A stretch of 64,000 bases of DNA from Takakia lepidozioides (lineage: Eukaryota; Plantae; Bryophyta): the NCBI GenBank assembly GCA_030704615.1, contig CM060731.1, positions 67,084,001 through 67,148,000 of the forward strand. The letters run 5' to 3'. Position numbers and translations under genes: made by a program. A model generated the notes under the pieces. It did no database searches. It was not told the DNA's origin and saw only the letters and a program-made list of their open reading frames with translations. Positions within the stretch are counted from its first letter, which is position 1. Every line of letters begins with the position of its first letter. Positions 1-64,000 of the stretch are shown here, piece after piece.

Positions 1-1767
1 CCTCCTATTAAGTAATTTGCTTACCAAGAGAGTGTCAAGGAGCGTGCTATAGTTCAAAAAGAAGTGCAGGAAATGCTAGATGTTGGTGTCATTAAACCAT
101 CAGTTTCTCCTTGGGCAAGCCCAATTGTCCTGGTTGGAAAGAAAAATAGCACTACCTGCTTTTGTGTTGACTTCAGGAAGTTGAATGACATTACCAAGAA
201 AGAGGTCTATCCCCTGCCCATGATCAATGAGATCTTAAATCAATTGCATGGTGCTACCATCTTCTCCTCCTTTGATCTTGCATTTGGTTTTTGGCAAGTA
301 CCTCTCACTGATGCAGCAAAAAAAAAGACCTCCTTCGTGTGTCACATAGGTAAGTATCAATATGAGACAATGCCCTCTGGCCTCTGTAATGCTACCTCTA
401 CTTTCTAGCGCCTCATGGATATTGTGTTGGATAATCTCCGCTGGGATGTGCCTTGATTTACATAGATGATATTAATGTATACTCAACAAATTTTGATGCC
501 CGTGGACTGATCTGCAATGTGTGTTCAGAAAATTGCGCACTGCAGACCTAAAGGTTAAACCAAAAAAATGTGAGCTATTTATGCTTGAGCTGCATTTCCT
601 TGGGCATGTCCTGTCCAGGGATGGCTTACTTCTTAATCCTGCCAAGCTTGAATCTGTTTGGGGCTTTCCTATTCCCCGGGATAAACATTGCATCAAATCC
701 TTCATTGGTCTAGCTTCTTATTACAGGCGCTTCATTAAAAACTTTGCTAAGCTTGCTCACCCTCTAACCAAGGTGTTGTTAAAGGATGTCAGGTTTGAAT
801 GAACCTTCTCCCAGCAAGCTATCTTTGACACCCTCCGCAAAGCCTTGTGTTCAGCATCCATCTTGATGTTTCATAACTTTGAATTACTTTTCCTGCTCAA
901 GACTGATGCATCGGATGTTTTTATTTCTGCAATCTTGTGTCAAGTTGTAGAAGGAAAAAAACATGTAATAGCCTATGCATCCTGCCGTCTAGACCATCAT
1001 GAGAAGAATTATTCCATATCTGATAAGGAAGGTCTGGCCCTGGTTTTTGGTGCGAAGCACTTCAGGCAATATTTACATGGCAGCCGGTTTGTGGTAGAGA
1101 CTGATCATCGTCCACTAAAAACTCTTGTTAGGCCAATGGAGCTTCATGGCAGGAAAATATCAACACTGATGCGCGGACCCGTGTTGATCCTCTTGTTAGT
1201 AGGCCTTTGCTCACCTTGGATGATCTTGCAGCTACTGATGCAGCCACTACTCCAAATCCAGTTCATATTCTCAACCTCATTTGCGCAGATCAGCGACCCT
1301 TGGCCTTGGATTCTCATTGCAACTTGGCTGCATGGGGCTGGTCTAGCCTTTCTTGATGATCCTGGTTGATTTGCTCATGTGCTAGTATGTATGGTGGACC
1401 TAAAGCTTAGTGAGAATTCGGATAGTTTGGTGGAAGTTCCTTGACATGTTCCAGCTCTTCTCTTTCCTAGGCTCCCGAGTTTGTTGTAATTCAACTGCTG
1501 CACTCCGGTGTGACTTTGGCTTGAACTTCAAGGCCTGATTTGGCTATCCATGAGTAGTAACAAATGAGGTGAAGAGAATCCCTCGCTGGAGATCATAGGT
1601 GCGGGCACTCCAGTCCACCTTCACTAAAGCCGATTGTCTATCTCTTATGTGCAGTGCAGTCATGGATGATCAGCTACATATTGCGCTACTCCTGCGATGC
1701 CAAATTGGGCGTTCGTCAACCGGCCTTTCTGAATCATTGCATAAACAAATTCTCTATCATGTGTCTA
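1..1767 (+). pseudogene. Decayed Ty3/Gypsy pol (RT, RNase H and linker) of the host element 'Gypsy-1'; 5' part lies outside the window
   Basis: ORFs 64-408 (SPWASPIVLV, CVDFRKLN, YPLPMI, FDLAFGFWQV), YIDD at ~458-470, 521-802 (FLGHVLS, SFIGLASYYRRFI), 845- (LKTDASD, IAYAS, NYSISDKEGLA, ETDHRPL); stops and frameshifts; truncated at the CACTA insertion. Confidence 0.93.
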
Positions 1768-1789
1768 CACTACAACAGATGAGCGTTTT

Positions 1790-2330
1790 TATGACTTCAC
1801 ATATGACTATTTTTTCAGTCTTATATGCGTTCATGACTACATCACTCTGTAGTGAAAAAAGCCCTGTCATAGCGACTAGTCTTTAGGACTGCGTTTTGCA
1901 AGTCATATCCATGACTGCTTGCGTGGCACCTGGAGTCCTGCTGCAGAGAGGGTTGCAGTCACAACTATATGACTAATATATGACTACATTGTCTGTTGAG
2001 CGCTGCCTACATGGAGAGGCTTCAGCGGGACACGTGCGCCACTGCGCAAGCGACACGTCATGCATTCGTCAGGGGATCATATGACTATATGTCTGCAAAG
2101 TGATGCCTACATGGAGAGGCGACGGATGGACACGTGCGCCACTGCGAATTTGACATGTCACAACTTCTTGCCATGATCATATGACTACATGTATGCACAC
2201 TGATGCCTACATGGAGAGGAGCTAGCAAGACACGTGTGCTATGGCAGATTTCACACGTGGTGACTACATGACTCGCTCATATGACTACATGGATGTCTAC
2301 ATGGAGAGTTGTTAGCAGGACACCTGTTGC
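1790..2330. repeat. Left subterminal repeats of the CACTA element
   Basis: Many ATGACT(AC)/AGTCAT motifs, plus ~100-bp units containing CTACATGGAGAGG..GACACGTG repeated 3-4 times. Confidence 0.8.
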
Positions 2331-5300
2331 ACTTGAGAGGGGCACAGCAGGGTACCCGTAACCCACCACAGCACCTTGAAGAGCAACAATCAGCCCTACT
2401 CCATATTTCTTGCGTTTGGAGTTCACATCCAACAGCCGAACCTCGTCACCCACCCTGAACTGTGATCCCAACTCCACACAAAAAAGAACACGATGTGAAA
2501 ACCCATGACATACACACGACTAGGACACTCAACATTTGCGAGCTAAAGAGAGCCCCAAGGTTGGAAAAAATAAAACAAACAAGACAACGGCCTGGACTTA
2601 CTCCATTTGCCGTCTCTAGTGGTGGTGAGACCTCTTTTGGGGGGCTACTCGCCGGGTCGACACTCTTGCCCCTCGTCTGTACCGGCTTGTCGACAATATC
2701 ACCTTTGTTTGTCACAAGTTCATGTGTCACAGATCAGAGAACAACCAGGAAAGCAATGAGCAAACAAGAATAGTGAATAGAAACAAAATCCAAGTATGAA
2801 TCAAACAAAAAAAGCCAACATGAAAAGCTGCAAAGAAACCTAGCATTAATCAAGCAACTGAGGAGAAGCATCCAGGAAAGCAATGCAATGAATGAACCCA
2901 CAAAAATGTAGCCTCTGGAGCACTGTCAGAATGTTTGTACCTTCACAGTAGCAGTGTTGTATGGTTGTTGTCCGAAAACAGGCTGAGACTCCAAAAACTT
3001 GGGAATACTGGCAGCTTTCGATGCCTTCCACAAGAAAGGCCACAACACCTCTGTTAGATACTCACCAGTTGGTGAATCTGGTTGCATCTTCCATGGCTCT
3101 GGAAAAATCCCACTGAAGGGAGGATTGTTTGCCGCCTTTCTTGGTGTGTCGTCAACAAGAACAGTGTCCTCATAAGTCCATTCTGGCGAGTCTGCCCACA
3201 CTGTAGACAAGTTCTTGAAATATAATGGCTTTGAATCAGACCCCTTACGGCATGGGAGGACTGGATCCTCGTCTCCCACTGGAAAACCAGGTTAGTGTGG
3301 ACTGCAAAAATATAGTCCACCATTGGGAAGAAGTTGCGAGCTTGGCAACAAGACCACACCGCCACCTCAAAGTGTTCAAAATACTTTTGCAAAAAGTCAT
3401 AACAGCGTGGTCTCAAAACTACCATCTTCTTGCCACACATCTTCCCACAAAACCTTTGGGAAGGGATGCAGGCCCATTAGCAGAATGAAAAGATTCACAT
3501 AACAGACCATTTAAGTCCAGAATTAGTAAATGCTTCCTCGTTGGTCCAGGAAGTAAATTGACATTTGGCTTCAACATGTGAGCAAGAGAAATTAAAGCAA
3601 CCTATTTGTTTGTTTTGTCCCCGTCTGCATCTTCCTCCCCATCTAAACTCCCACATACCTGCATACCAGAATCCGGTGTGCCCGGCGGCTCTGTCACCAT
3701 TGCCCCCTGGACTGCTACTGCTTTGTACGTGGCAATGGGCTGATTTCCACGTGTACCTCACAGCTGGCCTTCCCTGTATCCTGCTGCTGCTCGGTCAAAT
3801 TCAAAAGATCATCAGTGACAGGAAGACATAAGGGCTTAGAGTGAGCACCAGTTACCGTCTGAAATTGGGATTCCAAACATTTGATACTGTCACAGCAGAC
3901 GTATCCATCGTAGATGTCACTGGTCCTGCCTGCGCCTGGTAGATTAATCCCCAATCTGGTCACAATGGCTTTCTGGTACTCAATCATACTCTGCATCTGT
4001 AATTTTAATTCTGTCATGCACGTCCTTGTGATTCCACCAGTTTGTCCAAGCCATCCATCCTGCCAACTACTGTAGAATATGCGAGACTTCCCTCCTACCA
4101 ATCCATGAAAACTTGCCCAAGTATGAATCAAACCAAAAAAACCTAGCATGAACAACCATTGGAAAGAAAACCCAGGCCAAAAGCCGTGAAAAAAACCTAG
4201 CAACCTATGATGCAGCAACCACTCTAGCAAACGTGGAAAACACACTTACCCGCCTGTCACTCCCAGCTGACAACCGTGACACTGAACCCTCTTGAATTTC
4301 ATATAATGTAGGAGGGCACCCTGATAGTGTTTCCTACAAATTAATCCATGCCACAAACAAACCCATGCCACAAGTCAGTAAGCAATGTGAGGGCTGACTA
4401 TATACACATAGCAATTCAATGAGGAACAAAATACAGAGTCGTGATGATGCCACTTACCAAGCGTGCTTCCACCATTGCCTTCCCACCACGGCCAGTCTTG
4501 GTAGGATTCAGAATTGCACCATTTGCCTTCTTCATGTTGCCCAACACTTTGTGGAACACCTCTGTCTGTCAGTAACTTACAAGCTTGTTTCATACCTCGT
4601 CAGATACAGTAATGGGTTTCCCCTTACCACCCAACCACGCAGTGTGTGCTTCATAACGCTGGCTCTTCATTCTTCTGCCAATTGTTTGTTTAGGTGGAAG
4701 TTTTTTAACTCGTGTGGCGTATATGAAAATAGCTTAGCCAGGTGATCTCTGATTTCATATACAACTTCATCAGGTTGGTTGTTGATGGCAAGGGAACAAT
4801 CTAGCTTGCGATAAGCCTGTCCTTTAAGGGCAGCGTGCCATACATTCCGGGTCTGACCATACGGGGCTCCTTTGAGGTTCGTCAAAATCACCGTGGGAGG
4901 AAGACCTGCAGCTATTCTCTCTTCCTTGACCTTGGCAGCTTCAATTTTGGCTGAGCTATTAGCCCTCCTTAAAGCATTGGTTCTATCATTATTTGAAACG
5001 GCACCCTCCCCTCCTTCATAGACCTCCGTGCGCTCAGGAGAATTCAAAGCAGAATCCTGCCAAGTAGGGACTGGTGGCCATGGCTGTTGGCCAGAAGGCC
5101 GAGGACCATACTGGCCATACTGTCCATAAGCAGGAGGATATTCCGGTGGCCTGCCACCCCCATAGCTATTAGGGGGTGGCAAATATGGTGGAGGAGGATA
5201 CTGCCCATACTGCCTATATGGAGGAGCACCATATTGACCCTGACCATACTGAGTGCCAGACTGTGGGTACTGAGCATACCATAATAAGGTGGGGGTATTG

Positions 5301-6300
5301 GTGGCACAGAACCCACAACGTTGGGAGAGTTAGGGCCACCTCCTGCGTTCTTGTGGGCGCCATCTCCATTGCTAGCAGCAAGGATCGTGGATCCAGTGCG
5401 CTTGTGCTTGCCCTGAAAGAAATTCCCCCAGTACAATGTGGGTGATTACACATACATATAGGCAACAAGCAGCAAATCCTTGAATTCAGGCAAAACAAAC
5501 TGGAAGCACATATCATTTGTAAAGACAAGATTACCCAAAACTCAATATGATCTTGGGCAGAGTAAATCTCCCAAATTTGATTGGCCCCAATGATGTCCTC
5601 CCAGTACATTTTTGAGCCCTCTTAGGTATGGGGTGTTCCTGAAATCCATAGCAAGAATTCAAATGGACAAACCTGATGGGTCCATGAGAAGTATCCCTCC
5701 AAGTTTTACTGATTTTGGGTGCATAAGTAACCCAAGTATCTCTATAAGTAGCCATTGTAGCTTAGTACCAGGACGTTGGTTTCATGGGGCAAAGAATTTG
5801 AACACACCTGAAGTCTACATTGGCCTGACATCATGCCTTTGGCACTTCAACTTGTCTAGTGGAAATCATTTGTGATTGTGCCTTGGCTGACCCCTGCATT
5901 GTCCAACTTCCCTGTCTTGACAGACATACCCTATCTCTTCGTGATTTTACCAAACATACATAATTTGAATCATGGTCATTGTGAAGAACTATAACTCACA
6001 GACGGAGAAGGTGTTCGTAGTAGTGTAGATGATGGGCGTTTTTGTCCTGCGACATGAGCATGGGCATGTTCTCCTCGGCTTGCCGTGGCATCCGCCGACG
6101 ACGCACTCGCCTCGCACTGGCGTGGGAGGAGTGGATCGTCCTCATCGTCCTCAGAAGAGCCCTCATGCAGAATCGTAGTCTTCATCGTCTTCAGTCTGGC
6201 ACTTTGCCTTGTAGGACCTTGATCCCTAGCTTTTTCCTTCGGAGCGCGTGGCTTGCGAGGGCGATTCGCTCCCGCAAGCCTGCACAAATACCTCCATGAC
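2330..6300 (-). pseudogene. Multi-exon TnpA-like (Ptta/En/Spm second-ORF-like) gene of the CACTA element, with an embedded FCP1-like domain; disrupted
   Basis: Exon-like blocks ~5997-6300, ~4595-5430 (Pro/Gly/Tyr-rich then GAPYGQTRNVWHAAL), ~4458-4565 (KANGAILNPTKTGRGGKAMVEARL then GT donor), ~3770-4070, ~2990-3760, ~2620-2730, ~2330-2475 (FRVGDEVRLLDV..GVGLIV). The family call is by resemblance only. Confidence 0.55.
2990..3540 (-). pseudogene. FCP1/NIF (HAD IIID) phosphatase-like domain inside the CACTA element
   Basis: Across two frameshifts: RKHLLILDLNGLL (3500-3538), LRPRCYDFLQKYFEHFEVAVWSC, VFQW, KPLYFKNLSTVW, DTVLVDDTPRKAANNPPFSGIFP. This is the motif order of plant DLNG-type FCP1-homology proteins. 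Confidence 0.85.
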
Positions 6301-6840
6301 CTCCCTCTCAAACAATCACAAACAAATGTAAGCATACATACCCTAATACTCTTAAGCCTACGCTGAACCACAGCCGCACCCTACCAGAACGTAATGTCTG
6401 CCCACGAATGACGGCGGACATCTCCCACCTAATGACACACCCTCCTCAAACCTAATCGTCACTCACTGCATGTTGTTTGCATCTCTGTTTGTACAAGTCG
6501 CAGCTACTCGCCCCCATTTGTGCTATGAAGCTTATGATCGCTGTGGGAAGGTTAGAGGATAAGACAAATCGCAAGTTTAGTGGGTGGGTATCCAAAGTCA
6601 GGAACTAAACTCACCCATCTATCGACTGCTTGAACGTTGCTTCCACCTCCTTTATGGCAGCAATCCGGCGCTCTCGGAACTTCTCGTAATCAGTGAGAGG
6701 GACTGTCACTTCGAAGACCTTCCGCTTCACCATGGACACTCAGAAACGATACTTATAGTATACTATAGATATAGAAATAGCACATTGGCAGCTGGTGCAA
6801 AACTAGAGACAATGCACTGTGCGTAGCATGCAAAGAGGGA

Positions 6841-9800
6841 ATGGGTGACGTTCAAAGCATGTACAGTGCAGGTGCGTAGGCGTAGAATAGATGACCGTCT
6901 ATGGCGAATGGAAGAAGCTTATGCCACAAGGAATGGGCATACAAAAATGCTATGCAACTGCGATGAGTGTCATGGAGGAGGAAAAGTACTGTTGTTGGAA
7001 ACAGTGAGGAATCATTACATGATACACGGGAGGGATCCTCTTCTCCAACGTGTTCTCTTCCGGTAAGATCGCCACTTTCCCTTCAGCACTTTAGTTTGAA
7101 TTTTGAATGCAACGATCCTCTTCTCTACATGTCGACATTTCGTTGGGTGATTGTAGTCAAGAAGTCATAAGATACAGACGTGATATGACTACGCCACTTC
7201 CGTTATCATTTAATTAATGCACATGTCGCTTTTTTCATTGGTCATGTGTAGTCATGTAGTCATTATTGACTAAGTAAGTGACTGCAACTATGACTTCAAT
7301 GGTTACAAATGTCATGTTTTGATTGGGTGTATATTCATAAGATACATACGTAAATATGACTGCATCACTGCAATGTGCCTCCTATGTCATAATATGAACA
7401 AGTGTCACATCGTTGTTGGTCCACTCACAAGATGACTATTGGGATGCAGGGATGTGAATATTCAGATGATGAAGACGAAGGCCCTGCGGCACAGCGGGAG
7501 CCCAATGTCACAGAGAACGCAGATGAGAGTGGTGGATTGGAGGTAGAAATGCAGCGTGCATTGCAGGAAGTGTTTCTCTTTGCAGATGCAAACAGAGAGG
7601 ACTTCATTCATGGTGGAACCGATCACACATTTGCCGATCATGACGATGATCTCGAAGATTCCGGAGACAATGAATTTGATGAGAATGCTCACCTGCACGT
7701 TGATCCCGAGTATGATAAACTCTTCCGAACGTCGTAATGTCCACTTTTTGAAGGGTGCTCCATCAGCCGGCTGCAAGCAACTTTGACGTTGCTGAACGCA
7801 TGCACTACCCACAAGTGCACCAATGCATTTGTGGATGAGCTTCTGGGATTGTTGCGTAAGAGTTTTTTGCATAAAGAGAATTCATTGCCGAAAACTCACT
7901 ATGAAGCAAAAACCATGATTGCTAAGATGGGATTGCAGTACACGATGATTCATGCCTGTGAGCGTGGTTGTGTACTCTTCCGTGGGGAGTATGAGAATGT
8001 AGACATTTGCCCAGTGTGCCGCAGTTCCCGTTACATTCCAGGTCGTGGAAGTGTGCCCAAGAAAGTATTGCGACACTTCCCTGTCATTCCAAGGTTGTGA
8101 AACGTATATACCGATGTAAATCGATCGCTAACCTCATGACATGGCACGACAGACATAAGAGCCAAGATGGGTTGGTTCGACATCCAGCTGATAGCAAAGC
8201 ATGGAGACACATTGACGCCACATTTGCGGATTTTGCTGCAGAGCCACGATCTCTATGATTTGGATTGGCCTTAGGTGTAAATGCCTACGGAGCTCAATCC
8301 ACAAGTTGGAGCACATGGCCCGTTCTCTTGGTCAATTACAATCTGCCTCCGTGGTTAATGACCAAAAAGTTCTTTGTCATGTTAGCGCTACTGATTCCTG
8401 GTAAGGAGTCTGTTACCTCGGACAACGTAGATGTTTACCTGATGCCCCTAGTGGAAGAGCTATTGGAACTATGGAGAGGGATTGCAGCTCATGATGTTTC
8501 TCGTCCTCGTGGTCAACGCGAATTCACACTGAGGGCAGTGTTGATGTGGTCAATCCATGACTACCCTGCATATGGCTTGCTCTCAGGTCAAGTGACGAAA
8601 GGTTATGCTGGTTGTCCAGCTTGTGGACCCGGGGTGACTTCACAGCAGTTACACACATGTGGAAAAATTGTTTTCCTAGGCCACCGAAGATTTTTGGCCC
8701 GCAATCATCCATATAGAAGGTCAAGAATGTTCAATGGCGCTACTGAGCATGGAACTCCTCCAAAAACGCAGACTGGAACACAAATCAAGGACCTTGCAAC
8801 AGCTCGCACTGCATGGGTGGAAAACGGAGGGACGCCAGATAGCAGGACAGACCCAGCAAAAACTCATGGAGTTAAGCGATTGTCAATTTTATAGTCTTAC
8901 CTTATTGGGAGGTAGGTAATTCCTTCATGGCCTTTAAATTGGGTGTGTACATTTTTTGCGTTTTCTGCTTAAATTGTGATGAGTAAATGCTCAATTGCTT
9001 ATGTGTTCATTTTGTAGGGTCTCCTCATCCGCCACACGTTTGACGCAATGCATTGCGAGAAGAACTGGTTGAAAATATTATTAAAACTATCTTTGGTGAG
9101 AAAGACACATTGAAAGTTCGCCGTGATTTGGAGCTACTTGGGATGCGCCCGGAATTGTGGCTACAACTCCTGACAGAGCAGATACGTTAATTATGCCTCC
9201 TGCCCCTTATGTCCTCACTGAGGCCGAGTTACAAGTCTTTCTGGAGATTGTGCAGAACTTGAAAGTGCCAACAGGCTACGCATCAGCTTTCAAAAAGCAT
9301 GTGGTGAAGAAGAAGTTGTCAGGCATGAAATCACATGACTATCATGTGCTCATGCAGCAAATTATACCGCGTGCTATCCGTGGGCTCATGCCCAAGTGGT
9401 CCTCGAGAAGGGCCATTTTGCGAGTATGTCGTTGTATTGAAGAAGTTGTGTGCAAAAGTGGTGAATCCTGTAGAGTATGAGGAATTGAGAACTGAAGCAG
9501 TTCTCACTCTGTGTCTTATAGAGAAGGAGTTCCCACCATCATTTTTTGATGTGATGACACATCTGGTTGTTCACCTAGTGGATGAGTTGTACTTATGCGG
9601 GCCCGTAGCATCTCGTTGGATGTACCCCATGGAGCGGGCAATGAAAGATATGAAGGGCTACGTAAGAAACATGGCAAGGCCCGAGGGGAGCATGGCAGAA
9701 GGATACCAATTTGAAGAAGCATTGGGTTTTTGCACAGAGTATATGGCAGGATTTGATGGAAGTGTACGAAGGGTGTGGGATGCAGATGAGGCAGAATCTG

Positions 9801-10987
9801 TGGAACGTGAAGTTGTGGAAGGAAGTTCTAAAGCCCGAAAATTGAATGACCTGTGTGATATTGTACATGAGTACATCATTCAGAACCATCCTCGTCTATC
9901 AGTCATGTTGGGGTAAGAAATCTACTTCATTGACATTCAGATTTCCAAGTTTTAGTCATTTATCATTAGTTGGCATATGGCGTCTTTTCAAATCTCCCAC
10001 GCCACCTCTGTCAATCTCCTGGCTGACCCTCGGATTGTGACAGGATATATGAAGCAGAAAGAAGCCAGACGACGCTTGTTTCGTGAGGAGCAAGGGCTGG
10101 AAGGCATGAGCAATCCCACGGCAATTCAGTACCCTCCTGATTTGCATCCTTGTCCTCCATTTGCTGTTTGGCTCCCTCAAGGTGTACGGGATCATCTCTC
10201 AATTCAATCAGATGGGCTTGATCCTACAACACGTGAGGAATTACTGGATCTTTCAAGGCCTCCATCATTTACTGCCCTGTCATTCAAGAGTATGACAGCG
10301 TATGGTAACCATTACAGGGTTACATCCCCCGGCATGAACACAACAAGTATGGTGTCTTTTGATTGTGGAGTCTCATCTGTTTTCCAGCACCAGCCCATTA
10401 CCAACAATTCAGGCAATGACATGGAGGAACCTACAAGATATGTGGGTCTTATAAGGGAGATTTTGCAAATTGACTATGGCCAAACACAGCCTATAGTGTT
10501 TTTGTGTTCGTGGGTACGGGCGAGTCGCGTGGGTCGTCAACCTATGTCAATGAAGCAGGATGATGCTGGCTTCACACTTGTCAATTTTAACCGTATGCTT
10601 CCACCTTCTGAGCAACCTTTTGTGTTTCCTGGCCAGGTTGATCAAGTGTTTTTTTCTGATTGTGTGAAGGAGCCGGGGTGGAAAGTCGTCCTGGAGAAGA
10701 GCCCCCGAGCACGTAGAGTGGTCTGCGACATATCAATTGATAATGATGATGTGGCGGAAGTGGAAGGATTGTTAGCCCCACAAAGACTAGAGGAGACTGT
10801 GGTTACTGATGGCCCAACATGCAGCCGAGCGGTACCGGTTACTCCAGAGCAGGTGGCCTCCTTGTACCTCCGAGCACCCCGTATACGTGGTGATGATGTT
10901 CAGCCAACCCTTGGACAAGATGAAGTCTGTGATGAAGACAGTGATACATGTAGTGACCCAGACATAGATGAGGATGATGAAGATTAG
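6841..10987 (+). pseudogene. CACTA TnpD-like transposase (transposase-associated Cys domain, Transposase_21, DUF4218, DUF4216), spliced and frameshifted
   Basis: MLCNCDEC; LPKTHYEAK, IHACERGCVLFR, CPVC; HPADSKAWRHID; WPVLLVNYNLPPWL; HDYPAYGLLSG; GMKSHDYH; FPPSFFDVMTHLVVHL..GPVASRWMYPMER; QPFVFPGQVDQVFF..PGWKVVL; GT-AG introns ~7063-7449, 8912-9018, 9914-10043. Confidence 0.93.
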
Positions 10988-11319
10988 ATATGCGCGATTT
11001 GTGCACTCCAGTTATAGACCATGCATGATAGTTTAAGGTGGTAACACTCCCTTCGCATTCCCATTAAGATATCATGCTTGGACACTGGATTTTATGATCA
11101 ATTATGGAGTGCTTTCCTTTCAGCACCCTTTATTCATTTGTTGTTGCAATTGGCTTTGGACCAACCCGTGCTGGTACCATTGCCATGGGTTCTGCCTGCA
11201 ATGTTTTCTTGCCATGGATTCGGCACACGCCACGAAAGGCCATCCAGACCATCCTCTGGAAATGCTCCAATGTTGTTTCAAACATCTCCACATTGCAATG
11301 GATACAACACTGACATTAG

Positions 11320-12800
11320 ATGAGTGAAAGTGAGACTAGACCTCCAGCCAGCCGGCTTTCCCACATCAAATTGAAGGGGATCTGTAGATTATAGATAACG
11401 GCTGTTGCCTTCTCAATGTCTTTTCCAATCACCTCTGCAATGAACTGGGGTATAAGATCCTTCAAATCACAAGTTTGAGCATCACGCACAAGCCACTTAC
11501 GGGGATAGAGTTTCCAATGCGAACCATTGGTCTTTTATTGATAGCATTGTTGTAAAATACATGGACCAACATGGTCAATTTCGGGAATGACATATAGTAC
11601 GCTTTCATGTACTATGTAAGCATGCAACTATGTACCAGTGACGTGGCTTGTTCGCCACTTAACCTGTTTGCCCATTCAGCCAGCTCCACATTGTCATGGA
11701 TTTTGCATGCTGGATTGTGAGGCCATCCACACCGTCCTCTGGAAATGCTATCATGGGGTTTCAGCTATGTCCACATTTCCCTGGATTATGCCTGCACGAA
11801 GCAAGGCCAACTGCATTCAGCACCCTCCACTTTATTATAGTATTGCAGCAACATTCAAAGCACTTCAATTTGTATCCATCGAAAACATCTAGGCTGGAAA
11901 AAGACATTGTTGCAGCAGAACTTAGGAAAGTACTTCTCCCCTTCCACTACACACGTGAAATGAAAGAAGCCAACCAACAGCATACCAGCCAAGAAAATAT
12001 GAAACCAGCCAAGAAAAGAGCCAATATATGCAGTGAAGGTCGACACTAAATGAAACTTATCCAACACTTACATTAGAGGAGGGAAGCTAAGTCTTACCTC
12101 CATAAGCTTGCCCACATCAAATTTGGGAGCTTTCAGAATTTCTCCTTTCCGGTTGAATGAACTTGGCTACAAGATCCTTCAAATCGCAAGTTTGAGCTTC
12201 ACACACAATGAACTTGCAGGGATTGAGCTTCCAATGCGAACCAGGAGTCTTATATTGATAGCATTGTTGTAAAACACATGGACCAACAATGACAGTCTCT
12301 AGAATGACATATAGTACAGCATGCCGCTTCCAGTTGACCATCTACCCATGTAGGTTTCTTGTACCTATCCTTCCACAGGGAATCATAGGTAATGTGGAGC
12401 TTGAAATCCAGCCCTCTTGGATGAATCTGGACCCACACTCTATCCCTGCTCCTTCAGCTATCCATGCCTCTGACAGCCTACAATTCTACCAGCAAACACC
12501 CCAACCATACTGGTGTGGAGTTCTTCCCCAAAACACCCCAACCCTACTTATCACAATCTGAAATGCATCTGCTTCTCTCTGTAGTCCAACAGGCATTCGC
12601 CTTTTTGTCTCCATTGTCCCACCATTGGGGTCGGAAAGTGTTCACCCCAAAGCTTCTCCTCACCTCTATTATATGTTTTTGGATACTTCCCTGCTGCCAC
12701 ACTGGCAGTAACTTGCCAAAGTCACTCCAAACCACCACAGATGTACCCAACGACCTAACTTACAGAATTCAATATGCATCTTGCGGCCGAGTCTGATGAG
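11320..12800 (-). pseudogene. Unidentified third coding remnant within the CACTA element, with an internally duplicated module
   Basis: Two diverged copies (~11350-11600 and ~12110-12320) translate in the same frame: VLYVIPEIDHVGPCILQQCYQ*KTNGSHWKLYPRKWLVRDAQTCDLKDL vs VLYVILETVIVGPCVLQQCYQYKTPGSHWKLNPCKFIVCEAQTCDLKDL. Confidence 0.45.
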
Positions 12801-13299
12801 AGGGCAACACAGGCTGAAATAGGTTGAAGAAGAAGGTGCCCTACCACATTGTCCTTGACCTGTCCTGACCCATGGAGGATTTGACCGATGACCTCTTGTG
12901 TGTGCTGCTTGTGTCTGTAGTCAGGTAATGTCGGATTGGTCTGTCAGATCGAACCACTACGGCGTAGATGAGTAGTCAGAGATTGAAACACGCTTGCTAA
13001 GACCAAGCTGACTCTCCCAAGAACGGCGAGCTCGCTTGTCCTCGTCTCGTCTCCTCCTCCTCTTCTCCTTCGTGCATCATTTGCTCAACGCCTCCATCCC
13101 ACGCCCCTGCATATCCTGCTATCATCGCGTTCCATCCCTCAGCTATGTGGTGTGGCGCAGGAGACAAAAAGACGCCAAGTCCCAGCCCTCCTTTCTGTTC
13201 ACGATTACACTAATGGGCAACCTTATTAGCAATTTTTTTAACTTTTTTAAACCTAATGGGCAACCTTATTTGCATTATATGTGCCTTCAAAATGACACG

Positions 13300-13590
13300 T
13301 GTAGTGATGTAGTCGTATAAATAGAGCTCTGAAACCATCTTCAGTCATGGAGTCATAAGATTCCATGAAACGTCGTCCACGTGTAGTCAAACATATCACA
13401 CTAGTCATATAAACCATCCCTGTCATCATGGTCAACAATGTTTGACCAATGCTCCCTAACTTTCCGGAGTCATGTAGTGATATCCATTACTACAAAGTCA
13501 TAAAACTAAAACTGTAATGCATTTCAGCGCTCTGTAGTCATGTACCTAGTGCAGTTTTTATGACTCCGCCAAAGCCGTAGTCCTAAAAAA
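13300..13590. repeat. Right subterminal repeats of the CACTA element
   Basis: Clustered (GT)AGTCAT motifs, the reverse complement of the left-end ATGACT(AC). Confidence 0.75.
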
Positions 13591-13610
13591 GCTCATCTCT
13601 TGTAGTGCTA

Positions 13611-15240
13611 CTCACCGTTTCATGAGTGATAATTTGTTCAAAGAACTCACTCGAGGAGGAGTGTTGTGCTATTTGGAGATGCCACTGGTCACAGAGCCAG
13701 CTGAATGCTTTATTGGAGCGTTTCCATTATTCCTGGTATGTAAGTCACCTTGGCATCAAGAAAACCGTGGCCCACATCCAAAATGTTTACTATTGGCTGG
13801 GAATTCACTGGGGTGTCACGAAGTTCATCTCTAAGTATGAAGGTTGCAGTCGTGCTAACATTGTTTTCCCTAGGGCCCGGATTTTATATAGCCTTTGCCT
13901 ATGACCCATGCATTTGCTCGTGTTGGCATAGAACCCCTTGCACGCACATCAAAGGGTCGAAACTATCTTTGTGTTGTTACCGATTACTTGACTAAGTGGG
14001 TAGAAGTCCGACCTTTGCGTACCAAAGATAATGATGTTGTAGCTTCAGTTCTTCTTCAATGAGATCCTTATGTGGCATGGGTGTCCTCAGGAGATACTAA
14101 CGGATCAAGGCAAGGAGTTTTGTAACCAACTCCTTATGGTGGTTTGCTTTAATTTTGGTGTTAAGCATTGCACCACAGCCCCTTACCATCCCCAGACCAA
14201 TGGCCTCACGGAGCGCTTCAACCAATCTCTTTGCCCAATGTTGGAGAAGAATGGGGCACTTACCAGGGAGTGAGATACATTTCTTCCCCCTATTCTCTTT
14301 GTTTATCGCACCGCCGTGAATGCTAGTACCAAGAAGACTCATTTTGAGTTGTTGTATGGTCGCAAGTGTGTTTCTCCTTTGCATTCTACTCCACTTATCT
14401 CTACTGTTTCTGATCCAGTTAATCTTGAATATACCTTCGTTGAGGATCTTTATGCTAGACATGCAGTCGAGCCATCCATGATGCCAAAGAGAACATTGGG
14501 AGGCAGTGTTTCCGGTGAGTGTGAGCGTGAGCAGAAGAGGAATAATGCTCAATTTTTGAGAATATTCCATCTAATTATGCCCCTGAACCTAACTTGTGAG
14601 TAAAACCCGGAGCTCGTAGCTCCGCGCGATCTACGAATTCATGCAGAAAATGCTGAATCCGCGGAAATGAAACATACGACAATTCCGCAGTTTCGATTTG
14701 CCACAGATATATTGAACATGCACCCAAACACTCAATGCAAGAAAAAGTATTCTTGGCATATTCGAATATTTATGGTATATTCACATATTCTTGGGATATT
14801 CTTGTCTTATTCTTGAAATATTCATAAGATATTTCTGGTATATTCGAATATTTTTAGGATATTCTTTGTTAGTATTATTGGGATACCCCAACAAATATTC
14901 TTGGAATATTCTTGGACCGGAGCCTGACCCGAATCAGCCACTCACGCTCACGATATATCCGCCCCCGAACATTGGTAAGGCTCAATTAACTCAAGCCCGA
15001 AATTTTAACAAGCGTGTCAAATATTCTAATCTGTTTCAGGTGGGAGAGACCGTGTGCCTTCGGTTGCAGCATATGGTAAGCATGCATGCAAATCTAAGCT
15101 CAAGATCGATGGTCCATACTTGTTGTATCAGATTTTTTGTGGGCGACGTGCTCTCCTTCTTCTGAAGAGACCTAATGTCACAGCGCATGATAAACTTGTT
15201 TCTCTCACTGATTTGGTGCATTCCGAGTTAGTTTTTAAGC
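13611..15240 (+). pseudogene. Decayed Gypsy-1 integrase (zinc-binding region, DDE core, GPY motif), interrupted by a MITE
   Basis: SHLGIKKT..YYW; DYLTKWVEV; HGCPQEILTDQGKEF, TTAPYHPQTNGLTERFNQ; FELLYGR; after removing the MITE: AKENIGKAQLTQARNFNKR..FQVGETV..DGPY. Confidence 0.9.
14499..14966. mobile_element. 468-bp non-autonomous DNA element (MITE; Mutator- or hAT-like by TSD length)
   Basis: Direct repeat GAACATTG at 14491-14498 and 14967-14974 (9 bp if the next G is counted); imperfect TIRs GGAGGCAG..GTGAGTGTGAG vs GGGGGCGG..GTGAGCGTGAG; AT-rich non-coding core; excision restores the integrase frame. Confidence 0.85.
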
Positions 15241-15693
15241 TCACATGCATCAACGTGGAGGGACGTATGGTGGGCTGAATTCTGGATCTTCTTCGGCTTA
15301 ATGTTCGGATGCAGCTTTGATATTTTCAGTCCTTAGACATTTTTAGGGACTTAGGATAAAATACCACATGTACTCTCTGCACGGTTTTTCTACCCAATGG
15401 TTTTGTCATCGACCCAACTTGTAAGTGCCAGATTTTTCATTGGTAGGTTTTTCACCCAGTAGTAGAGGGTGATTTTATCACAACTATTGACTGCTTATTA
15501 TTTTATTTTCCTCACAGAGCTCGGATTTCTGCCCGGGGGGTAGGCTTCACAGATGTGAAGATCTATTTTCTCCTAGTTGTCAAGGACGAGAACATGACTG
15601 AATACAAACAAGAGATCAGACCAGAGGTACAAGACTAGACAAGAAATCAAGGTCGGCGTGGCCGAATGCATGGTGGGTAAACATGAATCAAGA

Positions 15694-15778
15694 TGTCGTG
15701 CACCTAAGCATCGTGCCACAACATACATCGCTGTCCACCACACAATCTAAGCACACAATCCTAGAAAGCTATACCACA
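15694..15778. repeat. Terminal repeat Y, outer copy (85 bp, TG..CA)
   Basis: Matches 16203-16287 with 1 mismatch. Confidence 0.95.
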
Positions 15779-15779
15779 A

Positions 15780-16200
15780 TGATAAGAGATGAGAAATGAG
15801 AGAAGTAGAAGACAATGAAAGCTCTCAAAGCATGAAGCAATCACATGAAGAACAAGCCCTAGTCCTTCCAAGTGAAATCCACTCTATCACATAAACTAAG
15901 TCAAGCCAAGGGCACCTTTGCTAAAGGGATCCACCCTACAAAGCCCTCAATACACTCCCTCTCAATACCTAGAGCTATGGAGGTGAGAAAAGCTCATGGA
16001 GGCTCAACTACAAGAAGATGAGCCTCCTCAACACTCACAAGGGGAAAACCTATCTCCATGTCTCAAGTGAGGCTCGACACCTCACTTGGCATGTGAGACC
16101 AAATGAAGTCCCAACACACAAAATATAAATATAAATATCTAAAATGTCCTAGTTAACTAGAAGTAGGTAATTCTAGATAACCATGACTAAAACCATGACA
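15780..16200. repeat. LTR-like repeat X, 3' copy (421 bp, TG..CA)
   Basis: Colinear with 24909-25329; about 9 substitutions by eye (~98% identity). Confidence 0.95.
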
Positions 16201-16202
16201 GT

Positions 16203-16287
16203 TGTCGTGCACCTAAGCATCGTGCCACAACATACATCGCTGTCCATCACACAATCTAAGCACACAATCCTAGAAAGCTATACCACA
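16203..16287. repeat. Terminal repeat Y, inner copy, adjacent to the PPT
   Basis: Matches 15694-15778; on the - strand it is preceded by TAGGGGGGCGAT. Confidence 0.95.
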
Positions 16288-16296
16288 ATCGCCCCC

Positions 16297-16404
16297 CTAG
16301 CTGGGACATAACCAATCCCCATCAGGAACCATCTCAAGAGGTGGAGTCAAGCATCCCATATGCCAACCTCTAGAGCATTGATCACACACCAGCATGGTGG
16401 CTGC
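16297..16404 (-). pseudogene. PHD zinc finger at the integrase C-terminus (first Cys pair missing)
   Basis: Manual translation: AATMLVCDQCSRGWHMGCLTPPLEMVPDGDWLCPS*, matching PHD CxxC-x4-H-xx-C..PPL..VP.G.W.CP. Confidence 0.85.
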
Positions 16405-17785
16405 CTGTCAGGTTTGGGTCAACCCTTCCATCAACATTTGGAAGGTGACATGGCGCGCAATTACGCACATGGTCCTTCCAAATCATGCCATCCCAACCCT
16501 CCAAGATCAGGACTCCTGAGGGCAACACCTCTCGAACCCTCAAAATAGTACGTCCTGCAGTCACATCCAAGGTCGTAGGAGCAGTCTGCTGTAGATAAAC
16601 ATAGTAACCAGGGTTGAATCTCCGAACCCCAGGACGATAGCCCCCACCACGTATGGTAGCATACCTCAACGTATCACGATGTTGTGCAATGGCAAGGTTC
16701 TCGAAAGCCATGGGCATGACTTTCTTGAACAACTCTGCACGCTGCTCACATGCACGTGCCTACACGTCCGGATCGTCAAGGTTAAGAACTGTAGCAGCTT
16801 CTCTGCGAATGGATGTAGGCAAATCCGGCTCTCGGCCAAAGAGAAGAAAGTATGGTGAGAAGGAGGCAAGTGATGCTTGCTTGCTGAACCTGTAGCCCAT
16901 GGCTAACCAGGGTAACTGAAGGTCCCAATCTCTTAGGTGTCCCTTCTGCAAGCCATACTTGCGCAAACCCCTCTTTACTGTCTGAACAACTCTCTCTGCC
17001 AAGCCATCGGCCTCAGGATGATCCCGAGAAGTGGTGCGGTGGTCTATCAAGGCCTTGTCACACAAAGCCTGAAACTCCCCCAAGAACTCTCTCCCTTGGT
17101 CCGTGAGTACCTCAGCTGGAGCACCGAATCGGCTAAGCACACAATCCAAGAATGCATACGCAACTCCCTCACTAGCCTTATCAGGCAATGGAACCAATTC
17201 AATCCACTTGGAGAAGTGCTCCACCATCACCAACACATACTTGTTGTGGCGCATGGTCAGTGGCAACGGCCCTGCGAAGTCAAGACTCCACCTGTAGCCC
17301 AATCCCATGATCGGAAGAGGGTGCAATTGTGGAGTAGGGGCGTTGAATGAAGCACGCACCCTGTTACACACCATGCACCTAGCCACAAATTGTTGCACCT
17401 CTGTGTGCATACCACGCCACCAATATTGCCCCTGCAGTAGACTATGAGTGCGTCGCACCCCAAAATGCCCCAACTCCTCATGGGCATGCCGCACTAACCG
17501 TGCCCGTTGTGTTGGGTGAGGCACAATCCTCACTCGACCATCCTCCCACACTCGGAGCAGGTGTGTCCCCTCCCACTTGAACCTCTTGGCTCGTTGTAGG
17601 ATCCGATCCCTTTCCTTGGCAGTCACAGTGGCTGCTGAAGTGGATCCAGTGCGGAGGTAGTCCAACACAACTGAATCCTCATGTATATCTTTGGCGCCAC
17701 CTTGCTCATTGCTGGCCTCAGGGTCCTCAGACACTTGATCTACAGTCATCCCTATTGCAGGTCCAACCTGGCCTTCCGCTGCCAA
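16405..17785 (-). pseudogene. Integrase (HHCC zinc domain, DDE core, C-terminal extension)
   Basis: HAHEELGHFG..YWW..CMVC; WSLDFAGPLP; VEHFSKWIE; EVLTDQGREF; HPEADGLAERVVQTVK; one in-frame TAG at 16760-16762. Confidence 0.95.
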
Positions 17786-17809
17786 GATACATAGAAATGC
17801 AGATGCATG

Positions 17810-18170
17810 TCATCCGGGCACCATCTCCTCGTCCGTCTCACCATGCCACCGAGCTCCAGTGTCATCCTGCTGGCTTGTGCATGGATTGCGACTCAACCCA
17901 TCTGCATTGCGATTGACCAAACCCGGTCGATGCACCACCTCAAAGTCATACTCTTGAAGGATGAGTGCCCACCGTGCAAGCTTCCATGTAAGCTTGTCTG
18001 ACTCCATCAACCACTTGAGTGGTTGGTGATCCGTGACAAGGGTGAAGAGATTGCCGTATAGATAGCACCTGAAGTGTGCAACGGCCCACACTGCAGCTAA
18101 GCATTCTCCCTCATATGAGCTATACTTAGACTCTGCAACGTTGTTCGAGCGGCTAACATAAGCCACTACG
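17810..18170 (-). pseudogene. RNase H (N-terminal part deleted)
   Basis: AYVSRS..ESKYSSYEGECLAAVWAV..FRCYLYG..VTDHQPLKWL..LARWALILQEYDF..NADGLSR. Confidence 0.93.
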
Positions 18171-18860
18171 AACTCTCATGCTTTTCCACCGTAGCACTAA
18201 AGATGATGATGTCATCTATGTAGCACCGAACAAACTCCACCCCTGCTAGAATCCTATCCATGACTCTCTGAAACTCTGCCGGAGCGTTCTTAAGCCCAAA
18301 TTGTAAGAACCACCACTGGTATAGGCAATCCTTCCCGTGCTCATTGAGCCCCCAGAATGCCGTCTTTTGCTTATCCGCCTCCTTGATCGGCAACTGGTGA
18401 TATCCGGATCGTAAATCCAACGTACTAAAGACCTTGGCATGCCCAATGGCATCAAAGATCTCCTCTAGTGTTGGCATGGCATACCTATCGGACTTGGTCT
18501 GACGATTTACAGGCCGGTAATCACCGCACATACGTCTCTTCGTCCAATTGCCAAAGACATCCTTCTTGGCTGGCATCACTGTGGCTGAAGCATACTCTCC
18601 CCCAGATAGCTCCACCAAACCAGCCTCCCAAAGGTCCTGAGTTCTCTTATGAATCAAGAACCTCTCCATGTCACTGTATCTATAGGGTCTCCAAAAGATT
18701 GGCGTGTCAGTAGCCAATTCAATGCAAATCTCTTGACCCTTCAGTGCTCCTAAGTCCTTCAAACTGAAGGCAAAGCAGTTCCTGTAAGCCCTCAAGAACC
18801 GCCGTATACGTTGTCTCTCTCCTCCGGTGACTATAGGTCCAACATCAGGCTTCCAGTTGT
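18171..18860 (-). pseudogene. Reverse transcriptase (truncated shortly after YIDD)
   Basis: RRMCGDYRPVN, DRYAMP, STLDLRSGYHQL, KTAFW, FGLKNAPAEFQR, CYIDDIIIFS; joined directly to RNase H at ~18170. Confidence 0.95.
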
Positions 18861-19219
18861 CCTCCGTGACTGCAACCTTGAGTCCAGCAGGCTTAGAGGT
18901 AGAAGACGAGTCCCGTGGTTGCTATGCTGCAACCTCTTGAGCAGTGACCACTGCCTCCTCTGTCAGTGACAATGTCTCATCCTGCCCTATCATCCCATCC
19001 TTGAGGACCTCCTCAATCCGAGAAAAATCCCCAACCTGATCCATCACCGCCGCCTTGGCTGCCAACTCCTTCTGAACCTCGAGCACCTCCCACGTGTGCC
19101 ATGGATGCGGCCTGCACCTCGTGGTCCTCACCTGCTCGCCCCCACTCGCTGCCTGTACCGTCTCGGTAGGCAGGGAGACTATGAAGGGAAGTGTACTCCG
19201 TACTCTGCGCTGCTCAGCC

Positions 19220-19660
19220 ATAGCCAGTGGCACATTCTCCAAGATGTATGCTGGAGATACAGCTTGATGAAACTGCAAGTGGCGCAAAATCTGCACCATC
19301 TCCCAAAACAGACCCGTCCTCGAGTCTCGCAATCCATTGCCATGTCCGGCTGATGAATGCCCTTGGCAGGGCCAACCTGCCACTACCAGATCAATGGAGC
19401 CAACCCGCTCCAAATCCTGCGCCCCCAGCAACGAAATGTCTGCTGGCAAGGCTTGTTGGTATCCACGAACTGCAGACACTGGCAACAAATCAGGGTACTG
19501 CTATACCAACTGAGCAACATGGCGCAGTGAGACGCGTCGTGCAGTCTCATCCCTCTCCACATACAGGTAACGTCGAACTCGTACACCTGCCTGCAGTACT
19601 GCAACCAATCCAGTGCTGATCCCGCCAAACAAGTCCAGAAGGCATATGCCTTCATCCGGG
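19220..19660 (-). pseudogene. C5-cytosine DNA methyltransferase domain (DNMT3-like motifs I-VI) within the pol frame
   Basis: Motif I LLDLFGGISTG (~19610-19642), motif II YLYVERD, motif III ADI, catalytic motif IV IDLVVAGWPCQGHS (~19354-19395), motif V GLRDSRTGLFWE, motif VI YILENV (19231-19248); one in-frame TAG at 19501-19503; motifs VIII-X not seen. Confidence 0.92.
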
Positions 19661-20039
19661 CACTGCCACACAAGAGGTGTGGTATCCAATGGCGACAACT
19701 GAGGTGGTCCTGGTGCAATCACCGCACTCTCCTCTTCTCCTGACGGTACAAAGGCCTCTACCCAGGCTTGTTGTACCCGTCCATCAGCAGCCTGCTGCAA
19801 ATCCTTGCTCGTACCCCATAATGGAGTGTGAGCAACCATGGCAGGCAACTCCGCCGTACCATGCATGTCATCCTGCTCTGCTGGAGGTGGCACATCCTCT
19901 GCATGGGCATTGCCTTCCAGCAACTCTCCAGGCCAACTAACTGCAGCTGTAAAGGCGGCTAGTGTTGGCATCTTGCCCCGCTGGGCAGCCGCAATACCCC
20001 CAATGAATGTCACAGGGAGTTGTGCACGACGACCATCCC

Positions 20040-20420
20040 CTGACTGCCATCCAGGCCTGTAGGATGCTGACTCCTCCCAAAAGTCCAGGGTGAAGCCCAT
20101 GGGATATAACACTGCCCCACCAACAAGGACATCGTAAGAGACCGCGTCTGTCACAATGGCCTTGGCTCGCATCACTGAGCCATCTACAAGATGATCTGGT
20201 TGTAGTCCAATGGCCAACTCACGCCGTGTCATGCCCGAGCCTGCTCTGATCCTCCCAGAGATGTCTGTATCTGGAAAGGACAAGGCTCCATATCCGCCTC
20301 CATGAGGCCCAAACCTACAATAGCAGCTCTGCCCAACATCAGTGGCTGAGTTCCTGAGTCCAACAAGACCCGCAATGGCCGGTACTTCTTGCCTGCCGGT
20401 CCACTCAAAGTGAAAATGCC
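20040..20420 (-). pseudogene. Aspartic protease
   Basis: RVLLDSGTQPLMLG (DSG at 20352-20360), then SYDVLVGGAVLYPMGFTLDFWE after one frameshift. Confidence 0.85.
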
Positions 20421-20891
20421 TCCCTAGTTGTCTAACAAGACAACTCCAGGTGTCACCATGGCGCGCTCAAAGGCTGGCCTAGCTGACAGCTCCGTCAACC
20501 TGGCAGCTGTAGCTTGCCAGGGCGCAGCCGTGGCAGTCTTGACCCTCAAATCCAAGGATCACTCTGCCACTACACCTTCCAGTAACTCCGGAGAAGATGA
20601 AGTGACCTCCCCACTCTCGCAGAGTGTTGCTGCTAGTCTGAACACTGCAGCTGGTCTTACCCCCGGCGTCGCAATCATGGTTGCCGAGAACAGTGGGGCT
20701 TGACACACAGAGGTGGCTGCTCCCAATAACACACCGGCTGCATTAGCCTTGGTAGCAGGTGTCAGTGCTGCACGTGTAGCTCTCCCCAATGGCATAGTAA
20801 CCTCCGCCTCGGTAACAGTCGGGCGAGAACTAGATGCCATGGATGACGTCGACACTGTCTCTGCCAATGTGAATGACTGAGGAAGCCTTGC

Positions 20892-22570
20892 CTAACGGCT
20901 TGCCTCCCCATGCTGTGGATCCAATTCCACCTCTGCACCTCGTGGCTCAGGAACTCGTGCTGCTCCTCGAGTCACGGCTGCAGCAGACTCCACCTGCACT
21001 AGTGGTAGTGCTGCTCCGCACATGAATCCCATGCCTCCCATATCTCCTCCCTCAGGAGCAGGAGGTGGACCATCCCGCCTGGGAGCCGGTACCACCTGAG
21101 CTGTAGCCATGGCAGCGAGCCTCTGCTCTAGCTGCTGAAGCCGGTTGGCCATGTCTTGGTCAACACCCTGACCTCCGCGTCCTTGGCCATGTTGAGCTTG
21201 CCCTTGGCCTGCACCTCGTGCCCAACCACCTCGTCCTCTCTGGGCTGGTCCACCTCGCCCCCGGCCACCATTGTTCCCTTGGAACTGGCATGGGCGCAAC
21301 TCAGGGTGCAAGTCATAACACTGGGCATCTCCATGCCCATACTTGCCACAATGCCCACACTGCAACTGTGCAGGCTGTGCTTGTGCCGACCTTCTGCCAC
21401 TCTCTGGGCAATCTCTCTTGACATGGGGTCCTCCACATGTCCAATATATTACCCCTGGTTGTTGTTGGCTGCAAAAGATGCCACGGGCCTCTGCACCTGA
21501 GGTCCCCTGTAAGCTCCATGGGACTTGGGTTGGGCAACCTTGCCCCCCTGACCACGCTGTTGGGCAGTCCCTTGTACCTGTTGGCTGGCAGCTGCACCTC
21601 GTGCAGACATGTCCTTGCCAAATCCAATGGTAACAACTCTCTCCTCCACCATGTTGAGCTCAATCCGCTCAGCCAGCAGAAACACATCCGCTAATGTGGG
21701 TTGGGCCGCTTGTAACAGGGTTGCATCCCGCACCCTTCTCTTGAGCTCTTTGTTCAAAATTCCATACCAGAACTGGACTGCCTGAGCTTCAGTAACCCCT
21801 TGGGTCACACTTATCAAGCGCCTCATACGAGTGTAGGCATCTCGCAAGCTCTCACTGGATTTGCGCTGGAAGTCTTGCAAACTTCGCAGCTTCTCTATCC
21901 GTACACCTTGGTAGTTCCTCCGCAACTCCTGGAAAAACTCCACCACCGGGTTGAATCTAGGCACATGTGTTGTAATTGTGGCAGGAGGAGTAGTAGCACC
22001 TTTTGAACTGGTACCACCTGCAGAAGTGCCGGCACTACTTGTTCCACTACTAGCGCTTGTAGTTGGAGATGTTTGTGTAGCTGCTGGTGTCACCGCTGCC
22101 CTTGTGCCTCTAGTGATTGAGACATAGTTAGGTGACCAATACTCTCGCCACTCCTCAATCTCCACCGCATGTCCCCGCCTAAATTCATGGTAATCATCCA
22201 TGGGCGGCCCCTCAAGGTGCTGGAATAGCCCCTTCCACGCCATAAAGGGCGTAAACAGTTGTGGATTGCGCATTTGCTGCAAATCACACCAACTGTCAAA
22301 CTCTTGTATAAAGTCATCAAGCTCGATGGTGCCCACAGCTCCAGAGTACCTACGTGGCCCCTTGGTAGCTCCATACATCTCCTCCATCGTGTCCCACAAC
22401 AATGGCACGGAAATGACTTGCACCCTCGGCGAGAATCCTCCGGACTTCGAGTCTGAACCTTCCTCAGAAGACACTGAAGGTGAAAGTGGCCTAAACCGCA
22501 CACCTTGTCTTGTGTACCCACTAGTATCGCTGGTGCTTGTACCGGCACTCCCCTCAGCAGCTGGTGGCAC
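20892..22570 (-). pseudogene. Gag with two zinc knuckles and an RGG-rich region
   Basis: ORF 21449-22570 (LDDFIQEFDSWC, FQRKSSESLRDAYTRMRRL, FWYGIL); (Y)WTCGGPHVKRDC at ~21408-21446; CGHCGKYGHGDAQC at ~21318-21359. Confidence 0.85.
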
Positions 22571-23384
22571 CTCCGTGATGAGAACTCACAACCCAACCGG
22601 TTGTCAACATGTCTCTAATCCCACTTTCTACAAGGTAACCGGGTAAAGAACCTGTTGCGGCTACTGGTTCAAGTAGGAATAATAGGTTTCTAACGTAGAC
22701 CTGTACCTGCACCTGCATCCACCGCAAACACTCCTATGGTCTGCTGGTCATCAACCCAGCCTCACCATAGAAGAAACACTGGTGGTCTTGCTGGTCATCA
22801 CTCCAGCCTCACCACCGACAGCATACTCTAGGATTGGCCGGTGATCAAATCCGGACCAACCTCCTATGAAAACAAGTGCCCACACAAAGCTAACATGGCG
22901 CACAGTCAAGCATGCAGGTGTGGAGGGGATCCAAACACAAGAAAATCAAGACAACAACTCCCCCACACCAAAAACACTCCACAGTGTCGCTCCTGCAAGG
23001 ACACCCCAGCCCAAACCCGGACTGACTCTTGCCTCCACCTACGCAAAGGTTTTGGCCTACAGAGAGGGTGAAAGACTATGGAGAAGAGAAACTAAAGCAA
23101 TTCCTAACCCCAGAATGCTCTCATCCCACCACTCTCCCTCCTGTCTCTATCCACTCGCTTATATGGTCGTGGCAAGTATCCTTCAATATCCCTCAATCAA
23201 TCCTTCAAGAGCTCTTCAACATTGTCCACCAAAGCTCCTCGAAGGGTCCTCCAAGGACCCCAAAGATCCTCCAAACACTCCTCCAAGGACCCCAAAGATC
23301 CTCCAAATACTCCTCCAAGGGCCCTCAAATATCTTCCAAACAATCCTCCAAAGGCCCTTAAATTTCACTAAGTCCTTTCACTGT

Positions 23385-23690
23385 TGATACCTTAACAGAG
23401 GTATAGTCTGAGCTGATTAGGGTCCACATATGGTGATACCTCAACAGAGGTATAGTAAAAGGGACAAGCTCCTGTTTGGTATACTAACAGAGGTATAGTC
23501 TGAGCTGATTAGGGTTCACATATGGTGATACCTCAATAGAGGTATAGTAAAATGGACAAGCTCATGTTTGGTATACTAACAGAGGTATAGTCTCACATTA
23601 GGGTTCACATATGGTGATACCTCAACAGAGGTATAGTCAAAGGGACAAACTCCTGTTTGGTATACTAACAGAGGTATAGTCTGAGCATAC
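23385..23690. repeat. Tandem minisatellite in the retroelement 5' leader
   Basis: Seven copies of core A(C/T)AGAGGTATAGT spaced ~44-49 bp, with two alternating linker types (~92-bp higher-order unit). Confidence 0.9.
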
Positions 23691-24896
23691 ACTACTAGGG
23701 TTTGTAATGAAGAGCTAGAATGCAAGTCTTTGACTTCTATGCTTCTACTCAAGCAAAAATATGGTCTCTAGGTGGTCATAAGAGGCATCTTCTTGCTCTC
23801 TTCCACCCCAATGTGCAACCAAGAGTGGTCCAACTCAACTTGCAAGTCATTGTCCACCAAATCAATCCCCCTTCTAGTCCTTGGGATTTGATTGCAAACT
23901 ACCATATCTCCATTGTCGAGCAATCATGCATTTGTCTCCTCATCACTTGACAATTGTTCCAAATCAACACAAATTATCTCAATGTGTAGGAGCAATGCTT
24001 GTCACTTACAATAATGCTCCCAAGCAATCCGCCTTGGATCCCACTCTCACGCCATATGCCTCATTTGGGGTCTTGCACCAATCCATCATCCATGTGCCCC
24101 CCGTGGTCATTTGAATGCATGTTTCATGACCTCTTGGCCTATGTGTTGCTCTCCTTCATCATAACATGAATCAACACCTCTCCACTTCACACACAAATGG
24201 ATCTCAAAGGCCTTAACCTCTTGTTAGTTCAAGAGCTCGCACTACCAAGAGCATGAATAGCCAAGTATTGCCTCCCCCTCTTGTCACATTACATAGTTAG
24301 GGTGAAGCTATGCATACATTGAATGATGATTTCCTTTCAAGGATTTCCCACCACATGTTCTCCAAGCCCTTCCAATGGCACCCTAAGCTTGGCTCCACAC
24401 CACCATGATTGGAAGATTTCTTCACATGCTCCCTTTCAAAACCTCTTGAGCTTCTTAGTGCTCTCCAAGTGCTTGCCCTTGTTGTCTTCAAGCCCAAGCA
24501 TATATAGCTCCTTGGCTTCTCTTCCACAACATCCACACTTTGAACTTGCTTAACCCTAGCTTGATAGTGAAATGAGCACTAACAAGCCTTTAGTCACTCT
24601 CCACAAGCCATGGCGCACACCATCGACTCCATAATGCATACAAAGGATTCTCAAACCCTAGAATCCATGCTTCCACACACACAAGACTTCCTCCTTACAA
24701 TCCTTGCAAAATCTTGTGACTCAAGAGCTTTCTTCTCAAGCTCTCCAACTCCTTGGTGCATGCAATACTCGAGCACCTTTCCTTGCAACCCCTTGCAAGC
24801 CTTGTGATACAAGAGCTAAATTCTCCTAGCTCTCAACCTCTTTAAAATACAAGTGCAAAACTAATCCTTACACTCCGCACTCACAAGCATAAGGTG

Positions 24897-24908
24897 ATCT
24901 TCTTGTAG
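24897..24908 (-). promoter_or_regulatory. Self-priming primer-binding site
   Basis: Directly abuts the 5' X repeat; ATCTTCTTGTAG is the exact reverse complement of CTACAAGAAGAT at 25137-25148 inside X; no TGG-type tRNA PBS. Confidence 0.65.
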
Positions 24909-25329
24909 TGAGAAGAGATGAGAAATGAGAGAAGTAGAAGACAATGAAAGCTCTCAAAGCATGAAGCAATCACATGAAGAACAAGCCCTAGTCCTTCCAA
25001 GTGAAATCCACTCTATCACATAAACTAAGTCAAGCCAAGGGCACATTTGCTAAAGGAATCCACCCTACAAAGCCCTCAACACACTCCCTCTCAATACCTA
25101 GAGCTATGGAGGTGAAAGAAGCTTATGGAGGCTCAACTACAAGAAGATGAGCCTCCTCAACACTCACAAGGGGAAAACCTATCTCCATGTCTCAAGTGAG
25201 GCTCGACACCTCACTTGGCATGTGAGACCAAATGAAATCCCAACACACAAAATATAAATATAAATATCTAAAATGTCCTAGTTAACTAGAAGTAGGTAAT
25301 TCTAGATAACCATGACTAAAACCATGACA
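24909..25329. repeat. LTR-like repeat X, 5' copy (421 bp)
   Basis: Matches 15780-16200. Confidence 0.95.
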
Positions 25330-26514
25330 AAGATGATATTATAAACAATGGACAAAATACTGGAACTCAACTTGAATACTGGAATGTTGGAAACTAGACT
25401 GGAGTACCAGATATTGGAAACTGGACTAAAGTACTGGAACTGGAAACAAAAGTAGCTTGAACTTGTGTTGGCGAGACTGAAGAGTATCTAATCTCGTCTC
25501 TTATATATCGTAGTACCTTGGCAATTTCAACACAAATTATAATATTTCAAAGATTGTTGAAAATTTTGAAAATTAATTTTGTGAAATTAAATAACTTCGT
25601 GAATGATAATAAAGCATTTTTGGGAATATTTTGTATGTTAAAATGAAATTCTCAAAATAAAATAAATATTCGACAGATGATTGTTGAATTTGTCAATGTA
25701 CTACGGTATACTGGTTACTAAAAAGTTCCCTAAGAAACTTCCCCAATGGAGGTTTCTTGATGGAGAAGTTCCTTAAACAAAAGAGGTATCTTAATGGAGA
25801 AGTTTCCTCCAAATGAAGCTTCCTAAGCAGTTTCCCCAGTTATTCTCGATAATTTGGTAAACTTCCAGTAACTTGATAACTAATGATAATTTATGGTAAA
25901 TAATGGTAAATAATGATAAATCACGGTAACTTCCGGTAGCGTGGTAATTTGATAACTTCTGGTATTTACTCATATTCCTTTGGGCTATGTCCGTGATACT
26001 AGTGACTTATTTTCCTATTTCATCCATCCATGTATACTCCATTCATCCAGTATATTTTTTCGTTTAACTTGTACCGTTAAACCGTTACACTCATAGTTAA
26101 GTTAAGGGTTAGTTTAGATGTTGGCTTCATCTTGGTCGTCCGATTAATCTATGGCCAGAAAGAGGCGTCGCGTGCTCAGCCTATAGCACCTCGCCACGCG
26201 GCAACTTACAAGCCACTTTAAGGTTAGTGTATAAGCGACGCTCTGACAAGTAAGGGGTCTTTGTGTATACAAGTGATCGTATGTGAAAAATTGTGTGAAG
26301 CCCTATGCGCGTCAGGAAACTTGTCAGTTGTCGTGTGAAATATCCTCCTCTTGCGAGATTGCATGTTCTTCTTTGCTTCGCCCCTGGTTTCATTTCATTC
26401 ATTCAAGAGGATAAGAGCATATGCTCTCGAGTTGTATTTGAGGCTTCATAGCCTCCAGGGTGAAATGACGCCATAAGTTACATGTGCTTCGACAAGAGTT
26501 TTTCTTGCACTTGA

Positions 26515-26590
26515 GTAGGTAGCCTAGTGGTTGGGTATTTGTGCTTTGCTTGTGCGTAACCTTGGTGATCCTAGGTTCAATCCTTCAACA
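26515..26590 (+). other. tRNA-derived (SINE-head-like) relic
   Basis: Pol III A box TAGCCTAGTGG (26520-26530) and B box GGTTCAATCC (26574-26583); no convincing cloverleaf. Confidence 0.35.
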
Positions 26591-26782
26591 CGTGCCTTCA
26601 ACCCTCCATTAGCCCCTCGATGGGAGTCCCTTGAGTGGTAGGCTCTATAAATTGACTAGACGTTAAACAAACTTTATTTTTATTTTTTTTATATTTCTTA
26701 TATGGTTCAGTAGATTCTCTTTATATTTTATAGTTTAAAATAAAAATACAAGAGATCTTCAAAAAGGTAGACTTCATACAAG

Positions 26783-27360
26783 CTAGTGTGGCATATACCG
26801 TTCAGCAACTAGCTTATATCGTTCAGCACATATTGTACTGTTATTTACTAAATATATACATATTTATATTTATGACCATATATACCAAAAAACAAATGAA
26901 GGGCCTAATTTGCTATGTTCATGATCTCAAGTGACCAAAAAAAGTACTTGAAATTCAATATCTCCCAAACTGCCAGTCCAAAAATTATGAGACCACCTCA
27001 ATGCACCCCTACTCATCGAGGGCTTTCTAGGGGTATCAAGATCTCGGGCGCAGGCCTTGCGGTTTGGTAGATCTCAACAACACTACAAAACAAAACAAAC
27101 TACCAATAGACTAGTGTGGCTCTGCTGTTGAGCACATATTTGTACATTTTATATTCCAGATATACCCATTTTGCCATTGTTCATGAATTTTTAGTGACAA
27201 AATTCAATAATCTCCCACACTGCAGGTCCAAAACTTATGAAACCGCATCAATGCACCCCTACTCATCAAAGGGCTTTATGGCGATTTGAAGACCCCAGGC
27301 GGAGCCTTGCGGTTTGGAAGATCTCAAGGATGCTACAAAATAAAACAAATTATCTTGCTT
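26783..27360. repeat. Two diverged tandem copies of a ~250-330 bp repeat
   Basis: Shared CTAGTGTGGC..AAATTCAATA..CTCCCA..GTCCAAAA..TCAATGCACCCCTACTCATC..GCCTTGCGGTTTGG..AGATCTCAA..AAAACAAA. Confidence 0.8.
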
Positions 27361-29162
27361 AAACATTGATTTTTAAATTAAAATCATCCAATTCCAAATG
27401 AAACTAGGATGGACTGCAATTACAGTACCGTTATATCCTACAGATCGTGGATTCCCTTTATTGATCTCTAAATAACAACCAATTTATTCAATTAATTGTA
27501 TTTTTTTATTTTTATTTCTCCAAAAGAGGGGATGGAGGCCCTCATAGTTTTATTAAGGGTAAAAAATAAAATCCCAAGGGACCATGAAACAAACACACCA
27601 TAGACTCGGTGACCCAAAGACACTTCTTAAATATAGAGAGGAAAGACTCCGGCTAAAGCTGACATAACTAAAAGCCATCTCATTTTATGGCTACTACTCT
27701 CTATCAAGAGTTCAAGGTTCTATAAAGGTTTTTGTAAATCAAAATCTTAACAAATAAATTTTAAATATTCAAACATAGACACTAAAAAGATGTACATACA
27801 TCTAGTATCAATCATAGAGTTTGGTGATGTGTATTTATAACACATTAATATATCTATATTTTAACTGTCCAAGATATAGAAGGATATAGACAAGAGACAA
27901 AAATCCAATATCAAGAGTTTTGGCATTTCATTAGCTATTGTCCTTATCATATTTATAAATATTTTATCGTAATATGTTAGTAAACTAAAACATGCTCACC
28001 ACAAAACCAAAGGTTGAACTTCTGAGGGTTGCGAAAACTGGGCAATCCATTGACCAGTTTGAGGGGTTTATTTTTTATTTTCAATTTTCAATTAATTCAA
28101 AATAAAAATATATAATAAATTAATTCTTATACAATTCAAAGCAAATAAATCTTAAAGACAAAAAACAGGATTGTTAAAGAGGTTGGGACATATTCAATGA
28201 GTGAATATGCTAGAATATTTTGAAGAAATGTTCTTGTTATATCTTGATATTAATACTATTATAATGAGGAAGACTCTTCCCAATGTGAGACCTAACTTAT
28301 GGTGTTACTTTATCCCAAACGACCACTATATTTCGTAATATGGGCAATGCGACTGCTCAAACCTCGCCGAAAGACTCAAAAATCTGGGCTTAAAATTAAT
28401 TCAGGGCTCTGTCTCCTATTCACTTAAAATAATAATAAAATAAAATCTGCATGTATCCACATGTGGTGCGGGTTGACCTAGACTGACCCTTCTTTTTATA
28501 GCTGGGTTGGCTATAATGGGTAACATCCAACATACACCGATGTGACTTTCTTATACTGCCCTAACCATTGAGCCATTTGCTAGATGTTTGATATTACGGC
28601 ATTACAAAGCATGTACACATTAAAAGTACATAATGAAACAATATAAGACGTACGGTCATGAAACAATTAGTTACAAAATAGCACTTTGAGGATAAAAACT
28701 AATCATTTTCCATTAAATTGGAATATGATAATCATTATATTGACGAATGATCAGTATGAATTAAATAATCTTGCTGCCAAAGCCATAAGGAAAGAATTGA
28801 ACCACTAATATCCGTATAAACTTAAGGTTCAGTTATTAGGACCCGTATTCGATGGGCAATCATATATGCACAATTTATCTTTTTATGTTTTTTGGGACAT
28901 AATACGAAGACCCACAAAATATAAGGTATCAAAGAAAACATAACCTAAAGTGGCCAAAGGGTGTACAACAACAGATAGGGACCAACAAAAAGAATGAGAT
29001 AGAATCCTTTTGTATATTGCAAAGTAACTTCTTAATAATGTTTTCTTCTTAGGTTCTATCATAATGAAGATGACTCTTCATAAAGAAAAGTCACATTTGT
29101 TCAAATATGAACTGTCACAACTGTAGGGATGAAGTGCTTCCTAATCTAAATTAGGTCTAACA

Positions 29163-29960
29163 CTCCCACTTAGGAAGCATCATCCTCAGCTTCTCCTCCA
29201 AACAACCCTAATTTCTTAAGAAGATAGGAATGTTTAACAAAGCCAAGTGGCTTTGTAAGGATGTCGGCCACCATGTCCTTAGTAGGGCAGTAAACAACAA
29301 TGACATGTTTGTTGAGAACTTGTTCGCGAATGTAGTGGAATTGTATGTCGATGTGCTTGGTCCTGTCGTGGAACTTGGTAGTGTCAATCAGAGCAAAAGC
29401 ACTCTGATTATCACAAAAGATAGTAGTGGGATCAGTGGCATTAAGAAAGCCAAGGTCTTGGAGTAGATGACGGAGCCAAATAGCTTCAGTGCTAGCTTTA
29501 GTCAAGGCTATGTATTTGGCCTCTGTGCTAGACAAGGCAATGACCCGTTGCTTACGGTTGGCCCAGGAAATAACACCAGCAGAAAGAATAAAAGTGTATT
29601 AGGAGGTGGAATGCCTAGGATCGAGTTTGTCATCCCAATCAACATCAGAAAACCCATATAGAGGGCGAGGCTGAAGAACATGAGTGTATTGGAGATATAG
29701 ATTTAGAGTGCCTTTGAGGTATCGAAAGATACGCTTAACGACAGTCCAATGGGGACGACCAGTATTAGACATAAATTGGGCCACAACTCCCATTGGATAG
29801 GAAAAGTCGGGCCTGGTGTAAACCATTGCCCACATTAATGAACCACAAGCAGATTTATAAGGAACAGTAAGCATTAGCTCGTCAGTGGTCAAACAGTCTT
29901 TGGCAGAAAGATGAAGTTCCAGTTTCATAGGGGTGCGGAGGGATTTGCTATCGTTCATAC
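29163..29960 (-). mobile_element. Ty1/Copia fragment: RT C-terminus, RNase H, PPT, and the start of a 3' LTR extending left from 29162
   Basis: PYKSACGSLMW..TRPDF, HWTVVKRIFRYLKGT, GFSDVDW; SSTEAKYIAL, CDNQSA, HDRTKHIDIQFHYIRE, MVADILTKPL; AAGTGGGAG-TGTTAG. Confidence 0.92.
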
Positions 29961-30864
29961 TCCTTGAGCCTTTTGAAGGACTCGGTCAAGGTTCTGCAAG
30001 CTCCTGTGGCCCCGAGTGCTCATTAACGAAGTTTGAGATGAACCACGCGCGATCACGCATGGGTCCATGGTTTCTCCTCTGTGGATCTGGCATGGAACAA
30101 CAGTGTTATCGAATGTTATCAAAACAAAATGACTTCATTATAAGTGTAGGCTGAAATAGATGAGGCTTTCAAAAGTACTTCATAATATTTCAAGAGAAGG
30201 AATTTTACGATGTTTGCATAATACAATGGGGACCAACTGACACGATTATCGTCTGTGACTGAATTCGGGTTCCATACCTCGCAATTCAATCGCTCACGAA
30301 GGTCATTTGTATTCGTCTTAGATGGATTATGGAAGCTTTGTAAACTCCATATCTTTAAATGGATTGACGTAACTGCTTCCAAAATTCCTCCCAGAGCAAC
30401 TGACAACATCCTCGTGGTTGATTGAAATCGGGTTCCACTCCGTTCGTTGTGGTTTTCCATGGTGGTAGAGCCAGAAAACTGTTCATCCTTGTGCGATCAC
30501 GCGTGGTTCGAAAAGCGGACTTCATCAACGTTATGGAACTCCAGACGAGTGCCTAAGAGTAATATTACCTCAGCAATGTCACTTGTCATTGCTCAGAGTG
30601 AGGATTTTTTGATGTATACGCAATCAACAACGAAGATGCTGTCTTTTGAAGCTGTGAAGATTATGCAGGCATAGTAAGTTACTTCAGGTTAGTTACACAG
30701 AGGGAACTCAAGATATTTGCATAATCCGTCCCGGACTATTTGACACTATTATCCTGGGTGATTCATTGATGTGTTTTATAACACGCACTCAAATCATCGA
30801 CCGGGATGATGATGTCACTTGTTCTTTGACGGATTGTGCAAGTATCTTAAATTCCCAATATTTA

Positions 30865-31367
30865 CACTACAGGAAAAGGGGGAGGTTTTCGACGCCGCGG
30901 CGTTGTAAAACATCCATTTTCGGGTGGGGAAAAAAACCAAATATACGACGCCCGGGCGTTGCAAGCCCGTCGCCAAAAAAACGTTGAAAATTTGCGACCA
31001 ATGGGGGTCGCAAATATGCGAAACCGCGATTTGCGACGCCCGGACGTCGGAGGGAAAAAAAAAAAAAAAAAAAAACCTACTCTGCAATGCAGAATTAGCA
31101 CCGTTCGGGGGTCGCAAAGTGCGATGCCCGGACGTCACAATTTAAGGGGGTACATTTGAATTTAGGCGGGAAAATTTGAATTTGAAATTTGAATTTAAAA
31201 AACTTGATGACCATTAACTCCGGTTTTGTCTAATGGCGATATGTTCATTGTTATACATATATCATGCAATGCATACTTGAACCTAAGACCTCCACGTTAT
31301 AACATTTCTAAGACACTACAAACTAACCAATACACCTACGCTACATCTATGTATCACAAAAATAGTC

Positions 31368-31436
<69 letters not shown>

Positions 31437-32111
31437 ATTTCATTCAAGTTCATTCAAGTTTCTTCCAAGGGGGTCTATCTTGTGACGCCGGGAAGCAACC
31501 TCCACAGCCTTAGTGCCCAGCCCCAGCCCCAGCCCCAGCCCCAACATCGTCGCCGTTGTTGTACCCCCCCCCACCGCCAAGTGCCCCAAGCGACGTCCTA
31601 TTGTGGACTTAAGCTGACCACAACACCATTGCGACCCCCTGTGGCGACGCCGTTGCGACCCCCTGACGTCGCAACGTTGGGCGTCCCAGTGCGGGGCGCC
31701 CCCAACGACGCTTTTGTGAAGTTGAGCGCCGCAAAGCCAAAAAAAAAACAAAAAAACAAACTCCCACTATGGTGATGCTGTACGACGCCCTGGCGTCGCA
31801 GAGACATTGGGGCGCCCTTAGTGACGCTTTTGCGACGCCGAGGCGTCGCAATGATCAATTATTTATTTATTTATTTATTTTTGGATTTCCGACGCCGAGG
31901 CGTTGCAAGAAAAAAAATCCGTCGCATGGAGGGCTATCTTTCCCCCTTCATGTCATCTTACAACGGCTGGGCGTCGTAATGGTTTCACAGCGGGGGATTG
32001 CGACACCGGGGCGTCGCAAAAAAACGCCGCGGGCTCGGCGTCGCGGGCTCAACGCCGCGCGGGGCGTGGGGGCACGGCTGGCGTCGCAAACCTCCCCCAT
32101 TTGCTGTAGTG
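30865..32111. mobile_element. Non-autonomous CACTA element, 1247 bp
   Basis: TIRs CACTACAGGAAAAGGGGGAGGTTT / AAACCTCCCCCATTTGCTGTAGTG (2 mismatches in 24); TSD TTA (30862-30864 and 32112-32114); many GCGACG/CGTCGC repeats; no transposase. Confidence 0.95.
31371..31433. repeat. (AT)n microsatellite
   Basis: ~31 AT units. Confidence 0.98.
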
Positions 32112-34424
32112 TTAATTGGTTTGAAGTCATTCTCCCTGCTTGCATAATCCAATTTCGAACAAATGATAGCATTCTCGTGGTGTATCTTTTTGGTTTCCAT
32201 AGTCTTCGTTGTGGAGTTTCATTATTGTTTTGAGGAAGGAGGAAGTATATCAGAGTTGGAACATCAATCTCCAGCGTCATTCTCGTTGTTTCACAGGAGG
32301 AACACCGTCGCAAACAATCTGTGAAAATAATCTCAACAATCATATGTACTTCAAGGTGTTTGATACTACCGATGTTCATGTAACTGATTTCTATAGGAAT
32401 CTTTTTGTTATTCCCATGCTAACAACATGAGGTCCGCTGAGACTGTCGTAAATTTCCTAGACCTCACTCAATCCAGGTAGAGTCTAAATACTCTATTCCC
32501 ATCTATTTCCATCTCGATCATGTGAGAAAAAATCGAGTGAACAGTGGAAGTTGCTTTATGAGCCAAATATAAATTGTCTTTTCTCCTGAAGTTTATACAT
32601 AATATTTTTTCATTGCTCATATTATATATTAATAGACAAACAATTATTTATGTTTGTATATTTATATTTAAAATGATCCATATTAATATATTTAAATGAT
32701 TTAAAAAATATATATTCAGATATTTTTCCTTATTACTAGACCAAACTTTAGTCCAGATTTACTTCAAATTGTGTTCATGTATCTTTATCCCTTATTCTAG
32801 CTGTACATCTTTTGTAAAATAACGTAAATTTAGGTACTTCAAATTTAAAAGTTAGGCATCATGCAAAGTACCTTGGATCATGATTGTGAAACATATGAAT
32901 GATGTTACATACACAACTTTCAAAGATAATTATGCAAAATAAAAAATAAAAAATGACAGTGGCCCTTTTAATCATATGCAAAATACATTTTATATTTCAT
33001 GTCAGCAAGCTGAAGAAATACTTGCATGATGAGGATAATTTTGTGAAAAAACTATATAATTTTTGTAGGAAGTACTAGATACTCGTCAACCAACATAGGT
33101 CTTGGTGAATTATGGACAAATAAAAGCATACGTTGCGTCGAAATTATACTGAAAAAAATTGGTTGCATGACATGGGCTTCTACTTAGTGATCGGTGCTAC
33201 CTAGGAGTTTGAGGAGTCATTGACAATGACTTTTGAAAGGGTAGACAATGTCACAGCCTAAATTAGATTAGTTATGAGCTTAAACAAAACTGGAAATATC
33301 AAAGCTGGAAATATCAGTAGACTTTAATACTAAGAAAAAAAAAATCAGAATAGCAATCTTGGATATTCTTAGAGCAAGGGAGTGAGATCTCAAGAAACTT
33401 AAAAGATATTGGTGCTAAGTATAGAGATGCATAAAATGTTTACAACAATATTTGTTTTGAAGTGTCTATTAAAGTTATTCGTCTAAGCCTAATGAATACT
33501 GAAGGTCAGAGATTAGTTTAGGGTAGAGCAAGAATAGGTGTCATGGTACCACATCATTGTCACTATGTTGTGTAGGACACGCCATTGTCAGACATCATTG
33601 TCATTTTTTAAGCTGGCTGAAAAGGCTTTGAGGAGAGACTGGATTGTACGAAACTTTTGGCAAGTAACGTATCCATGGGAGTAAGACGACTGAAAAAAAT
33701 GTGATTTGTGAGAATCATTTTTTTGTCAAATCTGCTCTAATATGATTTCCATGAAGTGAGGAAGGGGTGGAAGTTGAGCTGATAGCTTGCGTTGACACGC
33801 ACCTTCTTAACATTGTTGAATGGGCATTGGCACCCATTGTCCTTCCAGCTCTTTAGCTGGGGAAAATCATGATGAAATGAGAGGACAAAAAATGTGCTTT
33901 GATGCTCATTGTTTCTTTTTTTTCCTCAATATTGAATTATGTTATCTTGAAAAAATGGGGCAGACCCCCATTTTGTTTTTATATAGAGAGATCAGTCATG
34001 AAAGGAGGCAGTACAAAGATTTTTTTATGCTAACTTCGGTTGGCTTTGTCTCTCTCTCAGAACATGGGAAAAGCTATGGTCTTTAAAAATATATATATAT
34101 ATATATAGAGAATATGGTCTGCAACATAAAATGCGTATCCATCATCAGCTTTGCCTCCTTTTATGGATTGTTTGTGCGCATGTACATCATCCATGTTCTC
34201 ACCCCTAGGGGTTACCATGAGTACCTTTATATGGTGGGAGTGAGTCTCGGAAAACTCATTTAACACCACCATGTCACAAAGGACCCATTAAAAAATTCCA
34301 TGTGATTGATTGTCAAGTGACTGGCTTTACAGCCATTAACCTATATGCCACTCTTCCTTTAGAGCAAAGTAGTTAGAGAATTTCAGAAATCTCACTCCCA
34401 CATGGGTTAGAGCATGTGGTACCA

Positions 34425-34637
34425 ACTAAATTTACTTGATAGAATGTGGAGCACTTGGTTGGTGACAAAATCGCCGGTCTCATATATATATATATGTGAC
34501 GCCAACCGAAGCTAGCGTAAATAAGAGCCTCTACTAAATTTACTTGATAGAATGTGGAGCACTTGGTTGGTGACAAAATCACCGGTCTCATATATATATA
34601 TATGATGCCAACCGAAGTTGGTGTAAATAAGAGCCTC
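34425..34637. repeat. Tandem duplication of ~107 bp
   Basis: ACTAAATTTACTTGATAGAATGTGGAGCACTTGG..AAATAAGAGCCTC occurs twice. Confidence 0.9.
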
Positions 34638-35015
34638 TTCCCCGTGTGGGTACCGCCCCCTTTCACGGTTTCAGTCTCAAGTGTAGAAGGACTATTTACA
34701 ATGCACATCTCCGCTCTCTCTTCACTGGACACCACCACACCCGAGTGTATTCTTGTGAATGTGACTTAAACAATATTGTCAAAAACACACTACAATCCCA
34801 TGTGTGATGGCCTCTTGCGGGTAGTTGGAGAGTGGGTAAGCAAGCAATTCCTTTAGCACCCCTAGTACTCCATGTTTTTATTTCTGGCGAAATTTTGCAC
34901 TTTTTCGACCTCAAAAAAAAATCCGAATATTCTGTTGTAAATTCCCTCTTTTCTCATGGATGAAATCGCCAAAATTCTCCAAAAATATATAAATCTTGGA
35001 TGAATTCGCCTAATA

Positions 35016-35540
35016 TGGATGAAAGTACAGTGGAGGATGATTCTGTCCAAATTTCAGTGGATGAACAGAAAATATGGCTATTTCCTGCAAAACTCATTAG
35101 CCACTCCTGTTATTTCCCAAATTTGAAAAAAAAAACCCTGCTTGGCGGCTTCTTTTTTTTTCTTTTTTTTCTTTTCTTTTTTTTGAAAGAAAAGGGGGGA
35201 ATCGTGGATGAAAGTGCAGTGGAGGATGATTCTGTCCAAATTTCAGTGGATGAACAGAAAATATGGTTATTTCCTGCAAAACTCATTAGCCACTCCTGTT
35301 ATTTCCAGTGTTGGACCAGTACATGTATTTTTAAATACCAGACTGGTCCTGGTATGAAGGATCTGATCCATTATGCTGCCTCCCGCGCTTGCCGTGAAGA
35401 TAACCACTCCTATAGTGGGGTATAGTTCTTCATACCATTACTTATACCCTTACTGTATATTCAGGTCTGACCATATATACCGATCCAACACTGGTTATTT
35501 CCCAAATTTGAAAAAAAACCCCTGCTAGCGGCTCCTTTTT
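35016..35540. repeat. Local duplications upstream of the LPCAT gene
   Basis: ~100-bp block at ~35016-35118 repeated at ~35205-35307; GTTATTTCCCAAATTTGAAAA..CCCTGCT repeated at ~35495. Confidence 0.8.
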
Positions 35541-36514
35541 ATTTTATTTTATTTTATTTTATAATAAAAAAAGAAAAAGAAAAGCAGAGGCTTCTAGAAT
35601 AGCCTGGGGGACTCGAGGCTTCTTTTTCCAGTGACATATTATGATACGTTGCTGGAAATTCTACCGACCTATTCCGAATTCACCCCTACCACTTGCAATA
35701 TTTTTACTGGGGTGTAAGAGGGCTGTGCGCCTACCACGTGACGGCACCGCTGGCAGTTATGGCAGCGACAAATGTCACGATAAATGAGGCACATGATGAC
35801 TGGCAGCGTGGTGTGCGCTCGCGAATATTAGTATATTCGTATTTGGGCACGCGGATGAACGTACCCCAGCTACCTCTCATCCGCTACGCTTTTCGATCCA
35901 TTTCGATCCATTTCTCAGATTCATCCATCCGGATTTGCGCTTAGTAACAAGGAGTGTTCATCCATCGACGAACCCATTCATGCCTGTAAGCGGATGGATG
36001 CGATCATCCGTTCACTGAAAAGCGTAAAACGCAAACTAGTTACTAGAGTAACACGCGGCGTACCCGAGAGTGGCTGAGAAGCAATAAGTAGCCCGTGATT
36101 TGACGCCACGTGGTGAGGTTGGGTGGGGGGAGGTGAGGTGGGTCCGTGGCTGTGTGTGGAGCTTGGGAGAAGGCAGAGCTATGGTGAGAGACGTCCCCAG
36201 CGAGGGGACGACGCAGAGGACCTGAGGGGCTTTCAGAGTTTGCGGTGGTCTGCAGAGATTGTTGCGTGAATGGAAGCTTTGAGATTGAAGCAGCACAGAC
36301 GGGTTACGTACAGGCTCTGATTTGGCGGAATTTTGCTCATGGGATTCACGCCAAGGGAGGAGGCAGTGGGAGTATACTGTTGTGTCGTAGGATTGATTGT
36401 GATTCTCACTTTCGAGGTTGATACTGCTGGGAGATTTTCTACAACTTTTTTATTTGTTTTTCTTCCGGAGATTGTATAGAGGAAAGGGAGAGAACGAGAG
36501 GGTGGTCGGGAGAA

Positions 36515-39500
36515 ATGGAAGGTGTGAAGGAGGTGGAGGGGTTGCTGGGGGTTTCGGGGCCAGTGCTGCGGTTTTTACTGTGTTTCTTCGCATCAATCCC
36601 TGTGAGCTGGTTATGGCGGTTTATGCCCGGTCCATTTGAGAGGCATGTGTATGCAGCTGCTTCTGGCGCGTTGCTATCCTATCTGTCGTTTGGTCCTGCA
36701 GCTAACGTGAACTTTTTAATTGCTATACTGATGAGCTATGGTAGCATGCTTCTGTATCGTAGACGCTGCGGTATCATCACCTTCGTGGGCTCCTTCGGCT
36801 TCCTTATCATTTGGTAAGAGAGATTGAAGCATCCCGTCGCTGCTATGTGTGAGTTTTTTTTTCTTACAATCTGGGATCCAGGGTTTGTATGGACATTGCT
36901 TGAAAGGCAGAGCAGTTATTTATCCACTTTCAAAATTCATGTTTGTGCGGTTTATCGCGAGCTACCATCAGGTGAGTATCACAGGTGGGTTTTTTCTTCG
37001 GACGGTGGGGGCTCTCATGGATATTTCTGGCAAGTCATTCCGGTCTTGACAATCGGTTCGTGGCTATGGGGTTTGCCGAGTATGCTCCATTTTGCTTTTC
37101 GGTTCACTCACTAGGTCTGGCTTGTAGGAGGCTTCATGGAGGGTGTTGACACCATGCAGAGTTGAATTCCCTCATGCCTAGGATGTAGCTGTTGAAGCCG
37201 AAATGAACCAGATTGAGTCCTTGCATTCATGCAGGAGTAAAGCTTCACAGAGGAAACTGTGGGGCACTACTGAGCTTGGATGGTGTGGGATGCAGCCACG
37301 TGACTCTCGTGAGTGGCGATGCTTGGAAGAACGGAGGCATAGACTCAACTGGTAAACGTCGCGTCGTCCTCTGACCTTCCTATTTTCCATTCAACCTCGT
37401 CGTGGCCATGATCTACGGTTTCGGTATCCCTGACGGAAGTTACACAGGGTTTTGCGGGGTAAGAGACTTGGGGTAGGTGCCTGTGGCATTTTTGTATGAG
37501 ATACCCACCTGGCTTGCTTGGGGACTGACCGTCATTCAAGGTGGCCTGGTGTAACTCCCACATGCTCTTGCTAAGAGAGGCTTAAAAAGATGGAATTTTA
37601 CTGAAATGCTACGACTTCATGGGGATAAGGTTGTTAACTGTTCCCGGGGATCTCTCATCTTCTGAATTTTGAAATCTGTTACGAATGTCCATATGGAATG
37701 GGTGTATGGGGGCCCGGGCTGTGAGGGGTTGTCCCATAGCCCCACACTTGCTGCAAAGGAGCTGGTCTGAGAACTATACTTTAAACCGCAAAGGTCCGCC
37801 AGGTGGGTTCAATTTGAACTCGCTTTCATCAAAGGTGGAGGCACGAGTCCATCTCTATCAATTATCCAGGTGGACTTCTATGAATGCTAGCAGGCCTGGA
37901 ACACCACAGACCTGGGAGCTCTATATCAGTCACTGGATTCAAGATATAGAGGGGATATTCTTTTCTGTCATTCCCGAGGCTCCAAGTTTCAAATACTGCA
38001 GGCCAATGCCTCTCTGGCCCAAGGATTAATCAACCAGCCCAGGTTTTAATCTTGATTAGTTTGTTTTGCTTGTACCAATATTGTCATGATACTTTCATCT
38101 CCAGTAACACGGGTTCTGAATTTGGCAGGTGCTTTGATGGTGTTGACACTGAAAGTGACTTCAGCAGCTATAAATTACGAGGATGGATTGATTGAGGATG
38201 AGGATTGTCTACGAGAAGCACAAAAGAAAAACCGGATCAAAGAACTTCCATCCCTCATTGCCTACTTAGGCTACTGCCTCAATTGTGGGACCAACTTGGC
38301 GGGGCCTGTCTATGAAATGAAGGACTACTTTGACTGGACTGAAAACAAGGGGGTATTTTGCATCTCCTCTCCTCATTCTTTTCTTTCTCTTCCTGTTTCT
38401 TGCCACTGAAAATTTGGACCTGGTACTGCCAGATTCTGTTTTTTGCTTGTTACTAGCTTTTTAAAAGCTGGCAGTGGGGTTTCCACTGACCAGGTTATGA
38501 ACTCTTACAGCAATTGCTCCATTGTTTGTGCACAACCTACAACAACTGTCAGTGAGTGTTGACTGGAGGACTGGCATTGGAACTATTCGAGAGAGATATA
38601 TACACTCGTTCTAGCATAGCCAACAAAGCAAGTCACCTTTGGGAGACTAAACAAAACTTTGTCGCCAATAAATAGGGGTAAGTTTTCATAGTAGTTCAGA
38701 TTTTCAAATCATCGATCCCAATTGAACAAACAAATGGGGAAGGTGAGGAGGGGCTTTTGATAAATCTTGTGGGATACTCTTGTGATGACTTGTACATGAT
38801 GACTTACAGTGTCCAAGAGCTGGTGATGACAGTGCAAATCCAAAATTTGGTGGGTGCAGCTGTGGAGTCCTACATCGGACAAGCCACCTCCCTCTCCATA
38901 CAAGACGGCTCTGTATGCGACTTTGAAGGCCCTGGTGTGCATGGGTATTTACGTGTTCCTTTCCCCTCATGTTCCCCTCTCTCGATATTCGGAGCCCCAG
39001 TATAAAGAGTGGGGATTTTGGCACCGTGCCTTCTTCCAATATCTCTGTGGATTCACTGCAAGGTGGAAATATTATTTTGTCTGGTCTGTATCAGAAGCAG
39101 CAATGATCATCTCAGGGTTTGGCTTTAGTGGCTGGGCCAAAGCATCTCCGTCTCAGGAACCAAAAGCAAAGTGGACTCGGGCCAAAAATGTTGACATCTT
39201 GAAAGTGGAGTTTGCTGGAAGTGCTGGGGAGTATCCACTCTATTGGAACATCCATGTTAGCACATGGCTCCGACACTGTATCCTTTTTACATTCTGTCTC
39301 TTTTTCTGAGTCGCTGGAGTTTGCTTGTCAACTTGACGATGTTGAAGTGCACCTGAGATCTAGTTGCTAGTGCCTAGTGGGTCTCTCTTCCCCTTATATA
39401 TATATATATATGCATCTCTGCATGAGGAAACTGTTTTCTCTTGAGTGAGATAAGCGCACAGCTAGCGAATGGATTTTTATTTCTGGAGCATGGGTATTCT

Positions 39501-40923
39501 TGACAATCTGTTAAGATGTGTATGAGAGATTGATCGTACCAGGGAAGAAACCAGGATTTTCGCAGTTGCTTGCTACTCAAGTCACAAGTGCTGTGTGGCA
39601 TGTGGGTCTCCTCCCTTGAAGTTGATTTGTCTTGATGGTCAGTGTTTTGAGGTTAGGCATGGGTTCCTGTTGATCAGTACTACAGAAAGCAAAGTGAGAG
39701 AGGGGAGAGAGGGGTTTGGCAACTGGGAATACAGCATATACACACAGACTCACAGGATTCCAGATGTAAAGTCTAGTCAAAGTTAGTGGCAAGTAGTTCG
39801 CAGACATATCTGTCTAATGTATGGATGTGAGGCTTGCCTATGGTTATGGAGTTCACATCAGGTTATCTAGGAATGTGGGCTTCCCATGAAAGATGTCCTG
39901 GTGACATGTTTCAAGGCTGATAGCTGGAAGGTGTGTGGGAGCAGGGCTTGTACTCTGGATATATTCTCTTCTTCGTCAATAGTGCCCTCATGATTGCTGG
40001 TTCACGAGGTATACCTTCACCATCTACTACAGGCTGTTAGGAAAACTTAGTAAAGCATGAACTTATGGTTCTCACTGGCATTTTGTAAGATGGGAGTTGG
40101 GCTGTGTCTCAGTTACTGGTAAGATCTGAGTTGTAAGCAGACGTTGTAAACTTCGTAATTACTGCTATAACAATCTCAGACAGTATTAATTGGTTTTTCC
40201 ATGCTAGGCTTGTTTTCGGGTGTACACAGCATATTTAGGACACCTGCAAAGGTTTCTCAGAGCAAGCATTGGAGGGGGCTCTTTTACTGAGAAAACCTCT
40301 CTTTACTACTGGAAGCTGTTGTGCAACCTTCAGGATGTGGTTATCCCATGTTTCCTTTTCAGCCTGTACTTAAAAGCTGGGAACTGAACTGGACAGCCTG
40401 GGCATTGTGGATTTAATGTTGGAATTCCGGTGGGGAGCAGTTATTTACAGGTGGCAAAAGACTATACCAAAGAAGGCTGTTGTGGTCCAACGAGTTGGCA
40501 CCTTGATTAACGGTCTTTATAGCGCTTATTGTATCAATATAGCCTCCCCAGGTTTTCTGGTCCGTCTCTTCCCATCGCTTGTGCTCAGTTGCATTGTAGA
40601 GTTGTTTGCTGTTTGGTTCTGTGATGGGGGATTGATCGTGAATCTGACATGTGATGGTCAATCATTGCATGCATCTGCACTGAAGTTTTGATGAGGTGTG
40701 AATCAGATGTGATGGGTTGCAAGAAATTTTCTTGCCAAGTACCAATGGTGTTGCTCGCTGTTGACAGGTTTTGAATTTTTGGGAAACAATGGAGGTATAC
40801 AGAAGTGTATATTATTCAGCCACATTGTTACCGTTGTCGGTCATGCTGTTGGGGTCAATCTTTAAGCCCCCAAGGGTGGCAGGCAAATCAAAGCAGCGAT
40901 CACAGCAGCAAAAGGAAGATTAA
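36515..40923 (+). CDS. LPCAT: Lysophospholipid acyltransferase (LPCAT/LPLAT, MBOAT family); exons 36515-36813, 37296-37351, 38129-38352, 38860-39277, 39516-39601, 39945-40008, 40441-40559, 40768-40923
   Basis: GT-AG introns keep the frame; VLRFLLCF, SGDAWKNGGIDSTGALMVLTLKV, GFTARWKYYFVWSVSEA, WNIHVSTWLRHYVYERL, catalytic SAVWHGLY, C-terminal QKED. Confidence 0.95.
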
Positions 40924-43900
40924 TCTCATTCTTCGGACTGCCATATTGGCAGGCCGGTTTTGCGGCGGTTGGTTGGTTCTCTGAGCTGGTCTGTGAACTC
41001 TGCACACCAGGTTGGGTTGTCAATTTCACATTGGAGGTGAGAAGGGTAATGTACACATAATATGATTCTTGTTGCAGGTGTTGTCTTTGCAATGTACAAA
41101 GTGTTCTTAGTTGGGTTGCTTTGAAATAAAAGAAGGCTTCTGAGTGTGGGTTTGTATGCCTTGTCACACTGCATGTTTCTACTTCAATGAAGCAGTAAGT
41201 GTGAATTCTTGGTAGGTTCAACACATTGGAATACTAATGATTAGAGCAATGACAGTCTTGCAAAGCTTTGGGGTTTCAGCTCCAGAGGTTAGCTCAGTTA
41301 GTGGTGCATTTATAGACATTGTAGTTTAGCTCGGTTTCTAGTCACTGGGTCAACAATTTTGTATCTAAGGCTTCCCTCAATCTAATCAGATGATAGGCTA
41401 GACGCCCACCCATTGGCTTGGATAGTTAGTGCACTGATGGAAAAGGCTCCAAATTAGGTCGCCAGCTGACAAACTGGTGTTCAAGTCAAAAGTCAGTTAT
41501 TTGTGACTAAGAATTTTGATTGCTGATCAGCTAATGGTAGCTGGTAGTGCGTGGAACCAACTTGAAGCCACAGGAGGGTTTTGCTGATGGTTTTGTTTGT
41601 TTGTTTGTTTGTTTGTTTGTTTTGTTATTAAAGAAAAAGGGTTTGGAGGCCTTTTACATGCTTGTAAAGCTCGACGGGGTGTTTTTGCGGCCAAAAATTC
41701 CCTAAGTCCCATGAAGTGACCTGGGACATGGAGAAAGTAATTATGTGGAAGAGCCATAAGGTGACCATCCTTTGATAGGGACAACCTAGCCTGCCACCAT
41801 GGGCAAGCTAACAATAATAGTTTTTTTGGTTTTTTTGCTCTTGAAAGGAAAACACCAGGGATCCTACAAATCAGGCCTGCCCCTAAATTATTGTGAAGAG
41901 GAGAAAGTCACCTCTTTCGAAGCAACCTTGTCATTAACTTGCCAAATTTCACACTTTGTTTTTATTACTCACATAAGGGAAGTTGGTTGCAACCGCCGGA
42001 GTTGGATTGATGTTTTTATGACTTTGAGAAGTTAGTTGCAACCACTGGATTGATGTGCTCGGTGTGCCACAATGTGACTTAGGGTTAAAATCCTGCTACC
42101 TTGTCGGTTGTGGTAAACTCTTCTCCCCCTTCCCGCAGGCAGTGTCCCATAAGCCTTTTGCCCAATGAGGTTACTTTGACAGTGTGGGTGTTTCCCTTTT
42201 GCTTCTGTGCTATTCTCCTGATGTACCTTCCCAGTTAATACCCACCTGAATTCATATATGCAGAATTTTATCCATCTATTGCCAATCCTTCATTTACATT
42301 AAGTTCATATTTATCCATTCAGATCCTTCACATGGGCCCAGTTCCTTCACTTCCATCACATTTAGTTCCCTTCAGTTTTATCCCTTCAGTTTGTCACTTG
42401 CATTATTGCCAACATTAACAATAGAATGATATAATTCGACTTGTAAGGGTGGAGCATACTTATGCCGCTGTTCAGTAAGGCTTCCTCTATTTCTAGAAGT
42501 TCTGTGGGAAAAGTAAAAAGAAGAAAATGACAATGAACCTTTGCTGCACTTGCCTGTGGGTCTGGGGTTCAATCTTGTGCTTTTGTCTGCCTTCAGCCTG
42601 GAGCTTGTCCCCTATATATCTCATGGCTCAGAAAGGGGGTCTCAAGGGTTTGTTGCTCTAGTTTCCCTCCAAATAAAACATAAAAATTACAAGCTTTCTC
42701 TTCCCTCAAGCTTGGCCATCGGAGCACCTGTGATCCTCAAACTTCAGTGGAAATACTTACAAACGGTAAATGTTAACCTGTTTAACGTCCTAGAGGAAGT
42801 GGAAGAGGGGTATCTGTGGGTTACGTTTCGCATCTCGGCATGGTATGAAGAAATTGGGATGTCTTCAATCTCATCACTCGGATGACTGAAGAACATGTGA
42901 GGGAGATGTCACAAGGGAGCCATCAATTCAATGCTGGAATGGTTGATTAAGTGCTAATAAATTATGGGGCTTTTATATTTCACTTAACAGTCCTCCAAAG
43001 GGGGCAATATCCGTAAGGTGAAGTGGCTCTTAGTTAGGCCGACTGCGGCCAGAGCCTTTTCTCTCAAGTTGCCTTTAGTTAAACGGCTTGCAGAGAACCA
43101 AACTGCACTAACGGATGTGTGTGAACTGTGAACCTGACTTTACTAGGGCTAATTTTCAACTCAAATCCTGGTGCTATCCTTGCTCATCCTTCCTACAAGA
43201 TAACATTTTCCCTTTATTCTTGCAGTAAGCTATTGTGTTGGAATGAATTCATGTGCATTTCAGTATTGCATTCATAGATTGTTAGTTCTGAAATGCCACA
43301 TTGGTTCGTGGAAGCGATTTTCTGTGTGGGTTTGTAATCAAGTTATCGGTAGATAAATTGCTGGAAGTGTTCTCTCAAGACACGGGATGGATAGTTTTGG
43401 TGCTTCAAAAGAGTATGGAGCTGCATTGAGCACCGAAGCAGAGAAACATAAGGACAGAGAGGAGCAGGCTTACGGTATTCTTTGAAATCATTTCACTGCG
43501 TACCCATCAGTACGTAAAGGCTGAACTGGCGTTGATCATTAATCACCACGTCAACTTGTGAAGCGTGAGATGCATGGCTCTGTGGTACCGCCCAAGTCTA
43601 TCTCTGAGCCACCTTTTCGCTCCAGATCATTGTACAATATCTTCAAGCCGTTGGAACTCTTTGTATTTGTCCATTCATTCATTCTCATCGTCGGCAGTGC
43701 TAGTCTGCAGCATACCGTCGGTTGCATCCCTCATCCACAAGAAGTATCTACTGAGTTGCGTGGATTGCTGATGTTGTAGATATTCATGAATTCACTTTAA
43801 GACCAAGGTGGATACACTTCGCAAGAGCTGCTCTTGCCTAATCACTACCGCCGTGCTTTATATATACAGGACCCTGCGTTTGAGCATCAAGGTTCGCCAA

Positions 43901-45489
43901 CCTGGATCTCTGTCATAACTTCAATAAGGAAAGTTGGTTGTCGCGACTCGCTCCCATCAGTTCCAATTCAAACAGACTCGTTAATGTCCTGCCCAGAGCC
44001 TGCGCTGGTTTCTTGTTGTCTGTCTGTGTTGTTTGTTGTGTATTGTCTGTTTGACGATCAAATTTCCCTTCTCAAAGCAATGCTTTCTATTTCTCTCAGG
44101 TGTGATGCATGATGAGTAGCGTGTTCATGTTCAATGACTGATATATTGTAAAATAGTTTCCCGACTGCGTAATAAGAGAATGTCAAGGTACTTGATTATC
44201 CACACAACGTGTTACAATTGTGTCCCCACACCTTTGCATTTTTAAGGCTTTCTCAAGTATGCAAAGGGGATGCAAAGCGTGCTTCAAACTTCAAAGTGCT
44301 GCAAAGAGCAGTGTCACGTGTTCGAAAAGTTTCCCTTCAGCCTGGCACCAGTTTTTTTTAATAGTTTTGCTGATTCCAAGCAACGTAGAGGCCTATTGGG
44401 ATTCCAACTTCAAGTGCAGCTCTCACACACCACCCACGGACGCCGTTACACATCAAAAGACGAGTCTCCTCCTGTGCGAGCCGGCCATCATTATACACAC
44501 CTATCTCTCCAAAGTGAAGCCTTCATGCGGAGATTGAACAATGAAAAGCAAGCAGAGGCAGAGCCAGTGAAATGACCAGGTTAAAGAATATTGGCAGTGC
44601 AAAAAGCCATGATTTGGGGTGAGCATAAATTAAAAGGCAAAAGCGAACCCACACAAGACAGTCCCCAGAGCACCATACAATCCCTTACTTAAAGGATCCC
44701 CCTTCTCCCTTGTATTATTACTCTACTCACCAAGGTCCCCTGCTAGATTTTGTGGGACCCCTCTCCTCTGCCGCCTTCATCATGCCAATCACCCCCCTGC
44801 ACCGCTTTTCCTCTCTGCACCCATCCCCACCCTCCATCAGTCATAACGGACACCTTGACAGAAGGCCCCCCCAAACCACATTCATTGTCCTCTCGCGGTG
44901 CGTTCACACCACACCCCCAATCCCCGCACGAATCTTCTGTGAATCTCATTTTTCCATTTAAAAAAACAAAAAGAAAAGAAAAAGAAACAACCCTACTAAA
45001 GGCACCCCCTAGGCGCCCCTTGACTTTGCAGGGGGCCACCGCTTTTTAATAAGCAAGTGGGTACCTGCCTGTAACCTTTACGAATTAATAATAGAAAATA
45101 TTAAATAAGTCAGTGGAGTGGATACCTACTCTAACAGGAAATTAAAATAGGTTAATATGACGTAAAGGGCTTCCTCCCCTTTTTATTTAAAAAAAAAACG
45201 ATGTATTATTATTATTATTTTATATATATAAGAAAGTGGTCACCTACTTCAACAAAAATTGAAAATAAGGGCCCAGTGGCCGTGGGGCTGGTATTTCCTT
45301 GGAAAGGGCTGAAATAAAAAATTAAATTAGTATTAATAGAAATGAATATAAGCAAGTTGGTACCTACTATAGTATGGAAATAGAATAGGGTGTAACTAAT
45401 GGAAAATTAAAATAGGCAAGTGGGTACTATGCGATAATCAAGTGCGGGCACTAACTACGGCCTAATTAAGAGGCGCCACTTCATTCACT

Positions 45490-45960
45490 AATCATGCAGA
45501 TTCTACTAAGGGGATGAATGTAGGAGCCGGTCTGGATCCCGGCGGATGAAGGATGGGCGTACGGGAGAGGGACAGGGGGCGGGCAGGCGGGCGGGCGGGG
45601 CCACCGCGCGGGCTGGATAGGAACGCTGCGTCAGCGCCACGCCGGCAGGCAGGCCGCGCGGGTGCCACGCGGCGCGAAATCTCCCGCGAGCTGGGAGTCG
45701 CGCGGCGCCGCGAAGCCTGACGCGCCGTCGCTTTTGTCGCGCTGTCCCCACCACGCTGCCCGCGCGGGACCCGGGCGGCTGCCCGGGCGGCGGGGCACGT
45801 GGAGGCGGGTCGGGCATAAGTACGCCCGGGGCCGTGGGAGGCGCGCACGTCACATCCCAGTCGCGGCCCGTCGCGTGCTCCGTCGTCTGGCTGGTGATGA
45901 TAAGCGAGCGCGCATTAGGGCAACGCGGTGGCGACCCTCCAGCGGCCGCCTGGCCTGTCT
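45490..45960. promoter_or_regulatory. GC/CpG-rich island of unknown target
   Basis: Abrupt, very high GC and CG density between AT-rich flanks; the ORFs are low-complexity. Confidence 0.4.
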
Positions 45961-47521
45961 CTAGTACCCATGTGTGAGTCGAGCATTGGAGCTTGGCTTG
46001 CTCACAATTACTGCTACCAGTATTGCTGCTTGTCCAGAATGTTCCCTCGCTGTGACTCTAGTGAGGGCAAATTTCTCTCCACAATGCCTGCTCTGGTTGC
46101 TGATGGTTCCTGTGCAGATGATAAGCACAAGTAGTTCGAAGGGTGGCCCACGTTTGTCTGTTTAAAGAAAGCATAGACCAATGTATACAGTGTGAGGGCT
46201 GGATTGATGAGACTGTTTAGTAGCCTCGGGATGTAGGAGATTGGTCGGTGCAGATACACTGTTGGTTGTATTTTTGGGGAAGAACAACTTGGTGCAGACA
46301 GTAGAAAGACCAAGAGGATGTGTGAAGTGGGATGTATGTTACTGCAACAGCCCTACTGTAGACAAAATGGAAGATGGAAACATGGTACCTAACTCCTAGA
46401 GACTCCCAAAGGGGCAGAAGCTGAACTCATATATCCCAGGCGATGTTTTGTTTTGTTTTGGTCCCCAAACACCGGAGGCAGCGGCTAGCCTACAGTAGTT
46501 CTGACATGCAATGACCACCGCTACTTACAAACACGTCCACTTTTGACAGTATGTACTACATATGTAGGCTTCCTGTGGACGAAGCTTCAATGCCGATGAT
46601 GGCCTGGCCGAGTGGAGGTAAGGAATATAAAAGGGTTTTTGTGCACCGCGGCCTAATCTTATCGGTGGCACCGGAGCACCAGCACGCCCCCCATAACCCA
46701 AGATGCAATGGACGTGGCCAGGTCGCAAGTCCAATCAGCCAGGCATGTCTGTTTGTTTTTGGCTGTTTTTAGGCTACCATCCCCCTCTGTCTCCTTTTGG
46801 AAACCTAGGGTTCCCAGGCAAATTTCTAATGTTTTTCCAGGCTAGTTCTGGGCAAAGAAAGCCCAGTTTCTGCTGGGTCAACACGGTAGGGCTAAGCTTA
46901 CACCTCTCCTCCAATCTACCGGTGAACAAACTGCTAACGGGGGAGGAATGGAATGAATGTGGACGACAAGTGTACTTTGCTGAGAGAAAGCAGGTCTGAT
47001 GGCCATGTGGCTCCATAAAGCAAGGCTGCATGAAGCTCTACTTGGGCACATCTGAGCAGCGGGAGAGACGAACTCCGTTTGTCGCCAAGTGTTCCGCCAA
47101 AGACTAAACTAATGTATCCCAGAATTGAGGTGCTATATAAAGGATGTGGGTGGGTTGTCTACCGGGCTATAACCAGCATAGACTCCATAGCTTAAAAAGG
47201 CTCTAGCCCCGTAATTATTATCTGTACTTAATAGAGTGCGAGCTTAACTGCTGCCTGACATCCCTAAAGCTACTCCCAAGTCCTTAACCCCAGTCCACTC
47301 TAAACACGAACACCATCAGACATCTGTACCCGTAAGTTGACCCTGTGTCAGTATACTTGTGCTGCACTCTTCAAAGCTTCAATCGTCCTTGCGACAGCCA
47401 GGAGCTCCTCCACCATGCAAATCCGCGGCTCAGAAAAACCAGAGGAAATGTGGTCGTCATGAATGCGCAATTCCGTAATGGATGTGGGTGCGCCGTATCC
47501 ATTACTATCCCCCTTCAAAAG

Positions 47522-47729
47522 CCGGGATGCATTATCCATCATCATAGTTGGAATCCTAAATGAAAAGCCTGCAAACCCCTTCCCCTTCGGATCCTTCATT
47601 CGTCACTTATGTTACGCATTCCGGGATGCATAATCCATCATCATAGTTGGGATCCTAAATGAAAAGCCTGCAAAGTTCAAACCCCTTCCCCTTCGAATCC
47701 CTCATTCGTCACATAAGTTACGCATTCCG
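47522..47729. repeat. Tandem duplication of ~100 bp
   Basis: CCGGGATGCAT..CCATCATCATAGTTGG..GAAAAGCCTGCAAA..TTCGTCAC..GTTACGCATT occurs twice. Confidence 0.9.
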
Positions 47730-48472
47730 CACTCTCTAGAATCATTCAACACCTCCCCCCGCGGCTGACCCGAGGTTACGCTTTGATCTGTAGACTGTAG
47801 CACAACTTACCAGCAACAGGCCAAAGTTGGAAAGTAGGCACAGCGAAGTTTAGGCAGAACCGAGGAGTTGCAGGTTGACCCCTGTGAGTGTGGAGGGGCA
47901 AGATACCCCTGGGCCCCACGGTATCCCCTCCAGCCTGCGATGACCTGCACTAGATTCCACAGCCTCGTCACGCTCCTCCTCCTCATTCCACCTTTCACTA
48001 AAACTGCTCGCACCGACCACAGAAGCAGCCACACAAAGCCACACAAGCAGCCATCACAAGAGGCCAGCAAGCCAACGGAGAAAGCAAGTGCGAGAGGTGC
48101 GAGACGACGACGAGGCAAAACAGCGATACAAGAACAAGTTTTACGGCGGGCCACTTTTCCGACCCGCGCGACCGTACCGCGGGACGCCGAGACGCCGAGA
48201 CCCGGTGCCGTGCACGGTCGGCATCCCATATTCCCGCGCTGCTGCCTTTATAGATAAGGCCGGGCTGCCCGGCGGGCAGGGCGGGCTGCCCGTCCAGGGC
48301 CGGGCCAAAAGCTGTGTTCTTTCCTGGCTCGCTCGTTACGCTTTGTTTCGTTGCGGAGTTTGCTCGTCAGGCCGCTCGTTGAGGACTGCTCTCTTCAGAC
48401 TGCGTCTTGCGCCTATCGATCCATCCGCCTTCTCTCACGCTCAGATCGGCCTTGCGTTGTACGTTTCTTGCT

Positions 48473-48512
48473 GGAGGAGGAGGAGGAGGAGGAGGAGGAG
48501 GAGGAAGAGGAG
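48473..48512. repeat. (GGA)n microsatellite, probably in the LBD 5' UTR
   Basis: ~13 GGA units downstream of a GC-rich promoter-like stretch with TTTATAGA at 48247. Confidence 0.85.
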
Positions 48513-50626
48513 TGGTGTTTGGATCGGACGTGGTGAGGAAGGAAGTGAGAGATCGGTTGTGGTGTGGTCGGTTTGATAGCTCTTGCGAACGAGGCAGGCG
48601 GTGCTGTGTTGTACGGTTGTGCTGCGTCTGGATTAGGTTGCCTGTTTCTTGCTCGTGGCATCTCCTACTCTGTCATGTGTTATCATACAGGAGCGTGTCA
48701 CCAGCCATTGGCGGTCCCTCACAGGAATCCAAGGTGAGTGAGTCTGGAAGAGAAGAGAAGCTCTGTTCTCATTGGTCGAAGGTTGAGCGCTATCTTGATC
48801 TAAGATCTTTTAAGCGGTAGGGAGAGGGCGCCTATTTGTGTTCGGTTCCCTCAAGGATTGCAGGTAAGAGGAGGAATCTTGTTGTACAATGTGGAGGATA
48901 TGAGGTAAGCTATATGGTAAGCTTGCAGACTTAAGAAATTGATGTTGCCGCTAATGGGATCCAGCTTCGAGGATGTGAATGATCATCCTGGTGTCGGTGG
49001 TTTGCAATAGCAGAGGCAGGAGCTTTCAGACAATGCTTCGAGATGGCATTCAAGAATATTATTAGCGCTGCATAAATCGTGCTGCAGTCGGTGCTTGAGT
49101 AACGCATAAGTATGGTTTGCGTAGTGGATGCACACGCACAGACGGATCTATGGCTCATGTCGTGGAAAATCGCCGTAATGTCTAAGATACGATACGGTTT
49201 GGTCTGTCTATCGACCATGGGCCCATTAGCTGATCGATAAGGGGGCGTGTTAATCCCGAGGTGGTTAATGTCCACCCGCTAGTGCTCAGTGGGACCACGA
49301 CACTCGTCAAGTGTAATGAACCTTGTCGGGTGTAGGTTAACATATATACGTAGCGTAGAGCTATTGGTGCTACAGGAGAATCATCCTGATACATCTTGTT
49401 GACCATTTCCGTTTTCCGCCAATGGGAATCCTGGTCTCTCTTTGCAGGTTTTCAGTAATGTTGATCTGGAAATGAGATGTTTTGTTCCAAATACTTTAGG
49501 GAAGGCTCAGAGGGCCTTTTCGAATGTGTGTTTGGAATCATCAATTGATCCTATCTCCAAGCTCTTTCAAGGGAGCAAACAGTTCCGAAAGTTTAATGTC
49601 CAGCAACGTCGCGTGATGTTATTCTTTAGTACAAATGGATCATGTGCGGTTCATTTACGCAGGGTTAAAGAATGTGTGTTTGGGGTTGTCGTGATCCGCA
49701 ACTTGCGGCTCAGTCCTTCGTAAATTGTTGAAGATTGCCTCTTGTGCCTTCTTTGTTAGGCCTGCATCATAGATATTGTATCTAGAGCTGGTCTGGGTTC
49801 TTGTAAAGTAGAGGTCTATAACCTAGTAATTTTAACATGTGGTGCTCGACAATTGAAGTCCCGCATAGATTGATTGTTTCAGCGATATCCTAGTGGACAT
49901 CGCGCTGCTGACTCTCTGAACAACATTGAAAATCGGATCATACGTTGAATCATTCATTCCTCAAGATCTTAAGAAGTCTGTTGAGAGGAAGTTGACTGTC
50001 ACAGCAGTTGTTCTGAGAAATGTCTACTCCTTGCTTTGTAAATTGTGAGCATAGTATGGAGTGTGTGTAGTAGGGAGAAAGCCTATACGTTACAGAAGTA
50101 AAACGGCTGGAAGCTTTTGGGTGTCTCTTCCTTTCGACGTTTGAAGTCGTCCATAGGAATTAAGCCAAGTAATCAGCAGACGATATGGCGACATAGACGG
50201 CCACTAGGTATTGCTGAATATGATGCCGATCGAAGTCGAAGTAATGAGCGTAGAGGTAATTACGTTTTGTTTTCGACAAGTGTGGAATTACACTTTCAAG
50301 ACATGGATCTAGCTGGCCTCACCCTATTGGCTCTCCTTTTTGCTGGTAAATATTGCCCTTCTTTCCAGTATGTCCGGTTCCCTTGGATCGATTAGTGACC
50401 GCGCTTTAAGCTTCCAAGTAACCCCAAAAGCTTCTCAAGCCGACCAGTTATGAATGATGGTGGTGATGTGCAGGGAAGAGATCCGGTTATAGTGTGCGGC
50501 AGATCACTCCAGTAGCCAGTGGCGGATTGTGGGAGTTTGATTGACCAGGGGTGAAAAGTTCCATTAGGATAGTCGAATTCAAGAACACGACATAGGGGTG
50601 CAAGAGGATAAAGGAGGGCTTCGAAG

Positions 50627-52081
50627 ATGAGTTGCAATGGGTGCCGAGTACTAAGAAAGGGCTGCAGTGACTCTTGTATACTCCGGCCTTGCCTGCAGTG
50701 GATTGAGACTTCCGATGCTCAAGGTCATGCCACTGTGTTTGTGGCCAAGTTTTTTGGTCGCGCAGGTCTAATGGGATTCATCAGTGCAGTTCCAGAAAGC
50801 CAACGCCCTGGTAAGCCAAAAGCCCTGCCTAGATGACATTTAGTCTTCTCTCTTCTTCGAACTTTGTCTGCAAATTCACTTTTGCTGAGTAAAGCACGTG
50901 TGGAAGAAATGAATGGTGGGGTTGAATTTTCTTCACAGTGTGTGATCAGGAACAATTAAGTTTTGTGTAAGAGCGCACACATGAGCAAGAAGGGGTTTAA
51001 TATACACATACGAATGTTACGAATGCATGAACTAGCTCGGATTATCTAGATTGATTATCTCAAGATGATGATGGATACGAAGTCAACTTTACACTCAAGG
51101 GACGTTAACATATGGATGAGCTTTGCATGTGCAGCGTTATTTCAATCACTTCTCTACGAGGCTTGCGGAAGGACGGTGAATCCGGTGTTTGGAGCAGTCG
51201 GTCTCCTTTGGGCTGGAAACTGGCAAGCATGTCAAGCTGCTGTCGACACCGTCCTAAAAGGGGGCTCGCTACATCCGCCCTCTCCTTCCACGTTATCTTC
51301 CTATTCTCTCCCGTCAAGTTTGCCACCAGCACACTTGTCTCATATGCCTCGTGTTGCTCTGGGAAAATCTGCTGCACCTAGGGAGTGTTTGATGACCTTT
51401 CTCCCACACTCACCCTCAGAGCCGGTGAAGGATGTGAGGTTAAAGGTAGGGCCCCCTGAGGCAAATCTGCTGCAGGCAGCTGGTCAAGATCTAAGAGACC
51501 ATCCAAATGCAGCACGAGGGGATGCTGATCGTGGAAACACACGACATTGGCAAGACTGGCACCAACATCGGATTTTGCAGGGAAACGTTCCACATCACAA
51601 CACTTCGCCAGGGGCAGTGAAAGGTGGGTTGTGTTCCAACAATCAAAGGGGATCTGGCTTGGAATCGAAGGCTGATCAATATGGGCTATCTGCACAGAGC
51701 TCCCAGCCGGGCCAGACGAATGTGTATGTTGCCCATATCGGAGCCCCTGTTCCTAGGAGGGTTAGACCCAGATTGACCACGGAATTTGTAACCCTTGAAC
51801 GGCCAATGGCTAGAGGAGGATCGCAGGAGGAGTTGGAGGCAACAGTGGCAGCCACTGGGATGGAGCAGCTAGAGCTAGATCTGACACTGGAGGTGAAGGG
51901 TGTGAAAGAAGGACAAGCTGTGGGCACTAAGAGGTTATCCAGTCCATCATGCGAGTCAGTCAATTCAGAAGGATCTGTGACTAGCCTAGACAGCACGCCA
52001 GACCCCTCGATGCCGAGCTGGCCACTTCAGATAGGCGCTTTTGCAGCACCTCATCGTAAGCTTTTGCCCCTTCTCCAGTAA
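50627..52081 (+). CDS. LBD: Class II LOB-domain (LBD37-42-type) transcription factor; exons 50627-50810 and 51135-52081
   Basis: [73 protein letters not shown]; EAR-like LELDLTL; C-terminal KLLPLL. Confidence 0.96.
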
Positions 52082-53813
52082 CCGTTCAGATGAGCTCGTG
52101 TTGGAGTCTCCAAGGTTGACCTCGAGTGATGTAAGATTTCTAGAGGATTATGATAGTTTTAAGGGCTCTCCGGTAAATGTTCCAAGTATAAGCTAACACT
52201 ACACACATAGATGAGAGGACCCCAGGGGGATCCCAGAGGGAGGATCAGAGGGCCCTCTTAGAAAGAGAAAAGCGGAGAGGGTAACCCGAACGAGAATAGT
52301 CACTGATTCCAGGTGAGAGTAGGTTAATGCTGCAGTTTACAATGCTGCCCATGTGGAGGCTTGCAAGTGCCTACTCTTTTTGTTCATCCGCCGATCATGA
52401 TTTCATGATCTGTTATGCTTATCAAGCTTAGCCAGTCTGAATAAAGGGCACTGTTATTTATGAGGCATTGTTTCCTTGTCTGGACAAGTGTTTTACACTA
52501 TTTTATTGCTTGGAGTTGGATCCATGATAGCCTGCATGTGCTGTGCTCTTATAATCCCACTTAGGTGTACCAACTCCTGAGCTGTGGTATAGCGGTGTCC
52601 AGAAGTTCAGAAGAGTGATGTCCAGAAGTTCTTTCTGGCAATGGGCGCTCTTGTAGAGATCATCACCTGTAGACCTGTGTGAGATTCTGAGGCCTGCAGT
52701 TTCCTTGGTTTGTGCAAAGCTGGCCTAAAAGTCTTTAGCAATCTTTTGATCAGTCAGTGAATGGAGACCTGCACATTTTGCCAGCAAACCAGATATCCAG
52801 ATTTTCTAAGGAGACGGGCAGGAGGGAAAGGCCCAGACATGTCAGTGAATTGTCAAGTGCATTACAGCACATGCCTCTGTTTGATATAGTTGGCTGAGTC
52901 TTGTCCTGTTCAATTGTTATTGTTGAAGAATTTGACCTTGATATGTATATGGTGGACTGACAGATCTTGAGGTATGTTCAACCTACCTGGAGTTTTAGTC
53001 TAAGTTAATCCTGGTAATGCAAAGTGTTTTTCAATGTCAGTGTACAATAAAACTGCACTTGAGTAGATTCACAGGCTGTATTCATGTATGAAGAAGAACC
53101 TTGAATACACTGTTAGCTGGGGGATTTATGTTTGTGGATGGTCTCTTCATCTCACTGACTGTGCAGGGATATGTTTGCAAGCCCAAGGAGAAAGTAGAGC
53201 CCCTCTTTGGGTTTAACATGTTAATGTTTGGTGGGCGATTTCCGCAATTAGAGCAGTTCTAAGGTTTTTGAGTGTAGGCTCTTGAGCCAGCATCGATGGT
53301 TTAGAATGACACTACTAAAATCTGACATAGGCTGTTTGCCATGTTCACTGCTCAGGTCACAACTTGACATACCTCTGTATTACTACCAAATCTATGAATC
53401 TTACCATATACCACTGAATCAGTTCCTTTGAAAGAGGAGGTTCATATTTTGTGAACTAGCGGATGCCTTCTTTGTGTTACTTTGCAACTTGTTGTCAAAT
53501 GCAGCTGCCTAAGTTTCTCTTTAGCACTTCTGGTGATAAGGAGGTGATAAGTGCCTTAAATGTCCAGCGCGGAGATGGTGAGGGAGATCAAAAGTAAGCC
53601 CCCTTCAAATGATTCTTTCTAGTAGTTCCAAGTTTGATTTCAAGCATTTCCCTTTCCACTTGGCTCTTGAGGTTGCAATGACTAACTGACTGGAATCTGA
53701 ATGCAGGTATGGTCAGAGGACATAGCTGGCTCAAAGTATGCATGCCATTAGATGATGAGCCATCTGATTGTCAAGCTGATTTCATCCCTCAAGACTGGAG
53801 CAGTGGAAGTTAA

Positions 53814-54604
53814 CGTTCTGCAATCATTTCAACTTCAGGAATTCCCTGGAGTGCCCCGCCTACAAGTTTGAACCTGATGAGTTGGTCATGTAACTCATAC
53901 ATGTAGTGAACATACTAAATTATCTTGATGTTTGCAATATGCTGACAATGATGTATCTTTGATAACCTTGGGCATGATCTTTTCTGTCCATGTTCTGGTT
54001 GTGGGGAACTTCCTCTCACTAAGGTATGAAGCTCAGCTCAAATACAGCTAACAACTGGTTTTGCGTTCTGCAATCATTTCAACTTCAGGAATTCCCTGGT
54101 GTGCTCCGCCTACAAGTTTGAACCTGATGAGTTGGTCATGTAACTCATACATGTAGTGAACATATTAAATTATCTTGATGTTTGCAATATGCTGACAATG
54201 ATGTATCTTTGATAACCTTGGGCATGATCTTTTCTGTCCATGTTCTCTGACCCCAGAAGGAAGAACTGGTTGTGGGGAACTTCCTCTCACTAAGGTATGA
54301 AGCTCAGCTCAAATACAGCTAACAACTGGTTTTGCGTTCTGCAATCATTTCAATTTCAGGAATTCCCTGGAGTGCTTCGCCTACAAGTTTAAACCTGATG
54401 AGTTGGTCATGTAACTCATACATGTAGTGAACATATTAAATTATCTTGATGTTTGCAATATGCTGACAATGATGTATCTTTGATAACCTTGGGCATGATC
54501 TTTTCTGTCCATGTTCTCTGACCCCAGAAGGAAGAACTGGTTGTGGGGAACTCCTCTCACTAAGGTATGAAGCTCAGCTCAAATACAGCTAACAACTGGT
54601 TTTG
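53814..54604. repeat. Three near-identical tandem units of 250-271 bp
   Basis: Units start with CGTTCTGCAATCATTTC at 53814, 54064 and 54335; the first lacks ~21 bp. Confidence 0.95.
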
Positions 54605-57600
54605 AAGTGTATGCATTGACTCTTGATTTATCCTCTGGCTTAGATATTTAAAATGATATTGTTGATTTGGGCAGTGAGGGTTATATTGTAGCAGCCCACT
54701 CCTTTTGGACATGATCTTAGACTTTAGTCCTAGAGAAGAGAGAGTAATGTTGAATTGGGGTGCAAATTTTACTTTTAGGGATCCAGAGAAACATATATGC
54801 CACTGGTGGCGCTGTCGTTCTTTGTACTGAAATATTCTTGAGGTCAAGCTTTTGATATAGGTGACTGCTCCACATATAGTAGCTACTAGTCTAGTCAACA
54901 TATGGTAATGTGCTTAGTAAGTCCTCCCTCTGCAGTTTGGACAAAAGATGTACTGGCGTCAATGACCACACGCAAGTGTTGACCAAGGATAGGTTTTCTT
55001 CCAAGCTCTATGGACCAGTTACCCAATGTCTTCGAAATCCGAGGGAAATTCACAGCCTCAAGATCAATGAAATTACAAATTGAGCAGCATGGAGTTTCAA
55101 AAGTTCCTAGCAAATTTCTTTGGAACACTGCTTGCTAAGCTGCAGGCAGAGATTCTGGGGGATTGCAGATGGCCATGTCAACCAACTGTAATTGTGCACA
55201 CGATTTCAATCAAAGATTGCTTCGGAAATGTGGACCAATCTAATTGAGGTGGGGAGCTCAAGTTCCTCTCTATTGACAGCAAAAGACCCAGCTGGCCAAG
55301 CCATATCGAGCATCTGAAGGTACAGGTCTATCCCTTCCCCAGAGGGCAAATGATTGTGGTGGAAAAGTGAGCTTTGCTAGACCATTCGTACATGTACGTG
55401 TACATTTGGATGTCACCTGCATTATGGGCTTTAGTATGAGGGAGAGAGAGAAAGAGTGGAAGTCAGTCTAATGCTTGATATTGCATGCATATGATCTCTC
55501 CTCATTCTAAACTGCATATCCTGTAAGTTAAAGGATTTCGAATACAGTTTATGTTAAAGGTGGGATACATGTAGTAGAGCAGGAGTCATGCAAGGTATTG
55601 ATCAGGGACCGCACAACAAAATCAATATTAATGTGATTCAATCATTTAAAAAGTAGTTTGGGTAGATCAGCCACTTTTAGAGAGTTCTCCCGTTTTGTAC
55701 TTCGATTCAGGTAGATGTTAGACGGAGTTGTTCAGAGTTGAAAGGGTTTAGACTCAAAAGAGACGTAGAACTACTTGGAAGTTATAATTCTTAACACTTG
55801 GACTGAACTTGTTGGGGTTGGGAGGGGAGAAGTTTTCGTCCAAACAATCTCCAGGTGGCCTGTTGGATGAACCACAAGGGGCACCAGTTGGTAATGACTG
55901 CGTTAGGAATTTAGCAGCTGAGACAATTTGTAGTGTTTTGAGTGCTGGTATAGCTTACGTCAGTGAACCGGTGGATTTGATACTTCATACTGTAAATACG
56001 GATTGCAAGTCAAGCGCTAGTCACTCTCTCAGTTATGTTTAAGATAAGTGTGTGATAATTCATTTAACTGTGAACTTTGTGAAGTATATACAGTGTCATT
56101 ATCGAACTTCCAATAGGGATATGACAGCTGAAGAGATTTGAGTACGTACATGGTCTATAAAGTGTGGGTAATGTACATGACTGTATATAATCCTAGATCT
56201 GTTTTTGGGAGGTAGTTACAATTAGCATGCAGAGATGCAAAGTGAGCTCTAGAAGGCTCTCAAATTGAAGTTACGTTTATGTTGATAGTGGTCAATGGCA
56301 GATTAATGTTGGTGTGTGGCTATGGTGCAAACATAGGCCTCTGGAGGTGGAAATATAGCTTCCAGTTGTGGAGTCTATTTTCTCTAGTATTCAACGCTAT
56401 GCAGAGCCTGCCGGACACAGCTAACAGCAGTCCAAGACTTGCAGGTACGAGGGCTAATAGGGTAATTCTAACCCTCATGAGATTACTAGTTTTAGACTTT
56501 ACCACTCAATGGTAGAATGTTTTAGTGAGTGGGCTTGTCCTGGCTTTGGAGAAAAGACATTATGTTTAAAGGAACTTCATAGCGAGAGAAGGCCATCAAA
56601 GCTTGAACTGAGTCCATCGTTTAGGATGGGAAGGTGACAGCTGATTGTTATGACAATTTTACTACCAGGTGGATAATAGATGGTGCGTGGGTCACACTGT
56701 CTCTGTATTGTCTCTTCCTGCTATGTGGGTCAAACATTGAAGGTCTAGGTCTTGATAGACTGAGAGTGTTCAAATCTTGAAACTATGGGTTCATCAGATG
56801 ATTTAGAGATCATTTATTACTCCTGGGAAATCCATATGATCAGGGATGCTGGAGCTCAGACTAGGGCATAGCTAATGGTTCCAAGTTTAAGTTTAAGTTC
56901 TTACAGTTCTATGTGGTTTCCTGGAGTGTGTTTGAATTCAACTGTTGTTTAAGAGACAGATCAGTAATATCATCAGTTAGTTCTGGTCGTCAGAGTTGAA
57001 GGGTTTGTGGTGTGATTTTGGGAGGGTCTATGCGGCAGAGATATTTCGAGTCATGCCAGCGCTTGACTAATCCAGCTAGTGGCATGCACCTCATCTAGGA
57101 TTGATGAAATAGACATAATAGATAGTTGATGCTGTGACATTTCGTCATGGCTGGCCAGCTCTCAGGCAAACTCATGAGGTGTAAAAATTGAGTTCGTGGA
57201 GTTAGTTTTGTTATATTTTCCGTTTTGCAGTAAAATAACAGTGAGTAACTATTCACAGTTCAGGAGGATCTGAAGGAGATCTGAAGTGTACAATGCCTGT
57301 ACCACTTCCATCAGGGTTACTCGTAATGGTAGCTCTTGGTCAGAAATATGTGACCTTGTAAACTGGAAGTAAAGAGGAAGAATGATGAATCCCTACATAA
57401 CTGCATGTGCAATGCACGTCTGGTTTCGATCTTTCAGGTTAGCTTGCAGAGACTGCAAGGTCTTCAATTTTAGCAACCTTAGAGTATATCGAAATCATGA
57501 TGTACCAACTCAACATCGGATTGGAATGTTCGTATGATCCTGTTGACTTAGTATTTTGCAGTGTTACATTTCTACCGGTTCCTAGGCCCATCCTAAAGTG

Positions 57601-60600
57601 GCCAGGCGCTATACCATGGGTCACATTCCGAAGGAAGCCATCCGTTTAGTTTGGTTGCAAGCTTTTATACTGTACTTTTTACTTGGCAACTTGAAACCAT
57701 CTATGCTTCTTTAGCACGTCAAATAGCTATGAGCCTGATTTCAAGAGTAGCCTTGCCTAATGGTCGAGGCCCATCATAGTACTGTCCAATCGCACTTTTC
57801 CTCATAGCTGTATAATACATCTTGGTCTATCTGTTTGTTTGGAAAACTGAATGACCACTGACCAAGCTACAATCTGACTACACTTGTACCCAAGGCTGAT
57901 CTACCTGTGTTGAATTGGACACCTCGCCTTCCACGTCTGTAGTATTACTTTTCTTTCCGCACCTTACATGTCAACTAGCTTTGGCAGCTTGTCCGGAACT
58001 GTAGTGCTCAGTAGCAGATCAACGTAGTCAAGTGAATGTACCAATATCTGTTCTACAATACGTTGAGCCTGCTCCCAACAAAGAGGGGAAAGGTGTTTGC
58101 CAGTTAGCTGTCTAATTTAGATACAGCCTGGGCTGACACCTTTAAAAAAAAATATATGTATCATTTTAAAACGAAAGGGGACGGAGGCCCTTTACTGACC
58201 GACACCTAAAAGGTGTGTATAATCGTATAATCTGACTTTCAATTACTAATTTTCTGGGAGTTGTGTTTACATGTGCCTGCCAAGAAAGTACCTACTGATG
58301 AAAGCTGACGCTGTGCCTTGGTTCCACCTGAAACAGGTGGCACAGCGACACTGGGACCAAACCCAGTGGACCTTTAAGGGACGTTCGCCCCTAGAACTTA
58401 CTCGGATCCTACCGGAATGCGACACATTGCACACCAACACTACACCTACGATAAAGAGCAAAATGCTTGGTGGTAAAGGATCCAACACATGTCGCCAGCA
58501 GTTCTGAATTCTGGAAGTCTTATATCCGGGAACTTTCATGGCATGTGTAAGTTGGGCACACGTCCCGCCGTCTAGCCGTTAGAGTAGGTTGCTGATCTGG
58601 TCAAAATTGCCCGACGTTGTGGGTGTGTACACCGTGCATTTGGTGAATGATGCATTAGCAGTGTTTGCATGGTTGTATTGAAGCTGATGGTGTTCATGTA
58701 CACAATTGATGAGCTCAGAAAAAGGCCCTGCTAAGCTGAGGAGGAGAGTGAATTGCTTCTGAGTATGGCTGGCAAGCTACAACCTATCCTCAACTTTCAA
58801 AATCTAGTTGCCTCTCTCCACCCGACTAAACAAATATACAGATTCACCACATTTACTGCACAATGAATTTCTACCATCTAGATGCAAGATGTTTCAGACA
58901 AGAAATGATGCTGATTCAGCTACACCAGGGTTACCCAGCTGCTATCCAATTCAAAACAGATTCTCAACTCAATTCAACACAGCAAGCTGAGGTTTGATGT
59001 CATGCTCAGCCATACATTATCTTCGATACCCGAACCTGGTGAGTGGTAGAACCATCTCAGTAAACCATACCAGCTATATGATAAAGGGATCCTCTTGCCT
59101 CATATGATAAAGAGACTTCCACTTCAAATTTAACCATTCCATGTGGTACAATTGCAAACATCACTTCCAGACGGTGTTTTGCTTAAGAGTCGTTGTGGTT
59201 GCTAAGTGCGTTGGTGTCATGACAGATGCTATGTGTGCCATTGTTATTTCCCTTTCCAGTCAAACTCGTCGAGGTCATATTGGGATGACCCAGTTACAAC
59301 CTAAGGATGCTATGAAGGCTTCCAAAGCTTCTGCAAATTAACAACCATACTACAATTCGATGGGGAATGATGCAAATAAAAATACAACTGTAAAACTGAC
59401 AAAATCTACACCTGCAAGTAGATGTCTCTTCATTATCTGCATCAAAGGAGTTGGTATGACAGTTCTACCACCTAACCAGCCCAGAAGAAACACCATGTCC
59501 AGGGAATGCAGTCTCACAAGTCTCCTGCAAGTCTCCTGCCAGGATGACAACCCAGGTGAATCTCCCTGCAAGCAAGCCAGCATGACCACAACCATGCGAA
59601 CATGTCCCAGAGATCTTCATAGAGAATGTCACATGGACATTCTACACCCCAGAAAATTGTGGTTTCTGTGGTGTCACCATGTTGACATACTTAACCCTGA
59701 AGTGCACGAATCACCATGCAATTCAGGGTTGTGCCAAACCAAAAAAAACAGACATAGCTTCAGAAGGTGGAAAACATTTCTCAGCAGTGATGTTGCATCA
59801 CTATGAAAAAATATCTTTCATCACTAGCCATGGAAGTCAAAACAAATCTAGCTGTACCAAACAATCCAACTCCCAGGAAATACCTGCCACCATGTCTCTG
59901 AAGTGGGCTCTCAGATTAAAGCCCCAGAAGGTGGAGATAAGACCTCTCCATCTGAGATTGTAGGAGCAATCTCTTTTCGCAACCTAAGCTAGTAACCCAG
60001 GAGGAAAGGAAATAGCTCTGCATACAGTTGCTCAGGCAGATTGCTCCCACTTCAAGCTCATCTTCCAGGGTACTAACAAGAGTGAGAGCTGCGGTTGTAT
60101 AGGTTATGACTTCCAAAACAATTCCCAATGCCCTTTTGTCACAGGCAACCCAAATAAGCCATTCTAGTGGTCCAAAAAACCCCATGCTCTGTTTCGATGG
60201 ACAAGGGGGAAAAGACATAAATATATTTGTGTGCAAACGGAGAGGGAGAGGGAAAGGGAGGAGATGGTCCCTGGGATGAGGAGAATTACTGAACTTTGCG
60301 GCCATCTCATTGGGGAGTCCCTGCTTCTTATTCCACCACGAAGGACTGCAGTCTCCGGAGGTCTTACGTGGAAGAGACTTGACACTGAGGCTAAATACAC
60401 AATCATATCCACAGTTGAACTACAAATGATTCACCAGAGCCCCCTCTCTTCCCACCATTTCTTTCGATACACCTATCAAAAGCATTAAACACTGCCAGAT
60501 CTTCCCAAAAGGAAATAAACAGTTTGATTTCGCATGTCCTTCTATGTCACGACTGTAAAGACTTAACAGAAGTTGATCACACATGATGGAGCTACGCGTA

Positions 60601-60990
60601 TCTGTTACAATGTCGAAGTACTTTTTGCAGTGCTGTATTCTGGATCCTCTTAGCAGAATGCACTTGTGGATTCGTCACACAGATCACCACATCACGACGA
60701 ACAACTGAGGCATATCCAGGCCAGTAGGTGACTTGCCCCCATGGCTCTTATTTACTTTTCTCAGAGGAAGCACATGTCCACTACAAAGCGTATTGCAATA
60801 AGCAATCAACTGACAGTGGTTCTGTACTTTTATTACCCAAAATATGGGCAGTCAATCAATTGTGAAAGCCCCTCGCTCACCATCTCTCTCACCCTCCTGA
60901 ACAATAGCTCTCTAGCGAGCCCACCACCACTTCCCAACTTAAATGGCATGGAAAGGAGGTGCACCTAAACAACAAAACTGCAATTCCTGC

Positions 60991-61335
60991 TCATGAGGTC
61001 GAGGTCGAGGTCTTCAGGAAACTGATGAGGTCGGCCCGCTCTTGCGGCTTCTTCAAGCCAGGGAACACCATCTTAGTCCCCGGGATGTACTTTTTCGGTG
61101 CCAGCAAGTACTCATAGAGTGCTTCCTCGTCCCAAGTGACCGCCTTGTTCTTGTTAGCAGCTGAGTATGTATAACCCGGAGTCGTCCCCGAAATCCTCCC
61201 AAACAATCCAGACAGGTTTGGCCCTTGCTTGTGACCAGCGGCCTTCTCAACCGCGTGGCACTGCGCACACTTTGTTTTGAAGATCTTCTCCCCGGCCTTG
61301 CTGTTTCCTGGTGGTGCCTCTTTAAACGTCGACAT
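60991..61335 (-). CDS. CYTC: Mitochondrial cytochrome c, intronless CDS (114 aa)
   Basis: [13 protein letters not shown] (heme CxxCH), [33 protein letters not shown]; plant-type N-terminal extension; intact ORF. Confidence 0.98.
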
Positions 61336-61513
61336 GGCCGCCCCTGATCGACTACTCCAACACCTTCAGTCCACCCTTGTTCTGTGCCCAACCTCGCTCG
61401 CTGTCGCCCTAGATCTGTCAAACACGAAAGGGCACTGCTGGATGCTGACCGTACTCCCCCACAACTTAAATGTTAAAATAGACGCATCTAGAACTATGTA
61501 GTGCATTCTGCAC

Positions 61514-61528
61514 AAACCCTAAACCCTA
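61514..61528. promoter_or_regulatory. Double telo-box (AAACCCT x2) ~180 bp upstream of cytochrome c
   Basis: AAACCCTAAACCCTA; telo-boxes are known in promoters of plant housekeeping genes. Confidence 0.35.
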
Positions 61529-64000
61529 TTACACGCTAATTAAGTAGGATTAATTAGCAGGGTGGTAAGCCGGCTGAGTAATAGAATGGAGTGCCTAAAG
61601 TCCATGACAACTTTGACTGACCTCTTCAAGATCGGCCATGCAGAGATTTCAAGTCTGATGTAGCTCAGTGCCAACGGCTCAACCTCCCAGTGTGTAAAGG
61701 CTGTACAGTGTATACAGAAATGTGACAAATTTTGAAGCCAAATCAAAATTTTCATAGGAATTCTATGAGCACAATGAAAGTTTGTTATGTTGGACTAAGC
61801 TGAGAGTAGAAGTAGAGCAATTCTGTCTCATAAACCAATATTTTGCATCCAGTGTCCTTCCAACCAGAGCACAATCTGGATGGAAATCAGAATCAACAAA
61901 TGCATACTTGGAAAAAAAGAGGGTTTTTAGGATGCAAACTCAGAACACTGAGACTTGAGAGGGTTGTGCTGCAAAAATCACCATAGATCTCTCAGTATTT
62001 ACAATAGTTACACCTTGACGTTGTTTGAAATCTATCCACTACTGTCGAGTAGAAACATTAGACAAAGATGGCTCACCTGCTAACATTCTCTGTGATACAA
62101 GCCCCAGGAATGACTGGTTCAGTCTGGGAGCCTCTACGAGTTGTGTTACAATAGTGTCGAAATGGCCCCGAGCAAAGCCGAAGTCACACTCTTCAGATTA
62201 TCTGACAAACCCTGGTATCCATACACCCTTTCCAGTGAGTATCTTATCCCAATTAAACTGCCATCCACTTGTTCCTTGCTTACATCTGGTGCAGCTGAGC
62301 CCAGATTTCTACCTAGGCCACTTAGTAGACTGCGTGTTATGTGCAAGATGAGCTCCAACATTTCTTCATCTTCCACACTGAGTGTGTCATCCAACAAAGC
62401 CTGCAGCAGGCACAACAAGCTGTTTAGAAGGTCCTAAATGCTCAGAGGAAAAGAAGATTGACATCAAAAGCAAATGACCCGATCCTCCTTTCAGACTCAC
62501 AGCACCCCACCTCCTGCTTTGTCTTGAGGATTGTGACCCTCAATTCAACTGGGCACGTAGGGAAGGAGCTTCATGTGTTTGCTAGAATGCACAAATAATA
62601 CAATCGATTAATGATGCTTTGCTGACAAGGAGCCTGCTCTGGACAACTAGTCCTTGCAAAGCCAACTAAAGATGTCACCAACCGTATGCAACTCGCTTGC
62701 ACAGCCAAACACCAGCTTATTCCTGAATTGCTCATTGATCTAAGAATTGGCATAGAGAAGGAACACAAAAGTTACTATGCCTTGAGGAAAGAAAGGGCCC
62801 CCAGTGTATCTTGCTCCATCGCCTTTGCCCCAAGTGCCTCACTGATTTCTTCAAAGACTTGCAAACATGCAAACAGTTCTTGAGGAGCCCTCATCTCCCC
62901 ATAAGACTGCCCTTCCAGAACCCTTTCACGAACAGCTTGCTGTAGTTTGAGAACTCGCCGCAGAAGCTTGTCCATGATAGCTATTGCTAGGCCCCAATTT
63001 TTTGTTACCAGTATCAGGTCTGACAAGTACCTGCACTCACAAAACAAGTATTTGAATCAGAAAGACCACCATGATAACAAGAGGGTGCATGTTGTGAGGC
63101 AGTCTCCAACAACTCAATAGGGCAGTCTCCAGCAAATGACAAAACCAGGGCAGTGACAAGCAATTACAGAGAAAGAGAGATGGACAACATTGTAGTGCAC
63201 ACAATACAATTCAGCAACTCATGATTTAATGAACAGGTCTGTCCCCCCATGAGGATCACCCGTCCAGTACCTTTGACAAATCACATCTTCATGACAAAGA
63301 TGAGATAATCAACGTGACTCATGTCCCTAGATGCACTGCATGCTTGTCATCATCCAGAGAGAGCCCCACCATCCCTCTCGCAAGGAGGGCCCATCCACCT
63401 CTGAAGAACTATAACGAGCTCAAACAGGGGCAACCCCAATTACAAATTGAATGTAAGCTAGTTCAGTGGCGCAAGGGATGTTATAAAACACATACTGTGC
63501 GGCTGTGCGCTTTTGTTGTCTGCCAGTTTCCAAAGCTTCCCTGATCTCACCATCCGCTCCGGGCCATTCAAATACTCCAACATCCATATCAATCAAAAAA
63601 GCACTTGCTACAGACAAGGAATGGTTCACAGGCTGTTCTATACGATCAAGCGCAATGTCAGCTACAGCAGCCCTCAGTCTTCCAACGATACTCCACGTCA
63701 CATTAGTATCATTACTGGTGTCAACATGCTGCTTATTCAAGAACCCCTTTGGAAAACCTGCATGACCTGCAGCTCTTTGGCTTGGATTTACTTTACCTGC
63801 ATAAGTTCAGGCACATCACATTATTGACAGTATCAAAGTTTTGGTAAAACTCATTCAGAAAGACCTGCCTATAAGCTCTATTGTGGACAATGAAACAATA
63901 GAATGAGGATGCTCTGTAGTCATCACTGATACCAGTAAAAAAGTATCCCACACCCATCTACTTACTGGAAAGCTGACTGCCTCCAAAGCTTCAAGAGACC

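Follow-up and report, generated by a model that had tools for sequence, protein, structure and literature searches.

Retrotransposons are silenced in plants mainly by cytosine methylation. An element that maintains a DNMT3 of its own in liverworts, mosses, and algae would therefore either camouflage or pre-silence itself. Elements of this kind have been described. KnitGypsy-Dnmt3 of Klebsormidium nitens (de Mendoza et al. 2018, PMC5890265) combines Gypsy domains with an intronless DNMT3-related domain and carries DIRS-like repeats, in which A1 and A2 surround the ORFs and two B repeats surround A2; its DNMT is under purifying selection (Ka/Ks <0.2), the authors took the K. nitens lineage to have acquired it, and no methylation was seen when the domain was tried in yeast, an outcome that they termed inconclusive. 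SymbioDIRS-Dnmt3 of Symbiodinium is likewise a retrotransposon-borne DNMT3 with split repeats, and its isolated domain conferred de novo CG methylation in yeast (PMC5890265). A 2025 survey locates retrotransposon DNMTs in 'streptophytes and dinoflagellates', with bryophytes not named in its accessible text (PMC12344493). Here, we describe an element of Takakia lepidozioides (Bryophyta) that shares with KnitGypsy-Dnmt3 the combination of Gypsy domains with an intronless DNMT3-type domain, the split repeats, and a DNMT under purifying selection. It lies on the minus strand of a stretch of 64,000 nucleotides (the window), to which all positions below refer.

Profile matches and alignment gave the domain order Gag-PR-DNMT-RT-RH-INT-PHD for the 9,636-bp element (Table 1), which contains the Gag-PR-RT-RH-INT series with DDE integrase of Ty3/Gypsy elements. 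The Gag region is ~60% identical to Marchantia ORF1 over the first 300 aa, and carries a frameshift near 21460 as well as stops at 20894 and 20561. By eye, we recognized no tRNA primer-binding site after repeat A1 or in the leader. A 15-nt leader motif (22852-22838, minus strand) and a similar stretch downstream of it are also present in the distant element L087 (at 8504), and the motif was not found in the Sphagnum-like loci; could it be a priming or splicing signal?

Table 1. Features of the Gypsy element in the Takakia window
Feature	Position	Strand	Remarks
Whole Gypsy element	15694..25329	-	9,636 bp; ends TGTCATG...CACGACA
Repeat A1 (5' terminal repeat)	24909..25329	-	98.1% identity to A2 over 421 nt
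Long 5' leader	22600..24908	-	contains three ~90-nt tandem repeats, 23416-23686
Gag region	20562..22387	-	Retrotrans_gag weak, E 0.004; CCHC-like knuckles
Aspartic protease region	20000..20460	-	DSG 20360-20352; stop 20426; frameshift near 20235
DNMT3-type C5 methyltransferase, motifs I-VI	19228..19641	-	PF00145; catalytic PC and ENV
Deletion breakpoint, 175 codons in frame (motifs VIII-X)	19225..19227	-	private to the window copy
Conserved in-frame stop TAG CAA CCA (UAG-CAR-YYA), end of ORF1	18916..18924	-	likely readthrough site
Reverse transcriptase to just beyond YIDD	18166..18915	-	RVT_1; ~455 nt lost at 18177/18173
RNase H, C-terminal part	17813..18175	-	RT_RNaseH E 2.3e-25
DDE integrase	16406..17809	-	Integrase_H2C2, rve; stops 17812 and 16762
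PHD finger, C-terminal part, integrase end	16303..16404	-	PF00628 E 6.9e-10; out of frame here
Polypurine-tract-like CTAGGGGGG	16292..16300	-	also in relatives
Repeat B1, 85 nt	16203..16287	-	2-nt spacer to A2: CACGACA-AC-TGTCATG
Repeat A2	15780..16200	-	
Repeat B2 (3' terminal repeat)	15694..15778	-	
Target duplication TCTT, 4 bp	25333-25330 and 15693-15690		flanks the element

Elsewhere in the window, we observed a second decayed Gypsy RT/RNase H remnant unrelated to the DNMT element (4-1153, plus strand), a decayed integrase remnant of another LTR element (13695-14570, plus strand), and a 343-aa frame (9956-10987, plus strand) that matches DUF4216 just under the cut-off (E 7e-7), a domain that we take to be associated with CACTA transposons. 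An open frame with a partial LOB domain (51050-52078, plus strand) is likely an exon of a host gene. Tandem repeats of ~90 nt (23416-23686, inside the leader), ~100 nt (1990-2327), and ~270 nt (53745-54604) are also present.

The first-pass annotation of this DNA had proposed C5-methyltransferase motifs I-VI, including catalytic PC and ENV, in the pol of a Gypsy element, and all of them were located on the minus strand between 19641 and 19228 (i.e., motif I LLDLFGGISTG at 19641-19609, YLYVERD at 19569-19549, ADI at 19443-19435, IDLVVAGWPCQGHS at 19395-19354, GLRDSRTGLFWE at 19335-19300, and YILENVP at 19248-19228). When TAG codons were translated as X before Pfam profile matching, the frame matched PF00145 (E 1.7e-11, 44.6 bits, cut-off 22) and, further along, RVT_1 (E 4.4e-18). 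The best PDB sequence matches were DNMT3A/B (2.5e-11, compared with 1.8e-4 for HaeIII and 7e-4 for DNMT2). Similarly, DNMT3A/B/C accounted for all 34 matches listed for the predicted structure of the intact domain of a relative, L066 (pLDDT 80.9; best E 3e-17). Domain sequence and predicted fold thus both point to DNMT3, and the profile, PDB, and fold matches, together with the relatives described below, bear out the proposal of an intronless DNMT3-type domain belonging to a Gypsy family.

The copy in the window is dead, as had been claimed: it carries frameshifts (near 21460, 20235, and 16405), stops (20894, 20561, 20426, 19503, 17812, and 16762), and two deletions. One of these deletions accounts for the suspected loss of motifs VIII-X after ENVP, where 175 residues are absent relative to Marchantia Mp4g09160. 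The lesions that we checked are private to this copy. More specifically, the TAG at 19503-19501, inside the DNMT, is copy-specific: in run X1, 360,541 of the 365,583 depth units of same-species contigs disagree with the window at 19503, and three other runs behaved likewise. Same-species contigs also continue beyond both deletion points as loose ends, and at 19226/19225 a further ~525 bases are present on a 5-kb contig from a related organism. The summed contig depth for the element in X1 was ~1e6 (24,059 contigs), a measure of depth rather than copy number that suggests many copies of the element.

In the same retroelement setting, relatives of the domain were found in Marchantia polymorpha, M. 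paleacea, Calypogeia fissa, Riccia sorocarpa, three Sphagnum species, Closterium, and K. nitens (GAQ93235.1), and on many further contigs; among algae, relatives were also found in Haematococcus, Hariotina, and Monoraphidium. The proposed bryophyte lineage of Gypsy elements is therefore too narrow a description: the family does occur in bryophytes, but also in Closterium, Klebsormidium, and chlorophytes. Complete DNMT domains occur in Marchantia, Calypogeia, Sphagnum, Closterium, Klebsormidium, and chlorophytes, and the window domain is 66-76% identical to liverwort and peat-moss proteins, which, together with the LOB-domain frame, points to a host that is a bryophyte-like land plant. The profile search yielded 452 clusters (50% identity) at E<=1e-30; PR, RT, RH, or INT was also present in 98 of the best 150, and the remaining 52, mostly short sequences, showed the DNMT alone. 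A second architecture, RT-RH-DNMT-INT-PHD (27 elements), in which RNase H precedes the DNMT and the integrase follows it, is found in chlorophyte relatives such as Haematococcus and Hariotina, and in Monoraphidium the DNMT is located after the RT.

Several database entries deserve mention in this regard. Many Marchantia gene models among P0002-P0005 and P0134-P0147 (e.g., Mp4g09160, Mp8g17980, and Mp6g11220), annotated as host genes, are element ORF1s; two of them, P0004 and P0005, extend into the RT, probably because predicted introns bypass the stop. The intact element L087 comes from an entry whose title gives a cyanobacterial genome assembly, and the name of P0040 derives from a bacterial MAG; in both cases, misbinning of a eukaryotic contig is likely. 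Apart from L087, viral and prokaryote collections returned weak phage or Streptomyces methylases (6/28 and 4/23 pattern matches); as these matches are weak, no bacterial source of the DNMT is indicated.

The three ORFs that had been reported as sharing one frame (19501-20283, 18922-19488, and 18166-18795) do so, and are separated by TAG codons at 19503, 18924, and 18168, but the TAG at 18924-18922 is no lesion. The protease DSG exists, but in a different frame, with the frameshift near 20235. We compared the DNMT-RT junction in the window and in 51 of 80 loci, the other 29 having no such junction. TAG or TAA followed by CAR was the first in-frame stop upstream of the RT in 51 of these 52 junctions (TAG 35, TAA 16), with the upstream match in the same frame in 43 and a frameshift in between in the other 9. 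By comparison, the worst ordinary codon was a stop in 19/74 loci for the DNMT and 16/55 for the RT. In the intact element L066 (1369 + 1047 aa), the junction TAG is the sole stop, and L087 (at least 1162 + 1047 aa) is open except at the same TAG. At the protein level, Marchantia and Calypogeia proteins terminate at the matching place, 95-97 residues past motif X, and GAQ93235.1 (P0316), a K. nitens Gag-PR-DNMT protein, terminates 15 residues past motif X, so that at least one K. nitens model, as deposited, likewise stops after the DNMT. Four runs covering 18922-18924 listed no difference from the window, which is weaker than proof of identity. Judged from these alignments, the pre-RT TAG is a feature of the family and not damage.

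The six nucleotides following this stop are those of a known leaky context. CAR YYA is an essential part of the readthrough context of TMV, which is ~10% efficient, and the verified cases of programmed readthrough in plants were all viral as of 2009, according to the same source (PMC2754532). The hexamer is CAA CCA in the window, L035, and L020; CAG TTA in L066 and L067; and CAA TCA in L069 and L087, and UAG-CAR-YYA is complete in the window, L035, L066, L067, L069, and L087. Differences among these hexamers are confined to the degenerate positions of CAR YYA, although the residues that they encode are not constant (QP, QL, or QS), and random hexamers match at 0.2-0.3% of positions. In the Sphagnum-like group (43/52 junctions), the hexamer is CAA CCC, which departs from the consensus at one base and is immediately followed by an ATG; this group may use weaker readthrough or reinitiation. 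Because this group consists of near-copies of one family, which make up most of the 52 junctions, the independent evidence amounts to about five lineages, four of which have the full motif. Conserved RNA structure 3' of the stop was not detected (z +1.1 to -2.9, mononucleotide shuffles). Proteins of more distant relatives in which DNMT and RT are fused with no stop in between (P0008, P0010, P0072, P0161, P0205, P0254, and Closterium P0337) indicate that a leaky stop is not required throughout the family. The earlier picture of one intronless polyprotein broken only by mutant TAGs is not supported: as the pre-RT TAG is conserved in a leaky context, the DNMT terminates ORF1 rather than lying inside an uninterrupted pol.

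Two identical LTRs with a tRNA primer-binding site, as in Ty3/Gypsy elements, were not found in the window element; instead, the repeats are split, in the order A1 (25329-24909), body, purine tract, B1 (16287-16203), AC, A2, and B2, with A1 and A2 differing at 8 of 421 positions. The full A1...B1-A2-B2 plan was present in the window, L028, and L065. The purine tract CTAGGGGGG occurs in 16 sequences, the distant L066 and L087 among them, and a CACGACA-NN-TGTCAYG junction (with a few variants) in eight, including L066, L069, and L087. In these last three, the tract and/or the B-NN-A junction can be seen but the split repeats are not whole, and they look like collapsed assemblies. The junction B1-NN-A2 joins a right end to a left end, resembling a circle junction. 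Both ends could be placed in eight elements (the window and seven loci), where TG...CA termini are flanked by a 4-bp target-site duplication, exact in six and with one mismatch in two. On sequence grounds, then, the repeats resemble those of Ngaro/PAT-type DIRS elements, and the insertion bears the marks of a DDE integrase; a tyrosine-recombinase element of the DIRS/Ngaro/PAT type is ruled out by the rve integrase and the 4-bp duplications. We also observed copies of the form A-body-B with their own target duplication (L020, L036, L042, and L079), as expected if recombination between B1 and B2 deletes A2, a split-repeat analogue of solo-LTR formation.

The integrase of both the window element and the intact L066 ORF2 terminates in a PHD finger, whose closest solved counterparts are the PHDs of CHD4, PHF12, PHF21A, KAT6A, ATXR5, DPF3, and KDM5. 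These PHDs read unmethylated H3K4. Among the REXdb groups considered, which also include Phygy and Selgy, chromoviruses (Tcn1, Chlamyvir) have a chromodomain at the integrase end; the intact L066 ORF2 has the PHD and no chromodomain.

Relatives hold motifs I, IV (C), VI (ENV), VIII (RxR), IX, and X, of which the window copy retains I-VI only. The catalytic C is intact in 88 of 91 full-length domains, the E and N of ENV in 90 each, and the motif VIII arginines in 88 and 90, respectively. In 22 of the 91, mostly of the chlorophyte-type architecture (P0011-P0013, P0184, and others), EC replaces the catalytic PC. With saturated pairs excluded (44/80 for the DNMT), the median DNMT dN/dS of the window against the 36 unsaturated loci was 0.14; values were 0.10-0.13 among L066, L067, and L069, and 0.19-0.22 between L035 and three Sphagnum-like loci. 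RT values between lineages were 0.04-0.14 (versus 0.10-0.22 for the DNMT), and the decayed Sphagnum-like set gave 0.60 (DNMT) and 0.40 (RT). Neutral evolution of the domain, raised as a possibility in the first-pass annotation, was thus not borne out; the values between lineages (0.10-0.22) point to purifying selection.

Trees of RT and DNMT for 44 elements (a quick tree for the DNMT), from which proteins with <150 aa of either domain were excluded, resolved identical main groups; they contain no host DNMT3, and the RT tree had the Gypsy remnant at window 4-1153 as a long-branch outgroup. In both trees, the window, L035, Marchantia, and Sphagnum-like loci form a clade, which is sister to L066, L067, and L069 (support 100/98 for RT; 98 for DNMT). 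Each tree also places the 27 elements with the order RT-RH-DNMT-INT-PHD on one side of a single branch. K. nitens GAQ93235.1 clusters with all retrotransposon DNMTs against phage methylases and is not sister to the bryophyte clade, in a quick tree without host DNMT3. As far as these comparisons reach, the DNMT is an old trait of the family, held under purifying selection and descending together with the RT.

Our reading, to which we assign a probability of roughly 0.6, is that the window holds a dead copy of a green-plant Gypsy family that passes from Gag-PR-DNMT to RT-RH-INT-PHD via a leaky stop, and that the excess DNMT likely methylates the element's own cDNA. In the simplest reading of the junction, most translation would yield Gag-PR-DNMT, with RT-RH-INT-PHD made in smaller amounts by readthrough; as readthrough would be occasional, the DNMT would be made in excess over the RT. 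By analogy with TMV, a comparable level of readthrough, which we regard as probable, would supply many Gag-PR-DNMT molecules per RT/integrase. We lean slightly towards a further step in which the protease would free or position the DNMT in the particle, where new cDNA would be the sole DNA substrate, yielding a premethylated copy that resembles old heterochromatin. During reverse transcription, the B1-NN-A2 junction probably templates both ends, after which the DDE integrase would insert the copy; that the PHD finger might steer integration to chromatin without H3K4 methylation is, in our judgment, an even bet. A more detailed scenario is held tentatively, at less than even odds: an ancient split-repeat Gypsy clade, passed down through green algae and bryophytes with its own kit for de novo methylation, in which the branch towards land plants would use a TMV-type stop to load particles with DNMT3 at the Gag level and would premethylate the cDNA, and the PHD would deliver it to H3K4-unmethylated chromatin. 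If true, the element would mirror, in mobile form, the pairing of DNMT3 with its ADD reader, and would likely be the first case of non-viral CAR-YYA readthrough placed after two enzymes.

The DNMT could instead act on host chromatin, at the insertion site or other loci, or could bind nucleic acid, with methylation irrelevant to cDNA; we think this rather unlikely, although some observations would fit it. We found no CpG depletion that could be a footprint of self-methylation (CpG observed/expected 0.48 in the element versus 0.52-0.56 in the rest of the window), nor CHG depletion beyond the window background. The K. nitens domain showed no activity in yeast (PMC5890265), and in chlorophyte relatives the DNMT adjoins the integrase (RT-RH-DNMT-INT-PHD, 27 rows), which would suit action at integration. 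In the clade of the window, however, the DNMT would be produced along with Gag, consistent with its being packaged in the particle, and the near-invariance of its catalytic residues speaks against a role in binding alone.

Less probable still is that the family and the ORF split are as described but the CAR YYA is incidental, with Pol translated either from its own RNA, spliced or subgenomic, or by ribosomes that reinitiate past the stop. Other LTR elements do express pol from spliced RNA, and such a route would accommodate the ATG directly after CAA CCC in the Sphagnum-like group, the TAA in place of TAG at 16/51 junctions, and the early Met at codon 14 of L069 ORF2. On the other hand, ORF2 is in frame with ORF1 in all intact elements, no Met precedes the RT core in the window or L066, where the first in-frame Met lies inside the RT at codons 85 and 117, respectively, and the nucleotide consensus is kept while the residues that it encodes vary. 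Finally, a one-off capture of a host DNMT3 fragment followed by neutral decay, which the half domain and many lesions of the window copy might have suggested, is extremely improbable and is refuted by same-species sister copies that continue beyond the break, by complete domains at the same place in liverworts, peat mosses, and algae, by dN/dS of 0.1-0.2 between lineages, and by the congruent RT and DNMT trees.

The window holds a relic, but support for the family and for its expression signal is good, and both can be tested in Marchantia, in which methylation mutants exist. The role of retrotransposon DNMTs, a question left by de Mendoza et al. 2018, thereby becomes testable in that plant. 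On our reading of a leaky stop, its conservation would tie the enzyme to the dosage of Gag rather than of RT; the family is also a candidate case of non-viral programmed readthrough in plants. The presence of split repeats alongside a DDE integrase suggests that cDNA ends are rebuilt by a route not yet described. Such elements would likely escape LTR finders, which look for a pair of identical repeats.

A comparable in-frame stop is known at the env of SIRE1. The UAG-CAR-YYA of TMV, a single in-frame stop before the polymerase, has the identical hexamer (PMC2754532), and gag-pol stops are likewise used by MuLV (PMC5009743), Candida Tca2 (PMC2194720), and rice RIRE2 (via PMC2754532). In these gag-pol systems the stop follows Gag, whereas in the Takakia family it follows protease and methyltransferase, so that both enzymes would be made at the Gag level. 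Chlamydomonas Gypsy-7a_cRei and REM1 also combine a Gypsy polyprotein with a PHD finger, and are set apart by their description in the accessible text of PMC9940879, which lists no methyltransferase domain. The moss host enzyme PpDNMT3b belongs to the same enzyme family, and de novo methylation at CG and CHH is the activity to be expected; it differs in being a host gene with its own accessory domain, outside any polyprotein (PMC6453930). In the open-access literature searched, neither the leaky stop nor any member of the family from land plants was described, and the accessible texts of PMC6317226, PMC9940879, PMC6673714, PMC11982613, PMC12344493, PMC6453930, and bioRxiv 2021.11.30.470311 describe neither bryophyte members nor the stop.

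Compared with SymbioDIRS-Dnmt3, which has a tyrosine recombinase, an unrelated host, and, according to its authors, an independent origin (PMC5890265), the Takakia family has a DDE integrase. KnitGypsy-Dnmt3 is closer, with a DNMT placed by its authors in one ORF with RT and RNase H (PMC5890265); in the Takakia family the frame is the same, but a conserved stop lies in between. Given this stop in 51/52 junctions, we regard the Takakia family as a variant of the KnitGypsy-Dnmt3 type and not the same family. Moreover, K. nitens GAQ93235.1 is just 35% identical to the window domain, the term 'PHD' is absent from the main text of PMC5890265, and the Takakia family, unlike KnitGypsy-Dnmt3 as described there, has relatives in bryophytes, Closterium, and chlorophytes. 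A DNMT-bearing Gypsy is thus a kind of element already known from KnitGypsy-Dnmt3, from which the Takakia family differs in its conserved stop, its PHD finger, and its host range.
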